Source: Thecamonas trahens ATCC 50062
Lineage: Eukaryota > Protista > Apusomonadida
NCBI RefSeq assembly: GCF_000142905.1
Contig: NW_013657667.1
Location: 68,801 to 132,800 of the forward strand
Reading direction: 5' to 3'
Length of the DNA: 64,000 bases
In this document: positions 1 to 64,000 of the stretch, piece after piece
Layout of the letters: each line of letters opens with the position of its first letter
Numbering within the stretch: position 1 is the stretch's first letter
Notes under the pieces: generated by a model
Told to the model about the DNA's origin: nothing
Seen by the model: only the letters and a program-made list of their open reading frames with translations
Databases searched by the model: none
Translations under genes and position numbers: made by a program

Positions 1-2021
1 CCAGCGTCATACGAGATGTCGCGGAGCGTCCGCATGCGGTTGCTGAAGCCGACATGGACCCAGTCAGAGCCGTTGACAATCTCGTACACGGTGAGGAACT
101 TGTACCCGTGCTCGGCCACAAAGGCCAGCGCGTCGAGCATGTACTTGACGTCTTCGGCGTTGAAAAAGTAGGCAAGGCCAAACCGCGAAAAGCCGGGCTT
201 GACAATCGCCGAGTCATCGTCGAGCGACATGGCCTCAAAGAACGCCTGGATCTCTGCCCGCGTCAGCTGGAGGAGGTATGCGCCGAGCGGGCCGGCGCAT
301 GCGCATCCGCCACGCGTCTGAATACCAAACAGATCGTTGAGGAGGACTGAGACAAAGTTGTGGTGGAGGTACAGGTTCGGATGGTCGTCGGGCCCGGCGT
401 CGGGCACGGACGACTCGGACGTACCGGCGCCTGAGAGAGCCGACCGCGCCGAGTCGAGGTGAGTGTGCCACGGAACAGAGATGAGGAACGAGAAAATGGT
501 CAGGTGCTCTGCTGACGACGCTCCCAGAATGTGCACGTTGTCCATGGCTCTGAACGCCTTGCGCGCCTTGGCAAGGTACTTGGCCTCGCGCGCGTGGATC
601 GCTGCAGGCGTCACCGCTGCCTTGAGCTGGAACACAAGTCCGGCCCGGATGGCGCCGAGAATGTCCGGCGTGCCACCCTCCTCGCGGTACACCACAGCCT
701 CGAGGTACGCATGGTCGTCGGCCGTCACCCAAAACACCGTTCCGCCACCTGGGTCCGCGCACGACTTGGAGCCAAACAGCTTCTTCTTGGCCACAAGCAC
801 GCCCGGCGTCCCCGGCCCGCCCACAAACTTGTGGGTCGAGATGAACACAGCATCCTTGTCGGACACGTCGATGTCGACATACGGCGCCGCCGCAGCGTAG
901 TCAAACATGACCAGTGCCCCGTACTCGCGGAGAACCTCGGTAATCGCCTTGGTGTTCGTCATCCGGCCGGTCACGTTCGAGCCTGCGGAGAAAGATCCGA
1001 TGAGCAGCTCGGTCCGCGATGCGTACAATTCCAACTTCTCGGCGAGCTCGTCCATGTCCGGCTCGCCAAACTCGTCGAGCCCGATGAGGACAACGTGCGC
1101 CCCGGACTCGCGCCACGGCAGCAAGTTCGAGTGGTGCTCCATGAGCGAGGTAAAGACCACAGCTTGGTACGAGTCCTGCAGCTCCATGCTCTTGGTCTCG
1201 TTCCACGCGCAGTGCGACGGCTCGAGCCCTAGCACGCGCGCCACCTTGAGAATCGCGCCTGTTGAGCCCGAGCCGGTGAAGAGGACCACGTCCTCGCACG
1301 CCGAACCGTGCACCGCCTCCAGAATAATCGACCGCGCGTCCGCCATAAACGATGATGTTTGCATCGACGTAGCCGTGTTGGACGAGTGCGTGTTGCCGTA
1401 CAGCGGGAGCACCTCGTTTCGCATGTAGTGTTCGATAAACTGCAGCGACCGCCCCGACGCCGTGTAGTCGGCATAGAGCATGACCCGATCGCCAAACGGC
1501 GTCGTCACAATCTGGTTGCATCCAATCACTGCATCCTATTCCCGCCAATAGCCGCCCGCCACAGCCACATCGCCGCCACCGCCACATCACCGCCACATCG
1601 CCACCGCGTCACCCCGCCACCCCCCCCCCCCCCGCGGCCACGGAATATCCACCCCGTCCGTCCGCCACAGTCCGCCACCACCATTCCCACCCACCCAATG
1701 TAAACATATACAACGTCTTCGTGTGAGTCTGGTCTTTGTGTGCTTCCCCCCTCTCCCATGCGACCCTCCAGCCGGCCTTGCCCGGGGGGGGGGGAGGGGG
1801 GAAGGGCGGGGACGATCATGATCGTGATCACCGCCACACGGCGGGGATCAAAGGCGGGGGAGGGGGGAGGGGGAGGGGGCCCGTTGAGAGGGCAACAGTC
1901 ATGGCAGGGCGATGGCCAGGAAGCGTACGTGGATGTACTCGAGAATGTCTTGACCTTGGCAAATAGCCCCCGAGTTGGCATTGTTGCCAGAGCTACACAG
2001 CTTGGAAACAGCCTTGCCCAT
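1..2021 (-). CDS. Class-V PLP aminotransferase / cysteine desulfurase-like protein, paralogue of 5623..8675; 3' end runs off the window. Exon1 2021..1929, intron 1928..1536, exon2 1535..<1
   Basis: Manual translation: MGKAVSKLC...ILEYIH|DAVIGCNQIVTTPFGDRVMLYADYTASGRSLQFIEHYMRNEVLPLYGNTHS, PLP-lysine motif STHKFVGGPGTPG and catalytic RGGCACAGP. The GTACG..TAG intron is at the same position as in the paralogue. Confidence 0.9.
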
Positions 2022-2187
2022 GTTCGACACAAGTAGAGCGGTGAGTGTGGGCGACGTGTCGCAGCTTTCGGTGGCGCGTCGCAGCGGTCGCCCGCCTCGA
2101 CCTGCCGACCTGTCACTTGCTTGACAACGTAGACCACCGCAGGGATTTGCCATCAACAGGCGTGGCGCCATACAGGCAGCTGCTGAT

Positions 2188-3082
2188 CTAGAGCTGGGGC
2201 CCATCGCTCGTCGTGTTCTTGCTCTTGCTCTTGCTCTTGCCCTTACCCTTCCGCCTGCTCTTGCTCTTACCCTTGCCCTTGCTCTTACTTTTGCCCTTGC
2301 CCTTGCCCTTGCCCTTGCCCTTGCCCTTGCCCTTTCCCTTGCCCTTGCCCTTGCCCCGTGATCGGCTCCCCAAGTCGTCGACGGCATCGGCTGCGTTACC
2401 AGAGCGGCCGATGCGGTCCATGTCACGGATGACAGCAGAGTTGACCTTGCCGCGAGCACGAGCAAGCGCAGCATCCAGCAGCGAGACGGGCTCGCGCGAC
2501 GCCGCAGCGCCAGCAGCCTCTGAGTCTGACGCGGTGTCCGCCACAATGTGCAGCATGACCCAGAGCCCGTTGCTGGCCAGCGCCGGAATGTCGGCGCCCA
2601 CGTAGTCGCCCACGTCCTCACCTTCAGACACACCGCCCTCGTCCGAGTCAGAATCAAAGCCAAAGACTGGGAGCTTGAACCTCGCCATCCCCCCCAGCGC
2701 CGCCAAGGCCTCACCATCAACACCAGCCCCCGGCTCATCGCCATCAGCACCGTCGCCGATCTGGGCCACCAGCTGAGCCTGGATCTCCGGATCAGCAAGC
2801 ATCTCCCTCAGCCGAGCAAACGGAGTATTTCCCGGCACACCACGGAGATAGACACGGGGCATACGAAGCCGTGATGGGTGGATGCCTTCCTCCCGACCAC
2901 CTTCAGGAGACACACCGCCCGAGTCGGAGGCCTCCACATGGACGCCGACCGAGACCATGTCAGCGTAGGCCGCCCTAGCCACCACCCACGCCACCGAGCA
3001 CAACCACACCCATAAGTACCATCTGCCCACTACAGAACCCTCATCTTCCTCTCCTTGCTGCGTACTCGCCGCGGTGCGCCAT
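2188..3082 (-). CDS. Hypothetical protein with Gly-Lys/Ser-Lys repeat C-terminal tail; likely exon1 3082..3066, intron 3065..2975
   Basis: 280-aa ORF. A GTACG..TAG intron joins MAHRGE to AAYADMVSV in frame. The basic (GK)n tail is encoded at about 2215-2357. Confidence 0.6.
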
Positions 3083-3599
3083 CGTCAGCGACATCCCACA
3101 GGTCGCCCTGGAGTCGAGTGGCTGTGCCCCACCGATGACGCCATACCTTGGTCGCGCCAATACGAAGTCGATGGCTGGGAGAGACTGCCACAGGCTACGG
3201 TAGGCAAGCTACCGAGTTGCCAACCATCGCAGTGGAATGGCTGGGTACTGGGAGAGAGGACGATGACGATGTGGTGGCTTGGATCCACATCGGTCCTATG
3301 TTCTTCATCGGTGAGGCACCGAGGCAAGCACGATGGTGCCGTGGAATGAAGAAGCAAACATGGATGCCTCTGCGCAAGCTGGTCTCGCTTTTTTCAGCGC
3401 TACAACACTCTGCCACTTAGACCTTGCGCTCGCAGTGGTGATTCAGTGCGGGGGTTTGTGATCTCGCCATCGAGCTTCTGTGCACATTGTTCCGGAAACG
3501 CGCAAACTCGACGCGTGATCATTGTTTTTTTCTCTCTGGCTGACAGCCCGAGACGCCAGCAGGCTCGGATGTTCACTGGGGCGGCATTATCCCGCTGCG

Positions 3600-5009
3600 C
3601 TACAAGTAGCCCACCTCTCGCGACTGATGCAAAAGCTCGTCCCGGAATCGCGGATGTGCGATGGCGACAAGGGCCTGGACCCGCTCGGCAACGCTTTTGC
3701 CGCGGAGGGCGGCGACGCCATACTCGGTCACCACAGTGTCGATGTCGTTGCGCGAGACCGAGACCTTGGCGCCACGCTGGAGCTCAAAGGCAATCTTCGA
3801 GACATGCGAGCCGTCGGCGAGCGCGGCCGATGAGCGCATGGCGATGATGCCGCGCCCGCCGCGCGACATCTGCGCGCCGATGTGTGTCTCGGCGGCGCCG
3901 CCGACGCCTGACAGCTCACGGTGACCGACGCTCTCCGAGCAGACCTGCCCGGTGACATCGATCTCGACTGCGGTGTTGATCGACCGCATGAGGTGCTGCT
4001 TGGCGATGACGTACGGGTCGTTGACCCACGAGCCGGCGCGAAAGGCCACAACCGGGTTGTGGTGCAGAAAGTGGTAGAGCTCGGCCGTGCCGAGCGCAAA
4101 CGAGGCGGTCATGACTCCGCGCTCCGACGTCTTGTGTTTTCCAGTGATGACGCCTGCCTCGTACAGCTCGCGCATCGAGTCGTTCATCATCTCGGTGTGA
4201 ACGCCAAGATCGCGCTTGTTCCGCAGCAGTGTGGCAATAGCATTGGGAATGCCGCCGATGCCGAGCTGAATGGTAGCCCCGTCGGGCACCAGGTCGACCA
4301 CGTACTCGGCGATCCGGGTGTCGATAGCATCGGCCTTGGCTGCCGGAATGGTGATCGGCTTCCGCTCCGAGGTCACGAACATGTTGACGTCGCGGGTGTG
4401 GACCACCGTCCCCCCAGTAGTGAAAGGAATGTGCGGGTTGATCTCGAGTACCACCACCTTGGCCATGTCCAGCGCCTCCGGCTCGTACACCGCCGCTGGC
4501 CCGAGAGAGACAAACCCACGCTCATCCGGCAGCGAGCATGTGCCCCAGAACACATCGGGCTTATCCATATTGCGTGTCCACTGCGAGAGATGCTGCGGGA
4601 TGTAGTGCACCAGATCGCGGCCATGCAGCTTGCGCGTGGCTGGCGTGAGGAACATGACCTCCACCTTGAGCTTGCCCACCAGATCCTCGTCGACAAAGCA
4701 CGGATACGCCTCGGACGGGTTGGCGCACTGGATCCGGGTCCCGTGCCATCCGTTGGCCCGTGCCGCCTCGTGGACATGTGAGAAAAAGCCATGCGGCTCA
4801 CACGCTGCCATTGCCGTCACCACATGCTGCGGCTTGCCCAGGGCGTCGAGCGCCTCCTCTGGCGTCGTCATCTTGCTCGCCACGTCTGCCGGCATCTGCT
4901 CCAGCGCCTGTTTCGATCCCAGCGCAGGAGGCGCCCGCGCATACGGATTGTAGTGGCGGAATACATGCCCAAGGCCAGTCGTAACGCGTGATCTTGTCCA
5001 TCGAAGCAT
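3600..5009 (-). CDS. Acetyl-CoA hydrolase/transferase family (4-hydroxybutyrate CoA-transferase / ASCT-like), probable mitochondrial presequence
   Basis: Motifs TIQLGIGGIPNA, DLGVHTEM, SINTAVEIDVTGQV, SGVGG, VVTEYGVA and IAHPRFR. The N-terminus is Arg/Thr-rich and lacks acidic residues. Confidence 0.92.
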   Translation of the reverse strand: MLRWTRSRVTTGLGHVFRHYNPYARAPPALGSKQALEQMPADVASKMTTPEEALDALGKPQHVVTAMAACEPHGFFSHVHEAARANGWHGTRIQCANPSEAYPCFVDEDLVGKLKVEVMFLTPATRKLHGRDLVHYIPQHLSQWTRNMDKPDVFWGTCSLPDERGFVSLGPAAVYEPEALDMAKVVVLEINPHIPFTTGGTVVHTRDVNMFVTSERKPITIPAAKADAIDTRIAEYVVDLVPDGATIQLGIGGIPNAIATLLRNKRDLGVHTEMMNDSMRELYEAGVITGKHKTSERGVMTASFALGTAELYHFLHHNPVVAFRAGSWVNDPYVIAKQHLMRSINTAVEIDVTGQVCSESVGHRELSGVGGAAETHIGAQMSRGGRGIIAMRSSAALADGSHVSKIAFELQRGAKVSVSRNDIDTVVTEYGVAALRGKSVAERVQALVAIAHPRFRDELLHQSREVGYL

Positions 5010-5622
5010 GTGGCTCCAGTGTGCGGGCTGAAAGAGAGAGAGATGCGAGGCGACGAACTGCGACTGCGAACCGTGCCGCCGACTCGGACACGCTCAGCTG
5101 CACTTCCGGCGCGTGGGCGTCGTCATTCCGCCATCAGACTTGACCATGGGTAGAATGGCATGCTGCATACATGCAGAGGACGTTGGATGGAGCATCGGAG
5201 CGGATGTGAGGGAGTGGGGGTAGGTGAGCAAGTGGGTCAGTGTGGGACAGACTGTTGGCACCTGGCTGGCGGCAACGCCATTACTTTGAGCCAAGATCAC
5301 ACGTTGACAGGCTCCATACCGATGCCGACAACTGATGCCGGTGCCAATGGTGGTGCCAACGCCGATGCCGATGCCCATGTCAGTGCCATCACCAATGCCC
5401 ATCATGCCTAGCTGCAGCACCTTGGCCCCTCCCCCCCCCCCACCCTCATCCTCATCCTCATCCTCATCTCTACATCAATCAATCGCCATGACCTCCCCAT
5501 CAGCATCAGCCCAGCTGCGGCACCTTGAAGCGATGCAAGCAAGCCATCGTGACCATGGCCGTGGCTAGAACCGTGGCGGCAGGCCACCACTCTCGCCGCC
5601 ACTCTCCTCTGAATTGGCTGAC

Positions 5623-8600
5623 ATGTCGCATGGCTCGGGCCGACACCGGGTGTACGCCACAGGCACCCAAGACCGATACACATCGGATAAGACTCCAGCA
5701 AGCTCTCCGACTGGAAAAAAGCTTCTTTCCTACATCGCTGTACGTTTCTTGCTCGTCTAGCTCCTCTACATCCCCCTTCACCGCCCATGCAACCCTCGGC
5801 TCTGACCCGCCGGGATGGATGGCGTCCAGGCACCGAGGCAGGCGATGGTGATGACGATGGCCATGGCCTTGGCGATGACGATGGTATTGATACGCACAAC
5901 TCACACACAGCATCGGACATGATCTGACATGGCGGAATGTACACGGGTGATGGACGGGGGACAGGAGAATGTGATCGGGGCAAATGCGCGGTTTGCCACA
6001 GCGTTCGGGACGCGGAGCTTGGTCTACGCAGACTACACGGCGTCCGGGCGGAGTCTGGCCTTTATTGAGGACTACATCAGATCGCACGTCCTCCCGCTCT
6101 ACGGCAACTCGCACTCGTCCAACTCGGCGACGTCGATGCAGAGCACGCTGTTCTTGCACGAGGCCCGTGAGATGATTCTCAAGGCCGTCAACGGCAACCG
6201 CGACACTGATGTGGCCCTCTTCACCGGCCCGGGCTCCACATCCGCCATCCACAAGATGGTCTCCGCCCTCGGCCTTGTGGCCCCGCTCGAATCGAGCACC
6301 AGCATTGGCAACGATGACGGTGATGCCCAGGCTGTTGTCTTTGTCTCGCTCCTCGACCACCACTCCAACATCCTCCCGTGGCGCGAGTCGAGCGCGTCAG
6401 TCGTGACCATCGGCGTGAACGAGGCCGGCGAGCTCGACATGGCCCAGTTGGCGGAAGAGCTGCGTGCACATGCAGCTGCGGACCGGTTGCTCATCGGCTC
6501 CTTCCCGGCGGCATCCAACGTGACAGGGCGACTGGTCGACACCGAGGCGGTGACCAAGCTCCTTCACGCCCACGGGGCACTCGCGTTCTGGGACTACGCT
6601 ACCGCTGCGCCGTACGCCGACATCGACATGAACCCAATCTCGGCCGCCGCAGACACCTTCAAGGACGCTATCTTTATCTCGAGCCACAAGTTTGTGGGTG
6701 GGCCATCGGCACCAGGCATCCTCGTCGCCAAGCAGGCGCTTTTCGACAAGCTCCCGCGGTCGTGCGCGCCGGGCGGTGGGACTGTCTTCTGGGTCACCGC
6801 CGATGACCACGCATACCTCGACGACATCGAGTACCGCGAGGAGGGCGGGACGCCCGACATTGTCGGCGCCATCCGCGCAGGCCTGGCCTTCCAGCTCAAG
6901 TCGGCCGTCGGCGGTGAGCTCATTGCCAGCCGCGAGTCCGAGCTTGTTGCCCAAGCCGTTGCTGTCCTCGGCGCCGAGCCGAACGTCACCCTCCTTGGCG
7001 AGAGCCCCCACCACGAAGAGCACCACCTCGCTCTCTTCTCGCTCCTCATCGCTGTCCCGGGTCTGCCGACCGAGACGCCGATGTTCCTGCACTACAACTT
7101 TGTCACCGTCCTACTCAACGATCTGTTTGGGATCCAGGTTCGCGGCGGATGCGTGTGCGCCGGCCCGCTCGGCGCGCATCTTGTCGGCCTCACTCTCGAC
7201 GAGATCAAGGCCTACGTGGTGGCCATGGAGGAGGACAACGAGTTTGAAGTCCTCAAGCCAGGCTTCACCCGGTTCAACCTCCCGTACTTTGCCTCGCCTG
7301 ACGAGGTCGGCTACATCCTCGACGCCCTGGTCTTTGTTGCCCGCCACGGCCACGCCTTCCTCCCGCTCTACAAGTTCATTGGTCACACCGCCGAGTGGAT
7401 CCACGTCGGCAAGGCGCGCGCCTTCCAGCGGACCTGGTTGCAGGCCATCTCGTACAGCTCTGGCGCCATGGCCTACCCAGACTCACCGGCCTCGCAGCCG
7501 CCGGCCAGCACCGAGCTCGCCGCCCTCCGCGCCTCGTACATGGCCGAAGCCCACTCACTGCGGGAGCAGCTCGAGCGCAAGCCTCCGGCAGTCGCCGATC
7601 AGTCTGCGCTCTTCACCACCCATGGCACTGACGCCATCCGGTGGTTCCTTCTCCCGTACGAAGCCGCCACCTTGCTCCGAGGCGAGCCTCTACCGGCGCT
7701 CCCGCCACATCGGGTCCGCCCGCGGACCTACATGGGCGACTCTCGCGAGGCCAAAAAGGCGCCTGAGGATGCCATCGCCAACTCGGCTGCCGCCGACATT
7801 GCTGCCGAGATGATGCTCGCCATGGATGGCGCTGATTGGGAGGCCGACGAGGTGGCCCAGCTCCCGCCGTGTCCGGCACGAACGCCGGCTACGGCACTCG
7901 AGGCCAAGCTGGCGTCGGCCACCGTCCGCAAGCCGCCGCGCAAGCTCATGAACGCCGTCACCAAGGCCATCCGCATGTTTGGCATGATTCGAGAGGGCGA
8001 CCGTATCCTCGTTGGTGTTTCAGGCGGCAAGGACTCGCTCACCATGCTGCACACGCTCCTTGCACTCCAGCGGCGGTGGCCGGTCAAGTACGAGATCGGC
8101 GCCGTGACCGTCGACCCGCAGACTGAGGCCTACGATCCATCGGTCCTCATTCCGTACATGGCCGCGCTCGGCGTGCCGTACTTTTACGAGAAGGAGGATC
8201 TCATCGAGCAAGCCAAGACCAACCAGGACGGCGGGGCGGTGACCTCGATCTGCTCGTGGTGCTCGCGCATGAAGCGCGGTATGATCTACACAGCCATGCG
8301 CCGCGAGGGCTACAACGTCCTCGCCTTTGGCCAGCACCTCGACGACTTTGCCGAGTCGTTCATCATGTCTGCCCTCTTCAACGGAAAGCTCAACACGATG
8401 AAGGCTCACTACACCGTCGACGCCGGCGACTTGCGCGTCATCCGGCCCATGGCCTTTGCCCGCGAGTCGGCCCTCCGCGACTTTGCCTACGCCTCCGGCC
8501 TCCCGGTCGTCTCCGAAACTGCCCGGGCTGCTTCGACGCTCCCATGGAACGCTACCGCATCAAGCAGGTTCTTGCCGCCCAGGAAGCCATCCACCCGCAC

Positions 8601-8675
8601 GTCTTCTCCAATCTCAAGCGCGCACTCATCCCGCTCATGGGCGCAGACGCTGACACCATTGCCGCCACCAGCTAA
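5623..8675 (+). CDS. ttcA: Fusion of cysteine desulfurase-like (aminotransferase V) and TtcA-like tRNA thiolase (PP-loop ATPase). Exon1 5623..5739, intron 5740..5964; one-base frameshift at about 8516-8518
   Basis: N-half has YADYTASG, SSHKFVGG and RGGCVCAGP. C-half has VSGGKDS, CSWCSRMKRG, GQHLDDFAESF and VIRP. The conserved NCPGCF...ERYRIKQVL tail continues in the frame of ORF 8256..8675. Confidence 0.88.
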
Positions 8676-10033
8676 ACAAACAGTAGCGACGCAGAGTGCA
8701 GCCGCAACGACGCATGCAGCTCGGCTAGATTCGACGGTGAGTACGGCGCCGGCGAAAGGCTTTCGCGCACGACCTCGGTCTGCGGAGCGCGGAAGAGCGG
8801 CAGCGGCGTCCATGGCGCCGGCGAGGTCACATGCTCGAGCTCACGCCGAGGCTCGTCTAGTGCAGGCCCCGCTCTGACCGCAGGCTCGAGCTCGTTGACA
8901 GCGAGCTCCGGCGACGGAATCGGTTTGGCGGGCGCTGGCGACGGAAACGGCGGCGCTCGTGGGAGGCGAGTCGCCACGGGGAGCCTCGTGCGCGTCCGCC
9001 GCGGCGTTTGTGTTGCCGCAGATCGTGTCGTGGACAAAGGTGATCGGGTTGCAAGTCGGGCTGCGGGAGCAGCGACCGGAGTGGCCTGAATTGCCACAGC
9101 ATGGCGCGGCGGCGCCTTGCTGGCTTGCGGTGGCGCCGATGGCGACTGCGACCGCACCCGCACCCGCCGCGCTCGGGCCCGCGATGCTGCCGCGTACTTG
9201 GCCCGGGCAGTCGCTCGTGATCGGGCATGCGCCTTGCGACGGGCGGCTCGATCGGCGTGGCTCTCAAACGGCGACGCAACCGGACGGAGACAGCCGCTAC
9301 AGTGCGGCGACCGTCCGTGGTGCTCTGGACAGGAAATGCCATCGGCAACCGCTACAAAGTGGTCCGGATCGTGCATCCACACAATCGGAGGATCACAGCT
9401 GGATGCCGCCGGTGCAGGCGACCGTGTCGGCGATCGTGATGCCTGTAGCTGCGGGCTGTAGTACGACGCAGCGAGCATGAGCGAATCATGCGCGACGTGT
9501 CCGTGATCGTCGCCAGCTCTGTTCTCCTTGCCAGACGAGACCACCACCTGAGCCAAGACTCCAGCCTCCGCCGCGGCCTGCCGCACAGCGATCAGCGGCT
9601 TGTTGGCTCGATGCATCCGACCACCACCCACCGGCGACCGATGCTGCGGCTGGTGCCGGGCACGAGACCGATGGATCTGAGCCGCGTCCAAGCGGACTCT
9701 TGCGCGGGCCAGCATGGCCTCGGCCTCTCTACTTGCGACCGCCGCCGGATGCTCAACCCCATGCTCATGCCCAGTCCCATGCGGTTGATCATCATCTTCA
9801 TCAGAACCTTGGTCATCGGTCCCACTTCGGTCCGCCCGATGCCGCCAAGTCCGCCACGCCCGCGCCAGGCACCGCGAGCGGCGGCGCCAGTAGGCGAGAC
9901 CGGCTGCGTCTGCCACGGCCTTGCGGGTCCGCCAGCGGGTAAAGGCCTCGGCCAGAGTCCTCTGTACACGTGCTACACGCGCTGCTTCCCATGCAGGGAA
10001 CAGTGCTCGAGTCACCGCTGTCGGGCCCTCCAT
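8672..10033 (-). CDS. Hypothetical basic, Pro/Arg-rich protein with Sfi1-like W-repeats near the N-terminus
   Basis: 453-aa ATG-initiated ORF. LAEAFTRWR and LARAWRTWR resemble centrin-binding Sfi1 repeats. Confidence 0.55.
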   Translation of the reverse strand: MEGPTAVTRALFPAWEAARVARVQRTLAEAFTRWRTRKAVADAAGLAYWRRRSRCLARAWRTWRHRADRSGTDDQGSDEDDDQPHGTGHEHGVEHPAAVASREAEAMLARARVRLDAAQIHRSRARHQPQHRSPVGGGRMHRANKPLIAVRQAAAEAGVLAQVVVSSGKENRAGDDHGHVAHDSLMLAASYYSPQLQASRSPTRSPAPAASSCDPPIVWMHDPDHFVAVADGISCPEHHGRSPHCSGCLRPVASPFESHADRAARRKAHARSRATARAKYAAASRARARRVRVRSQSPSAPPQASKAPPRHAVAIQATPVAAPAARLATRSPLSTTRSAATQTPRRTRTRLPVATRLPRAPPFPSPAPAKPIPSPELAVNELEPAVRAGPALDEPRRELEHVTSPAPWTPLPLFRAPQTEVVRESLSPAPYSPSNLAELHASLRLHSASLLFV

Positions 10034-10198
10034 GGCTGAGTGCGGTGTAGAATCGGCACGCGGCGAGGGGGCGAGCCGCCGACCGACCGCTTGGTGACCG
10101 CTTTGGATGACCGCGGGCGTTGATGGGGGCGTCGATGGCGGATGATGGTATTATGGCAAAGGTTGGATTTTAGTCAACTGGTCGCCGGGTTGGCTTCT

Positions 10199-12871
10199 TC
10201 AGAATGAGGTGTAGTTGATGGAGCCGCCGGTCGGACCTTTTCTGCGCTTGACGATGTAGGCGATGGCGCCGCCGACAGCAGAAATGACGACAAACACAAT
10301 GGCGAAAATGGCGCCGACAGAGAGAGCAGGCTTGCTTGGCGATCGCCTCGCCGGCGCCGGTGGGAAGCCGTCGGCGAGCGGGAAGAGCGAAGTGATGCGG
10401 TAGTTGGGCGCGCCCGCAGCTTGGCTCCACGGCACTTTGTCCGGATGGTCGGCGAGCGCCGCGGTCGGCGCCAGATACATAGTACCGGCGACCGTCGACG
10501 AAGTGACCAGCAAGTACTGGGTTCCATACGCGCCGACGTTGGGCACGGCGGCAAAGACCACACCGGCCTTGGCAGTTGTCGAGAGCGGCAGATTGAACGG
10601 CGCCCACGTTGCGCCCGAGTCCGACGAGACATGCAGTTCGAGGTCGTCGCCGCTCGACGCCCCGTTGTAGGCCAGCACAATCGCTGTGCCGTACAGCATC
10701 TCGACAGCGGGCACGGTGACTGCGCTTGAGAGCGGGAGCGCAATCGAAGACGCGCCTGTGGCAAACACGTCGTGCATGATGAACGGTGTCTGTGGCGACT
10801 TGGGCGTCTCGGACAAGTACACCGCGTACACCGATGTCGTGCCCGCGACCGCGACTGTCGACACGCGACTGTCGACAAAGACAGGCGGCGTGTAGGCTTC
10901 CCAGCTCGTACCAGAGTCGGCTGTCTTGTAAAAGCACGCAACCGGTGCCGTGTCGATGCCGCACGCCGCCAGCAACAGTCCGTTGGCTGTGTGGCCGGGC
11001 CCTTCGCCAAACACAATGTCCTCGACCGAGAGCACGCCGTCGACTAGCCCGTTCGGCACCGTCATGAGTGTCCACAGAACGCTTCCGAGCGCAGCGCTGC
11101 CAAACTGCGCGCGGAAGAAAAACGGCGCGCGGGTAGAGCCCTCAGGCACGGCGCACGACGCGTACAGGACCGATGCCTTGGCACTAGCCGTGGTGTCGGC
11201 CACCACCAGCTTGCCGAGCTGCCAGCAGAACTGCTGATCAAGCTCGAGCTGCATGGCGTACCCGCCGTCGTGCGAGCCGTACACCGTGTTGTCGGCGACA
11301 ACCGCAATGTGGCCATCTGCCGAGCTTACAGCATACGGCTCGGCCCGGCAGCCCGGGCAGTTGACGTCGATCTGTGCGACTTGGTGGACCCAGTCGATGC
11401 TCGGAACAGCGTCGGCTGGCGGCGGCTTCTTGTCCTTGCCCACTGGCGCCGCAAGCTTCATCTGGAAGACGACGGGCTCGTACGAGCTGGCCCGCGTCCC
11501 GACTCCGAGCCAGTCCCCCACCATCCGAGGCGGCGGCGGCGAGGGCGTGGCGGCGCGGACATTCCCAGCAACTTGCTCGTCGGGCAATGCCGCGACTCGC
11601 GCGTCGACCTCGCGCTCAATAATGTCGGTATAGATGCCGCGAAAGTGGCACTCGGACACGCCCGACACCCCACCAAACACCCGCTTGGGCGCAAAGAGCG
11701 TGCCCCCGACGTAGTTGGAGGCGTAGAGCTCGCATCCAGTCCCTGTCGAGGCAAAGCCGACATAAGTGCTCTCGAGCTTGATGGGCACCATCGGAGCACC
11801 GGCAATCGGTGTGTGGACAAGAGTCCACTCGGACCAGTCGGCGTTGGAGAGCGCGCCGCCTGAGCCGGGCGACGGGAGCATGGTGAGCAACCGGGTGCCA
11901 TCAACCGACGCGCGCGAGAGAGTAGCCGACTCGTTGGGCGGAAGCACGAGCGTGGTAGTTGCGGTTCCTCCCGACGCCGCCGCGCACGGCAGCAGCGTCT
12001 GCCACGACTTGGAGATCCACGGGGTCGCCGACTCAAGAGCAGCAAACAAGTCAGCGACGTAGCAGACCACCGACGCCGAGTCGTCGGCCGCGCGATACGC
12101 CGAGCTCACCACAATGGTGTCGTCACCGACGGCCAGCTGGGTATCGAATGAGCGGGCAAAGGTGGCACCCAGCGCCGGCAGGGCGAGATCGACGAGTTGC
12201 CACGACTCGCCACCGTCTGCGGTAACAGCCAGCGCGTCGTTTGTCGCCGACGAGCCTTCTCCGATGTAGTAGCGGACGACCATTGCGCCGCGCGAGGTGT
12301 TGTACTGACCAAACACGGCTCGGCCGTACGAGGCCAGGGGATGGGTGGTGGCGTTGTACTCGAGACCCGGGAGGACGCTCTCGGCCACAAAGTCCTTTCC
12401 GCCGTCCGACGACATCCACAGCTGCGGGACCGGCAGCGGATCAGCATGGCCGGCAGTGAGCCAGATGCGATCAGAAGCCGAAGACCAAGCCATGAAGAAC
12501 GGCGCAGCCGGTTGCGGCGAGAGCGAGAAGAGAGGCTCTGCCGCAAATGAGCTGCCTCCATCGGTGGAGGCCATGACCACGGTGTTGCCGCTTGTCGTCT
12601 CCTTTCCCAGCACCAGGACGGTTGTCTGCTGTGTGGCCAGCGAGTATGCGGCAGAGAGGCCGTCCATCTTGTGCCACAGACTCCATGCTTTGTCGGCTCC
12701 GCCCGATCGCAGCAGCATGGGTGCCGTGTTGGTGGTGGTGGTGGTGCCTGTGGCCATGGGTGATACCAGGGCCACGTCGGTGGCGGTGGCAAGGGCGGTG
12801 GGGGTGGCGAGGATGGCCACTACCACCAGCAAAGCAAGTGAGGAGAGGGCGGTGGTCTTGGGGAGCGACAT
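10199..12871 (-). CDS. Type I membrane protein with Asp-box (BNR) beta-propeller repeats, Vps10/sialidase-fold-like
   Basis: Signal peptide (MSLPKTTALSSLALLVVV). Asp-boxes STDGGSSF, SSDGGKDF, TADGGESW, TADSGTSW and SSDSGATW. C-terminal TM helix followed by KRRK and a YTSF (YxxPhi) tail. Confidence 0.8.
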   Translation of the reverse strand: MSLPKTTALSSLALLVVVAILATPTALATATDVALVSPMATGTTTTTNTAPMLLRSGGADKAWSLWHKMDGLSAAYSLATQQTTVLVLGKETTSGNTVVMASTDGGSSFAAEPLFSLSPQPAAPFFMAWSSASDRIWLTAGHADPLPVPQLWMSSDGGKDFVAESVLPGLEYNATTHPLASYGRAVFGQYNTSRGAMVVRYYIGEGSSATNDALAVTADGGESWQLVDLALPALGATFARSFDTQLAVGDDTIVVSSAYRAADDSASVVCYVADLFAALESATPWISKSWQTLLPCAAASGGTATTTLVLPPNESATLSRASVDGTRLLTMLPSPGSGGALSNADWSEWTLVHTPIAGAPMVPIKLESTYVGFASTGTGCELYASNYVGGTLFAPKRVFGGVSGVSECHFRGIYTDIIEREVDARVAALPDEQVAGNVRAATPSPPPPRMVGDWLGVGTRASSYEPVVFQMKLAAPVGKDKKPPPADAVPSIDWVHQVAQIDVNCPGCRAEPYAVSSADGHIAVVADNTVYGSHDGGYAMQLELDQQFCWQLGKLVVADTTASAKASVLYASCAVPEGSTRAPFFFRAQFGSAALGSVLWTLMTVPNGLVDGVLSVEDIVFGEGPGHTANGLLLAACGIDTAPVACFYKTADSGTSWEAYTPPVFVDSRVSTVAVAGTTSVYAVYLSETPKSPQTPFIMHDVFATGASSIALPLSSAVTVPAVEMLYGTAIVLAYNGASSGDDLELHVSSDSGATWAPFNLPLSTTAKAGVVFAAVPNVGAYGTQYLLVTSSTVAGTMYLAPTAALADHPDKVPWSQAAGAPNYRITSLFPLADGFPPAPARRSPSKPALSVGAIFAIVFVVISAVGGAIAYIVKRRKGPTGGSINYTSF

Positions 12872-13008
12872 AGTGGTCGTGGTCGTGGAGGTGTGTGTGT
12901 GGCGATGGGGCGACGTGGCGACGTGGCGACGGGAGGGGGGGGGAACAGGCGTCAGGGTGGCGGGGAGTGTGGATGGAGCCAGCTTTACGTGGATTTCATC
13001 GGGCTGGG

Positions 13009-14670
13009 TCACATGTTCGGATCTATGCCCGAGATGGTGGCGTTGATGGCGGCGGCGCCCGACTCCTTGACCACCAGCATGCGTTTGGCTGGCGTGACGT
13101 AGACGAGGCAGCCGCGGGCGGTGGCGAGCTGGACGATTTGGTTAAAGGCCTTCTTGGTGGCAAAGCCCGAGTAGACGACGACGTCAGGGACAAAGACGAT
13201 GCGGTTGCGTTCCTGCTCCCAGAGCTTGATCTGGTCGGTGATGCCCTCGTGGAGCGGAAAGTAATACGAGGTGGCGATTTCGCGGACGTCAGCGGGGCGG
13301 TCGATGGCGGCCTCGTCCGAGGAGACAGCAGCCATGGCCTTCTGGGTGGCGGCGACCGAGGCAGCAGCCGACTGCAGCGGCGAGGTAGCCGAGAGCAGGG
13401 CAAGGTCACCGAGAGTGGTCGAGGTGTCGAGGAGCGACGGTAGGGTCGACATCTTGGGGTGGGCGTGGTCGGCGAGGTACTGCAGGATTTCGTCGGCGGT
13501 GATGCCGCGGCCAAATGCCGAGTTGACGACCGAGCGGGTGATTTCTCCGACCACCAGGTTGGGCAGGCGACATGTGATGGCGGTGAACATGGAGAGGATG
13601 TTCATCTTGATGACCGAGGTGGTGTAGGCGTAGAGGTGTAGGTTGGTCTCCACAATGATGTACTTGTGGTCGTCCTCGAGCTCGATGTTTCCGGTCATGA
13701 GGTGTGTGGCAAGCTTGGTGGGGAAGTAGTACTCGCGGCCGAGCGCAGAGTCAGGCGACGCGAGATATATGAGGCCGAGTGCGTGAAGGTCGAGGACGAG
13801 CGTCTGCTCAAACTCAGAGAGCGCGTCCATGCGGTACGGCTGGCCGACCTCGAGAAAGGTGAGGACAAAGAGGAAGCGGATGACCGAGGCCATCGAGTTC
13901 TCCTGCTCCGACGCGACCGAGATGAACTCGACAAGGAGGGTCCAGATCTGGGTGTACACGTCCTTGAGCAGGTACTTGAAGCCTGCGGGGGTGAGGACAG
14001 GCGCAGCGGTTTCGTCCGAGTCGTGGTCGACAATGAGCCCAGCAGCGGCGAGCATGGCCTCAACGCCAGGCTCGAGATCGCTTGACGGCGTGCCCATGAG
14101 AAACTCGAGAATGGCTTCCCACTTGGTCTCGGCAAACGAATCGAGCGTGGCTGCCGACGGCAGGTCTGCGCCGTCGAGCGACGACGGGTCGGCGTCAGCG
14201 ATCCACGGCGTCGGCGCCTCGCCAGCCAGCGCAGATTGAAGCGAGGCCTGGAAGACCGGATCAAGGCAGATGAGCGCACCAGGCGCATACACATCCTCCA
14301 GAGCGCGAGCAACGGCAGCAGTGAGAGCGTCCTCATCTCCAGACGGATCGCTGAGGCCAGCGGCCAGCGCCTCATCTAGCGACGACGAGCCGGCCTCTGA
14401 CTTGATCAGCACCATCCTGAGCAGATACAGCTTGCACAGGGCGTCCCGGGCAAGATAGCGCGACTCGACGGGCGTCCACTCGAGGACAGACCTTGCAGCC
14501 AGAGGCCCCGTCAAGTACAGCATGCGCATGGTGAAGTTCTTGGCCAGCGGAGGGAGGGCACGGAGGACGCCATGGGCCGCCCATGGGTCGCCATACAGCT
14601 GCTGTAGCGTAGCCGGTGAGTGGACAGCCAGCGAGGAGAGAAAGTCCAGAATGAATGAGGCCAGACCCAT
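13009..14670 (-). CDS. GTF2H4: Transcription factor TFIIH subunit p52/Tfb2
   Basis: LRALPPLAKNFTMRMLY, LTPAGFKYLLKD, IIVETNLHLYAYT, PNLVVGEITR, GITADEILQYL and DQIKLWEQERNR. Confidence 0.95.
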   Translation of the reverse strand: MGLASFILDFLSSLAVHSPATLQQLYGDPWAAHGVLRALPPLAKNFTMRMLYLTGPLAARSVLEWTPVESRYLARDALCKLYLLRMVLIKSEAGSSSLDEALAAGLSDPSGDEDALTAAVARALEDVYAPGALICLDPVFQASLQSALAGEAPTPWIADADPSSLDGADLPSAATLDSFAETKWEAILEFLMGTPSSDLEPGVEAMLAAAGLIVDHDSDETAAPVLTPAGFKYLLKDVYTQIWTLLVEFISVASEQENSMASVIRFLFVLTFLEVGQPYRMDALSEFEQTLVLDLHALGLIYLASPDSALGREYYFPTKLATHLMTGNIELEDDHKYIIVETNLHLYAYTTSVIKMNILSMFTAITCRLPNLVVGEITRSVVNSAFGRGITADEILQYLADHAHPKMSTLPSLLDTSTTLGDLALLSATSPLQSAAASVAATQKAMAAVSSDEAAIDRPADVREIATSYYFPLHEGITDQIKLWEQERNRIVFVPDVVVYSGFATKKAFNQIVQLATARGCLVYVTPAKRMLVVKESGAAAINATISGIDPNM

Positions 14671-15040
14671 TGCCGCTGGTGGCAAGTCGAGTGGTGGTAT
14701 CTATGTGGGTGGGAGGGGGTGGGGGTGGGGGGAGGGGGGGAGGGGGGCGGGTGGGGGTGGGGGAGAGGGGGTGTTCGAGGACAGGGTGATCGGGATGGCC
14801 ATGGCAGGGATGTGTTGTTAGTGGTGGGGGGGGGGGGGGGAAGGGGGGGTATCTTCTCGGGGTGAGGAGGAGGGGGGATCAGGTGCGATGTGATGGTATG
14901 CTAGCTGATCATCATCATCACCTTGGTTGTCGACCCCCCTCCCCTCCCCTCCCCTCCCCCCTCCCCCCCCTCCCCCTCCCTCCCCTCCCACCTGCAGCTG
15001 CACTCGGCGCGAAACACTCGACTTGGGAGAGAAGACAGGC

Positions 15041-18000
15041 ATGGGTGCCTCGCAGTCGACCCATGAGAACAAGCTATATGAGGCGTGTATGCGTGGGGAC
15101 GTCCGTGCTATCGCTGCCCTCCTTGGCAAGGGTAGGTTGCATACCCAAGGCGCGGCGAGGCGTGGGAGACGGTCGGCGGCGATGACCTTGGCGCCGACAA
15201 CAATTGATGACCGGATGGACGGATGGCCTGATGGCCGGATGGCCGGATGGACGGATGGGGCGCGCGGGGGGACTCACTGGCATGGGCGATAAGTGGGGGG
15301 GGGGGGGGGGGGTGCGGACAACACAGGTGTCGATCCGAACGCAGCGAGAGGACCCAACACATGGTCGGCTCTTCATGCGGCTGCCTATCACGGCCCGGCC
15401 GAAGTCGTCAACTTGCTACTTGATGCTGGGGCAGACATTAATGCGCTCAATGATGACTCGCACTCGCCGCTCTACGTCGCTATCGCATCGCATCAATTCC
15501 CTTGCGCAGAGGCGCTCATTTTGCGTTCGGCTCGCGTTGTCGGCGACGCCGGGCCGCTGTGGACCAAGTGCTTCACTCTCTCATCCACACAGCCGCAGGG
15601 CAAGCCCGAGCTCGCCGAGCTCCTTCTTGCCGGCGGCGCCGACCCGAACGCGCCCAACGCCGACGGCATCCCGCCGCTTTCTGAGGCCATCGGCCGTGGC
15701 ATGATCGACCTCGCCCTTGTCATTCTCTCGTGTCCAGACACCAACGTGGCCCTTCCTGACGCCGATGGCATCACCCCACTGCACTACGCCGCGTACGCCG
15801 GCTCGGTTGAGCTCGGCCACTCGCTGCTCTCACGCGGCGCGCCGGTCGCGGCTGCTGTCTCGGACGGCGCTACTCCGGCGTTCTTTGCCGCCGAGGAGGG
15901 CCACGCCGCCTTTCTCGGCATGCTCCTCGCGTCGTCGCCGTCGACCATCGCTCAGCGCAATGCCGCCGAATGGACGCTCCTCCATGTGGCTGCCAACACC
16001 GGTGCCGACAAGGTTGTCGATACCCTGCTCAAGATTGGCCTTGCCTCCTCGGCCGAGGTCTCGCTCGACATCGACGCCCGGACTGAGCACGGTACTACCC
16101 CTCTCGCCGTTGCAGCCTCCAAGGGCTTTGTCGCCATCTGCGCTAAGCTTCTCGACGCCGGCGCCGACGTCAACGCCCTCACAGACACGCATGCTTCAGC
16201 GCTGCACAAGGCCGCACTTGGTGGGCATGTCCAAGTCGGTAAGGTCCTGCTCCGCCGCGGCGTCGCCATCGACACCGCCAACGTCGACGGCTGGTCGGCG
16301 CTCCACGTCGCCGCCCATGAGAACCATCCCGACTTTACTGCCCTTCTCATCTCGCACGGCGCCGCCCTCGAGCTCGAGTCCACAACTGGTCTCACCCCAC
16401 TCGACGTTGCGCTTCGCTCGGACGCTCACGCCGCCGCTCACGCCCTCCTCGATCACGCTGCCCCCATCAGAGACCACGCGTTCCTGGCGTCCGAACTTGC
16501 AAGTGCCAACCACCTCGATCCCAGCTCTGCCCGTGCGGGCGTCCTCCAGCGCGCCGCAGATGCATGTGCCGGGGACTTGCTGCCACCGTCGGCCGATGCG
16601 GCTCCCACCCAGACATCCGACGCGCCGGCGCCCGAGCCGGGTTCGCTCGCCGCCCGCAAGGCCGGCTCGCGCCGCAAGCGCCGGACAAAGTCGATGATGA
16701 CCGACGATCAGCGGCGGACGCTGCTGTTCCTCAAGGCAGCGCGGCATGGATCGGTGGCGCGGCTGAACGCGCTCGAGTCGGCCGCCGACGTCGCGCCGCT
16801 CCTGACGGCCACCTCCAAAGCCGGCCTCTCACCGCTCTTTCTCGCCATCTCGCACGGCCACGACTCGGCGACCGCTTGGCTCCTTGCCCGCGGCGCGACG
16901 CTCAACGGAACACCGGCCGAGCGCGCTGCCGAGGCCAAGGCCACCGGCGGCGCCACCTTTTTGCACCGCGCCATTGTTCGCGGCGAGGACGCCCGCGTCG
17001 AGCTCCTGCTCGAGGCCTACACCGACGTCGATGTTCGCGACGGCGACGGAAACACGCCCGCGCATATCGCGGCGTACATGAACAACATGGCGTATCTCGC
17101 GCTGCTCGGCGCCTCGGGCCGCGCCGATCTCGCCGCCCTCAACCACGCTGGCCAGACCCCGCTCGCTCGCGCCCTCAACTCGCTGGACACCTTCCGCTTT
17201 CTCGTCCTCAACGCGCCCGACACGCTCAACGTTGGTGACGTCGCTGGCCTCACCCCCGTCGCCGCCCTAGCCGCTGCCGGCGACGTCGAGAAGCTGCGCT
17301 TTGCGATTGCTGCCGGCGGCGACGCCACCACCCGCGACGCTGCCGGCTACACCCCGCTGCACCATGTCGCGGTCCACGCGCCGCGTTCCCACGCCGCGCT
17401 CGACGTGCCGCTCGATGTCGACTCCGACACATCAGCCGCCACCGCCGCCGTTCTGCTCGACGCCGGCGCCGACGTCGATGCCACGGCCTCGTCGGACGGC
17501 GCGTGGCCGCTGCTACTTGCTGTTTCGGCTCAAGCCGGCCCGCTCGTCAAGTTCCTCATCGCCGCCGGTGCCGATCTCTCCAAGACCACCGTGTCGGGCC
17601 GGACAGCATACGACACTGCGCTGGCAACCAACCTCGCAGTGGCAGCCATTGTCGAGGCCGGGCTGCGCAAGCACGGCCTTGCCCGGTCGCCGCCGCGCAA
17701 GAAGCCGACCGGCCATGCTGCCACCATCGCCGCTACCCAGGACCTGATGCTCGAGTTTGCGGCGTACAAAGCACGGACGGCAGCGCTCGAAGCCGAGAAC
17801 ACCCGGCTCCGCGCCGAGATGCGCCAGCTGCGCAAGCTTGTCCTCCGCGGCGGCGCTACAAACATCACCAAAATCGTCGTGCCCGGGACCCAGGGTGACC
17901 TCGACGCCACCATCCGCGACCTCTCGCGCAAGGGCGGCTTTTCCAGGAAGCGGCGGCGCATCCGCAAGCGGAGACGGCGTCCCATGGGTTCCGCCGCGGC

Positions 18001-18079
18001 CTCGACCACCAACTCGACGGCCAACAACTCCATCGAGACCGCCTCGGTCTCTGCCGATGACGACGATGCCACGGCGTGA
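15041..18079 (+). CDS. N-myristoylated multi-ankyrin-repeat protein with C-terminal coiled coil and polybasic stretch. Exon1 15041..15131, intron 15132..15326
   Basis: MGASQS start, many TPLH/SALH ankyrin repeats, LEAENTRLRAEMRQLRKL coiled coil and RKRRRIRKRRRR. Confidence 0.88.
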
Positions 18080-18279
18080 ATGACTGCCACAAGTGGTGTG
18101 ATTGCGGTGAGACGTGAATAACAACGTAGTCTGCCGTCTGCCGTCTGCCCAACGCCCCCCCGGCACACCAGCTGTTCGCCGGCTCTCCGCCAACCCGCCG
18201 CCAACACCGACGCTAGCACCGACGCCAGCACGCCCACGCCACCCACACTCTCCCACCCGACACCAAGTCCGTAGTAGGG

Positions 18280-19463
18280 ATGACTTCGTTGTCGCTGCCA
18301 CGGTGGGAGCCCGAGTCGCTCGAGGGCGGCGCCATGGTGGAGCTGTCGCACGGGTCGACCTGGTACCGTGTACGGACCGCAGAGGAAGGTGAGGGGAGGA
18401 AGAGGAGGTGGGAATGAGCTGGGCGGGCGACTCATCGAGCGCATGCTATGTGGGGGATGTGACTACACCTGCGATCGGCGCCTACACCCGCGATCGTCGC
18501 CTACGCCCGCGACCCACGCCTTATGCTTGTGATCGACGCCTATGCCGACACCTATGCCTATGCCCGCTACCAATGCCGCTACCAATGCCGCTACCGATGC
18601 TCGTCGCGGACTTGGCTACCAATCGAGCCGCAACTATGCAGACTTCCGGCCACCCGCTCGCCTCGGCAGACTCGATCGTCATCTTCTTCCATGGCGTCTC
18701 GTGGTTCTCGTTCTCGTTCGACGGCCTCGCCCCTGTGGCTGCCGACCTTGTCCCGGGCGCCACTGTGGTGGTGTTTGATGGTTATGGCCGTGGTCGCTCT
18801 GCCACGCCGGACGACGTCAACTACACACCCGAGCTGTTTGCAGACCAGGCCCGCGAGCTGCTCGAGGCTATCGGCGCCTGGGGAAAACCGGTGCATGTCA
18901 TCGGCCACTCTCTCGGCGGTGGCAACGCCGCGCACTTTGCTGCTGCGCACACCGACGTCGTCGCCTCGGTCGTCCTGCTCACCCCTGCAGGCGTCGCCAC
19001 GAACATCCCGTTCCTCGGCAAGCTGCTCACACTACCGTTCCTCGGCTGGGCCGTCATGTCGCTCGCCGGCCGCGCCCTCCTCCTCGACAACCTGCACAAG
19101 AAGCGCTGCAGAGACGATTTTAACGCTGCCGATGACATGCCCGAGCTCATCGACGCCATCGTCGAGCGCATGGAGTGGTGCATCGCCGAGAAGCCCGGCT
19201 GGGTCATGGCCTTCCACAACACCATGTGTCACTACCCGATGTCCGGCGCAGCAGCCCCGTACCGTGCTCTCCAAGCTGCAGGTATCAAGACCACCGTCGT
19301 TCTCGCCGGCGCAGACTACGTCATGGACATCCCCGAGTGCCAGCGCCTCATCGTCTCTTGGGCCCCATCCGCGGCTGTCGTCGTACTCGACGGCGCGTCA
19401 CACTCGATCCACATGGAGGACGAGGATCGCGTCGTCGCCGTCCTTCGCGACCACTTTGCCTAA
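18280..19463 (+). CDS. Alpha/beta-hydrolase fold enzyme. Exon1 18280..18369, intron 18370..18641
   Basis: FFHG oxyanion motif, FDGYGRGRS, nucleophile GHSLGG and C-terminal His (ASHSIH). The GTACG..CAG intron joins ELSHGSTWYR|TSGHP in frame. Confidence 0.88.
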
Positions 19464-20263
19464 CGCCGTCTGGTACATCGCATCACAGCACATGAGTAGT
19501 TCGTCACACCAAGGGCAGGAAGTGGGGGAGGAGGGGGGAGATAATGCAAAGTGTTGCCTCGGACTCTATCGCTGCTACGTCTTTTTCGCAAACAACGTCA
19601 AACTTAAAACCGGGCAAATCAATCTGGCACCACTCAGGAGGACCGAGTCCATCAAGAGCAACCGGCTGCAACACCGTAGCGTCGCTCTTGGAACTGATCC
19701 GCAAAATGATGCGTATGGGGAAGGAAGGGGGAAGGAGGGGGGTGGGGAGGGGAAGGGGGGAGAAAAGGCGGGCGGGAGAAAACCACACAAACAAATCCCT
19801 TACCTACATTTCCAAAGCACCCGCAAGCCGCCTTGACGCTGTGTACAACACGCGCCAATGCCTGCTTGTGTTGCCAACTGCATTCCCTGCTGTCGTTCGC
19901 TGCCGCAAGTCGCTTCTTGTCGTCTGCGCCCCAGCGCAGCCCGCCAAGCCCTGTGGCAGGCCAGCGCAAAGAAAAGTCCGCATCCATCTCGGAATCCCGC
20001 CATCCATCCCATACACCCAGGCCACGCCCGGACTCGCTCGAGCCGCGCCTGCCTGTGGGAGCAGCCCATACCCCCTCTGCACCACGAGAGGTCGTGCACA
20101 GAGGGCATGGGCGGCCGGAGCCCCAAGTGAATGGCGCTCCGAGGACTGTGTCACTTCTTGTTAAGAGAGGTGTGGCCAAGCCTCGTCCCCGCCCTCGACG
20201 TCGTCGTCGGTTCGATCGAACCCGGGCCGTGCCTCCCAACTCTGTCGGTTTACCCGTGTCGAC

Positions 20264-22201
20264 TCAACGCTGCCGCGCCCGCTTCTTTGCCCGCGCATCG
20301 CCTCCGTCGTCGGGGCCTGGTGGCGGCGCCGCTGACGATGCGATCGACGATGTTGCTGTTGTGGCTAGCCCGCGGCGGCGCTTCCGCGACGACGACGCCG
20401 CTGCCGGGGCTGCAAGGTTGACAGAAACAGTCTCGCGGCGCTCACGCGCAAGCGGCGCCGCAACAGGCGCGGTAGCCTCTTCGGCGGGTTTGTCCGCGGG
20501 CGCAAGAATCGGTGCAGCTCCGATCCGGAGCGACGGGTCGTTGAGCGAGAAGCGCAGCTTGGACGAGTTGGCCTGCACCGCCGCCATGCCCACCGCTCGC
20601 TCAAACGCCACATCCAGCTCGTGGTTAAGCTGCTTCTCACGCGACCGCAGCGACGGCTGGATGCCCGAAAACGCCACAGAGATCTCGCGATAGAGCTGCT
20701 TCTGCGTCTTGGCCCGCCCGGTCTCGGCATCCTTGTACAGGCTGGCACCCACGCTGCCGGTTCCAACATCCACCACCTCGTCGTTGGCCCGTCCCATCTT
20801 GGCCATGTCCTGGTTGAGCGTACCCCGCGCCCTCAGTCGCTGCAGCGTCGCAGCCAGCCCGCCCTGTCGGCCCGCCGCCAACTGCGTGCCCTGTGCCTCG
20901 TCCTGCTCGGCAGCGGCATCAACAACATCCATCGCGGCCGGCGCAGTCAGTGGAGCTGCAGCCGCAGCTACAGCCACTGGCTCTACGGCTGGTGCAGCTA
21001 CGGTAGCTGCCACAACCGGCTTGGTCTCCGCCTCGCCCACGCTGGTCCTCTCCTCATTCTGCTGCGCCTTCTCCTCTTCCAGTGAGGCCTTGACGCGCTG
21101 AACAAACTCGGCCGTCTCGTCAAAGATGACTGCGTCCGGATCGGGCTCGCTCACCTCCATTCCGGCCTTGGCTTTGTTGTCAGCGACGACGGCACGGACA
21201 ACGGCGTCGCTGCCACCGACGCTCGCACCCGGCGCGGCGGCCGCCGCCGCCAGGGCCGCCATCCGCGCTTCCAGCATTGAGCTCGCGAGGATGGCCTCTG
21301 CTGCATCATCCTCGTCCTCATCGTCGTCGATGACGGCAACCGCTCCTCGCGGTGCAAGCTCAAAGCCCTCCGGCAACGACGCTGCCAGACCCGCTCCCTG
21401 CCCGGCAGCAGCCAGCTTGTCGGCCTCGGTCACCAGCCCGTGCTTGCGCCGCCGCCGCTTGGCCTTCTTCTCCTTCTTGGCTTTCTTTCCGCGCTTCCGG
21501 CTCCGGAACGAGCTCGCCACGCTCTTCTTCTCCGACTCGAGCGAGTACTGCATCGCCGCCGAACTGCTGCTAGCCAGCGCCCCACCGGCGCTCACCGCGT
21601 CGAGCGCAGCCTCAGCCCGGGCCGCATCGGCTTGCGCCCTCTGAAACTGAGCCTGAACAGACGCGACCGAGAAACCGGGCCCGTCGTCGTCATCGTCGTC
21701 AACCGTGTCGTACTTGGCGAGGACCGAGCCTGCAGCCGCCAGATGCGGGTTGTACTTGCCCGAGATCCGCGCCGCAGCCGCCTTCTTCAGCCGCTGCTCC
21801 TCTGCCATGGCAAGCGACTCGAGCACCGGCTCTTCCCCAGCATGCCTCACGTCGACGTCCTTTAGCGTGAGCACAACGTCTTGCCCGACCGCCAAATCCC
21901 CCAGCGCGTGTGCGACCACCGGGAGAGCGTGTCCCTCTCCGCCATCTCCAGCCTGAGCCCTTCGCCGCTTTCTCCTCTTCCTGCGACCCGAGCCACTTTC
22001 GACCCCCCCATCCCCGCCCACCTCGGCAGCCTTGGCTCGCACCCGCGCCAACCAGCCATCATCATCATCGTCGCCATCATCACCTTGCCCGCCGCCGCCT
22101 CCGCCTTCGCCTCGGCTGCCAGCAGAGAGCGGTGCTGTGGCCAGCAGCTCACGCCGCCGCCGCGCAGCAGCCACACGCGCCATGGCCTCCTCGTCAGACA
22201 T
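20264..22201 (-). CDS. SART1: U4/U6.U5 tri-snRNP protein SART1/Snu66
   Basis: VVLTLKDVDV, IFDETAEFV, GGLAATLQRLRARGTL and YKDAETGRAKTQKQLYREISVAFSG match SART-1 blocks. Confidence 0.82.
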   Translation of the reverse strand: MSDEEAMARVAAARRRRELLATAPLSAGSRGEGGGGGGQGDDGDDDDDGWLARVRAKAAEVGGDGGVESGSGRRKRRKRRRAQAGDGGEGHALPVVAHALGDLAVGQDVVLTLKDVDVRHAGEEPVLESLAMAEEQRLKKAAAARISGKYNPHLAAAGSVLAKYDTVDDDDDDGPGFSVASVQAQFQRAQADAARAEAALDAVSAGGALASSSSAAMQYSLESEKKSVASSFRSRKRGKKAKKEKKAKRRRRKHGLVTEADKLAAAGQGAGLAASLPEGFELAPRGAVAVIDDDEDEDDAAEAILASSMLEARMAALAAAAAAPGASVGGSDAVVRAVVADNKAKAGMEVSEPDPDAVIFDETAEFVQRVKASLEEEKAQQNEERTSVGEAETKPVVAATVAAPAVEPVAVAAAAAPLTAPAAMDVVDAAAEQDEAQGTQLAAGRQGGLAATLQRLRARGTLNQDMAKMGRANDEVVDVGTGSVGASLYKDAETGRAKTQKQLYREISVAFSGIQPSLRSREKQLNHELDVAFERAVGMAAVQANSSKLRFSLNDPSLRIGAAPILAPADKPAEEATAPVAAPLARERRETVSVNLAAPAAASSSRKRRRGLATTATSSIASSAAPPPGPDDGGDARAKKRARQR

Positions 22202-22428
22202 ACGCTCTGCTCTGGCTCGCCTGGAGTGGGGTGGCTGCTCGTTGCGGTTGACGTCGCTCTCGGTCCGTCTCCCTCCGCCATAGTCGTGCCGCTCGTCGGC
22301 TCGCTGCTTGCTGGTCCGCTCAAGCCGCCCAAGTCGCACTACCAGGCGGAATGGTCGCCATGCGCACATCGCGACGCATCTGAGCCAAATAACGCATGCG
22401 CCGGTACTTGGTCTTTAACCTGCACTGC

Positions 22429-23510
22429 CTACAGACGCGATTGGGTGCTGGCCTCGGCAGACGGCATGACGATGACAAGCTTGCCGCGGGCTTGGCCGGC
22501 GGCCAGGCGGGTAAAGCCAGTTCGGACCGCAGTGATGTCGTCAAAGTCGTAGAGACCACCCACGAGTGGCGAGATCTTGCCGGCATCGGCCCAGGCGGAC
22601 ATGGTGGAGATCATGTCAGCCGCAAGATCCGGATGGAGTGCCATAGATGCGCCGGCGCGGACGCCGACCGCCGACACGCCCTTGACCAGCAAGAGGTTGG
22701 CCTTGAAGGCCGGAATGTCGCCGGATGCAAAGCCGACGACCAAGAACCGGCCCTCAGGGCAAAGGCAGCGGAGCGAGGCATGGGCAACCTCGCCGCCAAC
22801 CACATCGTACACAACGTCTGCCAGCTGGCCATCATTGGCGTCCTTGACCGCATCCTTCAGCCCGCGGCGCGACGCTTGGTCGCTTCCGTAGCTGACGGCG
22901 GCGTGCGCTCCCAGCTCCAGTACAGCCTCGGCCTTTTCCATCGACGACGCTGCCGCGATGACATGCGCGCCGACCGCCAGGCCGACCTGGATGGCGGCCG
23001 CGCCCATGCCGCCCGACGCCCCGGTGACCAGAAGTGTCTCGTCCTTGGCCAGGCCGCCGCGATGCACCAGGCCGTGGTAAGCTGTGAGGAAGCCGACACC
23101 GAGACCCGCCGCTGAGACCATGTCCATTCTCGCCGGAATCGGGATGCACACCGCAGCCGGCGCCACCACTAGGGTGGCGAGCGTGCCCTGGACGCCCATG
23201 GCAAGCATGACCCGATCGCCGACAGCCACATTGCGGACCTCGTCACCGATCTCGACCACAACACCGGCACCCTCGGCCCCGGCACAAACGGCGATGGCGT
23301 CGGCATCTGATACGAGTTGGTGAGGAAGAGGTTGTCGAAAAAGTTGAGCGCCGCCGCATGCATGCAGATCCGGACCTCCCACCCGCGCAGCTCGGCCTCG
23401 CCCTTGGGCCACACACCGTGCTCCAGCGCCGCGATTCCAGCCTTAGTCGTCTTGCATGGCGCCTCGAGAACTACCGCTCTCGCTCTGTCGCATGCTCCGT
23501 CTGTGGCCAT
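22429..23510 (-). CDS. NADPH:quinone oxidoreductase (MDR/zeta-crystallin family); one-base frameshift at about 23277-23280
   Basis: AAALNFFD...YQ...PFVPG lies in one frame. EGAGVV..VGDRV, VTGASGGMG, VYDVVGG and GRFLVVGFASG lie in the next frame. Confidence 0.9.
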
Positions 23511-23871
23511 CTTTCAACTCTGCTCGCTACAGAGTCAGGTGGCCGTGCCCGAGGCAGGGGCCAGAGCCAGGCTACGGCTCCAGAGCCGGACACAATCACA
23601 GGCTGATGCAGCGATGACACACGTACAAACCCGCACACGTACCTCTCTCTCTCTCTCTCTCGCGTGCGCGCAACAAATGCCTGCTCGACATGGTCGCTTG
23701 ATCCCGCTGTAGCGGAGATCACCCACAAGCGCGTGTTCATTGCTCCGCAGGAGGAACTTCTTCCTCCTCCTCCCCCCCCCCCCTCGGCGGCGATCAGCTC
23801 CGATCTTGCTCCCTCGTCCACTCTCACCTAGTCCTCATCGTCAGAGGGCGCACCCTCGTGTGCGTAGGCCG

Positions 23872-24456
23872 TTACCAGATGACCCGCGGCGGGCGAGGCG
23901 CTTGAGGGAGGACGGGCGCGTCATCAGGCGCATCGGCCCTGTGATGCGAGGCCCAGGCCTGAGCAGCCAGGCCGGTGAGCTGAGCCGGGGCCAGACCAGC
24001 ATCAACAGCAGCTTCCAGCGCGTCGACGATGCGCGACTCGAGAGCAATGGCCTTGGCAGCCTCTTCGCCTGCCGCCGCCGCGTTGCGCTGGATCTCCTCG
24101 GTCGACCGCGCCACCACCGCGCTGCGGATGGCCAGCGACAGCGCCGTTCCTGCAAGGACAATGACGCCAAAGTCTGGTGCGTGCATGGTGATGACATCGC
24201 CCCACGACCGCCCGCCCGGCGGCGGCGGCGGCGGCGGTGCCCCCGAAGGCGGCGGTGACAGCGCTGGCGGCGGCCGCGGCGGATGCAGCGCACGGCTCTC
24301 AGCCCCGGCCCCGGCCCCAGCCCGAGTCCCTGCCGCCCGGCCGCCCGCTACCTGCGGCCGTAGAAGCTCTTCACACCTAGCCAGCGCCTCTGTCAGCACC
24401 CGTCCGCAGCGCCTGGACCACCACCGTCGTCCCACAAGTTGTCGGCTGAGTAGCAT
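23872..24456 (-). CDS. Hypothetical single-TM protein with Arg-rich, possibly mitochondrial, N-terminus
   Basis: MLLSRQLVGRRWWSRR start, hydrophobic FGVIVLAGTALSLAI and a short coiled-coil segment. Confidence 0.55.
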   Translation of the reverse strand: MLLSRQLVGRRWWSRRCGRVLTEALARCEELLRPQVAGGRAAGTRAGAGAGAESRALHPPRPPPALSPPPSGAPPPPPPPGGRSWGDVITMHAPDFGVIVLAGTALSLAIRSAVVARSTEEIQRNAAAAGEEAAKAIALESRIVDALEAAVDAGLAPAQLTGLAAQAWASHHRADAPDDAPVLPQAPRPPRVIW

Positions 24457-24566
24457 GGCTGAGCGCACGGGTGAGTCGAGTGGTGGCCGGCAAGCGCTTC
24501 GCCCAACCTCTGCGGGCGCCGGCAACTGCAAGTAGGCAACACGTTCAATTGGCACACGATGAAAAC

Positions 24567-26454
24567 TCAGGCCTGGAGGTAGTTGGACGGCACGACGCCG
24601 ATAACGCCGTTGAGCTCGGCCTCCCACCAGCCCGAGTCGTCCTGGAGGAGGACGCGGAGGACGTCGCCTTCGGCAAAGGAGAGCTCGCCGTCACCCTGGG
24701 CTTCATAGTCGTAGAGGGCAGTGGCATGGACTTCGGGCTGCTCGTCACCGCCGTAGTCGTCATAGGCGCCCATGCCGCCGTCGGCGTAGCCCGAGGTGAC
24801 GCCGAGGGCAGCCTCGATCTCGACCTTTTCGTTGTTGAGCGTCTCGATCTTGGCCTCACAGTCGCGGATCTGCTGCTCGACCTCGAGCTTGGCGGCGGAG
24901 CCCGGCTCGTAGCAGTCGACGAGAGTGGCGATACCCTTCTTGGTCTTGACCTCGGCCGAGACCTCGGCGTCAATGGCAGCGAGACGGTCCTCGAGCTCCT
25001 GGGGCGACATCGAGGCCACGTCCTTGCCGCGGGTCGGCCCGGGACCGGCAACGGTGGAGGTCGGGCGCGGCGCAGGGGGCCTGGCCGACATCGAGCCGCC
25101 TGAAGGCGCCGGCGACGCCGACACCGACGACGCCTTGCCGAGCGAGGACAGGAACGCCGGCGCCTCGTACGGCAGCGACGACGGGTGTGAGGCGCCCGAG
25201 ACCTCCTTGTTGACAAACATGGCAATGTCGCCCGAGGTGTCGATGGCGTCGACGGCGTCGGCCATCGTCGCCAGCGAGTTCTCCGTCCGCGGCAGCAGCT
25301 CGCGCTGGGTCGTGACGAGAGACGCCATGGTCGACCGCAGCTGCTCGATGCGGTCGCGGTCGAGATCCTCCATCGAGGTCAGGACGCGCGGGAAGAGGTT
25401 GTCGTAAAAGTCGACCTGCAGCGCGTTGGTCGTCGTCACACCTTCGGCATACACAGCGTCGGCAGCCTCGGCCTTGGCTAGCGCCGACTCGGCCTTGCTC
25501 GACGCCTTCATCACCGCCGCAGGGTTGGCGCCCGGGTCCGAGTCGGCCTTGGCGTACGTCTCCTGTGCCTTCTGTGCAGAATCGGACGCCTTGTGTGCCG
25601 ACGACCGGAGCTTGGACAGGTTCGAGTACGCAGACTGCAGGTCCTTGATCATGTGCTGGCCCTCGGACACAATGGTCTTGCGCTCCTTCTCCTTCATCTT
25701 GAGATACGCGTTGAGCGGGTCGAGTACCGCCGTCGACAGCTCGCCCGAAGCCGCCGTGTAGTTGACCGCAATGACCTCAGACTCTCGGAGCACAGCCTCA
25801 AAGGCATCACGGTTTGAGCCCTCCTCGTTGGACTTGCGCAGGTCCTTGAGCGCGCTCTTGGTCAGCTTGGACAGGCCCTTGCCGTAGTCCTCCATCAGGC
25901 CCGAGAGCTTCTTGATAAACTTGGAAGCGACCTTGAGCGTGTTGAGGCCATCGTCCGTCCTCGCCGCTACCTCGTCAAACTTGTCCTATCCCCCCACCCA
26001 CCATCATCCCCAGCCACATCATCAGCCCGTCACCACGAGAAGACCACCACCACCACCACCGCCCGCCGGTCGGCCCACGGCCCATACCACCAGTTCCGCC
26101 CACACTTCCATAAGTCCACGTAGAGAGCTCCGAACAAGCCCCTCACCACCCCCGCCCTACCAACATTCCCCACACTCGATTGCACCTTGCCAGCTGTCTG
26201 CCAACCCGCACAGCTGTCCTGTGTGTGCCCCCTCCTCCTCCCCTTCGCCGACGCCTCACGGAGTGGCAAAAATCGTCACCATTCAGGCCAGCGCCAGGCC
26301 ACGGCACACCCGAGTGGACCGCCATGGGTATACTCAATACATGTATGGATGGATGACCATGATAGGGGAGTTGGATAGACTACATAGTGGGGGGTTGGGA
26401 GGGTGGAGGGGCATGGGGCATGCATGTACGTACAAACAGCTCTGTGAATGACAT
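24567..26454 (-). CDS. F-BAR + HR1-like + SH3 protein (CIP4/TOCA/PSTPIP-like). Exon1 26454..26434, intron 26433..25986
   Basis: MSFTELF|DKFDEV...EDYGKGLSKL FCH start, helical BAR region, and SH3 ATALYDYEAQGDGELSFAEGDVL..GWW..PSNY. Confidence 0.9.
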
Positions 26455-26717
26455 GGTGGGGGCTGACGACGACACGTGTGGCCAGCACCTCCCATTTCAT
26501 TCATTCTGCAGTAGTCGCCGATGCTAATTGGTGTGCCGCCCGCTGGCCTGGCCTCGCGCCCGCACGCAACGAGCTTTCACTATCACTCTCTTTAGCTAAC
26601 CTCCATCCACCCACGCCACCGGCATCGGGTATCTCATGCCATCGCAAGGACTACGCTGTGCCTCTTTGGTATCGTGGCCGTGGGCTACAATGGCCAAGAT
26701 GATCATTCCAACCGCTG

Positions 26718-26732
26718 TACACACACACACAC

Positions 26733-26793
<61 letters not shown>

Positions 26794-26805
26794 CATACAC
26801 ACACA
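26718..26805. repeat. Compound (CA)n(TA)n microsatellite
   Basis: Visible directly, in the divergent intergenic region. Confidence 0.95.
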
Positions 26806-26972
26806 TGCAATGGTGTGCATCGATCGTTGTCGATCCACGAGCCCATGCCTGTGGCGTGGTGACGATCAGAGCTGGCGGACTCGCACTGAACAAAGCAAAG
26901 GTAAATGGGCCCAGCCACTGGCGAGGGCAGACACCGCACCACCGCACCACCTCACCACCTTTGCTGGCAAAC

Positions 26973-28211
26973 ATGGCGGCACAGCCCATCACACTAGTCA
27001 CAGGAGGTGCAGGACACCTTGGAGGTAACCTGGTTCGGGCGCTGCTTGCCCGTGGACAGGAGCGGGTACGTGCAGGGGACGGGCAAGAGTGGAGCCCGGG
27101 GATCGGAGGCGTGGCATGGCATGGCCATACAGCAGGGTGAGACAGAGGTCATCAAGGCGATGATGGGCAATGCTGTGGATCTCACATACCAAGCCATACC
27201 AATCGATGGATGTGTCGCTGGGTCGGGGGGGGGGGGGGGGGGGGGCAGGTCCGGTGCATCATTCGCTCCGGCTCAAACAACCAGGCGCTGGAAGGGCTCG
27301 GGGTGGAGCTTGTCGAGGCTGATCTGCGGGACGATGCTGCGGTGGAGGCAGCCGTTGCTGGTGTCGACTACGTGTACCATCTTGCGGCATTTGTCTCCAT
27401 CCGGCATGGCGATCGGAAGAACTTGTTTGACGTCAACATCGAAGGCTCGAAACGGCTGATGCAGGCGTGCCTGGCGGCGGGAGTGAAGCGGGTGGTCTAC
27501 TGCTCCTCGTTTGGAGCCGTCCGCAACGTGGCCCCTGCGCCGTGCACTGAGGCGTCAACTTTCTCACCGTACGAAGAGACGACCGACTACGAGGTCTCCA
27601 AGGGCTTTGCTGAGGGCGAGGTCTTGCGGATTGCTGCCCAGGGCCTCGACGTGGTGGTGGTCAACCCGTCGGGCATCATCGGCGGGCACGACTACAAGCC
27701 GTCGCTCACCGGGCAGTCTATTCTCGAGTTTGCCGCGGGCAACATTCGAGCGTACCCGACGGGCGGCTTTGACTTTGTCCACGTCGACTCGGTCGTCGAC
27801 GGGTGCCTGGCGGCGATGGAGCGCGGCAAGACCGGCGAGCGGTACCTGCTGACGGGCGAGTGGGTGGCGATGAAGACCGTCTTTGAGTGGCTGGCCGAGT
27901 TTACCGGCAGGCCTGCGCCGTGGCTCTGCGTTCCGGGCTCGGTCATGATCCCGTTTGTGCGCGCAAAGGACTGGATCGAGCGCACCTTCTTCCCGGACGT
28001 GCTCCCGCGGTTCAACGAGAACTCGATCCGCCTGCTCAACTGCGGCAAGTGGGCCGACCATTCCAAGGCCGAGCGCGAACTCGGCGTGGTCTTCAAGCCG
28101 ACCAAGGACGCGTTCCGCGACGCCGTCGCCTGGTTCATCGAGGTCGGCGCCATCAAGGCGCCGTCGGGCTACACCCCACCGCCGGGCTATTCGCTGCCGT
28201 CCAAGCTCTGA
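26973..28211 (+). CDS. NAD-dependent epimerase/dehydratase (extended SDR; DFR/HpnA-like). Exon1 26973..27065, intron 27066..27248
   Basis: LVTGGAGHLGG Rossmann motif, HLAA, catalytic YEVSK, VNPSGIIG and GERYLL. Confidence 0.92.
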
Positions 28212-28260
28212 GCTCTGAGAGCGGCAGCCGTAAACGCACTCGCTCCTCACGCGATCTCTG

Positions 28261-30236
28261 TTACTCCATTTCGTTGAAGAACGACGGCAGCGGCTTGCCC
28301 GACGACGAGCCAAAGGCGGCGGCGGCGGCGGCCGACACAAAGTCGTCCTCCGACTGGGCTGGCGGTGACGGCGCGGCGCCGGGCGCCGGCAGCGGCACGT
28401 TGCTCACTGTGGTTTGCCAAAACTCGAGCCATGCCGAGACGCTGCCGCGGAGCGTGGTCGACTCGGCCTCGAGCGCCGCAATCTGGGCCTCGGTCTCGGC
28501 CGAGAGCGCCTTGATTTTGGCCTCGGCTGCCTGCAGCTTGGCCTCGAGCTCGTTGGCGTGCGCCTGCGACCGGGCAATGGTCTCGGACATGTCGGCGAGG
28601 CAGACCGACGACGACGGGGGTCAACGGTGAAGATCTGCGAGTGGGCATTGAGAAAGTCGATGAGCCGCCCATTGTGGTACTGCCGGAGCTGCGCGTGGAA
28701 CTCGGGTGAGAGCCGGAAGTACAGGTCGTTGAGCTGGACCCGCCCAAACTCGGTGAGAAAGCGGACAATGTACTCGCGGAGCGTGGTGGCGTTGCGCAGG
28801 TCGGCCATACCGGCCATCTCGCCCATCGAGACGCCCGGGAGCATCGGCATGGCCGGAATCGTCTGCTTCTCCGCACGTGCCTGTGCTGCTGCTGCAGCGT
28901 GTGCCTGCGCCTGCATCTGCGCCTGCCGTTGTGCCTGCGCCTGCATCTGCGCCACGTACTGCGCCTGCTGCGCCGCCACCATCTGCGCCGCGTGCGGGTG
29001 CGGGGCTGGGGTGAACCGCGGGCCGCCGCCCTGTCGTGCCTGGTGCGCCTGCGCCTGCGCCTGCGCTTGCTGCATATGATGCATCCGCGCCTGCGCCTCG
29101 GCCTGTGCCCGCTGGCTCTCCTGCTGCTGCGCCGGTGTCATCGGCGGCCGAAATCCTTGCTGCGCCCCGGGGTGGCCGGCAAAGCCTTGGCCCGGTTGTG
29201 TAGCGGCGCGGTTGTCATACGCCTGGGCCTGGGCCTGGGCCTGGGCCTGGGGCTGGGCCTGGGGCTGGGGCTGGGCCTGGGGCTGGGCCTGGGGCTGAGT
29301 CTGGGGCTGGGCCTGGGGCTGGGCCTGGGGCTGGGCCTCTGGCTTGTCCTTGGCCTCGCCCTGGGTCTCGTTCTGGCCCCGGGCCGACGACGTGGCTGCG
29401 CCCTTGCCCGCTGCCCGCTTCTTGCGCGCCCGCACCGCCGGCCGGACAAAGTCGGCTGGCGGCGTCGTCACGCCGGTCGGCTTGAGCATCGTCCGCGAGT
29501 CCTGCTTCTTGCCGTCGGCAGTAAACGCAAACGGGTAGAGGTCAAAGACAAAGAACTTGAGCCCGCCGTGCCCGCGAAAGTACTCGCGGGCAAGCGGCGA
29601 GAGGCTCGAACCGAGGATGGCGAGCGTTGTCCCGTCCGGGTGCGTCGCCATCGCCTTGTACACGTGCGCCAGCGCCGCCTCCTCGTCCGGCACGCAAAAG
29701 AGCCCGGTCGCGCTTTCCAGAGTGTAGAACTGGGCAAATTGCGGAAATGTGAGCGCTTCGGCGATGCCGCCCTTGAGCACGTCGATGCTCGCGCGGACAT
29801 CGGCCGGCACTCTGCTAAGAAGCTGGGCCGTAGTCACGCCATCAGCTCCGATCTCCACCGTGTCGAGCACCTCCTTCAGCGCGCACCCAATGGCGGTCCG
29901 CGACATGAGCGCCTTGACAACCTTACCCGACCCGCCCTTTCCGCTGCCGCCGCCACCGCCTGCCTTACTCGCCCGCGATCTGTTGCCGCCCTTGCCGCGC
30001 CCGCCCTTGCTCCGCGCCGCCGGCGCCGCCGACCGGCCACCCACCGGCGACGACCGACCGGATGAGTTTGGCGACGGCTTGGGCGAAGCCTTTGCAGCAC
30101 CCTTCCCCGATCCATCGTCCTTGCTCCCATTCCGCTCGCCCTTCTGTCCCTTGCCACCGCTCCCAGCCGGCCGTCCACCCTCTGCCGACCCCGCCTCGAC
30201 CTTGCTCGCACCCTTGTTCGGACGTGCCTTGGCCAT
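28261..30236 (-). CDS. Hypothetical protein with three winged-helix (OST-HTH/LOTUS-like) modules, Q/A/P-rich linker and C-terminal coiled coil; frameshift at about 28616-28620
   Basis: Repeats such as LGSSLSPLAREYFRGHGGLKFFV and LNDLYFRLSPEFHAQLRQYHNGRLIDFLNAHSQIF, plus (QPQA)n. ORF 28261..28590 supplies the coiled-coil end. Confidence 0.65.
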
Positions 30237-31206
30237 TTGTGTAAGACCTACAACATCCATACACCCATACCCACCCACATCCATACACCCATACCATATA
30301 TGTATTGTGAGTATCCCCCCCCTCCCCCCTCCCTACCCGCTTCCGTGGCAGGTCGCTGACAGAAAGACCGTGGAAACACAGTTTCTACCACCACCACCAC
30401 CACCACCCGCTACACACACTCTCTCTCCTTGCTAAGGAGGGAGAGGGTGGAGAGGGGGAGTGGTTGGGGAGAGCAGACACAATGTAATGTTGTGGGTGCA
30501 TGGGGTATGTGGTGGGCTTACCGTGCTAGTGAGGAGTGTGTCATACATGCCATGCTCACCGGCGTCGCGGCGGGCTGGCGGGCTGTGGTGGCCAAAAGGG
30601 CGCGACGAGCGGAAAAGAGCGACGGTGCGCCTTCCGGCCAAAGACACGATGGACGAGCTGGAGGCGGGGGAGACGGGCAGAATCGGAGGGCAAGGAAGGA
30701 TCAGATCAGATCAGAAAGACAGAGCTCATGATGGATGACCCAAACTCCAGTTGTTCTCACGTCCACCATCTCCACGGCGTGCAAGAGCGGCCGGCGAGGA
30801 CCACAGCAACAACGGCGGAGACCAGGAACGGTGCAACCTGATACCCTCACCTGCTTCATGCAGCCCTGTTCCATGGAGCATCCAATGCTCTTGCTGTATG
30901 CTCCCATGGCGACTGTCATCGTGACCGATGCCATGGTCAAGATCTTCATCGCCACCCAGAGCTGCCAGAGGTGTGCGAGATGAAACCCCCGAACCCGACC
31001 AGTAAGCCGATCCGAGTGGTTTGAGCACGAGGCATGAGGTCGTCTGTTGGCCTTAAAGACGTACCATGCGCTGGCTGTGAGCCAGTGTTTGCCTCGATAT
31101 GATGACATCGGATGGCCATAGGCAGGCAGGAGGGTGTGATTGGAGTGTGATAGCGGGCGTGGGACGACACTTGGCTTGCATTGCCAGTGGAGGGGCCAAG
31201 CAGACG

Positions 31207-33038
31207 ATGGGGGGACGGTCGTCCAAGGTGCGCAAGCTGAAGAAGAAGGAGATGAAGGAGCTTGCACAGACCACACACTGTATGTTATATGTACAATAAT
31301 AATGCCTCATGAGGGGGTGAGGGTGGCAGGGGAGGGTTAAAGAGGACGTAGGAGGGTGTTGACCCCATACCCCCCCCCCCCTCTCCTTGCACCCTCCTCT
31401 TTGCCCTCTCTGACGCGCCCACTCTGCCGCCAACGTCGGTAGTGGGGAAAGGCAGCGAGATTGGATGCCTTTCCTTCCCATTGTCACGAACCACACACAC
31501 ACTCTCTCTCTGTGTGTGTGTGTGTGGGTGGTGTGTGGGTGTGTGCATGTGAGGGTATTGGGGGAGGTGCGGGTGTTGGGAGGTGGGGGGGAGGAGAAGG
31601 CGGTGCGGAGGGTTTGTCGGTCTCTCCGAGCAACGTTCAAATTTGGGAAGGTGGGAGGGAGGTGAGGGAGGAGGGAGAGGAGAGGAGAGGCATGGGGATG
31701 GAGATGGGGCTGCAAGAGAAGGGAAGGTGGGTGGGTGGAACGGTNNNNNNNNNNNNNNNNNNNNNNNNNNNNNNNNNNNNNNNNNNNNNNNNNNNNNNNN
31801 NNNNNNNNNNNNNNNNNNNNNNNNNNNNNNNNNNNNNNNNNNNNNNNNNNNNNNNNNNNNNNNNNNNNNNNNNNNNNNNNNNNNNNNNNNNNNNNNNNNN
31901 NNNNNNNNNNNNNNNNNNNNNNNNNNNNNNNNNNNNNNNNNNNNNNNNNNNNNNNNNNNNNNNNNNNNNNNNNNNNNNNNNNNNNNNNNNNNNNNNNNNN
32001 NNNNNNNNNNNNNNNNNNNNNNNNNNNNNNNNNNNNNNNNNNNNNNNNNNNNNNNNNNNNNNNNNNNNNNNNNNNNNNNNNNNNNNNNNNNNNNNNNNNN
32101 NNNNNNNNNNNNNNNNNNNNNNNNNNNNNNNNNNNNNNNNNNNNNNNNNNNNNNNNNNNNNNNNNNNNNNNNNNNNNNNNNNNNNNNNNNNNNNNNNNNN
32201 NNNNNNNNNNNNNNNNNNNNNNNNNNNNNNNNNNNNNNNNNNNGGGGGGGGGAGGGCAGGGATGCATGCGCGAGGCGGAGGGGGAGGATGGGGCTTTTGC
32301 TGGCGGGGCAAGAGAGAGAGGAAGCAAAGGTGGTGATGAGGGACTCATGATGAAGATGTGGTGGGTTGGTTTGGTGGGATGGACGTAGTCTCTGCGGAAG
32401 AGCTGCTGGCGCTGTATGAGCACTTTAAGTACATCTCGGCATCAAAAGACAACGATGGGGTCATCGATCTGGAAGAGTGGCTGCAGGCGCTGGAGCTGCG
32501 CGACTCTACCTTTTCGAGGCGAATCTTTCAGGCCTTTGATGAGGACGCCAATGGGACGATCTCGTTCAGAGAGTTTGTTCTCGGCCTCTCGGTCTTCTCA
32601 CCACGAAGCACCATTGAGGAGAAGCTGGACCGTATGTTGCAAGCAGACGAGGCGAGGCGAGGCGAGGCGAGGTGAGGGAGACAGGGGAGGTGAGGGGGGA
32701 GGGGCAGCACTTACAGGAGAGAGTACGTCTTGGAACGGTGCGCAGTCTCGTTTAGGATCTATGACATCGACGGTGACGGTCACATCGACAAGGAGGAGCT
32801 GTTCCAGATTCTGAAAGCCTCACTGCTGGAAAACTACATGATGGACCTCTCAGACGACCAAATGAGGGAACTGGTGGACAACACGTTTGCTGAGACAGAC
32901 GTCAACGGCGACGGGCTCATCTCGTTTGAGGAGTATCGCGACATGGTCATCTCGCACCCAGAGATCCTCTCCAAGTTCTCGCTCAACTCGGACCTCCTTC
33001 TCCAGTCCACTCCCGGCCAAGAGTCGACCACGACATGA
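31207..33038 (+). CDS. CBL: Calcineurin B-like (CBL-type) EF-hand calcium sensor, N-myristoylated. Exons 31207..31279, 32389..32631, 32746..33038
   Basis: MGGRSSK start, THF|SAEELLALYEHFKYIS, 14-residue first loop SASKDNDGVIDLEE, and EF-hands DEDANGTISFRE, DIDGDGHIDKEE and DVNGDGLISFEE. The first intron spans an assembly gap. Confidence 0.85.
31745..32243. other. Assembly gap (N run) inside a G-rich intron
   Basis: Run of N. Confidence 1.
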
Positions 33039-33425
33039 GAGCGCTGCAGCCCCGTGTGTTCGACCCCTGTCAGACCTTGGACCTACCTGTCGCCCACCCG
33101 CGAGCATGCCTCGCACACGCCCTCGTCGGCAACCGCAGTGCCGGAACCGATACTCTTGGTGCGTCGCTGCCTGGCTGCCCCTCCCCAGACGCAGCCCAGC
33201 CCGTTCTCCGCAGCCTTCACCTTCTTGATCTTGCACAAACACCCGACAGGTGACCCATCTCGTCTTCTTCCTTGCTCTGATTGCCTTGACTTGGCACACT
33301 TTTCGCTCACCCGACCACGAGTACTCGGTAGAAAACAGAGACACTGGCAATAGCATGGCATCTGGTGGATGGAGCACAGGCCAGGGGGGCATCGGGAGTG
33401 GTGAAGTGCCTCCGCCGTACACCAC

Positions 33426-35216
33426 ATGGGTTTCGTCGACTGGTGGAGCGCCGACGAGTACGACGACGACGACGACTGGGGCGCCAGTGGGACTTGTTTA
33501 GCGAGCCTGGGCAACCATGAGCACCCGCTCGTGGTAACAGTCGCTGCCGAGGCATATCCCCCGACGGGGATGTATGTCTGTGACGTGTGCGGCGTCTCGT
33601 GCGTCGGTGGCTCCATGTTCTCCTGCCAGACCTGCACCCATGACGAGTGTCCGACCTGCCACATGGGCGGGACAGCGCTGGGCATGGCACACCCGGGCGG
33701 GATGATGATGGCGCCGGGCGGGATGATAATGGCGCCGGGAGGGATGATGATGATGCCGGGCGGGATGATGATGATGCCGGGCGGGATGGGCTGGAACCCC
33801 CCCCGCACTCGGCCCCCCGGCCCCTCCTCCGGCCCCGGCTCCGGCCCCGACCCGCGCTCCGCACTCGCACCCGCTCGTCATGTCCAACCCGGCAGAGATC
33901 TACCCGCAGACCGGCGGGCGTGGCTGTGCGATGTGTGCACGGCCCAGAGCCATGGCGGCATCATGTTCCACTGCGCGACATGCTCATATGACGAGTGCGC
34001 GGCATGCCATCGGAGTACAACGCCGGCAGTCAGTGGCGGGCGGGCCGGTGGTCTTGTGGGCGACGCCAACGCGATCCACGACCACGAGCTCGCCCTCGTC
34101 GCCATGGCCGAGACATATGCCGCGCACGACGGCCAGTGGGGTTGCAACCTCTGTCGCCGCTACTTTGTGGGCGGCGAGGCGTATCACTGCTTCCACGGGT
34201 GCAACTTTGATGCATGCGAAGAGTGCATGGCTCGCGGCGGACGGCGGATGGGCGGCCCGGTAGAGGCGCCTGGTCCGCGCGCTACCTCGCGCGTCCGCCC
34301 GCTTCTGGCCCGCGCCGACGTGGCCATGCAGGACCTGCACCTCGGTAGGCTCCTCGGCCACTCGCAGTACAAGGACATTTTTGTCGGCGACCGCGACGGC
34401 GTGCCGCTAGCGGTGACCCGTACCAAGGGCGGCGTGCTCCTTGGCGTCGATCCGGAGACCATGGCCGCCCTCGGTGCCCATCCGTACCTGCTCTCATACC
34501 ACGGCCACGCCCAGGACAGCGATGGCTCCGAGTACATCGCGTTTGAGCTCTGTCCTGACGGCCCACTGGAGACCTTCCTCGTTCGCGAAGGCAGTGAGTG
34601 GTCGCTAGACCTCAAGATTGTGCTTGTCCGCCAGATCGCCGCTGCCCTCGCCGCTCTCCACGCTGCCGGCGTTGTCCACGGACATCTCTCGTCGCGCAAC
34701 GTCTTTGTCGATTCGCTTGCGGAGCCTGTTGTCAAGGTCGGCGACTACGGCCTGACCCAGCCGGCGACCCACCTCCCGCTGCCGGCATCAATCTCGGCGC
34801 GCGCCAAGCTTGCCCATGTCTTCGATGCGCCCGAGGTGCTCGCCGGTGGCGCGCCGAGCCCGGCGTCTGACGTCTGGCAGCTCGGTGTGGTGCTCTGGGA
34901 GGTTATGGCCAACGGCGCGCGGCCGTACTCGGGTGTGGCGGGGGTCAACGAGCTTGATCCCGCCAGCGTTGCAGCCTACCTCGCCTGCGGCGGCCGTCTT
35001 CCACCGCCACACGCTTGCTACGCTCCGCTGTACAAGTTTATGCTCGCGTGCTGGAGCGCCGATCCGGCAGCCCGCCCGGTCTCAACCTCGCTCGAGGAGC
35101 GACTCGCAGTCCTCGCCGACGCGTACTACGCCGACCCCAACTACGTCGACGACAACGAGCTCTCAGACGACCCGGCAATCGACCTCGCAGCGCCGCCGCC
35201 GCAGACCCCGCAGTGA
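33426..35216 (+). CDS. Three ZZ/DC1-type zinc fingers plus tyrosine-kinase-fold pseudokinase
   Basis: Three CDVC..FHC..C.YDEC..C units, HGHLSSRNV, VKVGDYG, SDVWQLGVVLWEV..GARPY and CW..P..RP. Confidence 0.85.
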   Translation: MGFVDWWSADEYDDDDDWGASGTCLASLGNHEHPLVVTVAAEAYPPTGMYVCDVCGVSCVGGSMFSCQTCTHDECPTCHMGGTALGMAHPGGMMMAPGGMIMAPGGMMMMPGGMMMMPGGMGWNPPRTRPPGPSSGPGSGPDPRSALAPARHVQPGRDLPADRRAWLCDVCTAQSHGGIMFHCATCSYDECAACHRSTTPAVSGGRAGGLVGDANAIHDHELALVAMAETYAAHDGQWGCNLCRRYFVGGEAYHCFHGCNFDACEECMARGGRRMGGPVEAPGPRATSRVRPLLARADVAMQDLHLGRLLGHSQYKDIFVGDRDGVPLAVTRTKGGVLLGVDPETMAALGAHPYLLSYHGHAQDSDGSEYIAFELCPDGPLETFLVREGSEWSLDLKIVLVRQIAAALAALHAAGVVHGHLSSRNVFVDSLAEPVVKVGDYGLTQPATHLPLPASISARAKLAHVFDAPEVLAGGAPSPASDVWQLGVVLWEVMANGARPYSGVAGVNELDPASVAAYLACGGRLPPPHACYAPLYKFMLACWSADPAARPVSTSLEERLAVLADAYYADPNYVDDNELSDDPAIDLAAPPPQTPQ

Positions 35217-35225
35217 ATCGGTCAA

Positions 35226-36470
35226 TCAGCCGCGCTGTGCCCTTTTGGCCGCCACCGACGCTGGTGTCTGCAGGCAGCGGTGCTTGCCAGCGGCACGGCA
35301 AAGGAGCGCAATCCACACTGCGGAGAGGAGCGGGAGGAAGATCGAACAGAGAACGACAATGAGCATGGCGTGGCGACGGGTCTTGTTCAGGTCAGCCCAC
35401 TCAAAGAAGACAACGTCATCAAGCGGAACGCTTAAAGTGAGGTTGGCAGGAGCCAAGCGGTTGGCGACAGCGTCGGCGGCTGCCTTTTTGCAGCTGTCGC
35501 GGAACGCCGACGATCGAACGCGAACAGCCTGTGCGTTGCTGGCATCATTGAGCAGCGCCGGCTCGCCGTACCGAATCGCAGGGAACGTGCGGCAGCCGTA
35601 GTCGACCGGGCCGGTGTTGTGGCAGACGCAGACAAAGAAGGCTGTTACGTTGCTGCCCGGTCGCAGCAGCGGCATTGCCGTCACCGCCAGTGTTTCCTTG
35701 CCGTAGCGATTAGTGGAGAACAAATACCCGCGCGCCTCAAATGCCAGTCTCCGCGCGCCATCGAAGACCGCAAAGACGGCACGCGCAAGCTCGTCTGCTG
35801 GGGGCGTGCCTGCCACCGGCACCGGGCCAACGTAGCGTGGCGCAAAGTCGAGCTCGCCAACCACGCCGAGGTAGACTCCGTTGACGGAGCCGGCCACGGC
35901 TAGGCCAAGCCACATGGCGAGGACGGCAAGACCCATCGCCAGCCCGATGTCCCACCGATTGATGACGTGCCCGTTGATGACCGAGTGCCAGTTTGACCGA
36001 TCCGGCTGGGTGAAGCGGAACAGGCCAAGGCTGGCGTATGCTCCAGCTCCAGCAACTGCCGGGATGACCGCAAAGTAGACAACGGTCGTCACCACGACGC
36101 CGAGGGCCGGCGATGCCAACCGGTACGCGGTGTAGCTTACCGCCGGCGTGGCGAGCACAAAGGCTGCGACGACCACTCCGATTAGCACCACCATCGGTGG
36201 CGTCCTTTGACACGGCCAGCAGGTAGAGTGATTTTGCCGACTCGTGCCATTCTCTCTGTCCACGCGGCCGCTCTTGGGCTTGCGTGGCCTGCGAGACGTC
36301 TTTGACGGCTCATCGGAGTCCAGGCTGCTGGTCACAGTCACCGAGCCATCGCTCAACGTCTCGTCGGTGGCTCGGCTGCTCTCACTCAAAGTTCCCGTGC
36401 ATGATCCCGAGCCGTATCGCCTGTGCCTCCTATCCTTCTTCTGCGCCTGCCTCGGCCGCGACTTGGCCAT
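35226..36470 (-). CDS. Hypothetical multi-pass membrane protein
   Basis: Long ORF with a disordered basic/Ser-rich N-terminus and about four hydrophobic segments. Confidence 0.65.
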   Translation of the reverse strand: MAKSRPRQAQKKDRRHRRYGSGSCTGTLSESSRATDETLSDGSVTVTSSLDSDEPSKTSRRPRKPKSGRVDRENGTSRQNHSTCWPCQRTPPMVVLIGVVVAAFVLATPAVSYTAYRLASPALGVVVTTVVYFAVIPAVAGAGAYASLGLFRFTQPDRSNWHSVINGHVINRWDIGLAMGLAVLAMWLGLAVAGSVNGVYLGVVGELDFAPRYVGPVPVAGTPPADELARAVFAVFDGARRLAFEARGYLFSTNRYGKETLAVTAMPLLRPGSNVTAFFVCVCHNTGPVDYGCRTFPAIRYGEPALLNDASNAQAVRVRSSAFRDSCKKAAADAVANRLAPANLTLSVPLDDVVFFEWADLNKTRRHAMLIVVLCSIFLPLLSAVWIALLCRAAGKHRCLQTPASVAAKRAQRG

Positions 36471-36919
36471 CGACGGTAACACCTGATCCGATGCCGATGC
36501 CGACCGCGACTCCCCTGGCTCAACCTGCCTGCCCATGCACTCACACACACTCTCTCTCTCACTCTGCTCTCGCGCAAGTCACCCACACGTGGCTATCCGT
36601 TCTCGCTGTGCTGTACCGTAGGCGAACGTGCCCACCGCTGCGTCGAGGTTGAGCGAGAAAGATAAGCGTGGCCGCAGCTGTGTTTGTGCAGGCAGAACAC
36701 ATAGTGAACACAAGTGGCCTCACCCAAACTCGATTGCATCAATTTTTTGTCACCCCACCCCCCACCCCCCCACCCCCCCACCCCCCACCCCATTCCCACC
36801 CACTTGCGAACAAACGGACCCCCCTCCTCCAACCGTCCGTCACTCTCGTCGCCCCCCCCCCCCCCCTCCCCTTCTCCCCTTCCCTCTCACCCCTCTCCCT
36901 CATCAACAGCACTCGGCCC

Positions 36920-38886
36920 ATGTCTGCTTCCCCCACACTTCTTCCGCTTGGCTCTGACCCCATGCTCGCGGCTGTGACCGCGGCTGTGGCACGGCTCACC
37001 GACGCCGCGTGCCGGCAGGGCGACGAGGGCGAGAAGGCGACGGCTGGTCCGGCGCCCGGGAACAACATCGTCTTCCCGCCGCGCTCTGCTCCGCACCGCC
37101 CGTGTGTCGCTGTTGCTGTTGTTGCTGTTCCCGGCTCAGAGGATCCAGAGTCGGGCGCTCCGGTCCTCGCCACCACCCTCACCCTCCCGCTCGGCCTGCG
37201 CTCGCCGGCGGCGGCGGCATTGACGCTGCGGTCGGCAGGTGCGGTCGGTGGCGAGGTCCTGGGCGGCCTCCCGCTCGGCACGCTCTTTGGCCTCCCTTCT
37301 CTCGAGCTGGATCCCAAGATCGAGGGTGTCGAGGCCACGGCCGAGGCGCCTGAACTCGGCTCGCTGGTGGCTGGTAACGCGGCGCTCGTCCGCCAGCTCG
37401 GCCTCCTCGCCGAGCACCCGTTCTACCTGGAGATTGCCCCGATGGCGTTTGATGAGTCTGCGCCCAACTCTGCGGCGTGTTTGGCACTCACGCTGGCCTC
37501 GACCGAGGCCGGCGTCGTCCAGGTCGCGTACCGGGTGGCGTCGATGCTCGCCGAGGCGCTCATGGCGTCTGCTGAGTTTGGCGACCTGAGTGCGCTGTAC
37601 ACCCCGCCGCGGCCGCCGTCGTTCCTCGACAAGGCGACGCTTGAGGAAGCCGAGGTTGAGGGCAAGCGGGTTGTTGTCCGTGTCGACTTTAACGTCCCAC
37701 TCGCGGCCGATGGCACGATCTCGTCGAACCAGCGGATTGTGGCGGCGATGCCGACGGTGCAGACACTGCTTGCACGCGGTGCGCGGTCCGTTGTTCTCAT
37801 GTCGCATCTGGGCCGGCCGGGTGGGGCGGTCAAGCCCGAGCTCTCGCTCGCGGTGGTGGCTGCCGAGGTCGAGCGGCTACTGGAGCGGCCGGTCACGTTT
37901 GTGGCGCCTGCGGTGGGGCCCGAGGCCGAAGCTGCCACCGCCGAGCCTGCGCCGGGCTCAGTCTTTCTACTCGAGAACCTGCGGTTCCACGCCGAGGAGG
38001 AGGGCAAGGGTGTCGACGGCGAAGGCAACAAATTCAAGCCTGCGGCCGAAGCTGTCGACACGTTCCGGGCCTCGCTCGCGGCGCACGGCGAGGTGTTTGT
38101 CAACGACGCGTTTGGCACAGCACACCGCGCACACTCATCGATGGTCGGCATGCCGCACCCGGTCCGAATTGCTGGCGCGCTCCTCTCCAAGGAGCTCCGC
38201 TACTTTGCCGCCGCCCTGGAGGAGCCTGCGCGGCCGTTTGTCTCGATCCTCGGGGCGCCAAGGTGCAGGACAAGATCCAGCTCATCGAGAACCTCATCGA
38301 CAAGGTCGATGCGATGATCATTGGCGGCGGCATGGCCTTTACCTTCCTTGCGGTTGCCCACAATGTCGCCATTGGCGCCTCGCTCTTTGACGACGACGGT
38401 GCAGCCATTGTGCCAAAGCTGATGGCCAAGGCAAAGGCGCGCGGGGTGACCATCCACCTTCCGACCGACTTTGTGTGCGCCGACGCATTTGCTGCCGACG
38501 CCAAAACGGCGGTTCACGACACGACCTCGGGCGTGCCCGAGGGCTGGATGGGCCTCGACATCGGGCCGGCGTCGTCGGAGGCCTTTGCCGCCGTCATCGC
38601 CTCGGCTGCCACGGTGGTTTGGAACGGGCCGATGGGCGTGTTTGAGATGGAGCCGTTTGCTGCCGGAACCCAGACGCTCTGCGCTGCCGCCGCCGCCGCC
38701 ACCGCCGACTCTGGCGCCACTACCATCATCGGCGGCGGCGATACCGCGACGGCGGCGTCAGTCTTTGGCGTCGACGACAAGGTCTCGCACGTCTCGACTG
38801 GTGGCGGCGCCTCACTCGAGCTCCTTGAGGGCAAGGTGCTCCCGGGCGTTGCCGCTCTTACCAACATCGCGGACCTTCTGCAGTGA
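36920..38886 (+). CDS. PGK: Phosphoglycerate kinase with about 230-aa N-terminal extension; frameshift at 38252-38255
   Basis: [32 protein letters not shown] and [14 protein letters not shown], then after the shift [24 protein letters not shown] and [16 protein letters not shown]. Confidence 0.95.
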
Positions 38887-39046
38887 GGAGGGACGTGCAA
38901 GCTCTAGCCCTCCACATCCGTCCACTATGTACATTAGTGTCGACGCCCTCAAATACACGACAGAGGCTCATGGTACGCAGTTGTGCCATGACGATTGGCC
39001 GGCGCGCTGTATGCCATGGGGTGAGAGGGGGCTTTAACGTGGATGG

Positions 39047-41106
39047 TCAGGTGAAGAGCGCCACAAACGACGAGGTGTCGTCGTCCGAGTTGAGCGCGCG
39101 CTCGATGGCCCGGCGGTCGGCCGAGACGAGGCTGACGATCGAGGGCGGAGACAGTGACGACGAGTCGCTGTACGACTCGGACGACTCAGAGGGCGAGACG
39201 GACGGGTGCGGGCGCGGGCGGGCGGTTGCGGGTGCGGGTGCGGCGGTGGCGTGTGGCTGGCCGCGGGCGGCGAGGAAGCGGTCGCCGGCGGTCGAGCCTT
39301 CCGAGTCGTCGCCGCCCATCGACTCACGCATGACAGCATCCTGCCAGCCCGACGACGAGGGGGCATTGCGGGTACGGATGGCGCGGCGAGGGGCCGAGTG
39401 GTGCATGGCGCGGGAGCGGGCCCGATGCGAGTTGCGAGAGCGACGAGACTTGCGGGATCGGCGAGACCGGCGACGAATAACGACAGGGCCAGATGAGAGC
39501 GAGCCCGAGGAGGACGAGGAGGCGTGTGCGGCGTCTGAGCGAGCCGAGTCGCGGGCGCCCGGCGGCGGACGGGCAAGCTCAAAACAGCCGACCTCGAGTC
39601 GCGCATCGACGGTAGCTCGTCGACGTGGCTCCAGCCCGAGGAGGAGGAGGAGAACGAGGATGAGGCCGAGTGAACGCCGTCGATGCGGGAGAGGCGGGCG
39701 GCGATGTCGGGCTCGGCAAGGTTGAGCACCTTGCGCCAGCGGCGTGCGAAGCGAGTCCGCTCACGGTACGTCGTCCGCCACACCCGCTTGAGGTTGTACT
39801 TGGAAACATAGTTCTGGGTGATGGCGACAGTAAAATCGAGATTGAGCACGCCGTGGTGCCAGCCGCCCGGCACAAAGATAACCTCGCCCGGGCCCTGGAT
39901 GCACTCGATGAGGCCGAGCTCTGCGCCGCGGTCGCGAACGCTCGCGATCTCATGCTGCCACCAGTACGCGGCGGCCTGGGTGCCCCACTTTGCCGAGCCG
40001 GTAAACTTCTCAGGTGCGAGCTTGGGCGGGAAGAGGACCCAGCGCTTGTGGCCGTGGGTGAGCGCGTTCCACGCAGATGTGCCGAGCGGGTCGGTGTGGA
40101 TGTCGGTCCCGGTCCGCTTGGGCCCTGCCACGATCCAGCGGAACGGCGGCCGCTTGCCTGTGGGCAGGACGCCAAAGTAGTCGTACTTGAACATAGGCGG
40201 GACGGTAAAGTCTTTGAGCATGTCAGCGCGGGCCGGCTCGTGCAGCCGCGACTCGAACAAGTACAGCGGCGAGTCGTCGGTCGTAGCGCGCGCGTAGCGG
40301 AGGTAGTGCTTGAGCTTCATGGCAGTGCCCGAGACGCGGAACTTGGTCTCGCCGTACTTGCGGATGAGGCTCTTGGGAGACCACGCGTCATTGGCCGGCC
40401 AAGAATCCATGAGCCCTGTAATGATGACTGGCTTGTTTCCGCCCTCGTACCGCTTGCGGAACTCGTGGGCCGAGATGGTCCGCGCGTCGACCCGCTCGAT
40501 GTCAAACGCAGGGTCAACCGGCTGGCGCATCTCGGCCAGGAACGCATCGTCATCGGCGAGCCCGAACCGGCGTCCATAGTGCTTCTTGTTGTCGTCGGCG
40601 TACACCCGCTTGACCGCCTCGATGTACGACGAGTCCGAGTCGGAGAGCGCGCCTGGGACCTGCGAGAACGACGATGGCGTCTCCTCTGACGATACCGTGC
40701 CTGACACGTCAGCCTTGGCCTTGCCCTTGCCCTTGCCCTTGCCCTTGCCCTTGCCCTTGGCCTTGGCCTTGCCCTTGCCCTTGCCCTTGCCCTTGCCCTT
40801 GCCCTTGCCCTTGGCCTTGCCCTTGGTCTTCGACTTTGATTTCTTCTCGCCACTGCCGTCACCTGCATCAGCGTCGTCGCTGGTGGCGGACTTGCCGATG
40901 GCCTTCCCCTTGTCCTTCCTCTTCTTCCCTTTGTCCTTGCTCTTCTTCCCCTTCTTGCCCTTCTTCCCCTTCTTGCCCTCTCCCGTGCCCTTGCCCTTGC
41001 CCTTGCCCGTACTGCGGCTGGCCTCGGACTGCGGCTGGCGGTCGCCGGCAACGGTCTTTGCCTTGCGGGCCTTCTTGGAGCTCTTCTTGGAGCTCTTCTT
41101 GCCCAT
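39047..41106 (-). CDS. JMJD6: JMJD6/PSR-like JmjC oxygenase with Lys/Gly-rich N-terminus; probable frameshift at about 39635
   Basis: DDSPLYLFE, RPPFRW..GPKRTGTDIHTDPLGTSAWN, KRWVLFPP and FVPGGWHHGVLNLD..VAITQN. The Ser/Arg-rich tail continues into the frame of ORF 39047..39406. Confidence 0.9.
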
Positions 41107-41439
41107 GCTGCGCTCCGTTTTCTCACTCGTCGCTGTGCTGTCTCGTGTCTGTCCTCTCTGCCTCTGCCTCCAACAAGCCGCTAGTCGAGTCGTGTCTCCC
41201 GCCCCAGCCCGCTTGCCCGCCGCCGTCGCCGGCTGCTGCTCTGTCGCCGGACTGACCGACGAGTGATCACTGAAAGAAAGGAATGGCGATCGGGTGGACG
41301 GGAAGGGGGCCGGAGCATGGTCAGGATCAGGGGTTCGCTGATTTGTTCACCTACCGCCAGATGCCGCATGGTGGGGTTGATGGCAATGATGGGGCTGGAT
41401 GGTGACTGATTTTATTTGGAGGCGGAGAAGGGCTCCCGA

Positions 41440-41540
41440 TCAATGACAATCATGACAAGGATCAGGATCATGATCATGATCATGATCATGATCATGATCA
41501 GGATCAGGATCATGATCAGGATCAGGATCTGGATCAAGAC
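41440..41540. repeat. Hexamer tandem repeat (GATCAT/GATCAG)n
   Basis: Visible directly, between the divergent JMJD6 and B9D1 genes. Confidence 0.9.
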
Positions 41541-41795
41541 CATCAACAAGCCCATCAACAGCATCAAACATGATCACAATAGTAGTAACGATGACGACGG
41601 CGACGTCGAGTATCATACCCACATCACTGCGGCCATCTCAATCAGTATCAAGATACGTATCGCCATCGAAGACAAACACGATCACTTACGCGATCACACC
41701 CATGATCATGTACACGATCACAACCACGATCACGTTCACGTTCTCCACCCCCCCCCTGCACGCCACCCATCCCCACCCACCGCACTCACTCGACC

Positions 41796-42609
41796 ATGGC
41801 ACAGTTCTTCGTGGTGGTCTCCGGGCAGGTCGAGTCCGCACTGGTAGGGGACATGGAAAGGGGGTGCGAGGGGAGACTGAAGGGGGAGGGAGGGGGAGGG
41901 AGGGGGGGGGGGGGAGGGGGGCGAATGGCTGCAAGCGTGTTTGGCGCCAACGATGGCGCGACAGAGGGCAGGCAACCAACAACGGACAGAGGATGGAGGA
42001 ACTCATGGCAAAAGGGAGTGGTGCGGGTGCGGTGGATGGGGATGGGTACGGGTACAGTTTGAGGACTACGACCGGCTGTTTGCCAAAGTCAACTTTGTAC
42101 ACAATGGCGAGGGCGTGGAGGACTGGACGGTGGTGGACGGGGCCGAGGCCGGGCTGACGCAGGTGGCGCGGAAGAGCGTCGACGGCGGCTCGCCGGTCTT
42201 TGTCTTCAACTATCCCATCGAGGTGGCGTACGCGTCAACCAACGTGTCAGGCTGGCCGCGGCTGCTGGTCTCGATGTTTTCGATCAACGGGCTGGGCAAC
42301 CACACGCTGGCGGGCTACGGGTTTGTGCACGTGCCCACGGCGCCAGGGCGGTACACCCGCTACGTGCGGACCTTCCGCCCACGCTCCTCCTCGCTCTGGC
42401 AGCGGATCAACGCATGGCTCTTTGGCGATCCGCCCGAGTTTCTCAACTTGCCCAAGGTGCTGGGCGATGGCAAGGGCCGCGAGGTCGCCCGCGTTGTCTC
42501 GTCGGGCGTCGTCAAGGTCACCTTTAACGTCTCCACCAAGGGCCTCTCGGCCGCAGGCTACTCCGAGTCGGCCTCGTCGGTTGCCGCCGCCGCCAGCTCT
42601 ACGGCTTGA
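41796..42609 (+). CDS. B9D1: B9 domain protein 1 (ciliary transition zone). Exon1 41796..41843, intron 41844..42057
   Basis: VVVSGQVESAL|FEDYDRLF, FNYPIEVAYASTNVSGWP, GYGFVHVP and GKGREVARVVSSG. Confidence 0.92.
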
Positions 42610-42837
42610 AGGCACCCCGTGCTCCGCGATGAAGAGAATGTGTTTGCTTGCTTGGTGGGAGCAAAATGGGAAAGGGAAGGAGAGGGAAAGGGACCGGTTG
42701 GATGATGTTGGTGTAGGTGTTGATTGATTGAAGTTGAGGTTGAAAAACGAAAGGAACGGAGCCGAAAACAAAAGGAATCAAAATGGCGCAGGAGCATCGA
42801 CAAGTGCGGCACAAGAGGCCCCACAGCAGAGGATGCT

Positions 42838-45790
42838 CTAGAGCTGAGGCACGTCGTCCGAGGAGCCCGAGGAGCCCGACGAGAGGACGACGCCAAACAG
42901 AGGGTTCGAGGTCATAATGGCGCCCGACTCGACGGCGGCGGCAACAGCGGCCGGCTCGGCGGCGGGCACGGCAGCGACGGACGAGTCGGCGAGGTTGAAC
43001 GCCGGGTTGGCGTCGATGACGACGGCCGGGTCGGCGGTGGCCACGGCGTCGGGAACGACGGGCAGGGCGGGCGGCGCAGCGTCGTCCGACGAACCGGACG
43101 AGCGCGAGCGCGCAAAGATGACGACGGCGACGACAGCAACAACGACAACGAGGACCGAGAGCGAGGCTGCGGTGCCCTTGCCGGCCGACGAGGAGAAGAA
43201 CGATGTGTTGTCCTCTGAGCTGGCGCTGTTGATCGCAGACGACGCACCGGGGCAGAGCGGCGAAGTCGTAGCCACGTCCCAAGCGGAAGCCGGCTCGTCA
43301 GGGTAGAGCATCGGATCGTTGGGAATGCAGCCCTGCCGGGACTGGAACTCGTACTTGGCGCAGATTGTCTTCTCGCACGTAGAGCGAGTGTTGTGCGAGC
43401 ACGGCTGAAGGTAGTGCTGGGTGCACGACGCTGAGCAGCAGTCGTACTCGTACAGGTTGCCATCATCGCACTCTTCACCAACGTTCACCGCGCCGTCACC
43501 ACACTGGGCGCCAAACTGGCGGAGGCCGGTGCAGACAACAGGCTTGGCAAACTCATGGCTCGGGAGCGAGAACGTCGAGGTCGTGAGGATGAACAGCTGC
43601 TGGCACTGGTCTTCGGAGGTGTGGGCAAAGCCGTCGTCGCACGTGGTGCCAATCGGCGCAAAGGTGCAGTCGGGGTTGCAGCAGGCGTTGTCCGGGTGCG
43701 GGTCACCGTTGGGCAGGGTCTTGCCCGGGTCACACTCCTCGCCAAAGTCGACAATACCGTTACCGCAGGGCCCCGCCGGCGGCGGCGGCGGCGTCGGCGG
43801 GTCGCACGTCGACACACCCGCCGTACACACACCAGCCTGGCAGGTGTCGGCAGTGCACGAATCGGCGTCGAGGTCACACGCCGTGTTGTCCGGCGCAAAG
43901 CCGTCGGCCGGGCACGCGCCAGACACACCGTCGCAAGTCTCGGCCACGTCGCAGGTCGACGCCGCAGCGCGGCAGACAAACGAGGTGTCAGCCACGTTGT
44001 CGACGCAGGTCGCCGAAGTGCCGGCGCAGGTGTCGGGCATATCGCACGAGCCCGAGGGCGCGGCACCGCACGGCGTGCCGGCGGCGGCAAAGCCGTCGAC
44101 CGGGCACGAGGCAGTCACGCCGTCGCAGGTCTCGGCGACGTCGCACTCTGAGGCGGCGGCGCGGCAGACAACCGACGAGTCGGCGACGTTCGCGACGCAG
44201 GTCGCCGAGGTACCGGCGCAGGTGTCAGCGACATCGCACGGGCCCGAGGGCGCGGCGCCACAGGTGGTGCCGGCGGCGGCAAAGCCGTCGACCGGGCACG
44301 AGGCAGTCACGCCATCGCAGGTCTCGGCGACGTCGCACTCTGAGGCGGCAGCGCGGCAGACAACCGTCGAATCGGCCACAGCGTCCGTGCAGGTCGCCGA
44401 GGTACCGGAGCAGGTGTCAGCGACATCGCAAGGGCCCGAGGGCGCAGCGCCACAGGTGGTGCCGGCGGCGGCAAAGGTGCAGTCGGCAGCGCAGCACTCA
44501 CCACCGTCGCACTCCTCGCCAGGCTCGACAATGCCATTGCCGCATGTGCAGCCATCCGTGCAGACACCAGTGCCGTCGCAGGTGTCGACGGTGCAGGCAG
44601 TCGTCGGGTTGTCGCACGAGGTACCGGCCGGCGCAAACGAGTCAGCCGGGCAGGCCGACGAGACGCCAGTGCACATCTCGGGGGCGTCGCAGACCGAGGC
44701 AGCACCGCGGCACTCGATGTCGGCGCCGAGGTACTTGCACGTCGACGAGCAGCAGAGACCAAAGTCGTCGCACTCCTCGTCGCCCTCGAGCACACCGTTG
44801 CCACAGACCGGCTCCGGCGGAGTGTTCGGCTCGCAAATGCCGTCCGGGTTAAAGTCGAACCCAGCGTTACACGGGCACTCAAAGTAGCCCTCGTAGTTGA
44901 CGCAATGGCAGTTCGGATCAGTGCACGGCGAGTCGGCGCACTCGTCGATGTCACTGCATCCCGAGCCGTTGGCCGTGCCGTCGCCCTCAAACCCGTCCTT
45001 GCACACGCAGGTGCCATCCACGCAATCGGCGCGGACGTGGCACTCGACCACGTGCTGAGGCGGCGGCGGCGACGGCCGGTGCGAGTTCTTGGACGACGAG
45101 CGGTGCGCGAGCCCGAGCCCGAGCCCGATCCCGAGTTGTGGTCCTCGGCCTTGTCGGGCGAGACAATGCACTGTGGCGAGTCGGTCGGCACGTTGTCCTT
45201 GCACTCGTACCCATCACGGGTGTTGACGCACGTGGTGTCGTCGGGGCAGTCGGCAAGGCCTTCCTTGCACTCGTCCACGTCGCCACACATACACGTCCAT
45301 CCCCACGTTCCGCAAGGCTTGTCCGAGTTCTTCTGCGAGTTCGAGCTGAGCTCGATACGCTTGTACTCGATGTACTTCTTCCACTTGTTCTTGACAATCG
45401 TCAGCGCGCGGCAAAAGAACTTCTACTCTCGTCCACACGTGCACAAATTGTCCGCATGCGCGTGCGTGAGTGCGGAAGAGGAACACTGGTCAGCTCAAGC
45501 TCGACCATAAAAAAAAGCAGCGAACATTCGGCACGTGCCGGCTACCGCCGAACGGCCAATGAGCAAAAAACCAGTTGCTGGACTCGGTACGCCCCCTACC
45601 ATTCCCCCCCCTCCCTGCATTCCCCCCCTCCCCCCTCCTCCTCCACCCGGCCCTTGTTGCTGCTTACCTTGAACTTGCCCTTGGGCTTCGGGCACTTGAA
45701 GTTGCGCCAGCGGCGGGCTTCAGCCACAGACGCCAGCAGCAGCATCGCCAGGAAAAGGACCCCAAGGGTCTTGGTCGACAAAACGGCCAT
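42838..45790 (-). CDS. Type I cysteine-rich receptor: signal peptide, cbEGF domains, tandem disintegrin-like repeats, TM and NPxF tail. Exon1 45790..45668, intron 45667..45423; frameshift at about 45105
   Basis: MAVLSTKTLGVLFLAMLLL signal, DVDEC/DIDEC EGF starts, CGNG..E.GEECD and CRAAASECDVAETCDG repeats, and TM LSVLVVVVAVVAVVIFA. Confidence 0.85.
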
Positions 45791-46487
45791 TTTTTGGGTT
45801 CTCGAGAGTCGAGTGAAAGAGAAGTCTGGCTCTCCGTGAGTGATCATAAACTATTCGTTGCACAATCGTTGCAACCGGCGGCTTCTTCTTTGCACCTTGA
45901 GCGGCAGTGGCGAAACGCCTGTAAGGTTTTGCCGACCCACCCTCCCCCGCCTCCTTCCGCCCCCCCCCCCCCCCCTCCCCCCTCATGACCTTGGTCTTGC
46001 CCTTGGCTGTCAGACTTGCATAAACTACGGCAGTTCCAACCAATCTCCTGTGCTTCTTTCTCTGACCATTCGCTCAGCCCTGCCTGCTAAGCAGCGGCTG
46101 TTGTACCAGCGTGGGTGGCTCCGGGTACTTGTGGTGGAAAGGGCAAACGATGAAAAATATTGTGAGGCGGTCCTCGTGGTTAGGTGCGGAGGAGGAGAGA
46201 GGGGGGGTGGTCAAGAACTCCCTCGGCTAGAGGTCGGAGGTACGGGCTGAGAGCAATGAGCAATGCAAGCGAGGGTGGGCATGGTGTGATGGAGGGACTG
46301 CGTGGTGGATAGTGGACATGGGGCGGTACTTGGGCTGGCTGGGGCCTGGGTACATGGCGGTCTGTGGCGGTGCGGCGTTTAGCGCCGGTTGATCGGCAAA
46401 GGCAAGCGGCCGGCGGACGCGGTCAGCAAGGAGGGGGGGGGGGGGGGGGCGGGTGTGTGGTCAGGTTCATTGCAGGATGCAGCGCGG

Positions 46488-48378
46488 TTAGGCGCCAGCG
46501 CCAAAGACCGGGTTGTGGCGGGCGAGCGACGGGCCGATCTCGTCGTACTGGGCCTTGGTGTGGCAGACGGTGTAGAACTCGGGGGTGGAGGAGAGCATGG
46601 AGCCGCCAAAGAAGACAGCGTTGCGCTGCATAGGGTACGAGATGACGTTGACCTCGATGGGCTTGGCCTTGATGCGGCCGCCGGAGAGCTCCTCGGAGAC
46701 CTTGATGCGCTTGTCGACGGTGCGCTTGACGTCGCGCTGGAGACGGCGGCCAAAGTCCTTGAACATGGTCGAACCACCCGAGAGCACAATGTTCTTGTAC
46801 AGCGGGCGGCGGACGTCGATGGGCGTGGCCTGGATCGAGGCGTCGACAACGGTGGGGAGCGGGGTAAGGAAGTCGGACGAGAAGATCTCCGGGTTGAAGA
46901 ACAGCTCGGGGCCGAGGAAGCGCTCGTAGCCGACGTCGATGGTGAACGGCTTCTTGGTCCGCGGGTCGGCGCCCTCGTACTGCTTGATCCACTTGGCCGG
47001 GTCCTTGTCGTACTTGCTGAACTCCTTGGCCACATCCGAGCACACGTACGAGAACATCTCCTTGACACGCTTGGCCACCTCCAGCGACTCGGACGGCGGA
47101 ATCGCCGAGCCCTCGCGCTCGCGGAGCAGCTGCTGGATGAACGATGTGATGTCGCGCCCGGCCATCGGAATGTGCTTGATGGCAGAGCCGATGACGTAGC
47201 CCTCGGCGACCGGGATGACGTGCGTCACGCCATCACCCGAGTCAATCACCGTGCCCGTCAGCGTCCGCTCCGTCACCGCAGACGACGTCCACGACGCCGC
47301 AAGTGCAAGCACTGCCTGAACCGCAATGTACAGCCCGGGCACGTTGAAAGTCTCGAACATGATCTCCGCAGTGTACTCGCGGTTCTCCGGCGGGTTGAGC
47401 GGCGGCTCGGTCAGGAGCACGTGGTGGTCCTCCGGCTCAGCACGCAGGTACTTGAAGAAGCACTGCTCCCAGAACCGCTCCATGTGGTCCCAGTTGTCGA
47501 TCTGCCCGTGCCGGATCGGGTAGTACACCTGGTACGTGTTCTGGTGAGCGAGTGCCTCGTCGCCAATGTGGAAGTCAAGGTCCTCCAGTCCCTTGACCGT
47601 CGACGGGCCGCCACGCGCTCCCTTGTTCGACGCAGTCTCCTCGTTCGACGCAATCGCCGTCGGCACCACAAACTGCGGCTCCACGTTGCCGGCAAAGCCC
47701 ATCTTGGTGTACCTGTCCATCCCGCGCCCGTCGTTTCCCAGTGAGTCTGCCTCGTCCTCCTCCCGCAGCCTGCCCAAGACCAACGAAAAAAATGCCAGGC
47801 GCAGCCTCACAATGACTCACCATCACCACAAGAGCCTCCCGCGCCCGCTTGCCTAGCCTTTGGCCTCCTGGTCCGATGCCGGCCTTGTTACACTAGCAAT
47901 AAACATTTCCACCTCCTCCCCTCCTCCCCCTCCCCTCGCACGCATGCCCCATCCCCCATCCCCACCACGAGCGACCGCTAATGCTGTCGACGAGGCGACG
48001 ATGGCATTTTTTCTTGCGAAGCCGGCACCGCCCGTCGTCACCACCACAGCCAAGCCAGCCGCCCTCCCCCCCCTCTCCACGTTCTACGAACCACCCGACA
48101 CCCAAGCCGGCCCCTATCCGTCAACTCCTTCCACCCTAGAGACTCTCCCTTCCGCTCGGCCCTCTAGGCTCCTCCCCACTCGCTCCATTCCCTCGCCAAA
48201 GTGGGTGACCAAGGCCACCGGCTTCCCCCGAACAGCTGCTCCCCCCGCGAGCCGCCACCGTCCCCACCCAACAGCAAGTGCCATACAGACCACATGCTCA
48301 GCTTCTCGCACCCATTTACAACTCCAATACGTACCCGGTACCATTGTCAATGACCACTGCAGGCGGCTGTCCCGACAT
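46488..48378 (-). CDS. ACTR3: Actin-related protein 3. Exon1 48378..48335, intron 48334..47713
   Basis: [10 protein letters not shown]|[49 protein letters not shown] and RHNPVFG. Confidence 0.98.
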
Positions 48379-48877
48379 GTTGCCAGTGCTGAGAGATGTG
48401 TGTCGTGGAGAGCGGGGCGAGCGGGTGGGGAAGGGAGGGGGGGGCAGAATGGGGGAGAAACGAGCTCGAGTGCCAAGCTGACGCTCGTTGGACAGTTTCA
48501 TCACTGCCGGACAACTCCACGGCAACGATTGCGTGGCTATCAATGAGCTGAAAGTACTCAAGAAAGGCTACGTGGAGAAGGCAACATAGTAGATGATGCC
48601 ATCGGCAAGGCGGCCCTAAATTCTGCTGTCATCTGGCTGTCCCCTTGACTCTCCTGCTCGAAATCGCCAGCTGCTACTGCTGGGCTGGGCTGCCATAGTG
48701 GATGCTGTCTCTCGCCGCCTCGATCCGGCCACCAGCCAACCCCTCTCCCCTTCCCCCCCCCTCCCCCTCCACCACACCAGACCCACCACCTCCACCCACT
48801 CGATCACCACCTCACTCTCTTCTTCCCTTCTCCATTCTCCCCGCTCCGCTCCCTCTTCACCACCCGACCCACTGCAG

Positions 48878-49099
48878 GCCTCCCCACTCATCCATGCGCA
48901 AGTCTGCCAGCCGTGGCTCTCCCCCTCGTCGGGGCTCAAGGCGCTCTGGGCCGAGCAGAAGCCGTATGTCGTGGTGGCCGCCATTGTGGGCTTTGTCACA
49001 TGGCTCATTCTCCACATCAAGTCGGCTCACAACTACGTCCCGCGCCATGAGCTCGTGGCAGAGGCTCTCGCTGTAGCATCCGACTCGTCGTCTTCATGA
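48878..49099 (+). CDS. Possible terminal exon of a small single-TM protein; 5' end unresolved
   Basis: Follows a C-rich tract and CAG. Encodes LWAEQKPYVVVAAIVGFVTWLILHIK. Confidence 0.35.
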   Translation, partial: ASPLIHAQVCQPWLSPSSGLKALWAEQKPYVVVAAIVGFVTWLILHIKSAHNYVPRHELVAEALAVASDSSSS

Positions 49100-49296
49100 C
49101 AGTTCTGTATCATGTCCTCTCGCCCCGTGCTCTTGCTGCCGAGGCCACGTCATCGCCGTCGTCATCCGCTGGTGCCTCGACTCCTTCGGCGTCAACGCAT
49201 CCGTCGGTCACCCCAATACTGTGCATCTGTGGTCCACCATGACGGATCGTCAGCCTACTCTCTAGCCCTTGTCTGTGCTAGCCTGGTAAACTCGAT

Positions 49297-50739
49297 TTAC
49301 TCGTCCGTTCCAGAGCCACTCTCGTCGTACCCGTCGTCGTCGTACTCGTCGTCGTCGTACTCGTCGTCATCAGCATCATCATCATCATCGTCATCGTCGT
49401 CGTCATACTCATCATACTCGTCATACTCGTCATCCTCGCCCGACTTGTCATAGCTCTCATCGATACTACCGCTGCCGGCACCCGCGTCGCCGAGATCAGC
49501 GACAACCGACGCGAGGTTAGCCTTGATGGCGTCGATGTACATGGCAGTAACCTGGCCCTGCTCGGCCACCCGCGCCTCGGTGGCGTCGACGGCGGCACTA
49601 CCAAGCTGCTGCTCGGCATCGGCAGCCGATGCAAGGGCGGCGTGCTCGGCTGCGTCGGCGGCGTCCGACAGCTCGTGCGCCTGTGCCAGCGACGCTGCCG
49701 AGAGGGCGCGGGCGTTGGCGGCCGCCGACTCGGCCACATCGACCGACGCGTGCCGACTCGGACTGCTGCTCATCGTAGAAGCCGGCGAGTCTGGACGATC
49801 GGGCGAGAGGACCATGGTCGACTTGGGAATGACGCCCTTGGGCGACTTGGTGTAGAGCTTGCGGACCGCCGACGCGTACTCGGCACGCTTAGCAAGCTGC
49901 TCCGCAGCGCGCTTGCGGGCGATCTTGCGACCATCGCGCTCGCGTTTCTCTTCCTCGATCACCTTTTGCGCACGCTTGCCCGTAAAGAACTTTGGCTTGC
50001 CCGCCGGCGCCGACGCCAGACGAGCCGCACGGAGCTCGGCCATCCGGGCCTCTCGCGCCGCCGTCACCTTGGCCTCCCACGCCGCCATCTCCTTGGCGTC
50101 GAGGGGCTTGTTGCGCGCGTGCCGCATCTCCCGCACTCGCTGCTCCTCCTCCAGCTTGGGCAGAACCATCTTGCGCACGTACTCCTTCTCCATCCTCACC
50201 CACACCGGCTCGCGGTTGGCCCGCCGCGCCGCCATCCGTTGCGCCGCACGCCGGCCCAGACGGGCCTCACGCTCAGCGTTCCGCCTCTTACGCGCCTCCT
50301 CGGCCATCGCCACCTGTCGCGCCAGCAGCTCGCGCCGCTGCTCTACCGCTGCCGCCGTCTGCGCTTCCCGTGCGGCCTCCAGCGCCTCCAGCTCGGCCCG
50401 TGCCGCCGCCGCCCGCCGTGCCGCCTCGTTCTGCCGCTCCACACTTCGTCGCGCTTGCTCTCGGATCCGAAGCCGCGCCAGACGCATTCCCCGGGCCGCC
50501 GCGTCTTCCTCCTCACCGGCCCTTGCGCCTGCGCCAACACTCGGCCGCGCGCCACCGCCACCGCCACCGCCGCCACCGCCACTGCCGCCACCGCCGCCAC
50601 CACCGCCGCCGCCACCGCCACTGCCGCTGCCACCGAGCGTCGCCACCACAGCCTCAAACACCGAGCTCACCAGACCTGTACACACTTGCGCCACGGCCGG
50701 GTGTCTGGCTGCCACTGGGTGGTCTCCCGCTATCGCCAT
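49297..50739 (-). CDS. Hypothetical coiled-coil protein with poly-Gly tract and acidic tail
   Basis: About 480-aa ORF with E/R/A-rich helices and a D/E/Y-rich C-terminus. Confidence 0.75.
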   Translation of the reverse strand: MAIAGDHPVAARHPAVAQVCTGLVSSVFEAVVATLGGSGSGGGGGGGGGGGGSGGGGGGGGGGARPSVGAGARAGEEEDAAARGMRLARLRIREQARRSVERQNEAARRAAAARAELEALEAAREAQTAAAVEQRRELLARQVAMAEEARKRRNAEREARLGRRAAQRMAARRANREPVWVRMEKEYVRKMVLPKLEEEQRVREMRHARNKPLDAKEMAAWEAKVTAAREARMAELRAARLASAPAGKPKFFTGKRAQKVIEEEKRERDGRKIARKRAAEQLAKRAEYASAVRKLYTKSPKGVIPKSTMVLSPDRPDSPASTMSSSPSRHASVDVAESAAANARALSAASLAQAHELSDAADAAEHAALASAADAEQQLGSAAVDATEARVAEQGQVTAMYIDAIKANLASVVADLGDAGAGSGSIDESYDKSGEDDEYDEYDEYDDDDDDDDDDADDDEYDDDEYDDDGYDESGSGTDE

Positions 50740-50828
50740 GCCTGCCTCCACTCGGCCCCGAAGTCGGCGTCAAGTGCCACTCACTCGGCCGTTGGCCACC
50801 CCCTCATCATCATCTTTATCAAAACTCG

Positions 50829-53450
50829 CTACTCAAACTCGCCGGCCTCTTGGGCTTGGGCAAGGAGCAGCTCACGGACAACAAACGCGGTCGGATCGTC
50901 CGAGTCGTCGACTAGCGCTACAGCGCCGAGTCCGGCTCCGATCCGCGACGCGACGTCGACCTTGAGCGGCGAGCCGAACGTCGCCCGCGACCGCTGTCGG
51001 ATGGCCTGCAGCTGAAGATCGAGGCCGGCTGGCGTGTCGACAAGCACGTTGGACGATGCCATGCTCGACTCGTTCTTGGCCATGGCAGCCTCGCACTTTT
51101 GGACACACCGTGCGGCGGCGGTTGCCCGCGACCGCGCCTCAGGCCCGCCGCGTGCCAGCACCACTCGCGCCTGCAGGTAGTGGGCCTGCGCTAGCTCCGT
51201 CAGCGCACCGACCTTGCGCAGCGCCACCACCGCAGATTCCAGCGCCGCCTCGGCACGCTCCAGATTGGGCTCGGCGAACGCAAGCGCTGCCCGCGCCGAG
51301 ACCAGATGGAACCGCCCACGCTCGTACAGCGGCGCGGCTTCGAGGACCAGCGGCGCGACAGAGGCCAGAAGCGACGCTGCCTTGGGCGCGTCGGCAAGCT
51401 CAACGTGGACGCCGGCGAGGGCAACCGCCACCATAGCGTGCAGCGGTGCGGCGTGGAAAGATTCGGCGAGCGTCAGCGCCATCAGCAGATGCTGCAGCGC
51501 GGTGACCGGCGAGCCTGCGGCGGCATGGACCTCGCCCTCGACCAGCTTGTACTCGGCGTGGGCCACGCTCCCAACCACGGCCTCAAGCGGCGGCAGCGCC
51601 CGCAGCGCTGCCGCCGTGTCCCCAGCGTGCACATGGACCCGCGCTACCCGCATCCGCGCGTCGAGCACGTGCTCGCGCGGCGACCGCGGGAGCGAGCCCA
51701 TCGTCACCAGCGTTGTCGCGTACCGCAGCGCCACCGTGAGGCTTCCACGCATCAACGCTGCTTCGTACGCCAGCACCAGCGCGGTTCGATACCACACAAC
51801 GAGCGCGTCGACCGAGCGCGAGACAAGCAACGTCTCCAGCCGCAACAACGACTCAAAAGCGAGGTGAAAGCCGCCCTCGTGCAGAGCAAGGATGAGCGCG
51901 AGCTGGCAGTGCGCAGACGCCACATCAGTGTCGCGCCCATGCGCTGTGTAGTGCTCGAGCTGCGTCTGGATCTCCAGCTTGGCCAGAGCCAACGCGCCGT
52001 ACTCGAGCCACATAGCCGACCGTGTGGCCAAGACGAGGCCGGCCAACGGCGCGAGACCCGCATTGGCGCACACCTGCTGTGCGGTCCGCAGGTAGGCCTC
52101 GACCGCCAGCGGCGCCGTCTCGGACCGCTGCGCCGCGTCCGAGAGCAGCACTGCCGTCGGCCGCTGCGGCACGGATGCAGCGTGCTGTGCCAGCGCCACC
52201 GCTGCCACGGCATTGAGCTCAGGCAGCGAGAGCGAGGCTCCGCGGACGAGTGCACGTTGCAGCAGCGTCGCCTGCTCGCTTGCCGACGGCGCAAGCTGTT
52301 GCAGCCACATCAGCGCCTCGACAAGACACCGCGCATCGTGGGCCTCCTGCGCAATCTGCACTGTCTCCAGCAGCGCCAGCCGCGCGAGATCGCCGTGGCC
52401 GAAGCGGACGTGGACCGCTGCCAAATTGAGCACCGCGTACGGCAGCAAGTTACTCGCGAGTGGTGACGGCGTGAGCACACCGGGTACTGCTAGCGGGCGC
52501 ACCGTCAGCCTCGCGCCCCTCCCCGCCCGGCGCCCGCCTCCCGCCTCGCATGCCGCCGCGTGGATGGCATAGTCAAAGTACCGGTGAGCAGCCTCAAGTG
52601 CGCCTGGGTACTCGTTGCACTCGAGCGCCTCTAGAAACGCCGCCTGCGACTGGGTTCGGGCGTCGTCCGGCAGCAGCGGATCAGCCGCGCGCTCGGGCTC
52701 GTCGTTGCGAAGAACCGAGTTGAGAAACTCGATGTGCGAGTCCTTGTAAGCCACAATGGCCCGCCACAGCCGGGTCATGCCGTCAAACGAGAGCTTGTTA
52801 AAGGTTAACAGCTGTCGGCGGACAAACAAGCCCATGACCGAGTCAAGCTTGAGCCGGCCGTCTGCCACCGAGTAGTGCCCGTCGGCCTTGAGCATCTCAC
52901 CCAGCGCCGCAAACGTGTCCAGCAGCGCGTCCGGCGATTCGGATAGCGTCATCAGCAGCGTTAGCAGTCGATCGCATAGCATCGAGCCACGATTGACAAC
53001 CTGGATCCGCCGATAAAGATAGGCCAGCCCATGATCCTCATTGACCTCATCCGACTGGAAGCGTCGCCGATCGACCACCCCCCCATCGCGCCAACCCGCC
53101 GACCGCACCAACCAGCCGACCGCGCCGACCAAAGTCATACCATCACCCGTCATGGGTAAGTCTCCTCCCCTCTCCTCTACTTGCGGTGCACACATGCTCA
53201 TGGTAGGCATGCACACCTTTCCCCCTCCTCCTCCAGCCGGCCCAGCCGGCCCAGCCCGCCCAGCCCGCCCGGCGTTTGGCGCGCAGCCCTCCCTTCCTCC
53301 CTCCTCCCTCCCCCTCGTCACCACACATACCTCCAGCTCACGGACAAGGAACAGGGCAAGGTCGCTGGATCCTGTGTTCTCCACATAGTACTGCACAAGG
53401 CCAAGAAGAGCCACCTTGTGTGGTGTGAGGCACTTGACGCGGTCAAGCAT
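50829..53450 (-). CDS. ANAPC5: Anaphase-promoting complex subunit 5. Exon1 53450..53331, intron 53330..53055
   Basis: LTPHKVALL, SVMGLFVRR..LTFNKLSF, AHRYFDY and YAVLNLAAVHVRFGH..ETVQIAQE..D..CL, followed by TPR-like helices. Confidence 0.92.
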   Translation of the reverse strand: MLDRVKCLTPHKVALLGLVQYYVENTGSSDLALFLVRELEVCVVTRGREEGGREGCAPNAGRAGRAGPAGPAGGGGGKVCMPTMSMCAPQVEERGGDLPMTGDGMTLVGAVGWLVRSAGWRDGGVVDRRRFQSDEVNEDHGLAYLYRRIQVVNRGSMLCDRLLTLLMTLSESPDALLDTFAALGEMLKADGHYSVADGRLKLDSVMGLFVRRQLLTFNKLSFDGMTRLWRAIVAYKDSHIEFLNSVLRNDEPERAADPLLPDDARTQSQAAFLEALECNEYPGALEAAHRYFDYAIHAAACEAGGGRRAGRGARLTVRPLAVPGVLTPSPLASNLLPYAVLNLAAVHVRFGHGDLARLALLETVQIAQEAHDARCLVEALMWLQQLAPSASEQATLLQRALVRGASLSLPELNAVAAVALAQHAASVPQRPTAVLLSDAAQRSETAPLAVEAYLRTAQQVCANAGLAPLAGLVLATRSAMWLEYGALALAKLEIQTQLEHYTAHGRDTDVASAHCQLALILALHEGGFHLAFESLLRLETLLVSRSVDALVVWYRTALVLAYEAALMRGSLTVALRYATTLVTMGSLPRSPREHVLDARMRVARVHVHAGDTAAALRALPPLEAVVGSVAHAEYKLVEGEVHAAAGSPVTALQHLLMALTLAESFHAAPLHAMVAVALAGVHVELADAPKAASLLASVAPLVLEAAPLYERGRFHLVSARAALAFAEPNLERAEAALESAVVALRKVGALTELAQAHYLQARVVLARGGPEARSRATAAARCVQKCEAAMAKNESSMASSNVLVDTPAGLDLQLQAIRQRSRATFGSPLKVDVASRIGAGLGAVALVDDSDDPTAFVVRELLLAQAQEAGEFE

Positions 53451-53626
53451 GCCTCGCTCCCCCCGCCTGACGACCGAGTCGAGTGTGGAGGTTGGAGAGG
53501 GGGGGGGGCGGACGATGGTCGGCCGAGGCAGCACTGCGGCAGGCAGAGAGGGTTTTGTGTTTGAAAATGACTCATCCATTGCATCCACTGTCATGCCACA
53601 GAGTCGACAACATGGCTCGACATGGA

Positions 53627-55081
53627 TCAGCACTTGCAGGCATCCTGATGGGCGCCTGGGATGGAGGGGCAGGCGAGGGCGGTGACGTCGAAGATCGAGG
53701 TCGGGACGGCCGAGAAGCCTGCGGCGACGACGGGCAGGCCGTGGAAAACCGCGACGTGCAGGGAAAAGTCCAGCTTCGGCTCCTTGATGGTCACGCCGTC
53801 GATGGGAGGGATAGGAATGACCATGTCGGCGAGCTTGGCGTTGAGCGCGACGACCTCCTTGGCTGCCGCGCCTTTGATGGCATCGGCGACAAAGGCCGAC
53901 ACGTTGCCGACCTTGAGCGAGAGCAGCGAGGCCGAGGCCTCAAATCCGGCGCGCGAGGCGTTGTACACCACTGAGACGCCGGCCAGGGCGTCAAAGGTGG
54001 GCGCGCCGAAGAAGTTGCCGCCGAGGTAGATACTTGCCGACGCGTTAACCTGGATGGTCATGTCCGCGGCGACAGCGGCCGGGCCAAAGGTGACCACAGG
54101 GGCAGCGGTGACCTTGGCATTACCAGTCAGCGCTTGGCCGAGTACCGTCGCGTTGATGACCATCTGCAGCTTGCCGGCCTTCCACAGCGCCCATGCAACG
54201 TTTGACGCCAGCGCATCCGAGATTGCAAACGCGGCCTGGCTCGACGGCGCCGAGACAAGCGGCGTGAGATCCGGCAGCGGGCCAGCTGGCTTGAACGGCG
54301 CCGGCAAATGCTGACCAGACGCAACGTCCGCAACAGCGACATCGGCGTCTATGATCAGCCCGTCCTTGCCGTTGAACGATGCGCCGGCAGCGTCAAATAT
54401 CCACGCCAGCCCGATAGTCTCGTCGACCACATGGGCATACGGGATTTTGGCAGCGATGCGGGCAAGTGCGGCGTCCATGGCCTTGCTCACGGCGGCCTTG
54501 GCCACGGCTTCGATGCTCGCCACGTCGTCGCGAATCTTGTCGGCAATCTTGGAGCAGAGCGAGACGGTCGGCAGCGTGACGGCCACCGAGACCTCGTTCG
54601 CCGCCAGAGCAACGTGCCCGTCAGTAGCAACAGTCAGCGCCGTGCCGAGCCCACCCTTGGCCTCAACCACAACCTCGGCCGATCCCGAGCAGCCAAATAG
54701 CTTGCTGCATCCGCCGACGATCTCGCGAGCACAGAGCCGGTAGCCCGAGGTGTAGGTGATGCCGGCCGTGTAGCCGATGGCCAAGCCCGAGGCGTCGCCG
54801 GTCTCCACCGCCAGCTCCAGCTGCAGGCCCGAAAGCTTCTGGCTCTGCAGGCAGAGATGGACGGTCTTGGCGCCGACGTTGTCGTAGCAGCAATCGGACG
54901 GGACCTCCATGAGTGCCGTTACATCGGCCACAATGGTGGCGTGCTCGGCCTGGAGGAGGGCGTTCATGGCCGAGGCAGGTAGGCCAAAGCCGCCCGAGGG
55001 GATGCCCTCTGCCACAGTCGCCCACACGACGACCATGGTCACAGCAACTGCCGCCATCAGCGAGCTTGTCGTCTTCACCAT
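53627..55081 (-). CDS. Secreted protein, probable BPI/LBP (TULIP) lipid-binding fold
   Basis: Signal peptide MVKTTSSLMAAVAVTMVVVWATVAEG. About 485 aa with alternating beta-strands and long helices, and AISDALASNVAWALWKAGKL resembling the start of the BPI C-domain. Confidence 0.6.
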   Translation of the reverse strand: MVKTTSSLMAAVAVTMVVVWATVAEGIPSGGFGLPASAMNALLQAEHATIVADVTALMEVPSDCCYDNVGAKTVHLCLQSQKLSGLQLELAVETGDASGLAIGYTAGITYTSGYRLCAREIVGGCSKLFGCSGSAEVVVEAKGGLGTALTVATDGHVALAANEVSVAVTLPTVSLCSKIADKIRDDVASIEAVAKAAVSKAMDAALARIAAKIPYAHVVDETIGLAWIFDAAGASFNGKDGLIIDADVAVADVASGQHLPAPFKPAGPLPDLTPLVSAPSSQAAFAISDALASNVAWALWKAGKLQMVINATVLGQALTGNAKVTAAPVVTFGPAAVAADMTIQVNASASIYLGGNFFGAPTFDALAGVSVVYNASRAGFEASASLLSLKVGNVSAFVADAIKGAAAKEVVALNAKLADMVIPIPPIDGVTIKEPKLDFSLHVAVFHGLPVVAAGFSAVPTSIFDVTALACPSIPGAHQDACKC

Positions 55082-55187
55082 GACTATGCCTAACAGACGA
55101 GACAATTGGTGTGTCGTCCGTCTTGTTGTAGTGCTGCTGTGTTGGTGGCAGGGGGGACGGCAGGCCGTTGCCGACACGCAGCTCGCC

Positions 55188-55508
55188 GGCTGGCCACACA
55201 TCGCCCGTAGGCTGGTCACACATCGCCCGTAGGCTGGCCACACATCGCCCGTAGGCTGGTCACACATCGCCCGTAGGCTGGTCACACATCGCCCGTAGGC
55301 TGGCCACACATCGCCCGTAGGCTGGTCACACATCGCCCGTAGGCTGGCCACACATCGCCCGTAGGCTGGCCACACATCGCCCGTAGGCTGGCCACACATC
55401 GCCCGTAGGCTGGTCATACATCGCCCGTAGGCTGGCCACACATCGCCCGTAGGCTGGTCATACATCGCCCGTAGGCTGGCCACACATCGCCCGTAGGCTG
55501 GTCATACA
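55188..55508. repeat. 22-bp minisatellite GGCTGGYCAYACATCGCCCGTA, 14 full copies plus a partial copy
   Basis: Head-to-tail exact 22-nt period with two variable positions and no spacers. Confidence 0.98.
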
Positions 55509-55625
55509 CCGACGCCCACCCCTCCGCGCCCATCGGCCGGATCCATCACCGCACACACTTCTCCCTACAGCCCCACCAGCCGCCCACCAGCCACCTACAC
55601 CTTTCTCGTCACATATACCTGAGTC

Positions 55626-56697
55626 ATGGCGGTGAACGACCAGTTCCGCATGGTCTGCCCTGTGGAGACCGTCGCTCCGCGGGTCCGATCGGCTCCCATC
55701 CCGGAGGCAGAGGCCATGGCCACGTCAGGGTCTACTACATCCGGCGGAGCAAGCCAAAGTAGCAACAAGCACGGTGAGGGGAAGACCACAGAGGGCTCTG
55801 TCCCTGCTGCCAAACACCTGCTCACAGCAACAGCTGCGCGCGCAAAGGCCGCAGCCGCGGCTGCGGCCGAGGGCAACCGGGTCGACGGCCGCCACACCGC
55901 CGCCTTCCGCGACATCCGTACGATAACCATGACAGGAAGCGATGGGGATGGGGGGGGGGGGGGGAGATGGGAAGAGACACAGACAGAGAGAGAGAGAGAG
56001 CCATACTCACGATCGATCTTGATAATGTGGGCATACACGCGGGGGGGATGATGCAGACATGGCGCTGGGACTGGTGAGCCCGGCGGCAGGCTCGGCTTAT
56101 GTGGAGCTCGGTGGGACCAAGGTGGTGGCTGCGGTGTACGGGCCGAAGCCTTCGTTTGATGCCCAGTTTACGGCGTCTGCCAACGTGGAGACCCACGTGT
56201 CGAGCGCTCCGTTTGCCGCTGCGGGCGAGCGGACGTCGTACGTGCCGTCGGATTCCGATGCCGAGGCCTCTCTGCTGGTGCAGGCTGCGCTGGCGGCGGC
56301 GGTCCGCCGCGATGCGTACCCCAAGTCGACCATCGAGGTCCGACTGCTGGTGCTGGAAGATGACGGCGCAACGACAGGCGCGTGCGTGTCGGCGGCGTCG
56401 CTCGCGCTGGCCCACGCCGGCATCGAGATGTACGACCTTGCCGTCGGGGCGACCGTGGTCCAGCTTGGCGACGCGTTGCTGGTCGACCCGTCGCGGCCCG
56501 AGGAGGACGCTGCCCAAGGCGCGGTTGCCCTTGCGTACATGCCTGCTGTTGACGAGCTGTCGCAGTATGCACTGACCGGCCAGTTTGACCCTGCCACGCT
56601 TGCCACCGCCACCGAGTTGGCGCTCGACGCCGCACGCAAGTGGGCCGAGCTGATGCGGACCGTTCTCCGCGACTCGGTCACGGCCCAGTCCTCGTAG
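55626..56697 (+). CDS. EXOSC6: Exosome RNase PH-type subunit MTR3/EXOSC6. Exon1 55626..55917, intron 55918..56056
   Basis: RVDGR..FRDI|HMALGLVS.AAGSAYVELGGTKV.AAVYGP, YPKSTIEV..LVLEDDG and AGIEMYDL. Confidence 0.85.
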
Positions 56698-57672
56698 CTA
56701 CGGCGGAAGGACAACAATCTCGGCCCGCGAGACCTGCCACTCGCCTAACTCGCCCGACGGCCGCACGCTCCGCCGCAGCCGCACCAGCCCCAGCCGCCCA
56801 TCGCGGAGCGATCCCGGATTGAAGACAGGCACCATGCCGATGTGCCCCAGCCCCCACCCAGGATGTGTGTGCCCGTGCATGTTGACCGTCACAGCTGCTT
56901 GCATCTCCGGCCGCCGCAGTAGCCGCTCGAGCGCGCCCGAGCCCGTGAGCACCTCGCTCGCCGGCGGCGCACGCGGATACACCGTCGTCGAGCACCTGCT
57001 AGGTCCGCAGTGGGTGAGCAGCACAATCGAGGCCTTCTCGCTCGTACTCTTGCCCACCAACGGCCCCGCAACGCTTTCCAGCGCAGCCTCCAGCTGCTCC
57101 TCGGTCCACGGATACCCATCCCACACCTGTGCACCGTCGCCATCGAGCGCCGGCACCGAGCCGCCGCACCCGACCATGAGCAAGTCACGGGCGAGCGGAA
57201 CGACCGAGAGATGAGCCGAGTGCGTGCCGTCAACAAGCTGCGGAGAGCTGCATCCCGGCTGGTGTGCTACCGGAGGATCGTGGTTGCCCGGAATCCACAC
57301 CAGCGGCGCGTCGATGTTGGCGAGGATGTCGAGCAGCACCGCCACGTCGCCCTCGGCCGCCATCGCCGCCGCCGGCTGCTCCATCTCGGCCGTCTTGATG
57401 TTGGCCAGATCACCGAGGACAACTACCACATCAGGCGCGACTCCGTTGTCCGCCACCCATGCCACCGCCCGGTGCGCTTGCGCCACCTCGCCGTGGACGT
57501 CCGACACCACCACCATCCTCACCTCGTCGCCCGCTCGCGCCGCCTCGTCGGTCCACCCGACATACGCCGCCATGTTGCGCCTATTGCTGCTCGCCTCACC
57601 AACGCTGCCCACACTCACGTGCGCCTCTTCCTCTCTGCTTGTTCCAGCCGTACCGCCAGCTGCCTCGGCCAT
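56698..57672 (-). CDS. Calcineurin-like metallophosphoesterase (Icc-related); start uncertain
   Basis: SDVHG, LGDLAN, PGNHD, LTHCGP, HGHTH and NPGSL motifs. Confidence 0.88.
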   Translation of the reverse strand: MAEAAGGTAGTSREEEAHVSVGSVGEASSNRRNMAAYVGWTDEAARAGDEVRMVVVSDVHGEVAQAHRAVAWVADNGVAPDVVVVLGDLANIKTAEMEQPAAAMAAEGDVAVLLDILANIDAPLVWIPGNHDPPVAHQPGCSSPQLVDGTHSAHLSVVPLARDLLMVGCGGSVPALDGDGAQVWDGYPWTEEQLEAALESVAGPLVGKSTSEKASIVLLTHCGPSRCSTTVYPRAPPASEVLTGSGALERLLRRPEMQAAVTVNMHGHTHPGWGLGHIGMVPVFNPGSLRDGRLGLVRLRRSVRPSGELGEWQVSRAEIVVLPP

Positions 57673-57834
57673 GCCTCTTGTTCGCCTGCTACAGTCGACA
57701 GTCAAGTGGCTTGGAGCGCCGAGGAGGCCGCCGCCACCACCCCCACCTCCCGGAATGGCCTCGCGCACTGCGGCAGGGACATGGACGGTCAACCGATCAT
57801 CATTTATCGTCTCTGCACGACCATGGCATGGCGA

Positions 57835-58995
57835 TCAGTACGACGGCGCCGGGGCCTGGTAGAAGCCTGGCGGCGGCGGGGCGCCCTGCGGCTGGCCATA
57901 CGGCTGCGGCTGCGAGCCGTACTGTGGCTGCGGCTGGGCGTAAGGCTGCTGGCCGTACGGCGCAGGCTGGGCCTGGGCGTACGGGGCGGCACCGCCGCGG
58001 TTGCCGACAGCCTGATACGACTTGCCGCCGTTACGGGTGCGGAGCCAGTTGGCGACAAACCAGAGAGAGCCGTAGACGCCGCAGCAGAAGAAGCCACCGA
58101 TGGCAAAGAAGACAATGGCGAGGAGGAGGAGCGCAGCGCGCGAGAGGCCAAAGTTGAACGTACCGTCGGTGATGTGGCCGAGCGCAATGTATGGGTCGTC
58201 CTTGTTGCGGATGACAACCGGAACCGAGGAGAACGAAGCCGAGCCGGTCGAGAGGACCGAGACCTCGTAGTCGGTGCAGATTGCGCGCTGCTGCCGGGTG
58301 TATGCCAGGCAGGGGAAGCACCCGTTGCCGCCAAACTCACCCGAGACCGCGTACTGCGACGACGAGTCGAGCGTGACCTTGAGGCAGACCTGGGACATGT
58401 ACGCCACAAACCGGCACTCCGAGCCGGTCCACGAGCCACCGTCGTCCTGGCACACCTGCGAGCACGACGGGCTGTTGTTGTTGCTGCTCGAGCTGCTCGA
58501 CCGAGTCGACGAGCCCGACGTGCTCGTCGTCGAGCACGTTTGCGAGAGCTGCGACGGGCTCTTGGTCGTCGACTGCTTGGTCGTGATCACCGTGTTGAGC
58601 GTCTTGGATGGCGAGCCCTGCTGCGTCGCCTGAACGCTCCACGAGTACGTGCCCGAGCTGTCCGACGGCACTGGAGCATCCAGCCCGGTCGTGGTGTACT
58701 TGAGCGCCGTGTATGTGTGCAAGCCCTTGGTGTCCGAGTCACGGATCGGATCGGCAGATGTGTCGGCCGAGAACGTGCCCGAGACTCCGCTCGGCGGGTC
58801 CAAGTTGACAAACGTGGCCTGCTCGAACGAGGTCCGCACGCCCGTGTTCCACGTGTCGACCGCCGCGTTGTACTTCTTCACCTGATCCGCCCGCGAGTTG
58901 GCCGCTGCTGCCGCCAGGAAGATGACCGCCACCAGCAGCAGAATCGGCCCGATGCACAGGCAGCAGCACGCGCAGCCGAGAATGTGCCGGCCCAT
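57835..58995 (-). CDS. Two-TM membrane protein with cysteine-containing ectodomain and P/Y/Q-rich tail; an additional 5' exon is possible
   Basis: Cys-rich first TM (GCACCCLCIGPILLL), second TM LLLLAIVFFAIGGFFCC and QPYG repeats. Confidence 0.75.
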   Translation of the reverse strand: MGRHILGCACCCLCIGPILLLVAVIFLAAAAANSRADQVKKYNAAVDTWNTGVRTSFEQATFVNLDPPSGVSGTFSADTSADPIRDSDTKGLHTYTALKYTTTGLDAPVPSDSSGTYSWSVQATQQGSPSKTLNTVITTKQSTTKSPSQLSQTCSTTSTSGSSTRSSSSSSNNNSPSCSQVCQDDGGSWTGSECRFVAYMSQVCLKVTLDSSSQYAVSGEFGGNGCFPCLAYTRQQRAICTDYEVSVLSTGSASFSSVPVVIRNKDDPYIALGHITDGTFNFGLSRAALLLLAIVFFAIGGFFCCGVYGSLWFVANWLRTRNGGKSYQAVGNRGGAAPYAQAQPAPYGQQPYAQPQPQYGSQPQPYGQPQGAPPPPGFYQAPAPSY

Positions 58996-59589
58996 CTCCA
59001 GCAGATCGCGGTAGAGCGAAAAGATGAACGAGCCTATCCCCCCCGCCACATCCCATCCATTCCAGTCCGTCCCAGCCCATCTCTACCATGAGTTCCCCTC
59101 CTGTCGTCGTCCTTGCCTCCCCACAGCCATATCGTTTGCTTTGGAAGAAAAAAGTCGAACCGCCCGGAAAAAGGCTGCACGCCCACAAGCGGAGCCCCTC
59201 CTTGGCCACCTGCTACAAAGAGCAGAGAGACAGCAGGAGCCTCTTTGACTCTTCACCACCCACCCATTTGTCCCCATCCCATCCTCTCCCTGCCGCTCCT
59301 CTCCTCACAAAGGTCCACGGCCATCCCCACCCACCATCCGCACACGGGTCTGTCGCACATGCAACAGCGCCGCCATCCTGCAGGCCACCACCACCACCAC
59401 CACCACCACCACCACCACCACCACCGCCACCACCGCAGTCCGTACCCTTGCCCTCACCACGGGCTTCACCCTTGCCCTTGCCCAGACCCTTGCCAAGACC
59501 CATGTTTGTTGACAACGCAGGGAGAAGTGTGCCCTCCCCCAACCCGCCTCCATCACCCCCCCCCCCCCCCCCCCCCTCGTCCCCTCCAT

Positions 59590-59771
59590 NNNNNNNNNNN
59601 NNNNNNNNNNNNNNNNNNNNNNNNNNNNNNNNNNNNNNNNNNNNNNNNNNNNNNNNNNNNNNNNNNNNNNNNNNNNNNNNNNNNNNNNNNNNNNNNNNNN
59701 NNNNNNNNNNNNNNNNNNNNNNNNNNNNNNNNNNNNNNNNNNNNNNNNNNNNNNNNNNNNNNNNNNNNNNN
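59590..59771. other. Assembly gap (N run) flanked by C-rich sequence
   Basis: Run of N. Confidence 1.
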
Positions 59772-59911
59772 GCAGTCCCCCCCCCCCCCTCCGTCCCCTC
59801 CCCTCCCCTCCCCTTCCCAAGGCAGTGACAGCTGCAACCAAATCCGCTAACCAGCCAACAGCTGCCAACCACCAAACTACTCCCGCGAGCCACGACACCC
59901 GACTCGGCGCC

Positions 59912-61952
59912 ATGAGCCTCCCGTTCCTTCCGGGCAACACGTTCAACGACCCTTGCCGCCAGTCGTACGCACGGTCACAGACGCTTCAGTACAACAACGG
60001 ATATGCTGTCCCTGCCACCCTCGGCACCACTCCTGCTGCTATGGGGCTGGATGACGATGCTCTCGAGTCTTACGCAGGCTCTGACCCCAGTACGTGCCTC
60101 ACAGCCGTTGGTGGCCAATGCCGTGTCTGGGTGACCTGCCCCGCAATGCCGCTGGCCACCGCCTGCCACCAAACGGTCCCCTCCCCAGCACCCTCCCGCC
60201 CAAATTTAGTACCACCCGCCCACACCTACCACAGCCATACCTACTGCCACAGCCATCCCTTCCACCTTCCACCCCCCCCCCACCCAGTCTGCCACTAACT
60301 TACCCACCCCCCCTCCCTTTTGTTCATATCCTCTTGATGCCGTAGTGCTGACCTACGGGGCTGACTTTGCCGCCACTCGCAAGGCCGCCCAGGTTCAGCC
60401 GTTTGTGCCGGCCTACGTCAAGCTCGACAAGGTCGTCCTTCGTTTCGGTGCCTACTTTCAGGAGGCCGTGCCCGAGTCGCCGGACGAGACGTATCGTGTC
60501 CGGCGAGTCACTCTCTCAGTTTTTGTGGAGGACGACTCGGTTCAGATCGATGAGGCCAAGACGCCCAACTCGGGCCTGGTCCAGGGTGTCCTGCTCAAGC
60601 GCCAACTGGTGCCCAAGCCCGACGGCTCGCTCTACACCCTCGACGACTTTAACGTCGGCCTCCTTGTGCCCATCTACGGCCGCACGTACAAGATCACCTC
60701 GGCCGATGACTACACTCGCAAGTTCCTCGCCGAGCGCGGCGTCGCTGTTGCCGACGATCTCCCGCAGCCGCGCAACCCGTACGACGACAAGCGTGCCGCC
60801 GCCGCCGCCCTCGTCCACACCCATACACCTGACATTGAGAACGACAAGCTCGCCAAGTTCCTCGCTCACGACCGCCAGGTCCTTCGTTTCTTCTGTGTCT
60901 GGGACGACCGCGACAAGTACTCCAAGCAGCTCCGCCCGTTCAATGTCCACTTCTTCCTCGCCGACGACACCGTCGAGGTTCGCGAAGTCCGCACCAACAA
61001 CGACGGCCGCGATCCATTCCCACTCCTCCTCAACCGCAACAAGCTTCCCATCCACCACGACAAGCTGCCGGCGCCCGGCGACCCGCCGCCAGCCTTCTAC
61101 AACGCGCGCGACTTTTTCATCGGCATGACTCTCAACGTCTTTGGCCGCCCTTTCCTCGTCTACGACTGCGACGGCTTTACGCGCAAGTTTTACGCAGACG
61201 TCTTTGGCCGCGCCATGGAGCCCATCACTCTCACCCAGTCGGCCCCGCCGCCGCCCGTCGTCGAAGTCCCGCCACACACCGGGTTCGGCACGCAAGCAGA
61301 CTCGCTCGGCTCCGTCAACCGCCTGGCCCCGGCCCCGCCCCGCCGCGACTACGTCAAGCTTGCCAAGAACGAGGGTAAGGTCCTCCGCTTTGAGGCCTCC
61401 ATGATCACCACCGCCACTGTCGACCTTAACCGCAAGTTCATCGTCTCCTACTTTCTGGCAGACGACACCATGTCTGTCTTTGAGCCTCCCGTCCGCAACT
61501 CGGGCATCCTCGGCGGCAAGTTCCTTGACCGCACCCGCTGCACCTACCCAGGCACAGACACCGTCTACGAGCCGCAGGACCTGTACATCGGTGCCACTGT
61601 CGACCTCTACGGCCACAAGTTTGTCCTCACAAACGCCGACGAGTACGCACTCTCCTACATGGAGCAGCGTCCGCACCTCTACCCGCGCGCAAACATCCAG
61701 CTCATCAAGGCCAAGCTTGCCTCGGGCCTCGACGACTTTGTCAACGCTGCCACCATTCACGCCTCGGCCTCTCCCGACGGCCTCGTCTCCGCTGACGAGT
61801 TCCAGGACGCCTGCTTTGCCACCGGCGTGCCCGACCTTGTTGGCCACGAGGTCCTCTCGCTCATGCGCGCCATCGACTCGGACGCCTCGGGCCGCTTTGA
61901 CATCATGGCTCTTGTCGACGAGCTCTCGGCCTCCTCTTCGCGTGCCGATTGA
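59912..61952 (+). CDS. EFHC1: EFHC1/Rib72 axonemal protein (3 DM10 domains plus EF-hand). Exon1 59912..60089, intron 60090..60345
   Basis: LPFLPGNTF..RSQTLQYNNGYA, three VLRF-initiated DM10 repeats, RNSGILGGKFL and ADEYALSYME. Confidence 0.95.
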
Positions 61953-62002
61953 TCCATTGAACTTGCGCCAGTCTGCCTTCACCTCATCCCTGACGTTGCC
62001 AT

Positions 62003-62837
62003 TTACTCGTCATCATCATCGTCAAAGTCGCTCTCGTCGTCGTCGTCTCCACCCGCCACACTGGCCTTCATCACGTCCTCGAACCGCGGCGTCGTCACGC
62101 TCGGCGACGCCAGCGCCACCCCGCTTCCGCTTCCGCTTGTCGGAATCGGGAGTGGCAGCGGCAGCGGCGCAGTGCCTCCAGCTGTCGGCACCGGAACCGG
62201 GACCGGGACCGGAACTGGCCCTGCTGCAGACCCCTCGCCGGAGAGAGCCTTCTGCATCTTGACCGGCCGCGCCTCCTCGCTCTCGGAAGCCTTGCGCTTG
62301 CTTCCGGACGTGGATTCCGCCTTGACTCCTGCCTCTGCGCCGGAAGCCTCATGTCTCTTCCGCGCCGCCGCCTTGCTCGCCCGCTTGGCTGCCCGTGCCT
62401 CCTTGGCCTGCGCCTTGGCCATCTCCTCTGCATCCGCCTCGTCGTCTACATCAGGCGCGCCTTCGACTGTACTCTGGAGAAAGTCGAGAAGCGGACGATC
62501 TGCCACCATGGCCTTGACATGTGACGGCTTGATAAATGCTAGGCCCTTCGCACGAGCCCTCCGCCCCAGCGACTGGACCAGATCGTCGAGGAAGAACTCG
62601 ATGGCCTTGGAGATGATGAACGATGCCTCGGGTGCCACACGCCCCACCTCAGGATCAGACTGAATGATGGCCTTGATACGCGCCTGTTCGTTTTCCCGCC
62701 AGCCACCCCCCACGTCCACGCACCACGCACCAGCCCCCATGCCCCGCCCCACAAACAGCTCGTCAGTCGCTTTTGCCTGTTGCACTCGCGAGCAGCGTCG
62801 GTCCCGTTGCCTTTGCCTAGCTGCCACTTCCCCTACC

Positions 62838-62879
<42 letters not shown>

Positions 62880-62924
62880 ACATACCCGAGGGAACCGACA
62901 TGCAAACCGCTTGTTGGGTGCCAT
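62003..62924 (-). CDS. DRAP1: NC2 alpha / DR1-associated protein (histone fold). Exon1 62924..62886, intron 62885..62684
   Basis: MAPNKRFACRFPR|ARIKAIIQSDPEVGRVA...ISKAIEFFL...LDFL. Confidence 0.88.
62839..62874. repeat. (CA)n microsatellite inside the DRAP1 intron
   Basis: Visible directly. Confidence 0.9.
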
Positions 62925-63140
62925 GCCGCCAACAGGGGAGAGTTGCGTGTCTACTGCTGCCTGCTGCCTGCCGCCCGCCCCTCACACCTCGTCGCTCGCT
63001 CTCTGTCGCTCGCACCCCGTCAGCATCAGCGTTAGCCATCAGCCTGCTCACTCGAACTCTACCCGCCGTCTCTCTTGGCCGGACGGCCTCAGCATCACAC
63101 ACATTCCACATCTTTGCCTCAGCTCGCAGCGCCAGGGCTG

Positions 63141-64000
63141 TTACTCGATCGCTTCGCCGTGCAACCGAGCAAGCGCAGCCTGTCGCGCGGCAGCAAGCGC
63201 AGCACGCAGATTGCGGCCTTGGAGCTGGCGGACGACGCCAAAGAGCTCAATGAGAGCGGCATAGAGACTGTCCGCTCCGCCGGACTTGGCAAAATCAAGC
63301 AAGACATCGGGCGCCGGACGGGCACACAGTGCAAGCGCCATCGGCTTAAAGAGTAGCCACTCATCCGACCGTGGGTTGATGCCGCCGACTGCTTGGGCCA
63401 CAACTCTTCCCGACGTCCACCACGAGCCATGCAGCCAGCTGGCATGCAGCGCGCCGACGGCCCTACAGCTCGACGGTGCGCTCAGCGCATGAACAAGCGC
63501 CTCATGCGGCACATGCTGGAGCACACTCGCCACTGCCCGTGCGATCCGCTCGCAGCCAGAGACTGCGCCTGCGCGCGCCAGCGCGCACAGGGCGTCCTCA
63601 TCCAGCGCAGCTGCCCATCTGGCTGCCGAAAGACCCTCGACCATCATCACCACAGCGCCGGCGAGCCCTCGCTCGGCAGCAAGAATCAGCGGGTACCGGC
63701 CACACGGACCGGGCTCCATGTACTCGGCGCCATCGCGAAGGAGAGCCTCGGCCAGAGCGTCTGCCTCGGCGACCACTCCGGCGTCACGGACTCGCCGCGC
63801 GTCAAGTGCGTCGAGGAGCCGGAGCAGGCTGGTGATCTGTTGCCCACTCTCAGTCACATAGTGGCTGTTGACAGGCACTCCGCGGTCAAGCAGTGTGCGT
63901 GCAATGCCGAGATGCAGCTCGCCCAGTGCGTGGTGGAGTGGCGAGTGCGTCGCTGTCCACGCACCAGAGAGCTTCGGCTCGGTGACAGCATGCCGTGACG
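63141..64000 (-). CDS. 3' part of a hypothetical helical protein with a degenerate ankyrin-like motif; start probably beyond the window
   Basis: 245-aa ORF segment containing GRYPLILAAERG. Confidence 0.5.
   Translation of the reverse strand, partial: SRHAVTEPKLSGAWTATHSPLHHALGELHLGIARTLLDRGVPVNSHYVTESGQQITSLLRLLDALDARRVRDAGVVAEADALAEALLRDGAEYMEPGPCGRYPLILAAERGLAGAVVMMVEGLSAARWAAALDEDALCALARAGAVSGCERIARAVASVLQHVPHEALVHALSAPSSCRAVGALHASWLHGSWWTSGRVVAQAVGGINPRSDEWLLFKPMALALCARPAPDVLLDFAKSGGADSLYAALIELFGVVRQLQGRNLRAALAAARQAALARLHGEAIE

Follow-up and report, generated by a model that had tools for sequence, protein, structure and literature searches.

Textbooks credit 2-thiocytidine at tRNA position 32 (s2C32) and its sulfur route to bacteria and archaea only. 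Other thiolases of the PP-loop superfamily, Ctu1/Ncs6/NcsA and TtuA, obtain their sulfur from Urm1- or TtuB-type thiocarboxylates, and type II cysteine desulfurases usually depend on a SufE- or SufU-type acceptor. Escherichia coli TtcA (tRNA cytosine(32) 2-sulfurtransferase, b1344) carries an SGGKDS motif, a central CxxC, and a C-terminal CxxC, and it is a stand-alone protein supplied by a separate IscS and IscU. Its C122 and C125 are essential cluster ligands, and the third essential ligand is the second cysteine of CNLC, numbered Cys222 in the original work (PMC4081106) and corresponding to residue 213 of the RefSeq translation.

A September 2026 preprint mapped s2C32 in Aplysia tRNA-Lys(UUU), identified the nucleoside as s2C by its mass and isotope pattern, retrieved a two-domain protein from the Aplysia genome by a blastp search queried with E. 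coli TtcA, and named this mollusc fusion the candidate enzyme (bioRxiv 10.64898/2026.09.27.754811). The initial annotation of the DNA analyzed here did not count s2C32 among the accepted eukaryotic modifications, a view now contested by that work. The link between modification and fusion in Aplysia is one of co-occurrence, reported in a preprint that is not peer reviewed.

Here, we describe a gene of Thecamonas trahens ATCC 50062, on the forward strand at positions 5623 to 8675 of the window (the whole 64,000-nucleotide stretch of DNA analyzed), that encodes a PLP cysteine desulfurase of the SufS type together with a PP-loop domain of the TtcA type in one protein of ∼940 residues. It resembles Aplysia californica LOC101861551 (“IscS-TtcA”) in having the same two domains, PLP lysine, SGGKDS motif, and C...CSxC...CPxC cysteines, but it is shorter than that 1,177-residue protein because its linker is short. 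Fusions from the molluscs Littorina, Babylonia, Mya, and Nucella are 43 to 45% identical to the Thecamonas protein over its whole length. The fusion is real but is no new discovery, and its role in s2C32 formation has already been published as a hypothesis; new here are the assignment of C410 as the persulfide-forming cysteine, the structured extension of the desulfurase, a paralogue 4.4 kb away, and a frame break at 8517.

Layout of the gene

An uninterrupted frame runs from 5929 to 8517, with no stop codon separating the desulfurase and TtcA-like domains (Table 1). Its translation matched Pfam Aminotran_5 at residues 32 to 418 (E 1.5e-34) and ATP_bind_3 at residues 693 to 858 (E 3.6e-12), and the top NCBIfam models for the protein were TtcA NF007972 (2e-52) and SufS TIGR01979 (5.8e-35). 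On sequence grounds, a chance origin of this two-domain architecture is excluded, because full-length two-domain relatives were found with E values down to 5.5e-297.

These results bear out the main proposal of the initial annotation, that a single gene encodes a desulfurase-TtcA fusion. The motifs that it named (SHK, RGGCVC, SGGKDS, CSWC, and CPGC) are all encoded where it had placed them, and every residue needed for a desulfurase and for a [4Fe-4S] TtcA domain is present in the DNA. It was also right to anticipate that similar fusions may already be annotated: the Thecamonas gene is deposited at NCBI (model P0001) under the name “selenocysteine lyase,” and relatives are named TtcA or cysteine desulfurase. 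Its description of the gene as intron containing stands in part. As read from the sequence, an intron at 5740 to 5964 and the short exon preceding it are plausible, and no other intron is; the 3′-end “intron” is a 1-nucleotide frame break. Exon 1 would place LLSYI directly before ENVIG, in agreement with the family pattern L..YI..N.IG, and its similarity to the N termini of relatives was weak (z ≤3.5, in 2 of 11 comparisons). Alternatively, the protein could start at the in-frame ATG at 5929.

Table 1. Coordinates of the fusion gene and its features in the window
Feature	Position	Strand	Basis or remarks
Putative exon 1, 39 codons (MSHGS...LLSYIA)	5623..5739	+	Translation equals the N terminus of P0001
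Putative intron 1, 225 nt, GT..AG	5740..5964	+	Donor GTACGT, acceptor GACAG|GAGAAT, read from the sequence
Type II (SufS/CsdA-like) PLP cysteine desulfurase fold	6022..7353	+	Aminotran_5, SufS profile match, Foldseek
PLP-binding lysine K254 (SSHKF)	6688..6690	+	H253 and K254 invariant in 20 family members
C408-V-C410 in RGGCVCAGP	7150..7158	+	C410, predicted persulfide-forming cysteine
Conserved C-terminal extension of desulfurase module	7354..7725	+	HGxxFLP.Y, W490, R501/W503, RWF..P.EA, PF.P
Variable linker, ∼60 residues	7726..7905	+	Unalignable across the family, length highly variable
TtcA-like PP-loop domain, main-frame part	7906..8517	+	NCBIfam NF007972 2e-52, residues 660 to 861
PP-loop SGGKDS, predicted ATP binding/adenylation	8020..8037	+	S698 to S703 invariant; matches E. 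coli TtcA SGGKDS
CSWC, first two predicted [4Fe-4S] ligands	8251..8262	+	C775 and C778 invariant; align with E. coli TtcA C122 and C125
59-nt “intron” of NCBI model, GT..AG ends	8506..8564	+	Judged an annotation artefact
1-nt frame break in A-run	8515..8519	+	Main-frame gaa (8515-8517) and next-frame aac (8517-8519) share base 8517
Final 52 codons and stop of TtcA-like domain, shifted frame, NCPGCFDAPMERYRIKQVLAAQE...	8517..8675	+	tblastn, 45 to 67% identity to C termini of relatives
CPGC, with predicted third [4Fe-4S] ligand	8520..8531	+	P0002 motif aligns with E. coli TtcA CNLC

Catalytic modules and the region between them

A profile of the family matched SufS in the PDB at 5e-40, and a Foldseek search with the structure model of a relative (P0002) recovered SufS structures (target TM ∼0.74). 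The N-terminal domain shares with SufS/CsdA the fold, the PLP lysine, the EHHSN motif, and an R-x-G-x-x-C-A-x-P loop, and in the profile alignment H253 and K254 pair up with the sgHK motif of SufS. The loop includes RGGCVC, encoded at 7141 to 7158, and R405, G407, C408, C410, A411, and G412 are invariant in the 20 family members aligned. The family sequence RgGCaCaGP matches SufS RAGHHCAQP column for column, so that C410 falls on the SufS active-site cysteine. This alignment was obtained only through the family profile, a single short query being insufficient: a 120-residue query spanning the loop had no PDB match. Where SufS/CsdA have HHC, the fusion carries CxC, with both histidines exchanged for G and C/V. 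Its desulfurase domain scored 121 bits on the SufS model TIGR01979 (cut-off, 475) and 58 bits on CsdA (cut-off, 494), far below both cut-offs; by these comparisons it is a remote branch among SufS-like proteins. The Aplysia preprint called the corresponding domain IscS-like and did not locate its catalytic cysteine, whereas the Thecamonas domain is of the SufS-like kind, C410 occupying the active-site position of SufS.

A six-frame search of the 28.7-Mb Thecamonas genome with the SufE model found no SufE acceptor. We infer that the fused TtcA-like domain would be the sulfur acceptor of the desulfurase. A canonical Nfs1-like desulfurase, encoded elsewhere in the genome, would serve general sulfur needs.

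Beyond the desulfurase fold lie ∼125 residues that are absent from SufS/CsdA and that contain invariant or near-invariant positions throughout the alignment of 20 members. Their counterpart in P0002 is predicted to be ordered, with helices at residues 491 to 545 (pLDDT, 85 to 93), and this region is a conserved structured extension, not a linker. The Aplysia preprint, in contrast, treated the whole interdomain region as linker. The desulfurase module also has a stand-alone paralogue, which lies 4.4 kb from the fusion, carries this same extension, and terminates just beyond it. The linker that follows in the fusion is probably disordered, based on pLDDT values below 50 at residues 554 to 595 of P0002.

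All three cluster ligands of E. coli TtcA have counterparts in the window DNA, with CPGC lying beyond the frame break, and NCPxCFxxPxER is near-invariant across the fusion family. The window domain and E. coli TtcA are 35% identical over ∼200 to 220 residues, with NCPxCF in the former where the latter has PCNLCG. On NF007972, the window piece scored 178 bits, complete fusions 198 to 206, and their nearest bacterial relatives 197 to 241, all below the equivalog cut-off of 272; E. coli-type proteins scored 304 to 478, compared with 178 to 241 for the subfamily of the window domain. Despite this sub-cut-off score, TtcA was the best model of the window domain by more than 100 bits, and fusions scored 178 to 206 bits on it versus at most 64 on TilS, 57 on TtuA, and 27 on NcsA. 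By these sequence measures the domain is TtcA-like and belongs to a sister subfamily; it is not a certified TtcA equivalog.

The fusion shares with Ctu1/Ncs6/NcsA and TtuA the PP-loop superfamily and three-cysteine [4Fe-4S] chemistry; those proteins differ in having zinc-ribbon CxxC pairs. We rejected a Ctu1/Ncs6 identity for the C-terminal domain. The NcsA model gave only 21 bits on the window protein, and Thecamonas has a separate Ctu1/NcsA-type gene (L002; NcsA 190 bits, zn-ribbon_14) that is distant in the tree, where it and the TilS-like genes of Thecamonas split from all TtcA-like sequences with support of 98/97. Model scores and tree thus agree with the initial annotation, which had called the domain TtcA type. 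The PDB yielded no TtcA structure; there, the best profile matches of the domain were TtuA and NcsA (1e-13 to 1e-10).

The fusion family and its proposed function

Both domains were present in one protein in all of the best 120 relatives (each with E <1e-197), which, with two exceptions, were 41 to 61% identical over 58 to 100% of the query. Carriers among these 120 included oomycetes, labyrinthulids, a haptophyte, Percolomonas, sponges, Trichoplax, cnidarians, echinoderms, amphioxus, molluscs, and insects, with no fungus, plant, or vertebrate. The eukaryotic TtcA domains formed one clade (90/99), within which Metazoa were supported at 100/99. With both domains and a place in this clade, the Thecamonas protein is an orthologous member of a eukaryotic desulfurase-TtcA fusion family. 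The single clade suggests that the fusion arose once.

In the tree, the nearest bacterial relatives of the TtcA-like domain were stand-alone short proteins of sulfur-oxidizing Gamma- and Betaproteobacteria, including Acidihalobacter ferrooxydans P0198 and proteins of Thiothrix, Thiomicrorhabdus, and Sulfuriferula. These are 58 to 62% identical to the window domain, with which they share the NCPACF motif, but they are unfused, and NCBI names them merely “ATP-binding protein.” We sought a bacterial precursor of the fusion at the 80 closest TtcA-like loci and found none: tblastn with the desulfurase module revealed no SufS-like gene within 6 kb on each side. Among 81 Gammaproteobacteria genomes, 39 had the E. 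coli-type TtcA, 23 had the short type, and none had both (Fisher p 5e-9, with genomes treated without phylogenetic correction). Because the two types are mutually exclusive in these genomes, the short-type subfamily probably does the job of TtcA.

We consider it fairly probable that the Thecamonas protein acts as an orthologue within this widespread eukaryotic family, its desulfurase passing sulfur to a TtcA-like domain that makes 2-thiocytidine. In the proposed mechanism, the N-terminal module would transfer sulfur from L-cysteine to C410 as a persulfide, and the structured extension (∼125 residues) and flexible linker (∼60 residues) would join it to the C-terminal module. There, only three cysteines, those of CSWC and one of CPGC, would hold the [4Fe-4S] cluster, and the SGGKDS PP-loop would drive ATP-dependent adenylation of a tRNA cytidine at C2, the target most probably being C32. 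The cluster's free iron site would then take sulfur from the fused desulfurase and deliver it to the activated base, yielding 2-thiocytidine. The data establish the domain identities, the conserved catalytic residues, and the distribution and phylogeny of the family; from these we infer the substrate, the tRNA position, and the direct intramolecular transfer of sulfur. Against this reading stand the scores below the TtcA cut-off, the identity of only 35% to E. coli TtcA, the co-occurrence nature of the Aplysia link, the frame break in this copy, and the lack of an evident acceptor for a type II desulfurase. The functional proposal of the initial annotation, sulfur channeled directly to RNA, is supported and corresponds to the hypothesis of a relay to a cytidine already put forward in the preprint (bioRxiv 10.64898/2026.09.27.754811). 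More tentatively, and with slightly less than even confidence, we suggest that a proteobacterial-type TtcA and an extension-bearing SufS-like desulfurase fused once in an ancient eukaryote, and that the product, passed on by vertical descent in apusomonads, animals, stramenopiles, haptophytes, and heteroloboseans, works as a cytosolic, self-contained s2C32 synthase that needs neither Nfs1 nor Urm1 nor any SufE-type carrier.

The fused desulfurase might chiefly build or repair its own TtcA domain's oxygen-labile [4Fe-4S] cluster without donating sulfur to RNA, a modest possibility that is compatible with the reading as a 2-thiocytidine enzyme. The cluster of E. coli TtcA is oxygen sensitive and requires IscS and IscU for its assembly (PMC4081106), and an aerobe's cytosolic Fe-S enzyme would benefit from a dedicated sulfur source. 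In vitro, however, the substrate sulfur of E. coli TtcA comes from cysteine and IscS, with a proposed route from persulfide to the free iron site (PMC4081106). Repair and donor roles share this chemistry and are inseparable by sequence alone.

It is unlikely that the fusion thiolates a target other than cytosolic tRNA C32, be it a different position or base in tRNA, a different class of RNA, organellar tRNA, or a small-molecule pyrimidine. Pointing that way are the sub-cut-off score of the subfamily on the TtcA model, its branch separate from the E. coli-type clade, and the activity of PP-loop thiolases with the same three-cysteine cluster on U34 and U54, as in the PDB matches NcsA and TtuA. 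Yet TtcA is by far the best-matching model, the short and E. coli types exclude each other in the sampled genomes as enzymes with the same job would, and s2C32 occurs in an animal whose genome yielded the fusion with an E. coli TtcA query. Moreover, the Thecamonas Ctu1 already covers s2U34.

The 3′ end, remaining alternatives, and implications

In each of five relatives tested, the alignment followed the main frame to ∼8544 to 8574, and the last ∼45 residues aligned in the shifted frame at 8514 to 8651. The assembly reads tccgaaactgc at the break, where the relatives need one extra base for a continuous frame, and P0002 reads GLPVVSENCPGCF without interruption across the equivalent position. 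The NCBI model instead reads ...YASGLP|QVLAAQ..., without VVSENCPGCFDAPMERYRIK. We rejected its second intron, which would delete the domain's best-conserved motif, whereas the relatives read through in the shifted frame. By this comparison, the NCBI model bridges the frame break with a spurious intron that removes the CPGC ligand motif, and the break itself most probably reflects an error of the assembly within the A-run.

If the deletion at 8517 were real, the Thecamonas copy would be a recent pseudogene whose protein is missing the third cluster ligand, which we regard as quite unlikely. The assembly is one base short relative to all relatives, and the NCBI model is possible only by leaving out the motif; as assembled, the break precedes the third ligand and the copy could be inactive. 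Against decay, the 52 codons after the break are stop free and 45 to 67% identical to those of relatives, the 2.9-kb gene is otherwise intact and retains all of its catalytic residues, and the break lies inside a homopolymer run. Such runs are typical places for base-calling error.

Installation of selenium instead of sulfur, an alternative raised in the initial annotation, found no specific support, and a selenocysteine lyase of this kind is very improbable. E. coli SufS/CsdB, which has selenocysteine lyase activity, is among the PDB matches, and NCBI uses the name “selenocysteine lyase,” but this name was carried over from CsdB homology, and we know of no 2-selenocytidine pathway. The dedicated SclA model gave 32 bits compared with 121 for SufS, and the Aplysia nucleoside is s2C (bioRxiv 10.64898/2026.09.27.754811). 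That the locus comprises two adjacent genes, or that the fusion is an assembly chimera, had no evidence in its favor and can be practically dismissed, given the open frame through both domains and the two-domain relatives throughout the best 120, from many independent genomes and transcriptomes.

For Thecamonas itself, these comparisons mean that the public gene model has an incorrect 3′ end and is missing an Fe-S ligand motif. For the family, the catalytic cysteine missed in the preprint becomes assignable, here as C410, the second cysteine of RGGCxCAGP, and the “linker” of the preprint includes a conserved structured module that is found also in a stand-alone paralogue. Should the fusion make s2C32, an anticodon-loop modification with a private sulfur relay would be present in many protists and invertebrates, and the apusomonad copy and the monophyly of the eukaryotic domains would place the origin of this route deep in eukaryote history. 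Absence of the fusion from the standard model organisms, if borne out, would explain why s2C was long thought to be absent from eukaryotes.

Domain architecture of the fusion gene

A stop-free open frame at 5929-8517 on the forward strand spans both domains (Table), confirming the initial annotation of one fused gene that joins a desulfurase to a TtcA-type domain. All five motifs that it named (SHK lysine, RGGCVC, SGGKDS, CSWC, and CPGC) lie where it had placed them. By word search, the frame is 100% identical to the NCBI protein P0001, a 922-aa “selenocysteine lyase.” The window, positions 68801-132800 of contig C13, belongs to a 28.7-Mb assembly of Thecamonas trahens ATCC 50062. The top NCBIfam models were SufS for the N-terminal part (TIGR01979, 5.8e-35) and TtcA for the C-terminal part (NF007972, 2e-52).

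Table. Features of the fusion gene and of related Thecamonas genes (residues are those of the open frame from 5929)
Feature	Position	Strand	Remark
Stand-alone desulfurase paralogue	C13:68536-70329 (L085:766-2559)	-	left of window start to window 1529
Exon 1 (NCBI model)	5623-5739	+	
Intron (NCBI model)	5740-5964	+	
Pfam Aminotran_5	residues 32-418		E 1.5e-34
Pfam ATP_bind_3 (PP-loop family)	residues 693-858		E 3.6e-12
K254 of SSHKF (PLP lysine)	6688-6690	+	
RGGCVC	7141-7158	+	C410 at 7156-7158
SGGKDS	8020-8037	+	
CSWC	8251-8262	+	
CPGC	8520-8531	+	outside main frame
TilS-like gene L001	L001:1414-2484 (C13, ∼292 kb)	+	outside window; 356-aa PP-loop protein

A profile of 20 family members matched SufS structures (5e-40), and an AlphaFold2 model of P0002, a complete relative (mean pLDDT, 76), retrieved SufS structures from the PDB with Foldseek (target TM, ∼0.74). 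Based on these matches, the N-terminal domain is a predicted type II desulfurase, and the SufS profile alignment and structure matches rule out an IscS-like domain. In the profile, the invariant RgGCaCaGP is the aligned counterpart of SufS RAGHHCAQP, which places C410 at the active-site cysteine of SufS; HK pairs with the PLP lysine, and EHHSNLLPW corresponds to SufS EHHANIVPW. C-terminal of the desulfurase fold are ∼125 conserved residues (HGxxFLP.Y, W490, R501/W503, RWF..P.EA, and PF.P) that are ordered in the predicted P0002 structure, followed by a stretch of low model confidence and poor conservation (P0002 residues 554-595).

The desulfurase and its extension also occur in Thecamonas as a separate 597-aa paralogue, encoded 4.4 kb away on the other strand; its identity to the fusion is 59% in the core and 49% over the extension. 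This paralogue carries RGGCACAGP and terminates just past the RWF..P motif. Between the two lies a 469-aa acetyl-CoA hydrolase/transferase (3600-5009, reverse strand; AcetylCoA_hyd_C, 1.6e-54). Elsewhere the Thecamonas genome encodes further class V enzymes, one of them a strong Nfs1-like match; a search of the genome found no SufE-type acceptor.

Gene model and the frame break near 8517

The NCBI exon 1 and first intron are plausible, because the intron has canonical splice sites and, as in the family, LLSYI stands directly ahead of ENVIG. Homology for the 5' exon was weak (z at most 3.5). All searches took the gene pieces individually.

CPGC and the last 52 codons are in a different frame from the rest of the open frame. 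Codons gaa (8515-8517, main frame) and aac (8517-8519, continuing frame) overlap at base 8517, within the run tccgaaactgc, and tblastn aligned five relatives to the main frame first and then to the other frame at 8514-8651 (45 to 67% identity). The discontinuity is a 1-nt frame break. Its likeliest cause is an assembly error, since the codons after it are open and conserved and it falls within a homopolymer; for the same two reasons, a recent real frameshift is improbable. An intron can be rejected, because relatives align across the site in the shifted frame and P0002 (58% identical) reads GLPVVSENCPGCFAAPMERYRIK uninterrupted in one frame. The NCBI model spans the break by a 59-nt GT..AG “intron” (8506-8564) that deletes the best-conserved motif in the TtcA-like domain, VVSENCPGCFDAPMERYRIK, and the public Thecamonas gene model needs correction.

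At 8672-8675, the stop codon of the fusion overlaps the end of a long reverse-strand open frame (8672-10033), an arrangement in which the two genes would converge and abut.

Phylogeny and distribution of the TtcA-like domain

In a maximum-likelihood tree (61 rows, LG+C20+F+G4), all TtcA-like sequences fell far from the Ctu1 and the TilS-like protein of Thecamonas (98/97). Given this separation and a separate Ctu1/NcsA-type gene (L002), the domain is of TtcA type, as initially annotated, and does not group with Ctu1/Ncs6. The TilS-like gene has the TilS N-terminal domain as its top model (92 bits; cutoff, 93.6) and, on that match, may encode a lysidine synthase for organellar tRNA-Ile. E. coli-type TtcA formed a single clade (98/95), as did all eukaryotic fusion domains (90/99). 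The latter clade also takes in two short database entries, of which one is a haptophyte fragment and the other derives from a 1.2-kb contig, and in it Metazoa (100/99), stramenopiles, and the two apusomonad-like sequences (100/99) form a group each.

The architecture proved to be widespread in eukaryotes, with both domains present in 120/120 of the best full-length matches. Carriers among these include oomycetes, labyrinthulids, Chrysoparadoxa, a haptophyte, and Percolomonas, and, among animals, sponges, Trichoplax, cnidarians, echinoderms, hemichordates, amphioxus, molluscs, insects, and horseshoe crab.

The TtcA-like domain alone shares 58 to 62% identity with stand-alone ∼250-residue proteins of sulfur-oxidizing Gamma- and Betaproteobacteria, labeled just “ATP-binding protein” by NCBI. 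The 80 closest bacterial loci are concentrated in sulfur oxidizers (Thiothrix, Thiomicrospira/Thiomicrorhabdus, Acidithiobacillus, Chromatiales, Ectothiorhodospira, Beggiatoa-like, Sulfuriferula, and Thiobacillus); in none does a SufS-like gene lie within 6 kb, and among them we saw no operon that could be a bacterial precursor of the fusion. Fusions and short bacterial proteins score 178 to 241 bits on the TtcA equivalog model, under its 272-bit cutoff, and this model beats every other by >100 bits. Among 81 Gammaproteobacteria sampled, 39 have E. coli-type TtcA (304 to 478 bits), 23 have the short type (199 to 237 bits), and none has both (Fisher P = 5e-9, phylogeny ignored), the pattern expected if both types share one job.

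A candidate sulfur relay

E. coli TtcA shares 35% identity with the C-terminal module; its C122 and C125 are the counterparts of CSWC, and its CNLC is that of CPGC, as aligned in P0002. Its oxygen-sensitive [4Fe-4S] cluster has exactly three cysteine ligands (122, 125, and 222 in the paper's numbering), and in the assay a cysteine/IscS system supplied sulfur and ATP was needed (Bouvier et al., PMC4081106). The most likely mechanism of the fusion is a self-contained relay; beyond the domain identities, residues, distribution, and phylogeny demonstrated above, we infer its substrate, the modified position, and direct sulfur transfer. Cysteine sulfur would form a persulfide on C410, be handed to the free iron of a [4Fe-4S] cluster coordinated by three cysteines, and then reach ATP-activated C32 of tRNA.

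A preprint on s2C32 in Aplysia tRNA-Lys(UUU) nominated an “IscS-TtcA” fusion (1177 aa) as the candidate enzyme, with homologues in other molluscs and beyond; its authors were unable to find the catalytic cysteine of the desulfurase and took the entire interdomain region as linker (bioRxiv 10.64898/2026.09.27.754811). Refining both points, we assign the putative catalytic cysteine to C410 by alignment and find that the interdomain region contains the conserved extension, predicted to be ordered. Our literature search found no other paper linking a eukaryotic TtcA fusion to s2C. The initial interpretation of the fusion is supported and is no longer new; the Thecamonas copy adds to the recently described desulfurase-TtcA fusions.
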